A stretch of DNA of 62,730 nt, counting the filler, from Choristocarpus tenellus KU-1152 (taxonomy: Eukaryota; Protista; Phaeophyceae): NCBI GenBank assembly GCA_964200185.2. It is 11 parts of 11 records of this genome, joined end to end, with 100 filler letters (N's around TTAATTAATTAA, not from the genome) between each part and the next. Parts side by side here need not be neighbours in the genome. Positions count along the whole stretch, not along the records: positions 21,726 to 31,407 come from CAXNAD020003475.1; 10 more parts are not named here. The stretch is one strand, 5' to 3'. The notes under the pieces were generated by a model. It was not told the origin of the DNA. It saw nothing but the letters and a program-made list of their open reading frames with translations, and did not search any database. Both the position numbers and the translations under genes were made by a program. Positions 1 to 62,730 of this stretch are shown piece by piece (the first letter of the stretch is position 1; each line of letters begins with the position of its first letter).

Positions 1-2479
1 TGTGGTTTAGGGACAGGCAGGAGGGTACATGTGGTGGTTGTACTTTTCCCTTGTGCTTGGTTCACCGAAATCAGATTTTGTTGGTGAGAAGTCGAAGTTT
101 GACTAGGTTCGAACCCGCGCATTCCCAACACCGAAGTTGCTAGACTCTCTTGTTGACCTACAAGGACAAAAGGTGTCATAGATGAGGGTGATAAGGTTAA
201 GGTTTTGTGGTAGGAACGAGTGTAAGTGTAAGATTCAACACATAATACATCACATGCTGCCTCGATCACAGTAATTTGGCATTTTTATTAGGCATGACAC
301 AATAAAAATCACGAGGGGTGACACCTAGGTATGGAATTCGAAATGAAGTGTGTGTAGAGTATACTATATTCTCTGTATACTGCCATACCTACCACTACTC
401 AAATACGTAAACAAACGTTACTGTATTGCATTACTGAAGTATAGTGCATTATCATCTCCATATACATTCCTACATATACAAACACGAATAATACATGAAC
501 GACTAATACAATCAACTGGATATATGCCATCCATATTAGAATTGCTCGTCTTCAGGATTAACCCTTGTTCTACCTAAGTTGTACAATCTATAGGAGCCAC
601 AAAACTAGAAGTAATTTCAAAAAACGACTAGTGGTAGGGTAGAATGATATGGAAGACTGAAACCAATACACTCAGACCCTCACCAAAGAATAGTCTGTCG
701 ATCTTAACATGATCATAGTCTAAGATGACAAAGTGTACGTACGTCTACTATATCAATTACTCCCCCCACTACAATGAAGGGTAATACACACAAAGAAGTA
801 TTTCTTCTTCTCCTTGAACAGAGTAGTGGGAAAGGGATGTGCGAATATACTTTGAAGTATGTTACTGATATATTCCACCTTATGGGGACTGTGATGGAAG
901 GGCGAGGAAGCCAGTTACTAGGGAAAGAGGGTCGTAGGCAACAGAGGACAAAAATGCCTTAGATAGGTGTGATAGGATGTGCAGTTGAAAGCTCTTTCGA
1001 GATATATTCTTTCATTGGAGATAATACTTTGAAACAGCCATGGACAACTGAGTCCCTATTTCCATCAATCGTGCTCTCATCAACAAAAATGCACCAATAA
1101 TACTGTATCTTTTTTGATGTTGTCCTCTTGGGGCATATATTTGCTTAGATATGATCACAATTCGCAAGAACCAGGACTAGCTCAAATGTTTCAGCAACTG
1201 ACAAAGATGTTGTGAACACCTTTTACTACGACCAGTCGTATACTGTTTTTCTTAAGTCCATGTAATCATCCAACACATCGTACGTGTCTTTGCTTTGCTG
1301 GTAACTGTAATCCAAAAATTCAGATTTCGTTGTACATAGTTTTTCCTCATGCTCGATTAAGATACTTGGAAGGCACCACAGTATGGCAGAAGGAAGTACT
1401 GCATGCAATAGGTGCAATTGTCCTGCTCCTTTTCTGTTGTTGAATTGGTTGGGTATTATCTCAGGTGGTTGGCCCTATAGTATCCCCCCTCCCACAACAA
1501 CAGCTGAAGGAGTACAACAACATCCTAGACAGTAATCGGCCCTTGTAAGTCATAATTGGGGGAATATCGGGTCTAAGATGATAAGTCGTAGATGGTATCT
1601 TTCCTGTTATCAACCTTGTTGTTTTTCCAGGGGCATTCGTGATGAAATTGAAATATGAGGGCTCATCGTAGGTTGAAAATTAGCGTGATACTTAGAGATA
1701 GTCATAATTGGAGGACCTGAAGAAGATTGGTATGTAGGCATACATATGCGCACTTGTACGATCAGTTGTAGTTTATCTCAATCCGGTCCCAAAATTGGAT
1801 GTTCCTTACCTTCTGTGATGAAAATAGATTTGATTAACTGTGAAATTCATAATTGGGGGACCAGATGTGGACGTGATCAGTCGTGGATTGTGCCGTTTTA
1901 TCACAAACGTTTAGTGATGGAATTGACAGAGAAGGGTGATAATTAGTTGAATAATCCTTGAATGTATTAACAGGGGGACTCAGCGGGATAGTAGGTTTGA
2001 TGCCATAGGGATGTATAGGCGCAAGCTCGTAGTTGTGCTAGGTGAGTAGTAGTAGTCCGTGCCGCTCTCATCAGAGTCATTGCTCCTTAAAATTTTGATA
2101 GAAGAATGCTGTCCCACTTGGGTACCCAACGTGTGAAAAAGTGAACAATGTACCGTCACAATCCCAAGAACTCCAGCAGTACTTTTAAGGTGAATAAGGG
2201 GGTACCATCAGCACCATGTGATTCACTGCAATGTAAATTTTGGTGTGATGTCTGAGCGACCTATACCTACTAAGTATATGCTTTCTAGAAGAAGAAAGAA
2301 GTGAATAGTTCTCAAGAGGAAATTATCAAATGAGATACTTAATATTCAACATTTGCTACCTCTTTCATCGGTTCATGTATGTATTATGGCTACACATTGC
2401 TGTTTCGGTGTTCAGGTGGTATCTTTCTGTTGCCTCTCCTGGCAGCCTCCTATGAACTCATTTCCTTCATCCAGATGCT

Positions 2480-2930
2480 GCTAAGGAAGACACGGAGCTG
2501 CACATTATCTTGGTCAGCCTGCGCTCCGAGTTTGCTTGTCTAGTGGGAATGGGCAAAATGCTGCAGGCAAGTTTCGGCAGGTGCTTTGGCATGTTAGCTA
2601 ACTGTGGAAATATTTACCTCCTTCGCTGCATCACTGAGCCGGTTACTGTAACCTCTAAGCGGATAGCTATGCAGGTGGGTCGTGATGCTGCCGTCTTCCT
2701 CCAACAAGTGACCCACCTGAACCATTGATAGCTCGCTTTCTTCAAGGCAGATTCTGCGTCTTCATCTAACCCTTCACCTAACTCCCTGGCATCATCCTCC
2801 ACACCCAGAAGATATACATCCTCCAGAAAGTATAACTCTGAATATATCTCATCCAGATGTTCATCACAATACACTGAAGTCAGGTTGATCTCAAGGTAGC
2901 AGGAGGAGGAGACAGCAGCTTTGAGCTCTC
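2480..2930 (-). mobile_element. Decayed hAT transposase, C-terminal dimerization region
   Basis: Minus-strand translation near 2510-2610 reads IFPQLANMPKHLPKLACSILPIPTRQANSER then DNVQLRVFL, resembling the hATC motif LxxLAxxxLxIPATSAxSER. Stops and frameshifts present. Confidence 0.55.
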
Positions 2931-2956
2931 GAGGTGGGTCAAAGTATCTTGGGGGG

Positions 2957-3056
2957 NNNNNNNNNNNNNNNNNNNNNNNNNNNNNNNNNNNNNNNNNNNN
3001 TTAATTAATTAANNNNNNNNNNNNNNNNNNNNNNNNNNNNNNNNNNNNNNNNNNNN
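2957..3056. other. Artificial contig linker (N44-TTAATTAATTAA-N44). Identical linkers at 5786-5885, 8820-8919, 11983-12082, 21626-21725, 31408-31507, 34471-34570, 45772-45871, 56616-56715, 59823-59922
   Basis: The same 100-nt spacer, with stop codons in all six frames, recurs ten times. Confidence 0.97.
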
Positions 3057-3959
3057 GAGTAGTGATGTTTAGATGGGGGGGGGTGATCTTAAACAGGTTC
3101 TGTGGTGTGTAGATGGGGGGGGGTGATCTTGAGCAGGTGCTGTGGTACGTAGATTTTAGGGGTGGTCTTGAGTAGGGGCTGTGGTACGTAGGGACTCCGG
3201 TGAACCCGTGTCGGTGTGGTAGGGTAGCAGTAGGTGAAGGTGGCTGTATGGCGGCTCTTGGAGAAAGAGGTCTGTGGTTCTGGGCTTGTGGAGGCGGTTT
3301 GTAGAGTGCTACGTGGACGGGGGTCGGATTGTGTTGGAAATGGTTGGGGTTGCAGAAGGGCAGTGATAGATGTGATTGGGGGCATGGGTGTTAATGAGAG
3401 GGGGACGGATGGTGTGGGTTGGGTGGCGGAGTGGGTTGGGTGATGGAAGCCAGGAGGGCACGAATGGGAATGTTGGGGTCAGTAGGTGGCGGAATTGGGA
3501 GACACGGGGAGAAGTCCAAGTAGTACAAGGCGTCTAAGCTCCAGAATGTGTATCTTACCATTGTCAGTCAGTAATTGTGCAAGTGATTAATCACTGCAGT
3601 CCAGCCAGTAATCGCCATAGCACCTGTGGAGTGCAGATGACGACTATAAACAGGTCCAGCAGGGCAGTGAAGGGCAGTGGGGGCTGTGGAGCCAGGATCA
3701 GATGTGATTGAGTTGGGTTCGATTGTGGTGAGTGATGGATGGGCGGTGAGCAAAGGTGTCGATGTTGTCCTCGGTATTCTTGATCTGGGTGCGGAGGTGT
3801 CATGTGGTAGAAACACTAAGCGTAAGGGAGTGTGGCAGGGGCGTGGGATGGTGGTGAGGTGGTGGCTTAGAATGGTTGGTAGGTAGGGACAAAGGGACGG
3901 TTGAGGCATTGGCGCAGGGGGTGACCAGGTTGGTGACAGTGGCGGCAGTAGTGAGCTCG

Positions 3960-4170
3960 AGCAGTGGAAGGAAGGCTTTGGGGTCCCCAACTCAGCTCTT
4001 CGCCTTGTAGAGGCGTGTGATTCACTGGTCGGGATCCTCGCCAGAGTCCATAGTACAAAGCTGGAACCTGTGATGAATAGCACGAATCTGTTGTTCCATT
4101 GCAGCTTCATCCTTGGACTTGAAGGACTGCCATGCTGACAAGCCATCGGTGATGTGAATTTAGTCCTGCT
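3960..4170 (-). mobile_element. Copia-type gag (UBN2-like) remnant
   Basis: Reads DGLSAWQSFKSKDEAAMEQQIRAIHHRFQLCTMDSGEDPDQ*ITRL, matching the AW...MxxGEDPDxyixRL pattern of retrotransposon gag. Confidence 0.45.
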
Positions 4171-4479
4171 GCTGGAGTCCATCAAGGTCTTTCGAACGTC
4201 AACGGTAGGTAGCAAGGAGGATGCCTAAAAGCTGGTCTGTCTTCTTCGTATGCAGTGGGGGGTGGAGTGGTAGTGGTGGAAGGAAGGGAAGTGCGCTTGA
4301 TAAAACTCGATGGGCCCAAGGAGCCACACAGCTCCAGGTGCTCACAACATAGAGTGCGGACACAGTTCAAGGGAAGGCATCACCAGGGGAAATTGTGTTA
4401 GCTGACATTCCATGACGGCACAGTGGGGTTATCTAGTGTGTAGTTGGTGGAAGTACAAGAGAAGGTCGGGCAAATGTGT

Positions 4480-5050
4480 TGTTCTATGTGTCAATCAAGT
4501 GTTCATAACCTGTTGAAACCTAATTTCGCATGAGTTCTGTATTGTTGTGATGTGTCTGGTTTGTGAGGAAGGAGATCACAGCGCAACAAAAGCACTGATG
4601 AATTTGTTCTGGTAGGTCTGATGACATGTAGTATTCAGTCAGACAGTGTCCCACGTTTTGTTGTACTTTGATTAACACGGTTAGAGGCGAGTGTGTGTCA
4701 TAATGCAACAAGACACCTGCAGGTTCGGTTCGATGTGTCTGAAGGGATGTCTTAATCAATCAGACTTTGGTTGAAGTGAGATGGATAATGTTATGTCAGT
4801 GGCATATTTTACTCGAGCAGACGGTGATTGATAGGAACTCTGTGGTTATTCATCGAGATATTCAAATGAAGAAATTTATCATCTGTGAAGAGGGTTGTTA
4901 CCTTGGCAGAGAAGGATTTCGAAGGATGGTTTTAATTCTGTTTATATATTGCATCCCGGCATGTGTCTTATACGTGTTGCAGAGTGATGGATGGCTTTTG
5001 ATGGGGCAATGCCAGTCAAGCACAAATAATTAACACATCCTATGCAACTG
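4480..5050 (-). mobile_element. Possible Penelope-like reverse transcriptase remnant
   Basis: Frameshifted motifs occur in RT order: TGIAP/PSLCNTY, LFTDDKFLHLN, then a downstream GY motif. Highly decayed. Confidence 0.35.
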
Positions 5051-5391
5051 ATAACTTGCGTCATCATGGAGATGAGAAGAAGTAAAAACAAAGAAGAAAC
5101 AAGAAGGCAAGGTTGAATCCATATCGAACACACCTAATATCCCTCATAGTATGTGTGTATGATGGACAACGACTGTTCCTATGCTTTCTATTCACTCTGA
5201 CGTACTTACATTGGTTGGGTAAAGTGTGATGATGAACTAATGAGGGGAATAGGAATAGCGACCAGTACAATGGACGAATCAGCATTCAGTGTGAGGTGAC
5301 GATGGTGTATCGTATCAAAATAAATCGAATGAGTAGCCTATGTTTTAAAAGTTGCCACTCCACTCAACCCCACACCACTCAACACCATTCC

Positions 5392-5617
5392 GAGTGAAAG
5401 AGAGAGTACAAGTTTTGCCCTGTTTGTTCGTTTGGGACTTGGCTTCCCACGGGATTTTATGACATTTGCCGTTTGGGAGTAGATATCATGTTTATGTCCG
5501 GAACAAGGATGTTGACAATTATCCTAACAAACACGATAGTCAAAATTACATCAAAATCTCAATATTGGATTTGACCCCGAAAAGGATGCGGCTCTACCCT
5601 CTAAGATACCTTAACTC
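5392..5617. mobile_element. MITE copy (GAGTCAAAGTATCTTAGAGGGTA terminal inverted repeat family), left TIR partly deleted
   Basis: Right end reads TACCCTCTAAGATACCTTAACTC. Flanked by TCC on both sides (5389-5391, 5618-5620). Interior aligns with the copies at 35028 and 54118. Confidence 0.8.
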
Positions 5618-8600
5618 TCCATAATAATCCAAAAACACCCTTCATCATCCACTTCATACCATGCCTTTGAACTAGAAGGCATCTACCCCGGCCGAACTTG
5701 ACATCCCCTCCCCTTCGGGGTTGGTTTCTACTCTAGTTCATCCCAGTACCTCCTGCCCTGGTTATGACCCAAAGTATCTGGGAGGNNNNNNNNNNNNNNN
5801 NNNNNNNNNNNNNNNNNNNNNNNNNNNNNTTAATTAATTAANNNNNNNNNNNNNNNNNNNNNNNNNNNNNNNNNNNNNNNNNNNNCCCACCCCCACACAA
5901 CCCAACACAAAATTACAGTGACAAGTTAAAAAAAAAATAGGAGAGAAAAACAGTTCCGTTTCAGAATATCAGTTTTTTTTTTAAACAAAGCACAAAACAG
6001 CAACATATCACAAGTGAAAAAATCACAGCACAACGGCTGTCGAAGGAAGCATCTTGAAAGGAATGACAGTGGGCAACAAAGTAAGGAATGACATCATCGG
6101 CAAGGAGAAGAACCAAAAAATGGGGACAAACCCCCTTCAGAAATTGAAGAGACCTCAAGAGCAGGGCCATAGTTATGTATGGGGGGAAGGAAAGAGGGTG
6201 GCAGCTGGGTTCAGGAAGGGAGGGAGATGACCATAGAGGATCGTCCAGTATCTAGTCAACGGAACCATCCTGTCTTCCTCCCATACAAACACCTCCATAT
6301 TTTGAAGGACAAACATGTACACCACCTCTGTTCAATCCCCTTCCTGAGATGTTCATATGGATACATCAAGCGTAACAGTTGTAGGCTGTCTGTAGCAGAC
6401 TGTAAGACTGTAAGACTGTACGTAATTGTCAGAGAGTGAAGTGTGTTTCTGCCGTTGTGATTTGATTTAGTTCCAACGAGGTCTTTCAACTCCCTAAAAT
6501 ATGAAAAAAAAAGCACAATACTTAATCACCGCCATATCAAAGACTGCAACCAGCAAGAACAAACTGGTTCTATCTCAATCTAGTTAGACATTCCCACACA
6601 GCACCAAGGAAGGAAAAAGGCAAGCAAGTGAGTCTGGTGAAGCAATACGGAATAAGAACTCTAAGAGGATGAAGACATTCCATGAAGTGCATCAATATGG
6701 ATACCCAACACTCCTCTCACACAAAAAAAATGAACGACTTCATAAAAACATCTAATATGCACTTTGCACCCATGGCCCCTGTGCTCCAAAACACACATGC
6801 CACCCAGAAAGTCAGAGTGGTCCTTGAGATCCAGTGGCACCCCCTCCTCTCCTCATTAAAAACATGACCCATAACACGTACCACAATTCAGACCCTGTAG
6901 ACATGCACGAAAAGATAATAGTAAAGCTGCACCATCACAGTGCTACCATCAGAAACTGTGTGTCACTGCACCCTCTGCACACCTTTGCATCTCTGATCCC
7001 CTACCCACCATCTCAATTGCATGTCCACACATCTCAACCTGTTCACCACTCATCATCCATAATACTCTCCCACCCACGGTCAGCCCATCCCAAATCACAA
7101 TTTTCACCCTGCTGTGGATATGACCTCAATAAAATTCCTTGTAAAAACACCCGCAAACAATCTGTCCTTCTCCTAAACATTTTAGGTACTCACACATACT
7201 GACTGACACCCCCTATACCCTCAGTTCCAAAAGAGTTCACACACCAAAAAACAACAACCACAGTATCTCCGATCCATTGCCAAGAATCTACGATTCATAA
7301 TCCAAACTGAACACGTCGCCACTTTCTTGACATTTAATGCACTGTGTCTACTTCCCTGACCCAGAATGTTAACCACCAACCACTATCTTCACTTTCCGTG
7401 TTGCCCTTGTGATACTTCCAATTTCCCTAATCTCACTCCACTGCCAAAAGAAACAAATAAAAAAATATAAATTTGAAGCATAATTCCAAGTATTTACTGC
7501 CAATTTAACCCAACGGCCATTATCTTCCAACCACTGCCTGAAAACAAACCCCAAAACTCACTCTCTTAAAGAGTCATTATAGCACAATTTTCTGCACGTC
7601 AAAACCTCCCCCCCCCCCCCCCCCCCACCCCTCTCCACCCCCCCCACCCCCCCCCCCCCCCCTCCCCCCCCCAACAACCACAACCCACNNNNNNNNNNTT
7701 AAAGAGTCATTATAGCACAATTTTCTGCACGTCAAAACCCCCCCCCCCCCCTCCCCTCCATACGTAGGCACTCGAAACAAACTACACTCTTTATCTACCT
7801 CAAAACCACCCCCCTTTTCATCAACAACCCTCTCCAAGTCAAGGTAAGGAAGGGGAGGGATGCATCTACCCATCACAGCACACTAGGAACACAGACCTAC
7901 CAAGACATCTACCCAATGTGAGAAAGCCAGGACGCCCCGTACCACGTGGAGAGAATTTTTAGACCTTGCACAGTAAACACTATTAATATGCTCATTCCAG
8001 AAATAACATCAAACCTCCCTTACGAGGGTATGAACTTTCAAGAAGGTAATCACAGTCAGCACATGGACAGTCAAAAGCGCCCTCCACAGGAGCAGCGCTC
8101 AAAACACATAATACCAAAGTGCAATCAATCATAGGGGGCCCACAAAAATCATCAAAACCTCCCCCTCATTCAGTAACCACCCTTTCACAAATGTAAACAT
8201 AGAAGCACCTTCCAACCAATCACAAGAAAGGACTCAAATATGCTTCGAGTGGATGACTCCCAGAGTCCGCACTCGACCGTCTTAACTACTTCACAAGCAC
8301 ATGATACTGATTTCAAATACAGACCTGCAGGACTCCGTTCAGCCTGCATCAAAAAAAAAATATATATATATAGAGCACTAAAAAAAATCTGTACCGTACA
8401 TCAATCATCGACTCTGCCCAGCAAGCAAGGAGATTTATTCGGAAAGGAGATTGCGAATTCAACTAAAATAAACAAGAGAACTAACGCGCACTGAAAGCAA
8501 GAGACAAAAACAACAAAAAAGAACATACAAACTCAACAACAGATCGATTCAGATCACTCCCGAAGTGAAGCATCAATGTAAACAATAGTAAAGTTCGATG

Positions 8601-8981
8601 GCACACACTGCACCAGATACCACGGCATAGAAACTCTTCAGCAGCCCCCCTCTCTGGTTCAGGGAACAACCAGAGCACAAAACATACACACACTTAATTC
8701 TTACCAGTTGAGCTAACCTTCCCCCCCCCCCCCATGTTCCCACCTCAATAGTGTTGAGAATCGCAACAATTCTATCAACCCCATCTCTGCACACACAAAA
8801 AAAACACAACCCCACCTTGNNNNNNNNNNNNNNNNNNNNNNNNNNNNNNNNNNNNNNNNNNNNTTAATTAATTAANNNNNNNNNNNNNNNNNNNNNNNNN
8901 NNNNNNNNNNNNNNNNNNNCAGCCCTCCCCGCCCCCCCTCTTTGCCCCTGGGTTTCTCTGTCTTTTTTGTTTTTGTGTGGT

Positions 8982-9014
<33 letters not shown>

Positions 9015-10547
9015 CTCAAGCATCAGTTCAGTACCGCTTTGGATGAAATACGTCCATGTTTATCTTGTTTTTATTCCTTAACGTTGGAAGGAAGTTGTAC
9101 CTGTTTGAATTTGTGTTGGATTGTGATAGGGTTTTTTTCTAGTAGGATGAAACAATGCCTCGAACGGGATTTAAGTATATTTTGATTTTTTTTGGGGGGG
9201 GGGAAATGGAACTTTACTTTTGTCCAGCAGAACTGCCTGCCAGCCTGGCCATCTACCAATCGACACAAATTGGTATCACTGTGTTTACTAAGGTGATACT
9301 CGGATGGGGCGGTGGATGGGGTGTGAGGCAAGAGGGTATTGTCCTGTAGATGAGAGACTTTGCTTGATCTGAGCTGCTGTTAGAACAGACTCTTCCAACC
9401 TTACCAAACTCTAATAAAGTGTATGTGGAGTGAGAGTACAATAGTGTTGTTTGTTGGTGAACCCATGCCCATTCTCATGTGAGGGAAGTATTTCTGATTC
9501 CGCAGGGTGCTCTTATGCCCATCTACATGTAAGCTGACCACTCTCTACTCTTCCAAGCAACACCCATGTGTTTATGGTACCTACTCCTCTCCTGCACGAG
9601 GCAGGCTACACTTTAGCAGCTAGTCTAGTCCGTAGTAATCAGGGATTGTAGATGTAGAGGTGAGAAAAGATGTATCTTGTGTGGGTTGCTGCTATGCCAC
9701 CGCCTTCCTTCTCTCGTGGTTTATTATTGTTGTTGTGCGTTTTTGGATGAGGTGTTGGAGTGGTCCCTATCACGGAGAGCTGACTGACACAGCCATCCAT
9801 CTTTGATGAAGGTTGATTGAGGATCAGCACCCCTCCCTCTTCTACATCTACACCTTTGGGGCCTTGTGCCTCAGTCTCACAGTCCATCTGAACAAATAAG
9901 ACAAAGGTCTGCTTGCACATAACACTGATGGTGGTCATTCCTGTGTTCCTGGCAATGCTCCAGTAGAGCCCATCCTTACTTCCCAAGAGGACACTGAATT
10001 CCTTGTTGGCGCTTGAAACATTCTCTTGGATGATGCCTTCTATTTTGTTGGAAAACCACTCACCTCAGGCAATGGTGGGGCACCATTGTCTCACCTGCAA
10101 CGATTTTGTATGTCGTACTGGCCCTTCAACTACCCCATGTTCAGTTGGTGGGGATCTCGAATTTTTCGCATGTGTGAGATCCTGCTTTGTCTCTATACAT
10201 GGTCCTAAAAGGAACCTGGTTAGTAGCTTGTCATCAAAGGGCTCTTTATATGATGTGGGGGGGGGGGGGGGGGTTGTAAACCTGACTCTTAGCTGTAACC
10301 CTTCCTAAATTGAAAATTATTGGTCCATTTTATGAGCCTTATTTACCAAAATTAAAATTATGAAGACTTATTCCCTCACATGCCATAAACCTACCTAGGT
10401 AAGAATATCGTTGCAGTTAGGCCGGTGGCAGTACAGTATGGCTAGGCTGGAAACACTTGACAGAACTTGAGAGCCTTTACGTTCTATTGTCAGAATTTTG
10501 TTGTGATGTCAATACTGTACTGCCTATCTCCGATTTCCGCTGACCAG

Positions 10548-10692
10548 GAAGCCCGAACACATTTGTAGCAGTGAGCAGGTGGTCACTTTGGCTGCACCCG
10601 ATGTGGACAATGCCTGTCTACAGGACTATCTATCGCTCCATCGAGTTTACCAGATGCGTGCGCTCAATTTCAACCTTGACCGCTATTTATGA
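10548..10692 (+). CDS. Putative terminal exon of an unidentified gene (KPEHICSSEQVVTLAAPDVDNACLQDYLSLHRVYQMRALNFNLDRYL*)
   Basis: Pyrimidine-rich acceptor with CTGAC and CAG at 10547, then an open frame to TGA. No family recognised. Confidence 0.35.
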
Positions 10693-13600
10693 GGGACCAA
10701 ACAGTACCCACACGCTCCTAAAGATGCCCCTCGGCAGTACAGTCATGGTGTAGGCACTACCTCTGCAGACAGAGGAAGGCTCTCTACTGGCGCAGTACAC
10801 AGATCACAACGTTTTTTCAGGCAAGGCTTTAGGTGCGTCAGATCTTTATTTTGAGTCGCGTCCAGCTCTCCATTCTGTGCACCGCGGCCCGAGATCACAT
10901 ACATTCTGTGATACTGAATCACCTAAGGCTGAACTGGGTGCTGAAACCTCGACGATTTCAGGTTCGAGTGAGTATGTTCCGATTGCCTTGGACAGCCTCT
11001 TGTGGTATCGCAAAAAGCGATCTGAAAAGCTGCAACACATTGATTGATCGGCCTCGTTTTCGTGTAGAACAAAACAACACCAGCAACGGTTGAGGAAGTT
11101 GCAAGTATCGAGTACTGCATGCGAGGCCTCTCCGTGTTTGCTTTGCGATCGAGGTCTGTTTAGTTCGTTTCTGGCGTTGAAGTGTCCAATAGGGCTTGCT
11201 CTTCCCGAGGAAGATGACAAGAACCACGACCGATCATCCTCCCGATTCACCCTGTAGAAGGTATCCATACAACAGTTTCGAGAGCTTGGTCTGGAAGTTG
11301 CCTGAAAGATGTAGGGACGTGCTTTTTGGCGAAGAGACGAGTCCTTTTTTCTCTGTTGTGGTAAGAAAGGCGAATCTCTTTTGTTCCAGTTCCCCCAATC
11401 CGATATAGTGGTAACGTTGTCTTCTTTGTGCCATTGATATTTGGATTCATTGCACAGGCGTGTCTATTGGAACGCCTGGCAATGTTTTCTGGGTTTGATT
11501 CGTTTGCTGTTCGAATAACCCTAAGACTCTAAGACTGACTTTGTGGGTGAGCAAACAAGCAAACACAAGAACTCTCATCAACCCAGAACATATGCCATGA
11601 ATCTTAGGGTTAGGGAGTTGTGCTGCGCGTGCGGCATGCGATGAAGGATTTTGGAGAATAGAATCAAACACTGTGGATACAAGGCAACAACTGTTTAAGC
11701 TTTTGATACAGAAATTGCAAGCTGCGACGCTAGAGTGTGGCGACTGTCACGTTGAGGCAGTTTTTGCTGAAATCGGACAGAAAGAATGGCATTCAAGAGT
11801 GACTCATAGCCACCATGTCGTCGTCTCCACCAAAATTGCTGGGGGGATCCTACAATGGCTGTGAACTTCTGGATTGGAATTGTTCTGTGCTTGGTGGGTC
11901 AAAGTATCTGGGGGGGGGGGGGGGGGGGTGGGGGGGGGGGGCCCGTTCGGGCAAAACACGTTTTTTTTTGTTTAATTTTAAANNNNNNNNNNNNNNNNNN
12001 NNNNNNNNNNNNNNNNNNNNNNNNNNTTAATTAATTAANNNNNNNNNNNNNNNNNNNNNNNNNNNNNNNNNNNNNNNNNNNNGTCCAAATGGACTCCCTG
12101 GTGTAGACCCCCCCCCCCCTCCCAGATACTTTGGGTCAATTTGAACACAAAATATGTAACATCCGAAAAGCATGTTTGAAAATTGTAGAAGGTATAGATT
12201 AACAGGAATTTTCCTTGTGCTCCTAGCCCAAATTGTTGTATGATGTATAGGTCGACATTGTCTTCAAGAGGACTGGAGCAGACTGTGCTATAATGTGCTA
12301 TAATGTGCATTATGCATAGGAAGCATATTGAGGACATCTGTTATCGGACAAAGTACCCTACAAAACAATAAAAGAAAATACAAATCATGATGATACAGGA
12401 GGAGAGAAATTCCTGCCTCTACCCTCTTGCTACTTTCCTATGCTGCCCTGCACTAATGAGTACGCCAAAGGTACTCCTGCAGAATAATCACCAGGAAATA
12501 CCCTCACATTCCCCTACCTTGCATACATGCTCACATGCCGTCTTCCCTTCTGCTGACTGCATTGTTCTTGACTTGGTATTTTCACTGTCTACACTATCAT
12601 ATGTGGCCAATTTCGGCATACCTGGGTAATGCTTGTTGTATGCACATATGTGCCTACAATGTTTGAGAGCAGGGGCAACATGAAGGTGGCGAGGGAGAGG
12701 TTTGAGAGGGTAGTCCTCAACTTCCCGAACTACGTTCAAGCTCAATCCAGCTTGGTGAGCAGAACAGTGTGCTCATCCTTTCTATTTCTAAAAGAAGGAA
12801 TAGTAGTGTGTACCAGCTGGGGTTTGGGGTTATGAGTAAGCAAATATAGTTTGAGTAGAGTCGTGTTCGACCAAAATGGGGTATTGCAGTAGAGCTCTAG
12901 TAGTGCATGGCAATGGGATGACATGAGAAATAGCCCATATGCCATGAATAGAAGGAAGATGCCTTGCTTTGGACACCTTGCCTCCTCTGAAAAGGAACAT
13001 TCAGGAGTTTGAATCCTGCCACTGTAGAAGAGAGTGTTCCATTTGGGGGTCAATGTGCACCCTTATGACCGTTTTCTAGCAATTACCTTCCTTCACATTG
13101 AGCAACGCCTTGGGTCAGTGGCTTGTGAATGCTTCTCTTACTACCCTTGTCAATTGCTCACAGCAAACTCTATAGATGGTGGAAAGGGGAGCTAGAGACT
13201 GTAGGCATGTTTGGGATGACATACTTGTACTATGTATGGTAGTGGACCACTGGAGTAATGACTTTGCTGCTTGTACTGTATGCAAGGTGTTTCAGCAGAT
13301 TCTAGAAAATCTTGCTGCTTTGTCAACCTCCGTTCCTTTGCTTTTCACGACCCACCCACGATGATGTTGTCAATAAAGCCTGCCCCCTTTGGAACCATCC
13401 TTACATCTTTTCTGTTCCCTCCCCCCCCAATCCTCCCTGGACTGGTAACAGCTTAGAGTGTGGGGTACTATAGTTGAGCGTTGTGAGTATTGGGCCAAGG
13501 ACATGAACCTCTGCGAGAATGGTGTAGGCCTCCCACAACTGGTGGGGTTGGAGGGGGACAACCAAACCGGAGCTGGGACCATCCTCTCCGCACTGCATGT

Positions 13601-15229
13601 TGACATGCAGCGAATCTACTGCACTGCCCTTGGGTAAAAGAGCAGTGGGATGACCCTGAGATGTATAGGGAGTGAGGGGGCTTGATGTGTTGAGTGAGTC
13701 ATTTTCCGGTCTCTACCGCCCTTTACCCCTCTGTCCTCAAGCAATCTTCATATCCTGAAGAATTTCGGTGCTCAAGCGTCTCAAGTGTTTCCCCACGACA
13801 ACCTCTGACACACAGTTCAATTCTCCACAGTGCCTCTCTTTGGAACCTTCCAAACCAATTGGCCTCCAATCACTCTGATTTGCGAACCCAATGCCAACCC
13901 AACCACTAACGGGGACACTTACATCAACATCCACACACTTCAGCCCCATCAAAATCTTACTTTCACACTGCCCCTGCTTGCTATGAGTCAGAAACAACCA
14001 TTCTGAGAAATTTGTTGAGACTCTTCGGACAGTTATTGACATATCTGGGGGAAGCCAGGAGTGGGCTCCCGAGTTGCTGGAGTCTGAGCTGGAGAGGCAG
14101 AATAATGAGAGGGTAAGACTCGCTAGATGTTGATGTAGCTGATCAATTTGATTATGAACTGCACCATTGTAGTGGTGGAGGTCCGTAGAGGTGTACAACA
14201 CATTGCAACTATTTTTCTATACTCGTTGGATGTCAACTCTTCATACTTCCATACTCGTCAAACATGGTGCGGGTATCAACTCACATAAGTTAGTCCCTTT
14301 CAGGTGCTCAGGGAAATTGTAGGTGCACTGCATATTGTCGTAGGTTCTGTTGAGCTCCATCTCAAGTGTTTTGGTTACAAATCATCACAAAGAAGTTGCT
14401 TTAGTATTGTTGTGATGGTTGTAGTAACTAGGAAGCTGAACAATTGGCATGTGTATTGATAGCACGGACACCAAGATTATGTTGGCCTCTGTGGCCTAAT
14501 CAGTATGCTCTACCCTGCAATGCATTACTTTTTCAAAAGTGTGCAATACTATGGGAATGTCTACATAGCAATCTACGCCTCCAGGATATATTTCTAGTAT
14601 TGTGTGACCATTACTATATTTCAGCTTGGTTGTTTTAGGATACTCTTTACATAAAGAACAAAGTAATCTTATCCATACGCTGAATAAATTTACTGCATGC
14701 CATACCAATCCCTCATACTAAGCTCCACAATGTGTTTGCACCCCCTAGGTTGTTCCACTAAATTAGCAAGGTCGTATTTGGGGTAGAGGAACTCTATTTG
14801 AAACCAATGCCAGACCTTATCTGATAGATCACTCAAAGGTTTTGGAAAGACAAATATCGGCGGATATTCCCAGTTCATTGTTTTGTTGCATGCAGCCTTG
14901 CTCTTGAAATGTTTTGCCTTCCTCTGGATACACCCTTATACCGCCTCTCCCGCACCTTACTCAATAAACCCTGACCACATAGTGCATCCTCTGTGTGTGA
15001 TACCTTACCGTGGAATGAGTATACATGTTGATGATTGCATGTGAGGTTGCCAAGGAGATACGTTGGAATGTATATGCTAAAATGTGTGAACGTGTTGGTG
15101 TGCACAAGTAGGATACATTTTTCCGGTTGTACAGTATCATTGATATGAAGTGCACTGTGTGTGTATAATGATGATGTTCTGTACTTCCCTGTTTGTGCAT
15201 GTGCCTTCATCATCATCACGAAAAACCAG

Positions 15230-18200
15230 ATGGCTGATGAATGCCTCCAAGAGGGCAGGTATGGGAGTGCCACCTACTTCCTGAATGTGGCGATGTGTGT
15301 CACAGACCAGTCGCAGAAAGGGACAAGAGCACGCCTTCACATCAAGAGAGCAGAGGCATCGGGAAAGAGTTGGGAGCACGATGAAGTTGTGATAGACTGC
15401 ACCAAGGTGACGCTAATCTTGGGGTGAAGTGGATATTGATGTCAAGGCAGTAGATGATTCTTGATTCATATGCGTCACCAGAGTATCATGTGGTCCTCCC
15501 CACCCCATCACTCTATGATTGCCCAGGGACTCCAAAGAGGAGACGCCTCACTAGAATCTCTACCACGGCAACCAACAAGATAGTGGTGTATGGGAAGAGC
15601 AACCCTCCTGCCAGTGTTTCTACCAATGATCCTGCCAATATCACCTATGTGTTCTTATTTTCCCAACGCCCTGATCACCTGTGGACCCTTCACGCAGGCA
15701 CTTGAGCTCACACAAGCTTCAGACATGGCGATGGTCCATAAATTGATGCTCATGCGGGCAAGTGCTTATATGGCCTTGGGTCAGTGGGATGATGCCAAGA
15801 AGGTGCGTTGCTTTTAGGTACACGCTCAAGCCAAGGGTGGTAAGGGATAGAAAAGACAATATTGATGAATGAATCCTCTTGTCACAGAACCGCTACCAAT
15901 TCATCGTGTTGAGTTGTACGGATGTACAAGACAAGCACATGATTTGAGAGGTAATAATATTTTATCATTGCATCTTTTGCGTCATTCTGTATGCATAGTG
16001 CCCTCAAAAATAGTTTTATAGGGTTGGTGAGTGACAACGGCTTCCTCAATCCAACAATGAAAAACAGTGTCTTGGTCAGATATATATAAGTACTGTGCAC
16101 ACTGGTAACCATGGTTGTGATGGTTGTGTCCTCTGCCATTTGGAGGAGTCTTGCCAATCCTAGCCTTTGCCTCCTCATACAGTACCACAGGGTTGGAGAA
16201 GTGTTTAATGCTTACATGAGTCCTTTACTTGTTTGTTATCTCCCCAATAGTCAGGTGTTACATTACCACTGCACCTGTAGGAAGAGGTTTGGTGGGCTGT
16301 GCTGGGAGCATGCCACCCTCACATAGAGGCGATAGGTACTCCATCAATCCTATTGGAGATAATAAATAGCAGTAGTATCAATGTTTCAAAACTGAGAGAA
16401 GGCGCCAAATCGATTTGTTGAAATTCAATGTATGTTGATGCAGTGATACAATGTTCGTTGGCGCCTTGAGTGAGACTCAGACTGATATCATCCTAGTAAA
16501 GCCACGGTAATACAGCGTACTGTGCTTTTCATTCTCCAATTTGTTTCAAATGGTGGTATTGTCACAATGCACACGCAGGTATGGTCACCATCCACTCCCA
16601 TTTACGTTTTTTCCATGGGAAGTTTGCCCGAGTCCTAACATCAATCTTTTGACGGGTTGCTCCACACACCCATAATCCCCTCTCTGTATGCCCCCCCTAC
16701 CAACTTCCTGTGTAATCTTGCTTGAAATTCGACTCAGGACTTAGAGGCCTTCAGGGATGGAGTGGGAGCAGAGAGTTCGAGATGGACTCCTGGACTCCAG
16801 GAAGATCTGGCGAATTGCCTCAGGCAGAAGGAAGCGCAGAGAAGTTCGACATGGCAGGGCGACAGGTAAGGAGTTTGAAATAGCAGGTTTGTATGTATTG
16901 TCATGGTCAATTAAACGTCACTCCAATCAGTAGTTTAAGCATTTGGTTCTATTCTAAACTTTGCAGTATGCTATACAGCCTTACGAAGGAAGTCAACTGT
17001 AGCAGGAAAACTATAGTAGTTTCAAGATGATTAAATGGTGAGTTGTATCTCTCTCCTCTCTGCACTTGGCTGGGAGGATGTCAGCATCTTGCATCTATGG
17101 AGAGAGGTTGAGATGTTGAGGAGGTACAACCAAAAATATTGCACATTGACACGCACACATATATGTATATATGTAGGGAGAGAGAGTACACCTGGTATGG
17201 AAGGATTGTAAGTGACGAGAGGGCCTTCCCTGACACAATCTACAAAATTTCAATGGTCATAATATACTATAAGGGTATAGACACAGCAACATATACAACA
17301 CTTCTCAAGGTTCTGGTCAAATGTACAGTGGTTGAATAAGCAATCTACTGTAAAACTACGTTCAGCTATGCCATGTTAGGTCGCCTCTACATGACGCTTG
17401 GGAAGTTATCACTGATGCGGCATGTGACCAAATTTTGTGATCAGTCATGAAACAAATTTGACAAAATTTGCTGCATGGAATCTGCGATATAGCTGATTGC
17501 ATCATACACCAACAAAAAAGGCCTGTCTAAGAACAGCATGCTTTAGTTCTAAATACTCAAGCCATTGGCGTTCTCTGTCAACTTGTTTCAACTGTATTTT
17601 TCTCACTCACGACAGCTATCACAACAACCACAATGCCAGCGGCTTCTACCACCACGGTTATGCAGGCAGTGGAGGTGCGTTTGGGTGGGAGTATATTTGC
17701 TGTGGATAAACCCTTGCACTTGTATTCCAAATTGAATATTGTATTGAATAAGGGTTAGGGTTAAATTGAATATTGTATTGAATAAGGGTTAGGGTTAAAT
17801 TGAATATTGTATTCAGGCTTCTTCACCGTATACTTGTCATCCTTCTAACCTCTCTCAGATCCCAGTCAATCATGAGAAGGACACCATTGTCATCGAGGTT
17901 TGTAATCACTACGTTTTCGATTTCATTTTGTCCTTTCAGTCTACACTCTTATTGTCTCTCCCATGCTGTACCTTTTGAACACGGACCTGAGACCCCTCAC
18001 ACTAAAGTGAAGACACAGAATACATATTGTCAAACACTGACATTGGTTACCAAACTGAAATGTGTCTTCTTCAACAAGTCTCGCCTTTCCCCTCCCTTGG
18101 CTCATTTTGGCCGTTCCTACGAAACCCACTTCCTTACCATACATGCACAAAAGCAGGAGCATGGGCAAGGGGATCCCAACCACAAGGGGAAGGTTGGGGG

Positions 18201-20199
18201 GCAAACTCAGGACACGGTTGGGGTGCAGGGATGCATGAAGAGACCGGTTGTATTGCTGAGGGCAAGTCGGGTGCCACACACTACGACACCCTCGAGCTGA
18301 CCAAGGGTGTCACCACTAATGCGGTGAGATGACCAAGAAGTACCTCACAATTTTGTATGCTGTTCTTGCTCCAAAGCATATTGGAATAGAGGCGGCAGCT
18401 ATGGTATGATTTAGTATACTATGTTCTCTTCCGCTTCGTTTTCCAGTATTGTCTTTGACTGGGTGAGGACCACATCCAAGGAGGTAAAATGACAGGGATG
18501 TTCAAATATGATGTACAATGGGCAGATGCAACTGATGTTGAGATATTTGTAGTTCCGTTGGTGCTTAAGATGGACAAGTTACCATGAATTGGAATCCCTC
18601 TTTTGCCAGGATAGTCAGAGCTTAGAGAAGTACAGTACGGCAAACTCACTAAAGTCAGAGATTATTGCACCTTAGAGATCTCTGTCGGACCGGTCTGTCT
18701 GAGGAGGAGTGATCCGTGTTGCCCGAAAACTTCCTGTATTGAGAACACAATCATGTATATATGGTGAGAGTTGTGATAGTGTTGTTTTTGTTGCAGTCAA
18801 ACAACACACCTTATGTAATACCCATGATACTCACCCAATAGATCCTCCAGACAATCCCATTCTTCCTCACCCCATTCCCCGGGGGGCTGGGGAAGAAGGT
18901 TAGGGTAAGACTATTTGGCATGGATACTGTGATTGTCATTCTACCGTCTTAGTAGGTAAGTTGACTGTAATGTGGATGAGCGTTGGTGGAGGGTTGATGG
19001 GACATGCCAACATAATTCTGCAGGTGAAGAAGGCCTACAGGAGATTGGCTCTCAAGTATCACCCGGACAAGAGTGCCAGAGTCGATGCTGCAGAGCGCTT
19101 CATGGAAGTGCAAAGAGCGTACGAGGTAGGAGAAATGTAGGAACAACTGGGCAGATCCAACTACAGAACCTATAAGATCGATACATGAGCAAGCCAAAGC
19201 CTTACCATTATGATATTGGTGAGAGATCCAAGCCGTGCTGCTGATGGCGTACGTGCATTTCAAAGAATCAACCTCTGATTTTCTTGAAGTTGATACAGAG
19301 TGAAATATGTGCCAACTTGTGTAGCCGGCAGGTGTAGTGACATCTATACTTCAAAGAGAACGCTTACACAGTTAGAGAAGGGACAGAAATCAAGTGTTAG
19401 AGCTGCAGTGAGGATTAACTTGGCTCTGGCTGCATACAGGATAGGGATTTTGCAATGTACGGATCTTGAAATTTTGACTTACACTGCTGGGGTTAATGAC
19501 AGTGGGTTGCTGTCTGGAGAAGAATCTGGATCCAGTTTATTTCCTGGAGCAAGTTGGACTTGGGCTAGAATCTCCTACACCGTGATTTGTGAGGAGGATG
19601 AGGATTGAGAATTGACAGTGTGATTAATTGTTCAGGATGTTCATGTTGTGGGGATGTTGTGGGGATTGTCGCTGCTTTGTTTCACATGTTAGGTTGAGAT
19701 GAGGTAAGGGTGTAAAAGCAGCATAAAGGAGAAAGGTGAGAGAGGATTGAGGGCTGGATGTCCATGCTGGCTTAGCTTGTGGTGCCTCAGTGCAGGGCTG
19801 GATCTTTAGGATAGGGTGACCACTGTTATTGAGGTGGCATAGGAGCACCTGCCAAGCAGAGTACATTGATAAGATGTCTCTGTAACTACCATGTGAAGCC
19901 TGTTGGATAACAAGTCTTCGTAGGGTTAGAATTCTGTTTGATACTAGTGAAAGTACAAACCAACCAAATTCACCTTGTACGAACAACCGCCATTCCCTTA
20001 CTGTGACGAAATATCTGGCACGATTGTCAACAATCATGGCACAAACTACAAACTCTCGAGCACATTAGTCATTGGACTCTAGTATACTACTTGACAATGA
20101 TTGCCATCGCATATCCCACGCTTTCAGGTCCTCAGTGATGACGTATCTCGCCAGGAGTACGATCTGATGCTGCAAGTTGATGGCGTTTGGTCTGGATGA
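15230..20199 (+). CDS. TPR-repeat plus C-terminal J-domain co-chaperone (DNAJC7-like architecture). Exons 15230-15406, 15698-15802, 16738-16865, 17616-17674, 18157-18323, 19024-19125, 20128-20199; 5' end may be incomplete
   Basis: All junctions are GT-AG and phase-consistent. TPR-like helices ([10 protein letters not shown]..., [21 protein letters not shown]). J-domain THYDTLEL...[16 protein letters not shown]...[21 protein letters not shown] with intact HPD. Confidence 0.9.
17729..17813. repeat. 34-bp minisatellite (~2.5 copies) containing telomere-like TAAGGGTTAGGGTT, inside an intron
   Basis: Unit AAATTGAATATTGTATTGAATAAGGGTTAGGGTT is directly repeated. Confidence 0.85.
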
Positions 20200-22304
20200 G
20201 ACTGCAAGAATTGCACTGCACTCATGCTTGACCCGTCCCAGACATGCTGAGCGCAATGAGTCATACCCCCTTCGATATATTGCTTTTCGTCTCTCTGTTG
20301 GTTGTCTTGAACTCAAATCTATCGTCTTGTTCTTGTTTTGTGTGTGAGTGTGTTCGGTAAGAGTGGATTTGTTCAAGTGTAGAAAAACCAACAGATCCAG
20401 TCGGTAACAAAGGGCGTTGGTTTGTGTTTGTGTGATTGCTGTGATAGTAGTGTTGATTTTTTCTGTGTTGATTAGTATGCGATTAGGGTCCGATGACCTT
20501 GGTCAGTAGCAATATTTTCATATTTTGTATGTGTATGACGACAGCAGTTGGTTGGTTTTGACTGTTTTTCGGTCCGGGTTCCTAGCAACACCCTCGAGTT
20601 CTGAACATTCCCAGACTGAACATCAAGAGAACACGATCGAATATACAGGGCAATACCAACAGGCGCTGGGCTGACTCTATGTCAGTAGATGCTTGGTACG
20701 ATTACTCATCACCCTCTTGGTCAGACTGACTCTTGGTTGCAGAGAGGGGCCATCAAAGCCCATCAGGGAGCTGCTGTGTATATGATGATTTGGTTGACCT
20801 TGTGCGGACATTGTACCCTCTGTGAAGGTGCATGCCGTGCAGTTGGCCCCCAGTTAGTGGGTAGTGGACCCATGCCTGGCCCAATGAAGATACTTGAATA
20901 AGGAGTAATTGAAGAGTAGATCTGATGGTGCTTGCTGGAATTGGGGAAGTGAATTGAATTTTGCTGTCATGCACGTGAATTTAACTTGGCTGATGATGCA
21001 GTAGTGATACAATAAAATCTCTGAAACTCTTAGTAGAGCTTGTTCCTCGTCACCTTCAGAATATTGATGCATTGCTCGTTTGTGTATGTGAGACAGCGGT
21101 GTCACCTCTCTTGATTCAGAAATTGTCTCCTTGCTGTTCTCCACTGGCATGTTGAGTTACTTGCCACCAGCTGTTCATCGAGGTTGATATTGCTACAGCT
21201 GTATACCAGAAGGTGCACTTTTTGGAAGACTAACTCTACTACTACAATGAGAGGTCGACGAAGCCCCCCACCAAGTGGCCAACAACTTGTTTGTTATTCA
21301 TCCTCTGCTGAATTTGCAATTTCTACACCATATAGTGCCAAGGGAAGTAACGCATACCGCACAAACCACAGCCGAAAACAGAAGAAATAAAGGGCGATAA
21401 TGTGTCTAGCTTGTATATTCGGTGTGTTATTTTGTATGTTGTAATGATACATCTTTGAGGGTGTCCCTCCTCCCTTTTCTCGGAAACAAGTTGGGGCTGA
21501 TTCTTCCGTCGAATATTGTAAGAAACAATACAACAGATAATGATGAAGTCGTAATTTTGGCTATCGTGCTTGCCGAGGCGCCCAAAACTCTCCACCGCAA
21601 AGGTGTTGAGGTTATAACTACGAGGNNNNNNNNNNNNNNNNNNNNNNNNNNNNNNNNNNNNNNNNNNNNTTAATTAATTAANNNNNNNNNNNNNNNNNNN
21701 NNNNNNNNNNNNNNNNNNNNNNNNNGCTATTCGCGTGTAACAAACGTTTGCACTTCGTTGAAATATAAGAAGAAATACTCGCTCTATTCGCCTGTAACAC
21801 TACCTGAAAGGATAAAGAAAACAATAGTATGGATAGGGCACTTTCTTTGTGGAGAAAAACTCTCATATCCTTCCCCTCACTACCAGTTAAACTGTTTGTA
21901 CACTAGAGTCATCATAAATATCTTGAGGCTTTCAGTCCAATTCGTAGTACAGTAGAACAATAACGTGCTTGCAAACAATGCGGACTTACTTATTCAGCTC
22001 AGGATACATAGAAGTGGGAAAATTTCAAATTGGTCGAAAGTTTGCAAAAAAATAAATAAGCTGATACATGTAACCCATAACATATTGCAAAAGAACACCT
22101 TCCAGATCAAAAGAAGACATGCCATTATTCAGGTAACCATCCTACCAAAAACACAATAATACCACAAGTCTAAAATAATCCGTGTTGTACTTCACTACGA
22201 TTGAAACTCTTTGTGACGCATTGCCTATGTAATGACTTGATTAATCTTTGGAAAAAATATAAAAAAACTACTACACTGTTTGACATTTTTGTCTTTTTAG
22301 CCAC

Positions 22305-25300
22305 CTGCCTGCTGAAAGAAAAAAACGAATGTGGGCTCGTTGCAATGACGACTTCAGCTCCTTTCATGAAGTGATGCACACTTTCCACCGTCAAGATTGT
22401 TTCAGCAAGCACATGCTGGTAGCCCCGTAGTACAACACAATAATGTTTGTGGTCGAGGTGACTTGTTCGGTATGGATGTATTGGCGCCGGGCCTTCAGGT
22501 GTATCAACATCCACATTGACAGAACCATTATCTTCCACTTCATCCTTTGAATCCCAGGTATCTTCCCCGCTGCAATATTGTGGTAATGGGGGCTCATGTG
22601 TGTCACACATCACTACCCTCCCACCTACTTGGAGTGCAATGGTGTCAGCCTCACGTCCTATCTTTTCGTCATGGAAGCATGAACGACATGAGTCGTATCC
22701 CCTAAAACCACAATTGTAGGCTCCAAAGCGCTGATCATTGCAAGTGCCATCACATATCTGGTACAACCGAAGGGCACATTACTGGAATGGGTCAGGGCGT
22801 TGGCAGTGGAGCATGTGCTGGTGAAGTCTGTGAATATATGTTGGACTGCTTGGTGTAATATCTGTCCGGACAGCAAATATGGAATGGTACATCACTGTGT
22901 CGAAAGGACAACTGCTTCTGACAGAAGCAATGCCTCAACACTTCAAATACAGATCGTTAAGAGGCAGGTGAAGTGAATGGCAATCTATCCACATGTTACT
23001 CCTGCAATTCTACCTCTGGGCACTGTACAAATTTGAACCTGCAAAATACGTATGGATCAGCCATCCCTCTCACTCACCGCAACCCCATCAGAAGTACACC
23101 CCCAATCACATTCCTTTGCAGGTGGTGGTGAGAGCGTGTCACACATGATAACATGTTGTCGTTCATGACAAGTATCATTGGATCCTCTATCCATACCTTG
23201 CATTGAGCGATACCACAGCGCCATTTCCTCTTTCTGTGCTTCCTCGAGATCAGTGAAGCAAAGGCGGCAGTCCTTTCCATATTTGGGTATATCACCAGCC
23301 CCACACATAAAGCCTCCGAAACGGGGTCTCAGCTTGCCTCGACCCCGTGAGCATGAAGGGTCACAAGTAGTACTTGTGCCCTTTGGTAACGATCCGTGAA
23401 CACTGCCACCACAGAACCGTGTACATTCGCTCTCGGAAGCAGGGTCAACAACTGAATGATCCGGCACTCCACTCCATCCTCCGTGTTTCTTCACACCCCC
23501 ACCAGTAGTGCTCCCATGAATAAACAGGGCTTCCCCATTTACCGCTTGCTGTAGAGTTTCATGCGTCACATCGTGGAAGCCAACATTCACGATCTAAACA
23601 GACAGACAGGCGAAAATTAATTATTCCATATGTCATCAGTGTTAAGATGCTGATCATCTGATTTGTCTTGATACTATACAGCATTGTCAGTTCTTACTGA
23701 GCGTTGATCTGTATATTGTACTGGTCGTTATCTCCACTTGCTTCATTAGCTCATCATCGCAACATCATCAACTACCTTTAGAACATCACAGTACATAGGC
23801 AGCACCAGAACAGTCGCTACCTATCACACATACGGCAATACTATGTGCCACATCAGTTCCCTCATATATTGATTCGAGTTTGGTCTTTTTGTTTCTTCGT
23901 TGTTTTTCACTCTCTTCTTCTTCACACAAGAAGTCATCAGCTATATACCATGTGTTGACTATTATTTTTCTCGGCTTACATCATCTCCTCACAAGACATC
24001 AACATCACTCTGCACTAAGTGTACCTGATATACACCGCGAGGCAATATATACAGAGTCGAAACATCCTCAGAAACCCTTCTCAGCCAAGGTAGCAAGCCG
24101 CTTCAGAGAACATATATTTTTCAGTTGAGCATCTCAATGAATACCCACATTTCACATCAACCATCCCCTGATTGAGCAAAACATGTCCTCAGATTTACCG
24201 GAACAAATACACCAGTGCTTTATTTCACTATGATACCTCTTTGTTACAAACTAGTCACATCACAAGAAAGCACGATCCATTCGAATTCAGGTTTCAATAG
24301 GTTATGAGCCTTACACGATTCCCTTTCGCTCAATGCTGTGGAAGTATGAGTTTGCTTATTCTCTAAGACAATAATTTTCAAATTGAGAAACAAGACAGAA
24401 TGTATACAAAATGGTTTGGAGCGCTCCTAAGAGAAGTCCAATATATTAGGATTGTCTCAATATTGAACATGCACGAAATGGCACAGGAATGGACCTCGTG
24501 CCTCACACACGCCCGTAACTTTCAAGAACCCGTGCAAGACCCAGACAATTTACAGAAATATATTAATCCATCTCACCAAGCTAGATTCCACAAATTTCCT
24601 GGAGTAGCGTTGCCACAAAAGCCAGCTGTACGGAAAGTCTGATAAGGTTGCCCATATTGCCACGTCAAAGGGGTAGCTGTAGCCCCATTGATCTCTCGTG
24701 TAGTTTAGGAACTCTGTGAACTCCTTATCATTGTTGTTGTAGATCGCATTTCCATTCAGGTGGCCGAGTACATGCCAGGATTCAGCCACAGTTGCCGTGG
24801 TGTGGAAGTTGTCCCCGGCAAGCGTGCTGCCCTTCACCCAAAATGCCTCGCCAAAACCAAATGCTGCCAAGTACAGTTCATCGAACGACGTTTCGTGCGC
24901 GACAATGACATCCCACTCAATCCATGCCAGCATATCATAAGAAGATATTTTCGTCTTGATCTCATTATCTAAAAACAGTTTGTAAAACTGTGCAGTAGGA
25001 CCTATCGGGTACACCAGCTCCTGTCATAGGCAAGTAGAAGATGAGAGCACGGGCGTTTGAGGGCATTATTCAATGCACTGATAATACTATGAGTCAACAA
25101 GTTGACAGAATGTTTTATTTGAGAAAAGAATCAGGCACGGAGCAACAACATGACTTTGAGGGACAAGGGGCTATAAGTGTTTGCCTTCTGAAAAACTTGA
25201 ATCTCACACCTCCTCTGAGAGACCTGCATACATAATCTTTCTAGATTTGAAGCAAGGAAAAGTTAATTTGTCGAACTCATGCAACACGCCATCTGGTATG

Positions 25301-25602
25301 GTGTCCTCAGCCCCGGCGTAGTACAATATGAGGTCCATGTACGTCGTCCTTGAAGACGAGCACTTTGAATGCCACAGCTCAAGAGATTGGACAACACTAT
25401 CGACGTCGCCTTCATATGTTGGGACCACCACCGCCATCCTCCCCCTGCTACCGAAGATTGACGGCAAACTCGTATCCTCCGCGGGTCCAAATCCAACAAA
25501 ACCAAAGTATAGGATTGTAGCGATGACGCACAAAACGTATATGACGGGATGAAGGTGATTCCTAAAATGATGTAGTCCCGACTGTGTGTGCCTGCCCCTC
25601 AT
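22305..25602 (-). CDS. Type II membrane protein: GT-A-like domain, two Cys-rich modules, start of a second GT-like domain. Exons 25602-25210, 25020-24577, 23593-23078, 22757-22305; 3' end unresolved
   Basis: N-terminal TM segment (VIYVLCVIATILYFGFVGF), MAVVVPTY first strand, IEWD DxD-like motif and HLNGNAIY motif. Phase-0 GT-AG junctions. Second domain begins HYCVVLRGY...VESVHHFMKGAEVVIAT. The start could be an upstream ATG near 25692. Confidence 0.82.
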
Positions 25603-26238
25603 GTAAGTCTTTGGAGGTCTTGCCTTTGGAACGTTCTTCTCGAAATACGACAAGAGTGGGGCAACAGTCAAGTTGGACACCGATCGATGCATGTTGTCCC
25701 AACACCCAGTGATGCGGTATTGTGGGCACTTCAAATAACGAGGTACGTGGATAATGATGCAAAATTTGTAGAAGACGCTGAATTAATTGTTAAGTATGAA
25801 GGATTGCATTACAGGAATGGTAAAGAAGAAGAGAATAATGTTCATTTTTTAATGGATCAGGGTTTTTCACATTTATGATATTTTATTTCCTTAGGGCTTA
25901 TACTCACAATATGTATTTTTATTATTATGCCTTCTGACATTTTGCAGATGTGTCAGGGGGAAACCAATGAAAACTATATACATATTTATTATTTTCATAT
26001 TTACCAAGTTTAGCATCTATTGATATATTATTTCGAAAAATCATTACTAGAAAATTTCCATGTTTGGAAGATATATATATTTATATAGGAATTTTCACAT
26101 TCGACAAGTAACCTAAATATTGGCGCTTCTTAGACTATTCAAAGATTGGTAGAAGGACTTTTTCCTAGCTGCAATGTTTTCAAAAGAACAATTAGAATAG
26201 AACAGAAATATGCTGTTCGTTGTTTTGGAAACTAGACT

Positions 26239-26798
26239 AGACAAAAGAGCGGAAGGAAGCCGGGAGGGCAGCCTGGACATTAATATAATGGTTATCAATT
26301 TAAAGTTCCTGATAAAATAGTAAATTTAGTTCCTAAAGAAAAAACGTGCGATTGTGGAGGCGAGCTTCATTTAGACAAAAACTACAAGTCGCATCAAAAG
26401 ATAGAGATTCCGCCGAGTAAGCCATTTGTAACTGAATATAGACTGCATTGCAGCCATTGCTCTTCATGCTTCAGAGAGTACAGGACTTCGCTTAAAAATT
26501 ATAAACTGTTAGAGAAAAATGCTGAAAGCATAATAACAAGTCTTGGAGGATTTTTTAATAATAGTAAAAGGGATATACAATCAATTCTAAGTCAAATATT
26601 TAACCTAGATATCTCGCTTGGTTTAATATCGAGCAGCGAAGCAAGAGTAACAGAAAAGCTAGAAAATAAGTATAAAAGCTTGTGGAATTAGCCAAAAATA
26701 GTCAGTATTTACATTTAGATGAAAGCTCTGCTAATAACAAGGGTAAATTAGGGTGGTGCTGGGTAGCAGCATGTAGGGCAGTGACGGTATTTAACTAA
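26239..26798 (+). pseudogene. tnpC: Bacterial IS66-family transposase (TnpC) fragment, Rickettsiales/Wolbachia-like
   Basis: RQKSGRKPGGQPGH*, zinc finger KTCDCGGEL...HQKIEIP...VTEYRLHCSHCSSC, HTH region SQIFNLDISLGLISSSEARV, then after a frameshift near 26675 YLHLDESS...GWCWVA (IS66 DET-like and WxWV motifs). One in-frame stop at 26281. No introns, AT-rich. Confidence 0.88.
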
Positions 26799-27214
26799 TA
26801 TATTTTCAGTATTGAATTTTGTCTTTTCATCGGATTTTCCCCTACCACACCTGTAAAATGTGAAGAGGGTACAATGATAGAAACAAGATGTAAGTAGTTT
26901 GACTTTCGCATTTTAGAAGGAATGATGCAATGGGCAATGAGTGCTGATTACGGTAAAAAGAAAAACAACGAGATGGACGAAGAGTTCAGAACGGGGTGGC
27001 TAGGAGAGTATAGAAGAGGTAGGAGAGAAGTTGAAAGAAATTGGTGGTAGGTAGAAGCATGAGGTAGGAAGGGATGGATCAGAACATAGCAAAAACTTGA
27101 GGTTAGTAGTGGGACAGGACTGTTAAAACATAGCCTACTCATTTGATTTGTCTTAACACGATACAAACAATATTCATGAGCTTAAAGAGTTCATTGGGAG
27201 ACTATACGTTATTT

Positions 27215-27600
27215 GTTTTTCGTCAAACACGCACCCAATGCACATATTTTCTAAACTGTCGATCGACAGCCAAAAAATAACAATTCAACAGACCAGACGT
27301 TACATGTTTTTCGTCAAACACGCGCACAATACATATTTTTTCTAAACTCTCCATCGACGCTCTAAAAATAACAATTCAACAGACCAGATGTCAATTTTTT
27401 AATCGCCAAAAACAAACCCAATACACACATCCTTTCCTCCAAGTCCATTGACGAAATAAAAATCTAGAAGCACTTTTACCCTTCGTTGATTTTGGAAAGA
27501 AAAAGAGCAATTCGGCAGACCAGACGTTATTTTCTTGTGATCAAAAACAACCCCTATACACATAACCTTTTCTCCAGACGATTGAACTAGAGGAAATTGT
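27215..27600. repeat. Degenerate ~92-bp tandem repeat (2 clear and 1-2 diverged units)
   Basis: Recurring TTTTTCGTCAAACACGC...AAAAATAACAATTCAACAGACCAGACGTT. Confidence 0.75.
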
Positions 27601-28546
27601 AGCACGTCTATACACACTTCTACCTCAAACATGTTTTTGTGGATAGAGAGCCTACTCTGTGCGTTCGTCAATGACACCTGATTTACTTTTTATGATTCCC
27701 GTGCATTGAACGAAATAATAAAACACATGTTGCTCATCTCTTCTAAATTACATATTTCATGCGGCATCTCGCCCAGACAGCTTACTTCTCTCCACTCCCC
27801 TATCCCCCTTTTCAGGAAGTGGGAGGTTGGGAGACCAACCAATAGCAGCACTCTCCGGTCGTGGAAGAAGTCCAAGACAGATAAAATCGTTCACCTATTC
27901 TGCTACATGCTTGTCGACCAATGTGGGCAGAACGAGGGAGAAGGAGACAGGTACACTTGGAAGGACCTCGCCGCTTGGTTTTTGGATGAGGATAAGAAGT
28001 TTGTGCCATTGGCAAGGGCGCTGCAAGAGTTGATGTCCGAGGAGATACGTACATCTGTAACCAACATGCAGGTCAGGACCTTCCTCGAATCGTTGAAGAA
28101 GGATCTCAACACATAACACACTCGCCAGGTCCACAACTCAATCCTTGCGGCCATCGCTCCTGGTGTTAAAGTGCTCAACGACGGGGTGACATCCACACCC
28201 TCAGTTCCTCAGCAGTTAAGAGCACAGAATTCATCCACAATAGGGAACGCTTCAGTGCTATGTCTGTAGATAGTACTGGAGAGTCGTGTCTCACTTTCGA
28301 CACACAAGACCTACAGAACTCTGCACCACCTCTCCACCAGGCAAGTAAGGGTGTCCACCCCAATGGAATATGTTTTTTCAGCCAAGATTCGAACTCAGAA
28401 ATATCAACCCCGTGAAACAATATCTTCCACCAGGGTTCGAACACGGAATGCCGTATCCTATACACTCCTAAGAAATTTTCAACATATCACCCCAAAAAAA
28501 CATCCACCCCTTCGTCCAACATTCTCTCGTTCTTCGCGGTCGTGAT

Positions 28547-29499
28547 TGTTAGGTTGAAGAAGGACAGGGTAAGGATATTCGACGCGACAAGAGACATTTC
28601 CTAGCGACGGTTCGATGTGCAGCACCCTGAAACACACGTCCTTGGCCTAACCGTGTGGGAGAGCAACAGCATGGCCATGCCCCACGACCCGATCACTTCT
28701 CACGATTCCGCTGAGGGAATGCACTCCTTGGACCCTAACACCAATAAAAGGGTGTGCCACCCAGATGCACTGTATCAGCAACACACTCAGAGGTACTGTA
28801 TTCCAACCACCATAAAGTGAAAGCGCTTATATTCTTCCTGCCCACAATCTGCTCCTTCAACACGACAAATTATGTACACTCTCTCCTCGAAATCCAAGAA
28901 CAAACATATACACGACATAAATATTTTGTGCCCTGTATACCTTTAAACAGGGTACAGATTGGAACTGACGACGATACATACGCAAACTTCAAAGAAAGGT
29001 TGAGATAGAGGCAACAGATGGACAAATACCGTGCCTGTCTACGTCTGTGAAGTGGAGACCCTTCTACATCACCAAGGCAACTCAAAAGTGTGTAGAGAAA
29101 CAAAACCGTTTCACATTAATATTCGAACAGGCGTACAACATAGGACCGCGCCAACGCTCAACACTTTCCATGTAGTACCACCAACTCAACTGCGATACAC
29201 ATATCGATCTTTACCCCTTGCCGAGTCATAAAAAAACAATCGGGTGTTGAGAAACTTGGCGCATGTAAGGCTCGTCGCCGGAAGCTAGCAGTTGAATTAC
29301 ATGGTAAAGCATACACTGAATTATTAATTGCCCGTCGACCATCCATCATCACTGACGTGAGAATGCATGTTGACTTATTATATTCTTATGCACGTTCGTA
29401 CTTTGTATCGTACATAACTAATTTTAAAGGCACGTATAACCTATGTTATATACTTGTGTCAGCACAAGTAACGTAAGGATAACACTAGGCTATTCGACA
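28547..29499 (-). repeat. Probable 3' LTR of the copia element
   Basis: Polypurine tract AAGGGGAGGA (29500-29509, minus strand) is directly followed by TGTCG. The distal end (TAACA at 28547) is tentative. Confidence 0.5.
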
Positions 29500-31337
29500 T
29501 CCTCCCCTTGCTGAAAACAAGTATGAACTCTCAAACAATCACAACATCAACAAAAAATAAAAAAATAAAAACACACATGTTTTCTCGCATGTTCATCAAA
29601 AACTTCACGTGTTGTCTAAAACCTCGAACTGGCAAATTTTTGGTCGATACATCTGCCCTCTGGTTTGCAGTACCAACAAAAACAACACGAATCTCTCCTT
29701 TTCTAGACAAATCCCTCAAACAATGATGTCGGACATCAATGTGCTTTGTTCTAGTAGAGTGTGGCATTTCGTACTAGTTTGCATGCACCATCGTTGTCCT
29801 CAAACAAGTCAATGCAACGCCTAGGGAACTGCGGCTGAATATACTCAAAAACCTTTCTCAAGAAAAGTAATTCCTATGCCACTCTGCTAAGAGCTATGTA
29901 TTCACTCTCCGTTGAAGACAGAGCTACAACTCTTTGTACCTTTGACATCCAAGATATTGCTCCTCCTGCAAACATAATTACTCCTCCAGTCACAGATCTA
30001 CGATCATTCCAGTCTCCAGCATAACTAGCATCAGCATACGCACTCAACTCACACTCCGTATCAAAACCACCAAAGCTCAATCCAACACTGGGACAAGTAT
30101 TCAAATATGCTAAAATACATTTCACTGCACGCCAATGTGTAACTTTGGGATTGCTACTGTACTTGGCAACTTCACGAACTGCATTTGCAATGTCAAGCCA
30201 AGTCATAACAAATGCCCACATCAAACTACCAACTGCCTCTCTGTACGGTGTATTTTCATCAACATTTGGATGATTCTCACTCTTGTCTAGAGTCCTTGAG
30301 AGGTCATGGGGTACCGACCTCTTCTTTGCCCCATCCATACCAAATCTTTGACACCCTTAATGTACCTAGTCTGACTGATGGTGACAGTCTGTGCAGTTCT
30401 GCCACGTGAAATCTCACAACCCATATAATACTCAAGATCATCAAGATCTTCTATGGAAAACTGCTCTTTGATCCTAGAGCGAACTCAAATAAAAATATCT
30501 ACTTTACCAGCTACCAAAAGATCATCTACGTGGGGGGCTATCACAGCACAAACAACGCCATCTCTTACATAGCGTAATACACAGGGATCTGCTCTGCATT
30601 GCTCAAAACCACACTGTTCCAAAACGTGTACCAACAGATTATTAAACTCCCTGCTAGCCTGTTTGGTTCCATAAAGTGCCTTGATTAAACGCACAATCTT
30701 TCCAGACCATATACCACATCCATCACATAAACGAACAAAGATCTCTTTACGAATATCTGCTTGTATGAATGCTTACTTCACATCCCAATGCTTTAATTCC
30801 CAATCTTTGTCTACAGCTAATGCTAATACCATTTTCGAAGACGCAGGGGACAGTGTTGGTGCAAAGGTATCTTGGTAATCTAAACCCTCAATCTGTCGAA
30901 AACATTCTGTTACGAAACATGCCTTTTATCTAACTACCTCATCAAATTTATTAATCTTACGCTCGTGAATCCTTTTAGTGTCCATTGCCCTGCGTCCAGG
31001 GGGTAACACGACCTCCACCCAAACATTATTCAACAACAAACCAGACATCTCTTCTGCTCTAGCTCCATCCCATAGATCATATTCGGGAGATCTACGTGCT
31101 GCTCTTACAGTCTTGGGTTCTGGAGGGAGCTCATCCGCTAACACTCAAATAGAATCATCACTCGCAAACATCACAAGAGTAGTCTATATGGAAAACAGAC
31201 GCAAAATATCAAACAATGGAACTCTTACAAAATAAAACAGCAGAAAAATCAAAGAAGCTTGCACAATGGTGACCTCAGCATCCGGTCTCCACTTCCTCAA
31301 CTCTCACCACAAATCTAGACCTTTATCCATAACAATA
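29500..31337 (-). mobile_element. Decayed Ty1/copia pol (RT and RNase H)
   Basis: EPKTVRAA...EEMSGL..NNVW, ALYGTKQASREF, HVDDLLV, PYREAVGSL, YADASYAGDWNDRRSVTG, VALSSTESEY and RTKHIDVRHH appear in canonical order, with several frameshifts. Confidence 0.95.
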
Positions 31338-31407
31338 GAGCCAAAGTATCTTAGAGGGTACAGCCGCGTCCATTTGGGGGCCAAAGTCCAATGTTGCAAT
31401 TTTGATG
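31338..31407. mobile_element. MITE end abutting the copia element at a contig break
   Basis: GAGCCAAAGTATCTTAGAGGGTACAGCCGCGTCC matches the family TIR. Confidence 0.8.
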
Positions 31408-32252
31408 NNNNNNNNNNNNNNNNNNNNNNNNNNNNNNNNNNNNNNNNNNNNTTAATTAATTAANNNNNNNNNNNNNNNNNNNNNNNNNNNNNNNNNNNNN
31501 NNNNNNNGCCCCATCCATTCACACATCGGGTGTAGTGCAATATTCTGCATATCTGATTCGTCGATATAGCATGATAACTTACTTTTGTACGTCCAAGCAA
31601 GAGCCCACTGGTTCGAAGGTCACGCTGTTAACCTATTGCAGAAGACGGCAAGCAAACCAAGTTGGATGGGGGGACAAATGGAAAAGCAAACGTCAAGTTC
31701 TCACGTATGGGACGGGATATGTGCTCGATTGATCCTGAGAGGTGTTACATGAAGTGGATGCTAACGCTACTATTGATGACTTCTTCGATGCTACAACGAG
31801 AACAGGTCTGCAAAGTTATCGAAACGGAACCACCCGCGAATGCTAGGACTCATGATTTCGGGGTGCGGATGTTCTGTATGCACATTGGCAGTTGCTCTGG
31901 CCTAGACCCTCGAAGAGGTAAATGCTCTCGGTTGGTCAGGATACAGCTTCTCTCACCAGCAATTCTTTTGCTGTGCACTTCATTCGGCCCTGACATTCAC
32001 CAAGGCAGGTGACATCAGGAACTGGGCCGAAAGGGCTTGAACCGACAGAGAGACATTCAGCAAGTGTACCGGGCTGCTGCTGGAAACTTCCTTCGCTGAA
32101 CATCAGAAGAAGACCAACGAAGGTAGTGCCAACGAGCCGGAGCTCGGAGACTAGTTGACGCATGATGGTGCCAGGCATTGATATCTTCCACTTTCAATCC
32201 TTGAGCCCTTCAAAGAAGAGATTCTGGACGAGAGTGACGAGGTACAGGTTAT

Positions 32253-33110
32253 CTATTCGCAGAATCTGCAAACAGTAGTGTGCTTGTCAATTCAAACGAG
32301 GACCTGTCTCCCAAGTACAATAGGCGATCTAGGTATTGACTACTCTAGAGCAAGGAGCAAGGTACCAACCTCACAACGATGTAAATAAATTGTTCGATTG
32401 CTGTCGTAGATTTCGAACATGCAGCAAATTCTCATCAGGAGATGTACTTCTGTGTACCTGTTCTGTTTGTCGGAGTGGAACTGTGTGCGTTGAGCGAGAG
32501 GAGTTAGACGAAGGAGGTGAGGAATGTTGCTATAATTCTGTGCCGCGACAAAAAGGGTCAGGACCGACAGATCCGATCTATTGGTAGTTAAGCAGAGGAA
32601 GACAAAAAACGTTTCCTGTCTTCAGTGAATTGATTGTTGGTGCAGTCTCTTGAGCTGTGGGTTGTGTAGGGGCATACCGCATATGAATCTACGTGCAACT
32701 TACACTGCTAAGAAATGTTGACACTACGATCATCCACTGGTCAGACCATAAACCGACTTGGTCCGTAGCGTTGCAAAAAGTTCAGCAACACCTCCCAGGA
32801 AAAAATCCGCATAGAACAAAAATCTATCTGCAACAGCAGCAGCAGGACTGGATACTGTGTATGATCAGACTTGTAACGCACCAGGTCGGCTGTGGTTGAC
32901 GAGTTCTGTTCTCGTCTATCCCTTGTTTGAGGCTGCTGGGGAAGATGAGAGGACTTACCGCTTGGATTTTTTCGTACCGTTGCGGGGTGCTGCTGCAATG
33001 TATCTATATGGGATCACTGATGACTCTGAGAGTATTGAGGGTTGATGAATCCTTCAGCCAATTACCTGCCGAGATACAGCCCTGTCTCGTTCCATCTTCG
33101 AATTAATTGT
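32253..33110 (-). CDS. Putative 3' part of an unidentified spliced gene. Exons ~33110-33066, 33003-32959, 32577-32458, 32265-32253
   Basis: Phase-consistent GT-AG joins give EQLIRRWNETGLYLGRYIAAAPRNGTKKSKRSDLSVLTLFVAAQNYSNIPHLLRLTPLAQRTQFHSDKQNRFCE*. No family recognised. Confidence 0.35.
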
Positions 33111-35027
33111 TCTGGTCTGGATGGTGGTGGTGGTGGTATCACCTCGGTATTTTATTGTTCTACCACTCCGATTATTCTGTTGGTAAAAGTCCTAAACGTA
33201 AACACCAACATTCTCACACACACACACTAATCCACAAATTTGCCACTGTCATCTTGCAATTCTGAGGGGTATTACTGTACGGATTGATTAAATCCACCAT
33301 AAAAAAGAATTGTTGTACACATGTTCAGTATTATTATGACCTTGATATTTTGTACATGTATTAAAGGATATATATATATATATTATTTACACTCTTTCTT
33401 ACTAATATTGTGGTGCCAACCAACATGTGAGAATGATCGTTTTAACCGTTCAGTCATGTGTTGTGGGTGATTGGGTATTGTACAAAAGAAGAAGGGTGTT
33501 TTGATATTTAAATAGGAAGCATTCTCAGATATTACTATACTCTCGAACATCTTGCAGCATCAAGCGAAGGACCAAAATATGGGGTATGACTACAACTTTT
33601 ATGGGGAGAGTGGTCAATTTCAAAGAGACTTCAAAAAGAAAATATTGAACTACACACACGTCTATTGTGAAACACTTTCTGTTCCTTCAACAAAAACATA
33701 CTCACCCTAGCATTCGTGCGGCTAAGCCTAACCTTCCAACAGCAAAAGTAGGTAAGACAAATCCGTCCTCTGCGCACAGATCAGTTACTTGCAACTTGAA
33801 ATGTATCATCTCCAAATTTGGACCTGGCACTTGTAGATATACCATATTCGTTGAGACTACTTAAATTGATGGGATGATCTTCTTTCAGCTAAGACTGTAT
33901 GTATATTAGTATATGGTAGTATACCACTCCAACTAAGAAGTTATCAATACCATTTTTAACATTTGAGAGAGCCATCAAAGAAGGTGTACCTTTAAGGTAA
34001 CCTATCTTGAAGAATCTGATTAGCTATATGAGAAAACATCTCATAAAGAAAGGAAATATTTTTTTATTTTATGGGGTGCTGCATGCCCCACTTAGCTTTA
34101 ATCAATCACTCTGCAGACATCAAGCAATCTCGCTGGGATTATCACCCTTTACCCTCTTTGATGATTTGGGCGATACTTTAACACAATATATTGAACCTTA
34201 GGTTCTAAACCATCATTTCAACATGTCTACAACAGGAGATGCGATTGTACCTGTTCCTGTGGAGGGCTCATCTGTCCAAGAATTCTGACAGCTTATGTTG
34301 ACGGTAGCGCATCAGTCAAGAAAAGTTGGCAATCTCATGTTGCAGTCTGATAGAGTCGGTGACGGAGATCATCCCATTGTCCAGGCCACTGTACCCAGCA
34401 CACGGCCTCCAGCTGGGCGCGTATCAGTTGAAGTGGGTCCTATGGAACCCATGTTGAGGGAAAATTTCCCNNNNNNNNNNNNNNNNNNNNNNNNNNNNNN
34501 NNNNNNNNNNNNNNTTAATTAATTAANNNNNNNNNNNNNNNNNNNNNNNNNNNNNNNNNNNNNNNNNNNNTGCCAAATCACACCAAAAAAGTGAAAATCG
34601 AAAAAAGGTTGAAAAACGGACACTGACACCCCCGCCCCCAGATACTTTGACCCTTTACCATAATGTTAGACTGGGTGAGCCAGATGGTGATTGATGGGAC
34701 ATCAAGTGTCCGAGCAAGTTCTCCACGTTGCTATTCTGGATTCTCTGGACGATGACGATCAGATCAAGCACTACCTGCAACATCATGTTATTGGTGAGCG
34801 AACAAGGGGCACGATTCAGCATGCTGCCCGTTCAAGATATTTTTTCCTGCAACATGAAGCAGGGAACTGCAGGGAGCCTGGGAGCGCTCTAGCCGCAAGG
34901 ACTGTGAACTAACTCATAGAAGAGGTCACTGAAGGGTCTACCGCGGAGGTGGCCACATTACGATTAGACACCATACAGATCCTGATACAACAGGATCCCG
35001 AGCTAGGGGCGAGACCAAGGGATATGA

Positions 35028-35285
35028 GAGTTGAAGTATCTTAGAGGGTACGAGTTTTGCCTTGTTTGACCTTTTAATGCTTGGCTTCCCACGAGTTTTT
35101 TGAAGACATTTTCCTACTCCAAAATGTTTGGGCGTAGATAAAATGTGTACGTTATGAAAATGTGTGTCTGGAACAAGGATATTGCCACTTCCTAACAAAC
35201 GCGATAGCCAAAATTACATCAAAATCGCAACATTGGATTTTGATCCCAAACGGACGCGGCTCTACCCTCTAAGATACTTTGACTC
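35028..35285. mobile_element. Full-length MITE, followed by partial copies at ~35290-35362 and 35428-35557 (inverted)
   Basis: TIRs GAGTTGAAGTATCTTAGAGGGTA and TACCCTCTAAGATACTTTGACTC, with TGA on both flanks. Confidence 0.85.
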
Positions 35286-35979
35286 TGAAAAATGTTTCAA
35301 AATGTTTGGGAGTGGATAAAATGTATACGTTACGAAAAGGTGTGTCTGGAACAAGGATATTGGGAGCCGTGGGCAACAGTGCATCACTCAGGATGTCAAA
35401 GGATCAACCCTGTGGCAAGTTTCACGTGAGTCAAAGCATTTTAGTGGATAGGGCCGTGTCCGTTTGGGGTCCAAACTCCAATGTTGCAATTTTGATGTAA
35501 TTTTGGCTATCGTGTTTGTTAGCAAGTGTCAATTCCTTGTTCCGGACACACCCTTTTAAGTCGTTCCCTTTCCATATTGTCTTCCTAACAACAGTTGTCA
35601 ACTGCAGGTGTGCCTGCTTTTGTAGTATTTTAGAGGGGTACCACAAAACACCTGTCGGACGAAATTGCATTTCGATCCCAAAATGATCGCAACTTGGGCT
35701 TCTTGTGAGGGTTGGACGAACTTTATTGTGTCGAATAATAATTAGGGAGAGCAATAATACAGCAATAAGAGGGTGCTTACCAGGAGGAGATTGATACAAA
35801 CCGAACGTCGTCCTATCATTGGAGGTACTGCATAGAAAAACATGTTACTATAAATTGTCACAAAAAGAAGGACAAAGTGATGACTCCCCCTTCCTACACA
35901 TGTCAAAAAGAAGAGTAGAACAACTCTGACAATGATTCTGCACAAACGAAGGAGGACCTGAGATAAGGGGGTTGCATGA

Positions 35980-36600
35980 TGAGTAGCAGATACAGTATCA
36001 TTATTGGATTTGAAAGACAGCTGCTCACTCTCTCAATTCAATGTTTCGTTATTTTCCCTGAACAGGGATCAATGTGGACCCACTCTGATGATAATATTGA
36101 AAAAGATCTGCAGACAATGGACGCCCACCCACCCCACATAAGGTTAAAACACCTGCAGGATGTGTGTGTGTTGAGGTATTGACAGTTGATGACAGGATTA
36201 TATCAGTGGCACTATTTATTAGTGATGCCCAAGATGGGGTCATTGCTGACAAAACCAAGTACCTCAACACATCGTGAGGAGACTTTGGGGATAAGACGTA
36301 TAATGCTGATGGTAGACATGCCAACACAGGAGGAGTGGGAGATGCATGCAGCACATACCACACTCCATGCCAAGAAATAGGACAGGTTGAGACCAATGTT
36401 TGGATACCATCAAGGCATCTGTGGAAGAGATTCTCGAGGATCACACATAGTACTAGAACCTGTGCAGTCCCAAACAACCTAGACTGCTGCACAAGCAAGA
36501 CCTCAGAAATATCTCTCCCAGATGACACAAGTGTATTGACACAAGCTTGCTTGTTGTCCTGATGGGGCTACAACCAGTAGACTTCCTACTCCCTATCAAC
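35980..36600 (+). mobile_element. Possible Ty3/gypsy integrase remnant
   Basis: Broken motifs ISD..., ETLGIRRI and STYHTPCQEIGQVETN (cf. TTAYHPQxNGQVERxN). Confidence 0.4.
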
Positions 36601-38419
36601 TCCCAAGACATAGAAACAACAGGGCATCCCTATGGTGCAGTGGGCAATGAGGCTTGTTGACTTGGGAGCTACAGGCACAGATGATGATGTGGGCACAATG
36701 GCACTCTGGTCCTCCAAACAATCAAAATAGGGTATTTGAAGATCGATCTTGTCTCACTTTCCATGCTGCATGGTTTTCAGCATTGGTGGGATTGTTGAAA
36801 CACTCATTTATGAAATGGGTGGAGTTGCTTCTAGCTTTAGCACCTGTACAGGTGCAAAACCACACACCACTAGTCTTGGCTGAACCCAGCTGTGACGTGA
36901 GTGGGAGACAACAGAGTTCGGGACAACAAACGACAGAGGTGACTTGTTAACATCATTCATGACCTGTTGTTGATGGCGCTGACCATGCGTCTCCATAACC
37001 TTGACAATGGCGGGTTGGGTGGCATCCAACAGTGTCCTGGTACTTCTTGACCACCAGACAACTGCTGTGGTCAAGGTGAATGCCATTGCTCGATGATAGT
37101 TTGACTCATGGAGGCTGTACCAGATAATGCGCCTCCCCCCCATGTCAGCAATCTCCTTGACACCACCCTTGAGGTCACTCCTCAGGGAACCAATATGATT
37201 ATTGATATAGTCACGAGGTGTGACAGGTGTTTGTTGTGACCTTGGCTTCTTTTGTTTTTATGTCCTTCAACCTCTGTCTTACTCTGAGAAACCTGGTGCA
37301 CCCAAAAATCAGAGTGTTGCCGGTGACACCAATATCAATGTTTCAGAAGGATGGAAGTGGGTGGCAACGACAACCACCGGGTTGGGTTGATGGGGACAAT
37401 GGTGAGGTGGGCAGGAACGGGATCAAGATGAAGGAGAGTGAGGATGAACCAAGATGAATAGCAAGGCAATCGCAAGACAGTGTGCATACCGTCACTAGCA
37501 TGCTGTGTGTAAACAAACCCAAACAAAAATGAAACGGAAAAGATCCAGCTCAAGCATCTAGTCATTCATGATTGATTCAGGGAAATAAGAAATATTAAAG
37601 AGGATCTTGAGACAAAGACCAGGGATCCATGGAAGTACTGATTTGAGTTGGGATCAAAGAGTCCATGGAGAATCTGACAGGAACTGGGATGAATAGTCTG
37701 TCAATAATCAGCACAAACGTATCAAGTCAAGGACTGTCACCAAGGCTCTATTTGCTCACTTTTTGTCTGGAGCTTCACTACTACCTCCACCCTACCTAGT
37801 TCCTTGACCCAAGGTCAGGTGGCAGTGCAAACTGCGCGATTTCTTCTACGATACAAACGACTACCTGTTCCACTTGAGGTCCACAACGAATTGCATTGCC
37901 CGGTACATGATTTCTTCTCGCACAGTGAAATTAGCCATTCTCGTCCCACTCCTCATCGCCTTGCATCCTCCCTCGAATCTGGTGTGTACTCCCTCCTGCT
38001 GTGTATGTACTCCCTCGTCCACAAGGTATCTTCTCCATCACGATCCATATCTATCCGTGTGTCTCTCTTTGGGGATCAGTCTAAGATAGTGGGGTATAAT
38101 ATACTATTATACTGCTGTTCGAATGCCCTTCCACATCATATTTCCAAGTCAAATTCCTGGTAAGAAAATCTGACCTCTGGAACTGGGGCTCGAATCTCGG
38201 CACTCCGCTGACAGAGTGTGGGTGGGAAACCACTTATAATTTATGTGGACAATCATCATTTTCCCTTCACGATATACACTACTACTATTGGTATTAGAAG
38301 TACAACCTCCTACTATTAATATGGTGTGAGTTTTAGGGGTTCTGTAGGTATTCGAGAGTATCAATAGTGTGAGATCATCGTCTGAGGTATCTTCTGTTGT
38401 GGTAGAGGGCATCGAAAAC

Positions 38420-40174
38420 ATGGATAATTCAGGGCCTGACCACAACGAGGAGATGCATGGTGGAACCGAGGATGTTGCGGGCTACCTGGACTTATCTTGT
38501 CCGTCGTTAATTTGCTCGGCCACAAAGGACTTCAATCTGCAGCCGAATGTAAGCTTGTTGATGTCTTAGTAAAGGTGTTAGACCAAGTTGACACGAACAT
38601 GTACTCTTTCATTGTATTTTGAAAGCCCACCCGTATTGAGACTCGCTGCGATTGACACGTCAGACTCGCGATGAAGGTCAACAGTTCACCCCAAACAACT
38701 TCGTCAAAGGGAGCAAGTTCTCTCCGGATGGCACGTGCTTGCTCACGAGCAGTGAGGACACTGTTTTAAGGGTGTTTGAAGTTCCGAGCCAGGCCTTGTC
38801 CAATGTGAGGTATGGACCGTACCAGCACAGCTCTATTGTACCAGGCAGGTCTTATGCAGTGGAAGCTTGATTAGCACCACGACCAGATCTCGCCTATATA
38901 TCCTCGAATGCTTTACTCAAAGTTTGATCATCACCCCCACTCCCACACACAGCAACATGAGGTCCTTGGGACTATAAGCCCTTGTCCCTCATGTCCCTCA
39001 TCTTGACTATGTCGAAAAAATCCCTCCAGTTAAGGGGGGGCATGTTCTAAAACTACCAAGTCGATGTTGAACGCAGTCTTAGTGGAACAAGGACGATCGA
39101 TACCACGGCAAGTATTTTCCTTGCCAATGACTACTTTCGATGTTGTGGCACACCCTTCCAACTGTTGTATGGTTCAATTGATTGTTCTACTCTCACTCTG
39201 GTTTTGTCCAGTGCAAGCAAAAGTCCTTGTCCAAGGAACCGGGAGGAGGCACAACTAAAACCGCAACAATTGAGGGGGAACAAGGAGAAATGACGGAATG
39301 GACCCCGTGCCTACAGTCAGTAGAAGGAGAAACAATATACGACTTCGCCTGGTGCGTGCAAGGTGGCATTGAGGTGGATTAATCATGGCTTTATCTTAGA
39401 AAGTTCTTTAACAAGAGTATTACACGATTTTTTGACATGTTGTTGGTGTCTGCCTCTTTGGCGTGCCTTGGAAAGGTTCTAATACTGACGAAAAAGGACT
39501 AAGAGTGGAGTTGCAAGGAAAGTTCTAACTTGAGCATATTTGACTGGGGTTTGCCATTGAGTAATGTTTGTCTTTTGCCTCAACTCCCTTCCTGACAACC
39601 CAGGTATCCGTACATGACCTCAGCAAATCCAGCGACATGTGTTTTTGTGAGCACAAGCAGGGATCATCCACTACACATGTGGGATGCCTTTACAGGTGCA
39701 CTTCGAGCCACGTACAGAGCATATGACCACCTAGATGAGGTGGTTGCTGCTAGCTCAGTATGCTTCAACACTACTGGCAGCAAGATATTTGCTGGTGAGT
39801 CAACTTTCCAACCTGAGGGTTGTTTCATTTTTCTCGGTGCATTGTAAGCACAAGCTACTGCTGTAGAATATCGTGATATATTCACACTGTAAGGAAACTT
39901 GCTTGGGTTAGTACCTGGAGCCACCTTGCTGAAATACGTGTTGTTCTGCTCCAATCTTTGCTGTGTATGAAGGATACAATCGGATGATACGAGTATTTGA
40001 TGTTTCACAGCCAGGACGCTCATTTGAAGCACGACCGACATGTAAGACTCGAAAGAGTGTAGTTGGTCAGAGGGGCATAATTTCTTCATTGGCTTTCTCT
40101 CCTGACACTTCAGGAGGAGGAGTTTTTGCTGCAGGATCGTACGCCCGCTCAGTTTGTCTGTACAGTGAAAACAG
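38420..40174 (+). CDS. WRAP53: Telomerase Cajal body protein 1 (WD40), 5' part. Exons 38420-38548, 38664-38804, 39212-39351, 39604-39794, 39973-40174; remaining exons not located
   Basis: NFVKGSKFSPDGTCLLTSSED, EGETIYDFAWYPYM, STSRDHPLHMWDAFTGALRATYRAYDHLDE, RVFDVSQPGR, GQRGIISSLAFSP and AAGSY are WRAP53/TCAB1 signature motifs. Introns are phase-consistent. Confidence 0.93.
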
Positions 40175-41299
40175 GTATGTACCCTAACCCTAATCGCTAG
40201 TTCATGGTACACCTAACAACATTTATTCTTACTGGCTAGTTTTCAAAGATTGCAAAAACATAATCCTGACCCAAAGTTTAAGTCATTTGAGTTCTCTTGA
40301 GCAACATAATGTTGTAAGATTGCTCCATAAAAATCTTTGTAGTACTGGGAATTTCTCTTTAGGGTTATATATAGAGTGCTCCATATTGCACCTCGAACAA
40401 CATTCGACTCAAGTTTAGCAGCCGTTAATTTTATGCCCATGTCACTCAACTTCAATAGATATACTTCGTAAAATAATATCTGTACCCTGTAACATCCAGT
40501 CCAAAACATTCCGCATTTGTATAACATATATTGTAATATTACTTTCGTTTTGTCTTGTAAGAGATTCAGTCCAAGAAATAGGTGATATGTATTATGGTAG
40601 AACAAGATTTGCAATTGTTCTGAAAAATTGGTGATGGTAGTGATGGTGGTGATGGTGGTCATGGTAATGTTACACACATTGACCAAATCAGAAAAGACGA
40701 CTGATCCAAAATGTAGTCTTGACTTTTACTCTCAAGTTTTTTCCAGTGGATGAAGTTGAAAATTGATAGGAATTTTTCTATTGAAATTTTCAGACAATAA
40801 ATTGGAGCCCAGAAATCGTTTGAGCTCATGATGATGTATTTTTTTGTACCACCTTTTTTTGAAATTTAAATATCAAAAATGCCCTTAGAAAATGGGGGAA
40901 AGTGTCACTGTAGAGTAGAGGTCATTGGAAGGTCATTTTGTTTGTTTTTTATAGGGGAAACTAGAGTGATAATCTCGTAATTAAGCCCAGATCTGGAAAG
41001 ATGTGTGAGTCCTAGCAGCAAGGTGCTGGATAATTCCTCTCGAACCCTGCCTTGGATGTGATCTGCTGATAGAATATATTGGTTAGTAGTATAAAGGTGT
41101 GCTTTAGATGCTACGAGTGCCTTGTGGTCTTGGTTCCTCTAGCTGACCATGATTACTAGTACTGTAAATTGTAGCAATTGAATTGGTCTGGTTTGATTAT
41201 ATTGCAGTTTAACTGAAACCGAAAATCTCGGAATGGATTAGCTCTTTTTTTGTTCTCTTTATGGGTATATTGGTATATTGGTATATTTGTAGGAGAGGA

Positions 41300-42010
41300 C
41301 GAACAAAGGCACACAAACAACGAAGGGCAACCCAGAGGGTTTAAGTGGGAGCAGGTCCTGGCTACTTATCTGGACCTCACAACCAACATCCTTAGGGGAT
41401 TCCAGAGAGTGAGCATGATCAAGACATTTATTTGTAGGCAGATGGAGAAGGAGGTTCTAGGCATTATGGAGGAGGATACCACAGAGCACAGGAGGCATAG
41501 AATAGTTCAGTGGTGGAACCAAGCTTATGTCCACGTCATGTCTATCATGAGTGGAGTATCCCTTCCATAAATGACAGAAGGGGCATGTATGAGCTTCCCT
41601 TGCAATAATGGGGGAAATTCACCTGGTGGTGGTGAGATATTGAAACACACACAGTGAGGGAGGACATGGAGGAAATATCACATGTAGAGGTTGATGCCTT
41701 CAAGATTGCCTGAGGAGGGCCCCAAACAATTGACATGTACAGTGGATCTTACAACAACCCACTCATCAAGTGGTGGTGGGAAAGGAGATCAAAATTTCCG
41801 TGGCTGGCAAGACTTGACCGCTGCATTTTTGCCATTCCTGCTACACAAGCAGACTCAGAGTTTATATTCTCAACAGATGAGAAAATTGTGACCTAAAAAC
41901 GAACAGTGACTGTACCCAGGTTATAACTGTCTTCCTTTGCAATGCCTGTATGATGGTTGTTGCACGGGAGGCTGCCAAGAAAGGCAACAGAAAGGAAACC
42001 ATCTGAAGAC
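41300..42010 (+). mobile_element. Decayed hAT transposase C-terminus
   Basis: Near 41760-41900 reads PLIKWWWERRSKFPWLARLDRCIFAIPATQADSEFIFSTDEKIVT*KR, the hAT dimerization domain. Confidence 0.8.
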
Positions 42011-42293
42011 TGCAACAACAATATGTATGCATCAAAGTGTATCTAGTAGTGAGAAAAACAGGACAGAAATGAAGAGTGCCTGACCCTTTGCCTTGCAGCA
42101 CTGTGCAGCAGTTGGTGATTGGTCACCCAAAGTCACCCAAAGTGCACCATTGGATTATGATCGATTACATCAAAACTATTTGATTCTATTCATCTTGCTC
42201 ATAAATCATTTCAATTCACAACACTAATGAATAAGTGTAAGGGGGTGGGGCACAGAAGCGCGTGCTAACCCTAACCCTAAGTACACATTAAGT

Positions 42294-42365
42294 GGGTTTC
42301 TCGTGGCTCAGAGGTTAAGGAGGATGTTCCCTGCATTAATTTTTCTGGTTGAACCCCATTGGGGT
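42294..42365 (+). repeat. tRNA-derived SINE-like head
   Basis: A-box-like GTGGCTCAGAGGTTAAG and B-box-like GGTTGAACCC. No intact cloverleaf. Preceded by (CCCTAA)n. Confidence 0.35.
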
Positions 42366-42791
42366 ATGACTTCTTTTTTGTAAGTCTTCCTTCTGATTAT
42401 CCAATTTCACGTGGCAACCAATATGGATTGTACATTTCTACTATCCTATCTGTTGTTATGCTATGTGTTGTTATGCCACAAAAGACCGATATTGAGTTGG
42501 AAATGTCGAGGGACAACTGGTGTGAGTACTGAAACCTATGTGCAAGAAACAACAAGTAGCAGAGGCAGTACAATCATTCGTAGTGTGGTGTGCAGTGCAT
42601 CTGACCATTTTTGGGATAACCTCCAGACTAATGTGAAGACATCAACTAGTTAAGCCTTGCATTGTTACCTGTCCATTATATGGTCAAAGTAACTAGAACA
42701 GAACATGAGACAATGAACACATCTGGTGGATGATGTGCTACATCTAACACAAAACACACTGTCGAATATGACACCTTATCAATAGATCCTT

Positions 42792-42793
<2 letters not shown>

Positions 42794-42823
<30 letters not shown>
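42794..42823. repeat. (ATT)n microsatellite
   Basis: About ten ATT units. Confidence 0.95.
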
Positions 42824-42826
<3 letters not shown>

Positions 42827-45039
42827 TTCACATGAGTCTGAAGGATCCTGAGCCAAGAGTTGGCTAGAGAGAAGCAATAATAACACAATACTTGGAAATA
42901 TATGAATGTATGGTACTATTAATAGTGATACAGACAATATGAAATGAAAAATGGAACCTGGAAGAGCAACACTTGAAACAACATTTGAATGCCAGTAGAT
43001 CTTAATGCACACTACTCTGTTTGGGCTACCGTAGTTATTCCTTTTGCATGGTCTACTTCACCTGACATGTGTCCATAAAGTACTTGGTTACATCTAGCAC
43101 ATAGTTGTACCATTAATCTTGTACACCACCCCTGTATCTGACTACGTAGCCATTACCACCTCTACCTGTCATGCGCCATCCTACCACCAGTGGCATCTTC
43201 AGTGCATGAGACTACTTATATCAACCAAAGAGTTATTGTGCATCTTGGGGTCAATTGTCCTTGGTGTTAGATGATCTTAGACGAATTAATATATGATTTT
43301 TATTCTGGACCAAAGTGTTGCAATTTTTCTTCATGTGAAGATTTAACCTTAATATTGGCACTGCAATTTTATTAAACTATGGGCATGCTGTGTTCTCATG
43401 ACATTGATTAGTTTTGACTTAAGCTTAGGAGCCTAAGACTGCTGAATATGTATGAGGGGAGCAAGTGGAAGAGAACAGGAAGGCGATTGATTTCTGAAAA
43501 AGCGCAAGGCTCAGCCTACTGCCTAAAGTGGGGTGATGCCTAAATTTTGTTGAGGAGACCTCGTTTGTAACACAGTTTTTGGACAAGAGTGTGTGATGTT
43601 GTTGTTCCTCATGTTGTAGGCCCCCGTAACACCCTCTCTATAATATACTATTCACTATATACATGATACACAAATTTGTACCATCAATTTGTGTGAGTGT
43701 TATGTACACAATGTGTGTGTGCACAGAATAATACTATATTACAAGAAACACACAGCATCCAATTAACAAAATGTGCTATGCCCCAAATCAACAAAAACAT
43801 GTACTCTCTAGTAAGGCATGTGTTACGTCTCATGATACTTCTTATACCCAACATGTTAGGTCTCATAACACTCAAGTTCAAATTGTGTGCAATATAGCTT
43901 TTTCCTGCAATTTTTTAGTTCAAAACATATGTAGCAGGTGTCATTTCCCATAGTGCTCAAATCCAAAAATACTTAGAATACGCTCTGTCCATAGCATATG
44001 CCAAAATCTTGACGCAAAATGTGAACGTGAATGTGTTCAGAAGGTGATAGATTAGGGTTAGGGTATGCAATGAATGCCAACCGACCACATCACCAAGAGG
44101 AAGAAAGAACATATGCTTCTCTTCACTCATTTCTCTTTCAATGGGAGCACCAAGGTTTATTGTAGTTCTATATCACAAACTATATCCTTCTCAGAGGGAA
44201 TTTGGACATTTTTTTGTCCAGTACATTGTGGTATGATTCAATCTATTTTATTAGTAGTGAATCCACACAAATACTTTTTTGGCGAAGCTATGTTTATATA
44301 TATAGCTACACTTCCTATTGATGTGACACTTGCCAACGAACTTCCTCGCCAGTCACATATCACAACTGTTGATATTATAGGAATTATTGGATTCTTGTTC
44401 AAGTCATGCCCACATAAAGAAAAGCTGATCTCATACTTGCTGCCATGTGTATGTATCCCTAGCTGTATCCTGCATTGTGCGAAATAGGTACGGTGTTTAA
44501 TTAATTAATTTTATTTGAGATTTTGAACACATTACTACCACAGTACTGACCTGCTTACTATCGGAGGTTTAACACTGCAAGCTGAAAATTGCATGTACTT
44601 CTCCTTTCGCAATTACATAAAACATTACTTTTGCAAGCTCCATTCTTGCCGGGAAATGTCCCATGTGATAAACCTTGTGGACAAGCTTTAGTTCTCACAT
44701 AGATTGGAAGGCATGCAAAGTTTGCAATGGTGGATTATTGTAGCTGTGGAGGATTGCCAGTGCAAAGTTGGCCAACTTGCATATGACAGGGTTCAAAAAA
44801 CTTGTGAGACTATCAAAGCAGGTGTTTATTGGGATGATCTAGGACAAAGATCCATCGTCATTCGAGCGACTCACTCATCCACTTGTCACCTGTCAGTCCC
44901 AATTCTTCATTCCAGATTTCTGTCTGGGGTTAGGACTCAAGTCAGTACTCACCATGTTGGTGCAATGAGGTTACAATACTTGGAACTTCCCAAATCACTG
45001 TGTTCCTTATTCACATGAGTAGGGGAAGTGGGGTGTAAG

Positions 45040-45771
45040 TGGACAATCTATATGACTGGGTGCATGTAGACGATAAGTGGTGTTAAATCCTCAAAGATAG
45101 GTAAGGTGTGTACCCGTACCCCACTCAGGACCATCCCAAACTCACATGGGCTCAGAATAAGGGTTACATTATGAAGGTGATGTTCCTTGCATCTAGAAAG
45201 CTCTCAAATGGAGTGTGGTTTGATGAGAAAATCAGCATCTGGCAAATCATGGATGCTAAGGTCACTCAGTGCTCTAGCAAGTACTGCCCCAAGGACAACA
45301 AGGTGCTTGTGCTAGCCACGGTGAACAGGGACAGAGAGAGGTATAAGAAGATCACGATTGAGGATGTCATCTCGGCAATCAATACCCGTATGCGTGCCTA
45401 GTACACAAGTACACACCATCTTTATGCAGCAGGATAGGGCAAAGCCGCACACCAAGGTGGGGATCATGGAGGCAATTGAGGGGTTGGTGGGGGATAACAT
45501 TATCATCGAGACCCAGTCAGCCAGCTCACCTGATCTCAACATCAAGGATCTGAGATTCTTTCATTCCACCCAGCAACTGAAGGAAGACGTTGGGGTGACC
45601 AATACAGAGGAGCTGGTGGAGACTATGGAGGCATTTGGTGTGTACCCTGGGAGACACTAGAGTGTGTCTGGCAGAGCCTCTCCACAGTCTACAGTAAATT
45701 GCTGTGGTTGAAGGGTAATAACATGTTTTAAATTCCTCATTTTAGGAACAAAAAGGCCAAGAAGGCAAACA
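45040..45771 (+). mobile_element. Tc1/mariner transposase pseudogene (PlantMar/stramenopile type)
   Basis: WVHVDDKW, NKGYIMKVMFLA, SNGVWFDEKISIW and QQDRAKPH...SPDLNIKDLRFFHS, with frameshifts and stops. Confidence 0.9.
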
Positions 45772-46254
45772 NNNNNNNNNNNNNNNNNNNNNNNNNNNNN
45801 NNNNNNNNNNNNNNNTTAATTAATTAANNNNNNNNNNNNNNNNNNNNNNNNNNNNNNNNNNNNNNNNNNNNAGGAAGCGTTCCGCTTGCTTGCCGAGGCG
45901 CCCAAAAATTTCCACCGCAAAGGTGTTGAGGTTATAACTACATCAAAAGTTATGACGGGACAACCAGAGGGCGAAGCTACTGATACCACTATACTGTGTT
46001 ACACAATAGAAGGTGATTGTTGGGAAAAAGAATGAGTACACGAGAAAGGTACAGAGTCAATACGGGGTATACCTGAACATATCATCAACACTAAAATATA
46101 GTACATACATGATAAACAAAGGCTACACTGTCAGAGACACGAATGGGCGCCCGCCGGGTGGCAGCCGGTGCTGTAGCCGCCCTGGTTGTTGTGAAGGTCT
46201 CGGCTATAGGCTGGGAAAGGGTGCAAAACTCCCGTCTCACGCTTAACATCAAAC

Positions 46255-49200
46255 GTGAGATCCATAACAAATGCCAGAGATGTAGACTTCGCCACATTCG
46301 GCCCCCCATGCTTACCCACCCTCCATGACTTGCCAGGTGCACTCGTCAGTCCAGAGCTAGATGATTCATTGAAGAGTATAAAGGATGTTGTGACTGCCTT
46401 TGAGAGGGATGTTCGCAGTGAAGCCAGGGGGAATGACCGCTTCCCTGCACTGGTGAGCTTAGTTGAGAAGCTTTGCTGGTAACCCACTTCTAATCCCACT
46501 GAAAAGGTTTGTTTCTCCCACTTGCGACGTCTCCTACGTAAGATTTTTTTCTCGTTCAATTATCCACTTCCACGAACCAAGCCTAAAGCGCTGGTCTCGA
46601 CACCTACTCCAGGTGAACCTGTTAGTTCTCAATACAATTCACGAAAGAGGTGCAGCCGCACGAGATGCCGACGCTATACAATCACAACAGGAGCTTGAGC
46701 ATGATGGACGTGCAAAGAAAATTCAAAGAAGAAGGTGAGAATTATTAAACTATCAGCGTTCGACCCAACATTGTTTGCTCCCTATTGGTCACGGTGAGGA
46801 CATTTGGGGATTTTCGTGCCAGATGAAGTGTGTCTTGCACCAGAACACATTACCAAACGCTTACAGTTCCTGCTTGCCCCGGTCGTTCGTGATATTTCTG
46901 ATCAACCCTTGGATCTTGGATATCAAAGCGACAGCTTGCATATTATTAAACACCAAATGGTGATTCCTGTGTGACCGTTTCACGTTTTGGGCGCTTGCGA
47001 ATGATGGACAGGAGTCAATGCATTTCCGGTTGGAAGGAAGAACAAAAGTACAGGGTGGACGAAAAGATTGGCAAGGAAGCAGCACGCTATGTCCGATTTG
47101 CCATCTCAGCGTACGGGGTACTCATGCTGAAGGTATGTTTGCTCTAGTTTTTGAGTGTCAAGTGCGTCCTCTCTGTCCGTTGAGCGTCTGGTTTGATTGT
47201 TTGCAAGGACCTATAGAGCAGTTTTTTTGCAGTGCTATCATCTCATTGCCTGGCAAGCCCATAGAGTCTACACTTGGATCCGAGAGGTCAGTGACCTTTA
47301 AGTAAGCCTTGCAAATATGTGGAAAGATCCGCACTGTGCTTATTGTAGTGATAGTGAATGTTAAAGAGATTTTGGCGCATCCCTCTTGACTCGGAGATCA
47401 TGTGGACCAATGTCGAATAAATGTTCCTCAAGTTTCCCTTTAAGCTTTGAACTAGTTTAAATATTCCTCATTAGTTCCATTTCCTCATTTCCTGCCCTAT
47501 GGTGCTCAACAGGGGGCCAATGTTATGAGTTGGGATGTTGGCTTGCCGCCAGTCCATAAGCTCTCCATGAATGAGCTGAACCACTGGTGTATTTCAAGGT
47601 GAAGTGAACAGACTCATCTAATACCTTACAAATACCTTGATTTTGTCATTGAACTGATTAGCACCCTCTTAGGTGACTGAAAACGTCACAATATATCGCA
47701 GTAAACATGAACCCCAGCTACGATTTTTTTTCATGGTGCAGACACTCTGGCATCACTGAAGAGGACCTCATCAAAGCCAATTACGGCGAGCAGAGAGATC
47801 TCCACATACCAGGGTACTTCATTGCTGTGGATAAGACCACCTCCAGCATTGTCTTGTCCATTAGAGGCACGTTCTCCATGAAGGACATAATTACTGACCT
47901 TGTTTGCGACAGCGCAGGTGAACCTCAATATAAGGAACAACTGCTTATCCTATTTTGCATTTCCTTTTGTTGAGCCATAGGGATCAATATTTCAACAGGA
48001 ATGTGGTGTACCTTTGAGAAAGTCACTGGCGGTGATAAGGTGAGAAGCTGTATACCAGGTCCTTGCGCCGACCCCTTTGGCTTGCAATAGACGCCTGTGT
48101 GGGCTCCCCCTCTTCTTGCTTCTTTTTCATGAAGGTTGCTGTACTCTACTCGAGCACTACCATTACTACCACTACTGCTTCTTGCTATGTTGTGAAATCC
48201 TCGCCTGTTTTTGTTCAGATTTCTTAGGGGGGAAAGGTCACAGAGGCCTTTGTCAGAGTGCGGCAATGCTGCTAACAGATGTGAAGGATGACCTGTTGGA
48301 GCAGTTGAAGCAACACAAGGGTTTCCGGCTGGTGATCTGTGGGCACAGCCTTGGTGCAGGTGTATTTGGCGTTGTGACCAAACTTGTCATTTTTTGCATG
48401 GGGTGATTGCTATCATGTGTTGTTGTCTGGGATCACTGTTTGGACGTGCATACCATTGGAATTTTGCATTGGTGGTACAAGCTATGTCCCCAGCTTTTGG
48501 TGGTGTGACCACTCCTTGTTCACAAACATTAAAAACTGCTCAACTCCTATATGTTTTTGCTAGCAGGAGTGGGAATACTGCTAACAATGATGCTGCTGGA
48601 GCAGAGGCAAAAAATTGGCCTTGGCCAAACCATCATAAAGTGCTTTGCGTTCGCACCCCCTCCGGTGTTCACTCCTCTCACTGGGGCCCCCCATGGCACT
48701 GCAGATGCAGTACATGCCTTTGTTTTACGGAACGACATGGTCTGCAGATTGTCTTTGGCCAGTGCGTACAAGCTCTTCTGTGACCTCAAGGAGATCGACT
48801 CTGAGAATGTGAGCAAAAAGTACAGATCGAGTGCCTTTTGTGACTTGTTTTGCGCAGCATTTTGCATCGAAATCGTCGATAGTGTTGTGGTCGTTTTCCG
48901 TCCGGTGCCTGTCGTTATAGTGTGTGTGAGCTACTCTGTTCGAAGGAACCGACCTCTCCCCCTTCCCCTCCCTATCTTTTTTATCTTTCAGGCGAGCTTG
49001 CCGCAGCGAGTCAGGTACCTTGCACGGGAGAGGCGTCCTCACATTGGTGTCCAGGACGATGGGAACGGCTTGATTGGAATGAATGTTGACTACCGTTACG
49101 CCACAATCCTGAAGCGTTCGACAAAGAGGGCTTGGAATATCAAGAGTAGGGGTCAGCAAACAAAAGTTGAAAGCGGTGAAGGCAGTGCCTCTACAAACAA

Positions 49201-51148
49201 TGGTTGCATCGGTGAGGTGGACAGCAGCAATCCCGTGGAAGACTTTGTGAACAGGAAAGTGGGCAGAGATTTTATGGGAGGTGGTGTACAGGAGGGGGGG
49301 CGATCAAGGCATGCCGATGGTGTCGGGCGTGGAGATGTCGGTGATCTCAATGGCTCAACCCCCAAGTATGATGAATTGAAGATTCCAGGACAGATCTATC
49401 GAATGAGTAAATGTATTGTGGAGCAGCCAAGTGAAGGCAAGGATTCCATGTCTGGAGTTGGACGGCGAGGTTCGATGGCATACTGGATAGAGAGGGCAAG
49501 AGAGGACGAGGTGAGGTAGATGGTTTGAGAGACTTGGTGTACTGCCATGACACTGCTTTGGTCGTATCCTCAGGGTAAGTGTGTTGTGATGGAGATGTGC
49601 ATGATTGTGTGTGTATTTTTGTAGAGTTGTTGTGCGTGATTTGTGGTACTCAGTAAAAAAAAAAATCGATCCCTGTTCGTTCGCTTTTCATATGTGTGTA
49701 TTTTTTTTACTGATTCACGTTTGTGCTCTAGACTGGTATGAGATACCCCAGATTGTGGGTGATGCGGGGACAACCAAATGCTTCCAGTCCTAGACTGGGA
49801 GGTATATGTTAGACCATAGACCAGACATACAGAGTGCCACTGTTTTGTATGGGAAAATATTTTTTTTCATGTCAGAGAAGGAGATTGTGATGCCCTGTGT
49901 TTTACCCCCTGCAATGGCAAATACAACAATTTATTTATTTGGGGGTATGGTATGCTTTGAGGGATCCAAAATATTAATGGAATGAGAGTTTGCACTACCA
50001 ATATTGGGGGTATTGTGGCGTTGTGGTAGAGGTGAGGGCCTTTTCCTCTCTGTCCTCCGTCAAACAATAAAATCCTTTTAGTGCAACATTCGTTCTATGT
50101 GAAATGAAACTCTGCTTTGAGTGCCTCACCTGGATAGTATGCATTGCCATCAGCTGCGGACTCAAACATAACTATTGCTTTGTACACCCGACAGATGTTA
50201 TGTTATGTGGTACATACCATTTGCTGCCATCTAGGAATATGTTGTTTGTTGCTTCTGATTTTTATCTTTCCCAGTAATGACGCATGTTTCTTCTGTATGG
50301 TAGGAGCCTAGCTTCTGTAATCTGCCTTCCTGGTAGTACCACAGTACTACCATAATCTGTTTAAATTATACTTTGTTGTATAATTTTTGTTCTGATTCTG
50401 TTGTTTGATGACTCTCAATGCCGAAATTGAAGTGTTACACATAATGAGAAAGAAACTATTGCATACGTGTGCAGGCCTCATCGTAGTGTTAAAAGTAGCT
50501 ACAGCGGCATGCGGTGGATTGGCCCCTGGCAGGTTTCAGGGGTAAGTTGGATAGGCGAGGAAGATACGTATTTTAATCCTCTTTGTCCCCTCTGCCTCTT
50601 GTGTGTGTCACCCTCCTTCAGTCTATAAACAACTAACATATGAATGTAGTTTTCTTCTGTAATAGTAGCGTTTTTTTTCTTTTTCACCTTTTAATTATTA
50701 TTTTGGCACCAGTAGTTTGTTCCGAAACACTTCCATATGCCTACGTCCCATGTTTCCGTTTAGTGAAAGTGTCACAGCCCTTGCTTCGGTTTGGATCAAC
50801 GCTAGTAAGCTGCCTATCAAGCTGCATGTTTCTGTTACCCTGCTTTGTACACCTAAATTCAGACCTTGGCTTTCACTTGAGTCTTCTGAATACACTTCTA
50901 AATGACATACTGCACACGCACACGCTCATGCACATACAAACAAGCAAAGAGTAATCTGTTTTCATCAATATACGTGCCCAATGGTGTCTGTTGTCTGTTG
51001 TATGTTGTATGTTGTATGTTGTCTATTGTGTGTGAAGTTTGAGCGGTTACTGTTTGTGGACACAGCAATCATGGACCATCTTCCAAAGGGGTACGAAGAG
51101 GCGCTCCATGCACTCTTCGGGGATGGCCTTACCAGTGATCAAAGCTAA
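46255..51148 (+). CDS. Class-3 lipase, diacylglycerol-lipase-like. Exons ~46260-46452, 46613-46734, 47012-47132, 47513-47598, 47742-47917, 48219-48359, 48567-48808, 48992-49510, 51038-51148; start possibly ATG 46143
   Basis: YVRFAISAYG, IVLSIRGTFSMKDIITDL, HRGL, nucleophile elbow GHSLGAG, CFAFAPPPV, DMVCRLS and MDHLPKGY give a complete Ser-Asp-His triad. Junctions are phase-consistent from 46452 onward. Confidence 0.92.
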
Positions 51149-52299
51149 CCACTTTTTTTCTTGCCCATTTGCTGGTTCTGAACACTGCCAAATTTGTCTA
51201 CTTTCCCTGGTAGAGATGAGGTTGTGAGATCCCTTTTCTGACCTTACTGCATCTATTTCCATGGGGTGTCTGCCTCATATTGCACTGCAATGTCCTGCTA
51301 TTGTTACAACAGGGTGCTTCATGTGGAACATTAACCTTTATGCTTTGTACCTTTCAACACTAATCCTAAGCTTTGAGTAGGGCTGATTGGTTTGTGACCT
51401 AAAATTGTTAAATATGTGTACATATTACACCTGCAGAGTAGAGTAGATTCATTGCTTGTCGTGGTTTCTACTTCTTTTGAAGTTGCCTCAATTTTAATAG
51501 GAAATATAAATCTATTTCTGTTCTGTGCGCATTAGTCACATTCTATACTACTACATAGTAATGTGCTACCATGGTCGGCTTTGCTATTTCATAGCAATGC
51601 TAGCTGCGGATACCACAATGCTTTGTACTTGTTAAGTTGATCGATTCCCAAGGTGAACTCACCTTTTTTACCTCCATAGACTATAATTGCCCCCAATTCC
51701 GTTCTGCTCTAATCTGCATAACATTTCCTATTGCCAGAGAATTTTTTTTGAAGATAATATACGTGGAATTCCTTCCACCTTTCAAGGCAAATCCATAGCA
51801 TCATGCTCGAGAGTGCAGGTTTACAAGCCCAGTGGATCCGGAAAATTTTCGTTTAAAGTCATCAGCGAGTCTATGAAAATGTATCCTTTTGAATATTGTT
51901 CTAGAATTATTATACATGATTAAATCGTTCCACCAATTTTATAGGTTCTCGAATGTCTTATCCTGACAATCTTAGTAAACTACCATTTCTTCAAACTGCT
52001 GGGAACTACTACCTCTGTCTCAAAATGTAAGATCAATATGGATATCATCCGTCGATTCTTACTCTTTTCGAAATTTCGAATTTGGGTGAGGTACTGCTAC
52101 CTGCCAACCCGGTGTGATTACGGGTCAAGTAGAACTTGAGATTTAAAGATCCTGGTCCAAGGTCTTTCAACTACCTTCAGACAATGATGTCTGTTGAGGA
52201 AAGGGATGGGATGATGCAAAAGAGGAAGAATCTGATGGATTTGAGGAGAAGGGCCATGATTGTGGATCTCCTTACAGACATCTGGAAATGACATTTTGC

Positions 52300-52620
52300 C
52301 GAAAGAGAACTTCAAATGAGTTGCTGGTGTGTTTGGTGCCTCCTGGTTTAGCATGAGCAGGCTATGGAAGTGTATTGCCAGGAGAAGGACCAGCTGGTAT
52401 CCTCGATCCTGACGCCAACTAGCTATGGAAGGAGAACAGTGGCTGCAAAGTTATCCATGTGGTCAAACTTTGGGAGGTCATGAAGTTCATCCCCATTGAG
52501 GGCCATACAAATCTGTGTGGGTGGTCAGCAAAGTTTGACATCCACAGGTCTATGCTCCACAAAAGTCTCAAGCAGCTTGGTGTGGACAACCCTATTGATC
52601 GTAATGGAGTTGATTTTATG
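52300..52620 (+). mobile_element. Possible mariner transposase N-terminal HTH remnant
   Basis: IPIEGHTNLCGWSAKFDIHRSMLHKSLKQLG resembles the PlantMar-type HTH. Confidence 0.35.
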
Positions 52621-54117
52621 GGGGACAACACCTACAAACTGCATCTGAGGAAGGACACAGATGTACGGGCTGGCAGAGCTCATGCTAGAAGGCGCTTCCG
52701 TGCACAACCCAGTGGCTTGTTGGTTGGCCAGAATGCTCTTGGTAGTGTGTAGAGAGTGCGTAAGTCACTAATTGATTAAGATACATGCTCAAATGGGCAG
52801 AAACGTGTGTTTATAATGTGTTTGGAAATATACATATTGATCACATTTTTGAGACAGTGACCTGCATACCCAAACATGTACTGGGAATTTCTTTTGGGCC
52901 CCTCAACCATGTTGATTGCATGATTTGACCCTTTGCTGACCAGCAGCATGTCATTAACCTACAGAAGCAAAGTCAAGAAAACCCCTACTAAAAATGTAGT
53001 ATCCAAGGAACTCCGAAAAATATTCCAACCCCATCTCCAGATGATATATCCCGCAGTACCTTGAACCCTGTACATTTTCATTCAGCAACTTATACAGGTT
53101 GCCCACTAATTCTTCATCAAATCCCTCCACAGTAGCTCCCATCCCTATGGTTGCACTCCCATTATTGTGTTACCTGCTTCACCAACGTTGTAACAAACTA
53201 TAGTGTAGATATAGTTTCCCTTGGCCAGTTGTGACCAAAACTTAGGTCAAGACAAGTAAATCCTAGGCCAAGTTACACTACACTGCCCTGTTGTTGAGGG
53301 TTGCTCAACAAGGACTTCCTTACCCATCATCTATTAAAGACACGTGATCGTCCCTTGAGCCCTCCAAACAACTCCTTAACCCCTTCTTGGAACATTTGCC
53401 ATCCTCTCCAGCATCCTTCATCCTCACTTCATTTAGGCAACCTTATGCTGGACTGGAAGTTAACTGGCCCGCAGTCTGACCCTGCTACATTTCTGAAAAT
53501 GGCTCTGCCTGGTTGAAAGATATCTTACCAGGGTCGCCCTGTGACCCAGTCCAGTTAAGGTACAGGTTTTTAGGCCCTGGCGAGGCCTTGTTCAATTACT
53601 TTTAACCTGAGCCATTATCTCAAGAGCGCATCTATATATGCTGAGGTCCCTGTAGTTGGGCGTGTGTAAAGTATGTGCGAAAAAGCGCAAACGGTGCTCC
53701 ATCTAATCCAAAAAAACACTAGCACAATTTGAAAAGCTCTCCTCCTCTCTTCGTAACAGTGGAGTTAGCAATTATCGCTAGACACACGTTTCAGACACCT
53801 CCCCCTTCCCTTTGACCTGTAGTTCGACAATTTTTCTAAACATAGTGAATGGAGTGGTTGCCGCAGCATGTAGTTTGTATGCTATCTGGCTGGGACCTCG
53901 CCTGTGACATGTTCATAACTAGTTAAGAATTCCTTGTAAGCCACTATTGAAGGTCAAACTTATGCACAGATCCCATGGGTACAGAGAGATCAAATTTGCA
54001 CAGGCAAACACAGACATATCCTGTGCCTTTCCTGGTGCTGTTGGAACTATGACTGCTATATGCTTTCCCTCCTCTTTTCTTGCAGGCACAAACCACATAG
54101 TCCTCACCAGTGCATTT

Positions 54118-54376
54118 GAGTCAAAGTATCTTAGAGGGTAGAGCCATGTCCGTTTGGGGGCCAAAATCCAATTTTGTGATTTTAACGTAATTTTGGCTAT
54201 TGTGTTTGTTAGGAAGTGTCAATATCCATGGTCCAGACGCACCTTTTCATAGCGCATACATTTTTCCTACTCTGAAAAATTTCGAAGTAGATAAAATGCC
54301 ATTATAAACCCGTGGGAAGCCAAGCCCCAAATGGACAAACAGGGCAAAACTCATACCCTCTAAGATACTTGCACTC
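54118..54376. mobile_element. Full-length MITE, opposite orientation to the 35028 copy
   Basis: TIRs GAGTCAAAGTATCTTAGAGGGTA and TACCCTCTAAGATACTTGCACTC. Interior is the reverse complement of the other copies. No clean TSD. Confidence 0.85.
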
Positions 54377-56080
54377 ATTCCTCCTGGTTTGATGCTACTT
54401 GAGTGCTCTGGCTGCTTAGTGGTGGATATTTCCCTTCTATTTACCCCCCAGCACATTCCACACAGGCTTGTCCAGAAACAACTCCCTGCTGTTTCTTTCC
54501 TCCTGGTGCTGCTGAAGGATTGTTGCCCCAAATTGATGGGTCTTCTCTTTCCCCCCCAACACATCATTTCCAGGTTTACCCAGGCACACATACCTGCTGT
54601 TTCTTCTCTCTTGGAGATGCTGGGGACATTTGCTACTAACCGCAGAGCTTCCCCATCTATTTATCCCCACTCGCATTGCCACTTGATACCCTTGCACAAT
54701 TCTCAATGTGTGAGAGGCCTGCAGTACTTCATACTACTCATAGAATGTCGACAGTAGCCCACTATTGTTGTTTCAAGTGAGACACTAGATTACAATAACT
54801 TCACAGCAATATGGCGATTCGTCCATTGAGCATCTCTAGATAGGTGGAGTGCTGGGGATAGAGCCTAAGAAAGGATCATAGCATGAGGTGGAGTGGTCAA
54901 GTGCACATGAGGATGCTGTTGCAAGCAATGGATATAATTAACTATCACCATACCACCTCCCCGCCCTTCTACTTGTAGTAACCCCAGACAATATCCTGAT
55001 CTAGGTTTTGGGTCTGCACAAGCAGAACTGACAGTATTTTTGTTTGCCTTGGAAGCGCTTCCAGTGATAAAGCTAGTATCTCATGAGCTAAGGATTCGAG
55101 CATTTGATGTCCTGTTACAGGGTTGGCTGTGTAATGTGGACACTCTGCCGGGGTCCACTATACGAAGCTCCGCTCTCACCATCACAATTTCCTCCTATAC
55201 TGCATTGGATTCTTCAGACGGAAACCCATCAACTTAGATAATTTAAGTCCTTCGTAAGTGTAAGCTAAATCGACTCAAAAAAGTTACCTATCAAAGTATC
55301 TACTTCAATTCAAACTTAAATATATGAATCAATCTTTATTCGAGTAGTCGCACAATACTGAAGTTTCGCGAAAAGTGTGTGACATGGACGGTCCAGAATC
55401 CACGATGCCAAAGCCTCCTCAGACCACGACTTATTCGCAGGCGCTCAATACGTACCAAAAGACATCTTTGACACACTACAACTCATTTTACTTCATGTAT
55501 AATGTTTCACTGCCTTGTCTACATATGGTATCTCAACAAAAAATGCAAATCCCACACTTGAAACAGAGCATCGAAACCCAACTTCAAGATGTCATCTTCC
55601 TCCTGTTTTGACTAAAATAACCCCTGACAACCCGGATTGCATACTTGAAAAATAGAAATCGCATTGGTTTGCTACACACTGCAACTTACTGCACCAGCAA
55701 GTGTGTGGTGAAGCACAAAAATTACACGAAAAAAATCGCACACACCAAAACAGAAAAAGCGAATGGAAATCGATGCCCAAACTCCCCCAACCATATCCCT
55801 CCCAAGCTGCTATCACACCCTGGTAAACGGAATGATCACATACACGGTTGCAAAATGGTGTTGACAGCTAGGGTTAGGGCTGTCCCTACCTCTGCTGCTA
55901 TTGCTGTTGCTCGTGCTGCTGACATCATCATCCTATTTGAGCAAAGAACACGCAACCCCGTTTGTGAAAGCCTGTGCTGTGTCGTCCATAACGTTTGAAG
56001 ATTTTGATGGAATACATTTCTGAAAGAAGATTTGGAATCCTTGACGAATTTCTGGTTAGGGTCAGCTCTATTTAATATTG

Positions 56081-56615
56081 TTACTCCCCATCCATCATAG
56101 TTTTATCAGCCACAGAAAAAGTCTCCATGTTTACCTTCGGTGTGTTTTCAAGCTCACCAGACAACTGCCCCTTCCATACCCTTTTGTGCTCCACACTGAA
56201 ATCATTCCCCCCATTGTATCTAAGTACTTGATTGTACACCACAAAAAGGGGCTGCCAAGTCCTCTCAAGTGTCCTTTCATCATACTCCTCATACTGTTTC
56301 TTGATGACCTTCACCATCTCCTCGATGGACCCAAACTGCTACCCCATCACCCGGCATTTCAAAGACCTGAAGAAGTACAGGTCCATGATATTGAGGTCGG
56401 GGGAGTTAGATGGCTGCATCACAAGCCTAATCGACCACCCCTCAGTCTTCCCTGCCCCTGACAAGACTTCTGAGTTGCCCTTTCCCGTGTGGGGGGTGGC
56501 ACCGTCTTGCTGAACGACAACATGCTTCCCCTGCAACCAAGGCATCTTGGTCTTGATTGCAGGCAGTAACTCCTCCGTGTACCACTTCCTGTACCACAAA
56601 TGGTCTAAAGTACAG
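56081..56615 (-). mobile_element. Tc1/mariner transposase 3' half with one internal stop
   Basis: LLPAIKTKMP...VQQDGATPH...QPSNSPDLNIMDLYFFRSLK*...GGNDFSVEH. Confidence 0.92.
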
Positions 56616-58803
56616 NNNNNNNNNNNNNNNNNNNNNNNNNNNNNNNNNNNNNNNNNNNNTTAATTAATTAANNNNNNNNNNNNNNNNNNNNNNNNNNNNN
56701 NNNNNNNNNNNNNNNTTTCCACACAACGTTTTATAGTGTTCTTATGTTTAGGATATTTTATTTCCTTAGGGCTAACAACGACATACATATAGTTTTCATT
56801 GGTTTCCCCCCTGACACATCTGCAAAATGTCAGAGGGCATAATAATAAAATATGATAGTTACAAATAATTTTCAGCCGCCAAAACACGATTAAGTGTATT
56901 AAATTGTGGTGTGAGTACAAGAAGTTATATTGTAAATTCCACCGCTATAGGAAGGACCAAATGATGTAAGTTGATGGTGTTGATTACTCTTTTTCTTGAC
57001 TTCTGGAAAAGGCTGTCGTGTTCTCTCCAGTCTCCCCTAAGTCTCTCTTCAATCCCAAAAGTATTGAATCCAATTCTCTCATAGTTCACATATTCCCCGA
57101 TAATTTAGTCTTTTCTCTCCTCTACCACATCTCCAAAATGTTAAAGGCGAAAGAAGGTAGGGCGGAGTCAGTCACCATCAGTGAGAGGGAATTGTTGATA
57201 GAGATAATTGAAAAATAATTTTAAAAAGCCAGAACATCGAGGTCTTGACAAATATTTTCTCGGCTTCCACACACCATCCATATTTCTTCTGTTGATAGGA
57301 GATCTGGAACGTCAGTTGCTTCTAGGATATCATATTGTTGTCGTTCTGGTGACAAGTCTTCCACACAGGTCTTCAGATATCTATAATGATTGGTGGCTCA
57401 CCAATTCAGACTGAGTTGGGGGGTCTCAACAGGACCTTCCTATCACAGAAGGAAGATATAATAGTACATTATTTGAAGTAGGTGGGGGGTAGGGGTATTG
57501 AGGGAATACACCTGCCAAGTCTCGTCTGAGACAGACACCATCTCTTACTTAATAAAAAGGTTGCTTGCGACGTGTTGTGTGTTTCACCCTAGAGATACGA
57601 ACAGTTGGAAAAGTAGGGACATGACAGATCTTCATCCCTACCTACGTTTGTTGGTCTAAGCCAGGTTAGAACCATAATAGTCAACACATTAATATTTAAT
57701 AATTTTTAAATAAGTCAAGTGTATACTGTTTTATTTTATGTTCAAATAGGTTTTGAAGAGATGTGTGTATCATTAATACCCTCTAGTATTTTCCTCCCGC
57801 TACTATATTATTTTTCCCAATATCTCCAAAATGTTCGAGAATATTTATAGCAACACAGATAGATGGACAAGATTACATGTTGGAAATGATTTTTCGAGAA
57901 AAGTCGAAGAGCCTTCAGTTTGCCCTCTAAAATATTTGTGTCTTTCTTTGAATGAATTTTTGGTGGTATGGAATGTTGCTCGAGTTATCTTACGGAACCC
58001 GGACAAACTAACACCTTTGATGGGGTGTTCTGTCATCCACAAGAAATATTCCTGAAGAAGATCAAAAATATCACTAGAAATGGTCAAACACCATATGTGG
58101 GAGACTGTGTATTTCTCGTGGTTAATAATGTTCTTTTTGTGATGTTGTCCTATTCAGATCCAGTCGTAGAGGAGGTTTATCAAGAAACAATCAAAGATCC
58201 GAAGTGGGTGGGTTATTGAGAAGCAGACAGAAAAAGTGTAAGTCTCAAGTCGAGAGCATACCTGATTACCTCCTTCAGGATTCCGCCAGTCGCTGGTGCT
58301 GGTAGGATTACCCAATGACGCTCAGCGGCATTATTTTTCGGTCTCTGTTGTCACTGAGTTTATTGTTTCCTTCTTTTGGTAAGTCTCCTCGACCGTTGGT
58401 TGATTGATGATGAGGAGACATACACGGTTGGGTAGTTAAGGTCACCGGTGAACTGCACTTGGATATGGTATAGATAGGGTCTTGATCCTGTTCTCGCTTT
58501 GGACTGCATTGAATTATGTATTTTTTAGTGAGTGCACCCATCGTCTATATAGTGTTCTCTATACGTTTTTGGAATTTCAATACGTCTTAACCTCAACACC
58601 TTCGCGGTGGAAAGTTTTGGATGATGCCTCGGTAGGCAAGCAGAAAGTTTTCCGGATGAATCGGCTACGCCGTAGTGATACGACGGCAAGAACATCCAGG
58701 AGGAGCTGTGTAGATATTCGTGGTATGGACACCTTTCTGCGTGGTGTCTCTGGAAGGCTGTAGCTTCTGATCCCCCACTCATTCAAATCTACCAACGACA
58801 CAG

Positions 58804-59278
58804 CCGAGTTCTTGTGTTCCCCAGCCGGTCTGCAGGAGGCGGGACAGGTATCGATTGTTGGAGTTTCTGCCACCAAATGGGATATACGGGACACCAATGA
58901 GAACGGATGCTCAACTTTCGGCTGCTACCCGGGTTTTACCCGAGTATTACATTTTGGGACCAGGACAGGCTTGGTGGATGCTGGCAATGAAGTGTAATTG
59001 GTAGCTTGATGTTTAATCACTCCAGACAGCAACAAATCAGGGATCGGACACAATTGTTGGCAATGAAAACTGATTCAAACCTACACTCTAACAACAACAA
59101 TATATTTATATGGACACCAAAAACTATACTGAAACCTCACTTGCTTCGGTGCCAAAAACAGGATGGGCTTGACAACACTTCCCCTTACTCTCGATGGTCT
59201 TGCCATGAAGTAGACGTGATTCCGGAGAATACTCCGTGTTCCAATACCTATGACATTGGAGGTTTGTTCATGGCGGAC
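58804..59278 (+). CDS. Exons 58804-58943 and 59162-59278 of a brown-algal-type discoidin/galactose-binding-like domain protein
   Basis: Spliced product VSATKWDIRD...GC..FGCYPGFTR|DGLDNTSPYSRWSC...PCSNTYDIG fits the RDG...SRWSC...C module I recall from Ectocarpus proteins. GT-AG junctions. Confidence 0.65.
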
Positions 59279-60189
59279 GTATGTAGGTAAATCAATAACA
59301 ACCATGTTGTTTATGTTGATCTTATATGATAATGATGCATTAAACTCAACTTGATGACAAGTGTGGACCCCGTCTGCTGCACCTTGGATGGAGGTTTAAA
59401 ATGTCTTGTTTACCGAAAGATGGGACATGAAAAGCCAGTTTGCTGTATGATCCCACTTTACGGTAGATTTTTGTCTACACTAGGATTGTGCTCAATATGG
59501 ACCATTGACTTCAAGTATCTGATCAAATAAGTTCCAATATCCCAGTTAGCAGAGCCAGAATTTCGATGAGAGAAAACACTTGTTTTAAGTGTGCCCATAA
59601 ATGAAGTAGTGTACCCTTCTTCATACCTACTCCTCCCTGAAACTATATCCGGACTTTGGATTGCTGACAGATATTCTTTTCCACTGAGATTTTTCATGTA
59701 TGATCGTGAGGGAGGAAAAGCAGCATACAAGAGAGCACAATTCATGTTACAGGCGCCCCTCAATGCTCACCTTCTGTTACATGGAGGTCCTACCGCCTCT
59801 CTTCAAACTGGAGAGATTACTCNNNNNNNNNNNNNNNNNNNNNNNNNNNNNNNNNNNNNNNNNNNNTTAATTAATTAANNNNNNNNNNNNNNNNNNNNNN
59901 NNNNNNNNNNNNNNNNNNNNNNCCCCCTAGATACCTTCACCCAGTGTGTGCTAGATGTACCAGTGCAGAGTGTACTTGTGGCCGTTCTCAGTAGGATGTG
60001 CTCATTTTCATCCCTCTAACAAAATGACACTACATATCCTAATCAGCCTTTGAAATTGGACCAAACAGCAAAAGTCAATAATAACACTCTTCCCTACTGA
60101 TGTGCTCACTTGCTCCAATACATTACTGTACAATACCTCAATGGCAATGGGATTCTTGCATAATTACGTGCATGTGGCAGTCAGCCTAC

Positions 60190-62044
60190 CATTGAAGCGA
60201 TAGCAGATGTGGACTGTGAGACCTGAAGCCAGGGTGTCAAACTCAAATATTCCCACAAGTGTTGAGTCCAGGGTAAGGATATTGTCAGGGTCGTCGCGAA
60301 GCTTTACTGCATTACCACTCTCACAACTTGCTCTTGTCCAGAAGACCTTGGTCAGGGCATTCAAAACAAGAGGTAGGTAAAAAATCTTCAGCTCCACAAC
60401 CCAACAAAGGCTGCGTCGATTTTTTTCACTTCGAACTCTCAAGACTTATTTTTGATCTTTAGGTGTAGGGACGTTCAAATTGAGAGCCAAAGTGAGCGAG
60501 AGGTACCCAGAATTTGGTCGTTTTGCAATTAATGTCACTTCTTTCATTTTTTTCTATTCACTCCTTATTTATATGGAGTGTTAAGAGTGACTTAAGAGCA
60601 TTTTTTTCTCTATTGTTTCAAAATTTGAAAAGACTCCCGAAAAGTCCCAATATACATTTGTGCAAAGAACCAAACTATGCACATTTGTCAGCATTTTAAA
60701 ATGCAATACTTGGTACCTTTCATTTACTTTGACTCTGAAACACAGCATTTCATCAAGGTATGTAAGAGTTTGTGCATGGTGTGAAATGACTTGATACCAT
60801 CTATGAGTCTATGGTTGTATCCTAGGACTTTACTCAGGCGATCGCAGACAGTACCATGGACCCCAAAGGTTTTTTTTCCCACCTGGTCTTCAGAAGCTAG
60901 AAATGATCCAGAAAACATCCAGTCTTTTGCATAGTGTACCACAGCCACACTATCAGCTCCTTCTTCAGCATGTACACTCTTGAGCAGGGCCACATTGATA
61001 GTGATATCTGTGTATATTTTCCACCTTTCATCTGGGGGATTTGCTCAGCAAAAAAACGTCATCAGGAGGAGCAGTATCAATGTCAACGTTCACTAAAACA
61101 GAAGATGAGTTGCTTATGCAAGAAAAAACTACAGAGATGGTTTTGGAATTATTGTATTGAACGAGGTGCACGCCCTGACATTAACTTGTGATGTTGATCA
61201 ATGCATCCCCTATGTATACAGGTAAATCATTCTACGATGTTAGGGTACATTTAAAAAAATTGTGAAAAAATGAGGGGTTAAACGCTATTTGCTGGAAGCA
61301 TTTTTTTCACATTTGGAAATACACCTGGAGAACATCTCACATGCAAATTTGTAGCAAAGAACAGGTGACAGGCCTGCAGCTGACGAATTAAAAGTGAAGT
61401 TGGTTTGGTAGGCCCGATTGCTCTGCAAGTACACAGGTGCCTCATTTGTAAAGTTTGCTCCTTGAGCATTTGGATGGTTAGTAATTGGTATAAAGTTGTC
61501 ATTCTCGAGGCAAGCTGAGTCTGAAGTCGCAGACTTGATCCATCTGATATAGTCGAGGGTGGACGTCCCATTAGCATTGATCAAGAACACTTCCTGAACA
61601 TCAACAACAGCAATATCTGTTCCACCCGTCAGTGTTCCCACCGACTGCACCATATGCACATACACCACAATGTTGTACCACTGGTAGGGTTCGTTGCCAA
61701 ACTTGAAACACAGTGAAGCATTTGCACCAGCGACAGAGTCTTCAAATATAAATGTGGCATTGGGACCTTGGCCAAGATACATTGCTACCCCGTCTGAATC
61801 AGCACTAGACAGCTCAGCATCAAAGCCAGAGCTACCCGCGGTATCTGTGTTACAGCTAGTAGTGTTAATAACAAACTTGATCAGATCTGTTGCACCATCG
61901 GCACCTAGTCCATGACCAGCAAATTGCCATTGCTTGGGTTGCTCAACAACAGCAGCGGTTGTGTTTCCCCACACAGCGGTGATGTTATGGATCATCTTCA
62001 CATATACAGGCTTTGAGTAGAGGCGCCAGGGCTCGGTGCTGTGC
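60190..62044 (-). CDS. Internal exons (62044-61341, 61031-60883, 60346-60190) of a large extracellular protein built from ~110-125 aa repeats
   Basis: Phase-consistent exons. Repeated motifs LCFKFGNEP, LCYKFAYER and ICYRFN, plus AVV...F.G...D.(I/V).(W/F). Many N-x-S/T sequons. Confidence 0.8.
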
Positions 62045-62671
62045 CTGAAAGGGAGAACATGCGATCAGTTAAACATGCCCCAAGCATATATGCACTATGT
62101 AGAAGAGATGTCAGGGTTCACTGGTGTGCCTGATAGGGAGTGGTTGGGACCCGTCAAAAATGCCACAAGCATTCTATGCAATGCAGCAAACATGTTGATC
62201 ATTTCATGACACAGACACAAATTTCCTTGCAGACAGAAAAGCTTCCCATTCTTCTTAGGTATGAAACAAGTAGAATAACTTCATTAGAGTGGCTAAAGGA
62301 CTTATCTATTTCGCTGATACTATCCACACATTTACGAGTCTCCTTTCTATCCTAAAGTAGGTCTTTCCCAAATTTCCAACAAGGGTTTGTGGGGGTCAGA
62401 TCACTTTTTAGTAAGCTCTTTCAGCAAGTACCATTTGCTGCATTGCAACCCCAGATTCATTTATCTTGGTTAAAGTGTTGGATGTGATCATAGTTGGTAC
62501 ATCTGCCTAATTTTGTCACCCAAACATATCCTGCCATACTGCACTTCACAAACTTTCATAATCTAAAAAAGAAGTGATCACTGTAGTACACGGATACAGG
62601 TCACACACTCTATAATTGATGCATAGGTTATTTGCAAGAAGACAATCAGCACCCAACATTCTGGTGATCTC

Positions 62672-62730
62672 TAAAAGTATCTTAGAGGGTACTAGTTTTT
62701 CCCTGTTTGTCCATTTGGGGCATGGCTGCC
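62672..62730. mobile_element. MITE end truncated by the window edge
   Basis: AAAGTATCTTAGAGGGTACTAGTTTTTCCCTGTTTGTCC matches the family end. Confidence 0.75.

Follow-up and report, generated by a model that had tools for sequence, protein, structure and literature searches.

An internal IS66-family transposase fragment with rickettsial affinity in brown-algal nuclear-type DNA

The window, that is, the whole stretch of DNA that was analysed, is 62,730 nt long, and the locus described here lies within the 9.7-kb piece at 21726-31407. This piece contains a multi-exon, glycosyltransferase-like gene on the minus strand which best matches Choristocarpus tenellus (74%), followed by Hapterophycus and Ectocarpus. 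Its first coding exon, present in the ORF list, occupies 25204-25598 (-) and is colinear by tblastx and blastn with positions 1260-1694 of a Choristocarpus tenellus contig (L023); the next exon (24550-25014) also has its best matches in brown algae. Upstream of this gene, divergently oriented and some 580 bp from its start, lies a transposase-gene fragment of the IS66 family (26182-26801, +). Beyond the fragment, a conserved block (26918-27120, with no strand assigned) shares 77% identity with positions 525-723 of L023 (blastn, E 4e-37). This block is probably non-coding, since alignment A4 contains indels of 2 nt and 3 nt. A copia-type reverse transcriptase is found nearby at 30485-30694. Both the gene and the copia element agree with the algal, nuclear-type surroundings described in an earlier note on this DNA. 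Scanning the piece for Rfam families and for tRNAs gave no matches.

The fragment is ~620 bp long and corresponds to residues ~58-252 of a protein of ~455 aa. The earlier note had read a broken TnpC-type transposase of the IS66 family here, and profile and protein searches bear this out. The Pfam domain zf-IS66 (PF13005) is present, its 31.4 bits exceeding the gathering score of 27.3. NF033517, the model of IS66 transposases in NCBIfam, is matched at positions 17-143 and then 147-185, colinear across a frameshift (E 2.5e-10 and 9e-5); a full-length match to this model failed (17-185 of 387 positions, 40 + 21.7 bits against a cutoff of 180 bits). Phmmer, run exhaustively against 1.84 billion representative proteins, returned 433 matches, the best being a 455-aa protein with 64% identity (E 2.9e-46). 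The closest relative in nucleotide alignments reaches 75% identity across 26248-26799. Translation also agrees with the motifs previously reported in frame. GGQPGH is encoded at 26263-26280 (+), in a frame open from 26236, and the Cys codons of the CxC...CxxC zinc finger are at 26347, 26353, 26458 and 26467, all four falling in invariant or near-invariant alignment columns. LHLDES and WCWVAA, which contain the LHLDE and WxWV motifs, are read downstream of the frameshift.

A closer look at the reading frame shows where it is broken. The 5′ edge (26182-26235, +) is weakly conserved, matches approximately residues 58-75 of the 455-aa relative (tblastn with P0001) and ends in a TAG at 26233-26235. 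It is followed by a basic stretch and GGQPGH (26236-26283, +), terminated by a TAA at 26281-26283 which replaces the Lys or Arg of all relatives, these reading GGQ.GH[KR]Y. A stop-free run of 131 codons (26284-26676, +) then carries the zf-IS66 zinc finger and a helix-rich DNA-binding region (PF13005; NF033517 positions 17-143), and is 64-77% identical to metagenome and genome relatives. Codon register against nine gap-free relatives places a 1-nt deletion within a Glu codon at 26677-26678 (+), causing the frameshift. The first ~40 codons of DDE_Tnp_IS66, including LHLDES and WCWVAA, follow at 26679-26801 (+; NF033517 positions 147-185, hmmsearch profile positions 207-254), and a further 1-nt deletion at about 26794 creates a TAA at 26796. 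The earlier note had counted one stop and one frameshift; the frameshift at 26677-26678 stands, but the fragment contains two in-frame stops and a second 1-nt deletion. As that note also stated, the frame has no start codon, and for this reason no plus-strand ORF of at least 50 aa is listed at the fragment.

The remainder of the IS66 gene is absent from 21726-31407. Both tblastn and six-frame hmmsearch, the latter with a profile built from 16 full-length relatives, recovered residues ~58-254 only. The match to PF03050 (DDE_Tnp_IS66) covers its first ~40 residues, and the six-frame hmmsearch was blank past profile position 254 of 461 across the whole piece. The left breakpoint lies somewhere in 26180-26236: protein homology begins at 26182 (tblastn with P0001, residue 58), and DNA alignments to the relatives are solid only from about 26236-26248. 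On the right, the blastn alignments of six of seven relatives stop at 26799 and that of the seventh, L013, at 26770; alignment A5, with four relatives, extends the homology to about 26801, and protein homology ends at 26792-26795. No counterpart of the 15-bp inverted repeat of rickettsial copies was found near the fragment within 3 mismatches, no inverted repeats were found flanking it and, unlike a known IS66 element, it has no target duplication. The object is an internal 0.62-kb fragment of a transposase gene, neither an insertion sequence (IS) nor a gene. With no start, two stops, two frameshifts and ~200 residues of the DDE domain missing, it is incapable of encoding a transposase, and the absence of terminal inverted repeats means that it is not open to mobilisation either. 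Judged from its sequence, it is a non-functional relic without functional consequence.

A single bacterial island of 1055 bp (25745-26800), marked by an abrupt switch to AT-rich sequence, had been proposed at this locus. The homology is instead confined to the ~620 bp at 26182-26801. GC content does fall to 27-38% in 25745-26181, with 28.8% over that interval as the lowest value in the piece, but this is ordinary intergenic composition. Other, equally AT-rich stretches are found at 21876-22325, 27126-27575 and 29376-29675, the piece has 33-36% GC in stretches outside the interval, and the insert-free orthologous interval of Choristocarpus has 37.6% GC. AT-richness was therefore rejected as a sign of foreign DNA, host intergenic DNA being no less AT-rich, and composition does not bear on the origin of this sequence. 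Moreover, 25745-26181 has no similarity, as DNA or protein, to the 5′ parts of the relatives, to the fetched bacterial loci or to plasmids. Searches of 25600-26190 and 26796-27700 by tblastx against all fetched bacterial loci gave no match, nor did tblastn of a 46-aa frame at 25738-25875 against plasmids. An inverted-repeat look-alike at about 25948-25968 in a MAFFT alignment (about 10/19 bases by our own count) was judged to be due to chance, the formal inverted-repeat search being negative.

The flanks of the fragment were compared with Choristocarpus. Colinearity of contig L023 with the window extends over 22308-25449, the gene (69-80% nucleotide identity), and includes the block at 26918-27120, whose order and orientation with respect to the gene agree in both. 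No IS66 similarity is found in L023, where the interval between gene and block is ~680 nt as against 1469 nt here, that is, ~790 bp shorter. This interval cannot be aligned with Choristocarpus, so the insertion breakpoints are not mappable and the empty site is approximate only; even the conserved blocks differ by 20-30% between the two sequences. That non-coding sequence is conserved at all suggests a host fairly closely related to Choristocarpus, within Discosporangiales or near them. An exact look-up of the host exon ORF returned no independent assembly record. The colinearity argues for a real nuclear insertion between two host blocks, a chimeric contig being unlikely because both flanks are colinear with the insert-free L023 and two exact false joints would be needed. 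It also argues for an insertion younger than the split between the host lineage and that of Choristocarpus (L023), with a deletion in Choristocarpus as the formal alternative.

Relatives of the fragment were sought in 185,579 prokaryotic species, one genome per species, with two subfamily peptide patterns derived from a 6-sequence alignment; a scan of this kind misses relatives that lack its two patterns. Relatives were confirmed in two genomes only, both of Rickettsiales: a lake Rickettsiales metagenome-assembled genome (MAG) filed under Rickettsia (66% identity), and the Rickettsia endosymbiont of the weevil Polydrusus tereticollis (58-59%), with at least three copies at three loci (L005-L007). 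Used as the only query, the fragment recovered no relative in the genome scan. It shares 64% identity with a protein from a Tisiphia endosymbiont. Copies in JGI metagenomes are closer, with identities of 77%, 74%, 70% and 68% over a 135-aa query and of 74%, 73%, 70% and 69% over the ~194 shared columns. The nearest sequences, L008 and L009 (73-74%), are IS-only metagenome contigs without a taxonomic anchor. Among the JGI copies, L012 (69%) is an intact one of 465 aa adjoining a PNPase gene, the named homologues of which belong to Rickettsiaceae MAGs (70-76%) and to Trichorickettsia, Tisiphia and Rickettsia (62-65%); the lone non-rickettsial named match of this PNPase is a MAG labelled Janthinobacterium lividum. 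Overall, the nearest relatives share 58-74% of amino acids and at best 75% of nucleotides with the fragment. No relative was found among IMG/VR viral contigs, nothing exceeded 41% identity among 72,556 plasmids, and there were no algal proteins among the database matches; a eukaryotic or viral element family, which the earlier note had named as one finding that would overturn its view, did not emerge as a best match. All ten relatives whose contigs were examined for adjacent genes or for a record title sit in bacterial contexts, next to housekeeping genes or to IS1, IS3 or IS630; for the remaining metagenome contigs the analysis covered G+C, which is low. The fragment has 36% GC as against 31-40% in its relatives.

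The TnpC phylogeny that the earlier note had put forward as a check was computed by maximum likelihood (48 rows, 200 columns, LG+C20). It places the fragment in a 7-row clade (support 95/87) together with the Rickettsiales MAG and L012, and this clade is nested within a 15-row clade (99/91) that includes the weevil Rickettsia. Outside the larger clade are a copy from a Cardinium plasmid (40%), Nostoc and Photobacterium. Moreover, the LPxGV segment between zinc finger and HTH has been lost, leaving a 3-column gap common to the fragment and P0001-P0006 which the distant relatives fill. By its position in the tree the fragment is nested in a Rickettsiaceae-associated subclade of IS66. Its closest relatives with a name belong to the Rickettsiales, family Rickettsiaceae, and these, with the clade support above, lend support to the Rickettsiales-like origin first suggested from motifs. 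IS elements do move between bacteria, and for that reason a lone IS fragment is a weak taxonomic marker that may point to a donor taxon but does not prove one.

All relatives align to the fragment codon for codon and without gaps, and changes were counted at sites where five clade members agree. The fragment has 18, 10 and 14 unique changes at codon positions 1, 2 and 3, of which 28 are non-synonymous and 14 synonymous. The corresponding counts are 4, 3 and 10 (6 non-synonymous, 11 synonymous) for L008 and 5, 5 and 11 (9 and 12) for L009. The ratio of non-synonymous to synonymous changes differs between the fragment (28:14) and both sisters combined (15:23; Fisher test, p = 0.024). Of the invariant sites at codon positions 1 and 2, ~10% have changed in the fragment compared with ~3% in the sisters, and its terminal branch in the maximum-likelihood tree is 0.24 as against 0.08-0.10. 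The excess of ~6-7% at codon positions 1 and 2 is attributable to evolution without constraint. A "fairly recent" transfer, as the earlier note had it, is not demonstrated by these values, the best relative being only 74% (amino acids) or 75% (nucleotides) identical and the divergence after loss of constraint being ~6-7%. The mutation spectrum was considered as a clue to the site of decay and set aside, as the equilibrium GC derived from it is 0.42 for the fragment and 0.39-0.49 for its bacterial sisters, and the AT/GC direction does not discriminate. Rickettsial genomes hold many dead IS copies and the L004 copy is itself frameshifted, so some of the breaks, and part of the decay, could predate the transfer and have arisen in the donor.

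Taken together, we consider it probable that the fragment is the relic of a single-ORF IS66 subfamily carried by Rickettsiaceae, end-joined into an intergenic break of the host after its split from Choristocarpus and drifting ever since. DNA would have been released from an intracellular bacterium of the Rickettsiaceae (alphaproteobacteria), and a piece of it, both ends of which lie within the transposase gene, would have been taken up where a chromosome break upstream of a conserved brown-algal gene, in intergenic DNA, was being repaired. End-joining repair, rather than transposition, seems the most likely mode of joining. The capture would have followed the parting of the host lineage from Choristocarpus, and the fragment would have drifted as a pseudogene from then on. 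From the lifestyle of the relatives we infer a donor that lived as an intracellular associate of the alga, and the relic hints that the alga's ancestors once carried a Rickettsia-like bacterium.

Several other explanations have to be weighed against this history. Cultures of brown algae carry bacteria, and a large brown-alga genome project had to filter bacterial reads, so that a bacterial piece stitched into the assembly, or a chimeric read from a co-cultured bacterium, might be suspected. We nevertheless regard an artefact of this kind as very unlikely, given that the algal flanks are colinear with one and the same Choristocarpus contig, which would call for two precise chimeric joints within 1.3 kb, that the bacterial piece is truncated at both ends and bears stops, frameshifts and substitutions typical of relaxed constraint, and that no other bacterial sequence occurs in the piece. 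If the insertion is accepted, its limits might still be wider than the recognisable homology, with 25745-26181, and perhaps 26802-26917, representing bacterial DNA decayed beyond recognition. The interval between gene and block exceeds that of Choristocarpus by ~790 bp against ~620 bp of recognisable sequence, its AT-rich left part has the lowest GC content in the piece, and the distance from 25950 to GGQPGH resembles that from the left inverted repeat to GGQ.GH in rickettsial copies. A length difference of 170 bp is, however, trivial for intergenic DNA that cannot be aligned, neither the similarity searches of this part nor the search for the inverted repeat gave a match, and total erasure of the neighbouring sequence would be odd when the recognisable part has decayed by only ~6-7%. 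A larger island therefore seems improbable to us.

A real insertion might have come from another bacterium, whether free-living, epiphytic or ingested, or from a plasmid or virus; IS elements are horizontally mobile, L008 and L009, the nearest sequences, have no taxonomic context, several clade members come from metagenomes, and a more distant branch includes the Cardinium plasmid. Those members of the 15-row clade that can be placed (three loci), as well as the Tisiphia protein, are nevertheless all Rickettsiaceae or Rickettsiales, and the viral contigs and plasmids searched offer no close relative, which makes a donor other than a Rickettsiales symbiont unlikely. Still harder to sustain is an IS66-derived transposon family resident in algal or algal-virus genomes, in place of a one-off bacterial insert. 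There is a precedent in the prokaryote-type IS607, which is known from eukaryotes including a brown alga, and from algal viruses (PMC3673617), but a systematic search of eukaryotes for IS families of prokaryotes recovered IS607 only (PMC3673617). Moreover, viral contigs and algal proteins are missing from the matches, the ten relatives in examined contigs are all in bacterial surroundings, and the fragment has neither ends nor a catalytic domain; we give this explanation almost no weight.

Nuclear relics of intracellular bacteria document symbioses that are now beyond observation, and finds of Rickettsiaceae in algae and protists are growing in number. The fragment is chiefly a lead toward a symbiosis with rickettsiae, whether extinct or still in place, in an early-branching brown alga. 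If confirmed by reads, the insert would make it worthwhile to look for living Rickettsiaceae, and for more inserts, in this alga and in related species. More speculatively, it might be the visible tip of a wider and datable endosymbiosis between Megaira-like or Tisiphia-like Rickettsiaceae and an early-diverging (Discosporangiales-like) brown-algal lineage. We hold this possibility only tentatively and think it rather less probable than not. Were it true, the genome would hold further rickettsial inserts, or the alga would still carry the bacterium, and the locus would offer, for the first time in brown algae, nuclear evidence of such a symbiosis together with a means of timing it. The literature searched contained no record of rickettsial DNA inserted into the nucleus of a brown alga, and Rickettsiales go unmentioned in a large study of brown-alga genomes.

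Among known systems, the fragment is most directly comparable to the single-ORF IS66 elements of Rickettsiaceae, which we take to be the ISBst12-like subgroup of ISfinder, without tnpA and tnpB. An element of this kind, 1453 bp long, is present in at least three copies in the Rickettsia endosymbiont of P. tereticollis (L005-L007). The fragment resembles these elements at 58-74% of amino acids over ~194 residues, in register and without gaps, and it shares with them the zinc-finger Cys residues, the loss of LPxGV and a similar GC content. Unlike them, it has no start, DDE core, 15-bp inverted repeats or target duplication, and it sits in eukaryotic DNA.

Its situation in the host recalls the nucleus of the green alga Volvox carteri, which contains a rickettsial insert of ~9 kb with pieces resembling 16S rRNA, murB, ddlB and ftsQ, verified by PCR across strains (PMC4324946). 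In both cases Rickettsiaceae-type DNA, fragmented, decayed and flanked by host sequence, lies in an algal nucleus and is interpreted as a vestige of a former intracellular association. The Volvox insert carries housekeeping genes and has a firmer donor, whereas here a 0.6-kb IS fragment in a brown alga is known from sequence only. Transfers from Wolbachia to the nuclei of arthropod and nematode hosts likewise carry IS copies along, according to the part of Gilbert and Cordaux (PMC3673617) that cites Dunning Hotopp 2011. There too, a bacterial IS would reach a eukaryote through integration of bulk DNA and not by its own transposition; the donors belong to one order but to different families, the hosts are of different kingdoms, and no larger block is recognisable at the present locus. 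Finally, MegNdeciBESST, a 'Candidatus Megaira'-like Rickettsiaceae genome, was obtained from a project on the brown alga Nemacystus decipiens (PMC10132079). It is a living bacterial genome and not a nuclear fragment, but it associates Rickettsiaceae with brown algae, and its GC content of ~32% is near that of the fragment and its relatives.

The host gene, a brown-algal multi-exon gene divergent to the broken IS66 transposase fragment (26182-26801, plus strand), lies on the minus strand at 22170-25734 and contains four or more exon-like ORFs that are conserved among brown algae. A search of this gene for Pfam domains found none, and its product is likely to carry an N-terminal membrane anchor. 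Its neighbours in the language-model atlas include viral-labelled clusters and one cluster with DUF3405, and the gene may represent a glycosyltransferase-like family that algal viruses also have. An AT-rich, stop-free frame of 46 codons (25738-25875, plus strand) is found at the left edge of the bacterial DNA island that the earlier note had proposed at 25745-26800. By eye this frame had a coding-like appearance; comparisons with Pfam, plasmids and all retrieved loci gave no match.

On the far side of the IS66 fragment, 200 nt of purine-rich, non-coding sequence (26918-27120) are 77% conserved with positions 525-723 of L023, a colinear Choristocarpus tenellus contig without an IS66 match. Indels of 2 nt and 3 nt relative to L023 make it unlikely that this block is coding. 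It is found upstream of the same gene in both this alga and Choristocarpus, where it may act as a promoter or other conserved regulatory element, or form an exon of the 5′ UTR. Just past the block is a tandem repeat of a 91-nt unit (27199-27388; 2.1 copies, 86% match), with a degenerate, diverged third copy ~200 nt further on (27500-27563). The repeat falls within ~3.75 kb (27121-30876) that correspond to only ~190 nt in Choristocarpus (L023 338-525), and which also contain unassigned ORFs together with the C-terminal RNase H/RT portion of a copia element. The N-terminal part of the copia RT (30877-31136) matches L023 74-338 in colinear order. This suggests either an old, shared copia followed by deletion in Choristocarpus, or else independent insertions.

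The IS66 element of the Rickettsia endosymbiont of Polydrusus tereticollis (L005-L007) is 1453 bp long, with a single 447-aa ORF and perfect 15-bp terminal inverted repeats. One copy (L005) is truncated. The other two (L006 and L007) are 100% identical, which suggests that the element was recently active in this symbiont. IS66 relatives at three other loci (L004, L008 and L025) are located in IS-dense, decaying contexts: the copy of L004 is frameshifted, that of L008 is flanked on both sides by IS1 and IS630 fragments, and the IS66 gene of L025 is interrupted by an inserted IS3 element. Such surroundings are characteristic of symbionts in whose genomes IS elements have proliferated.
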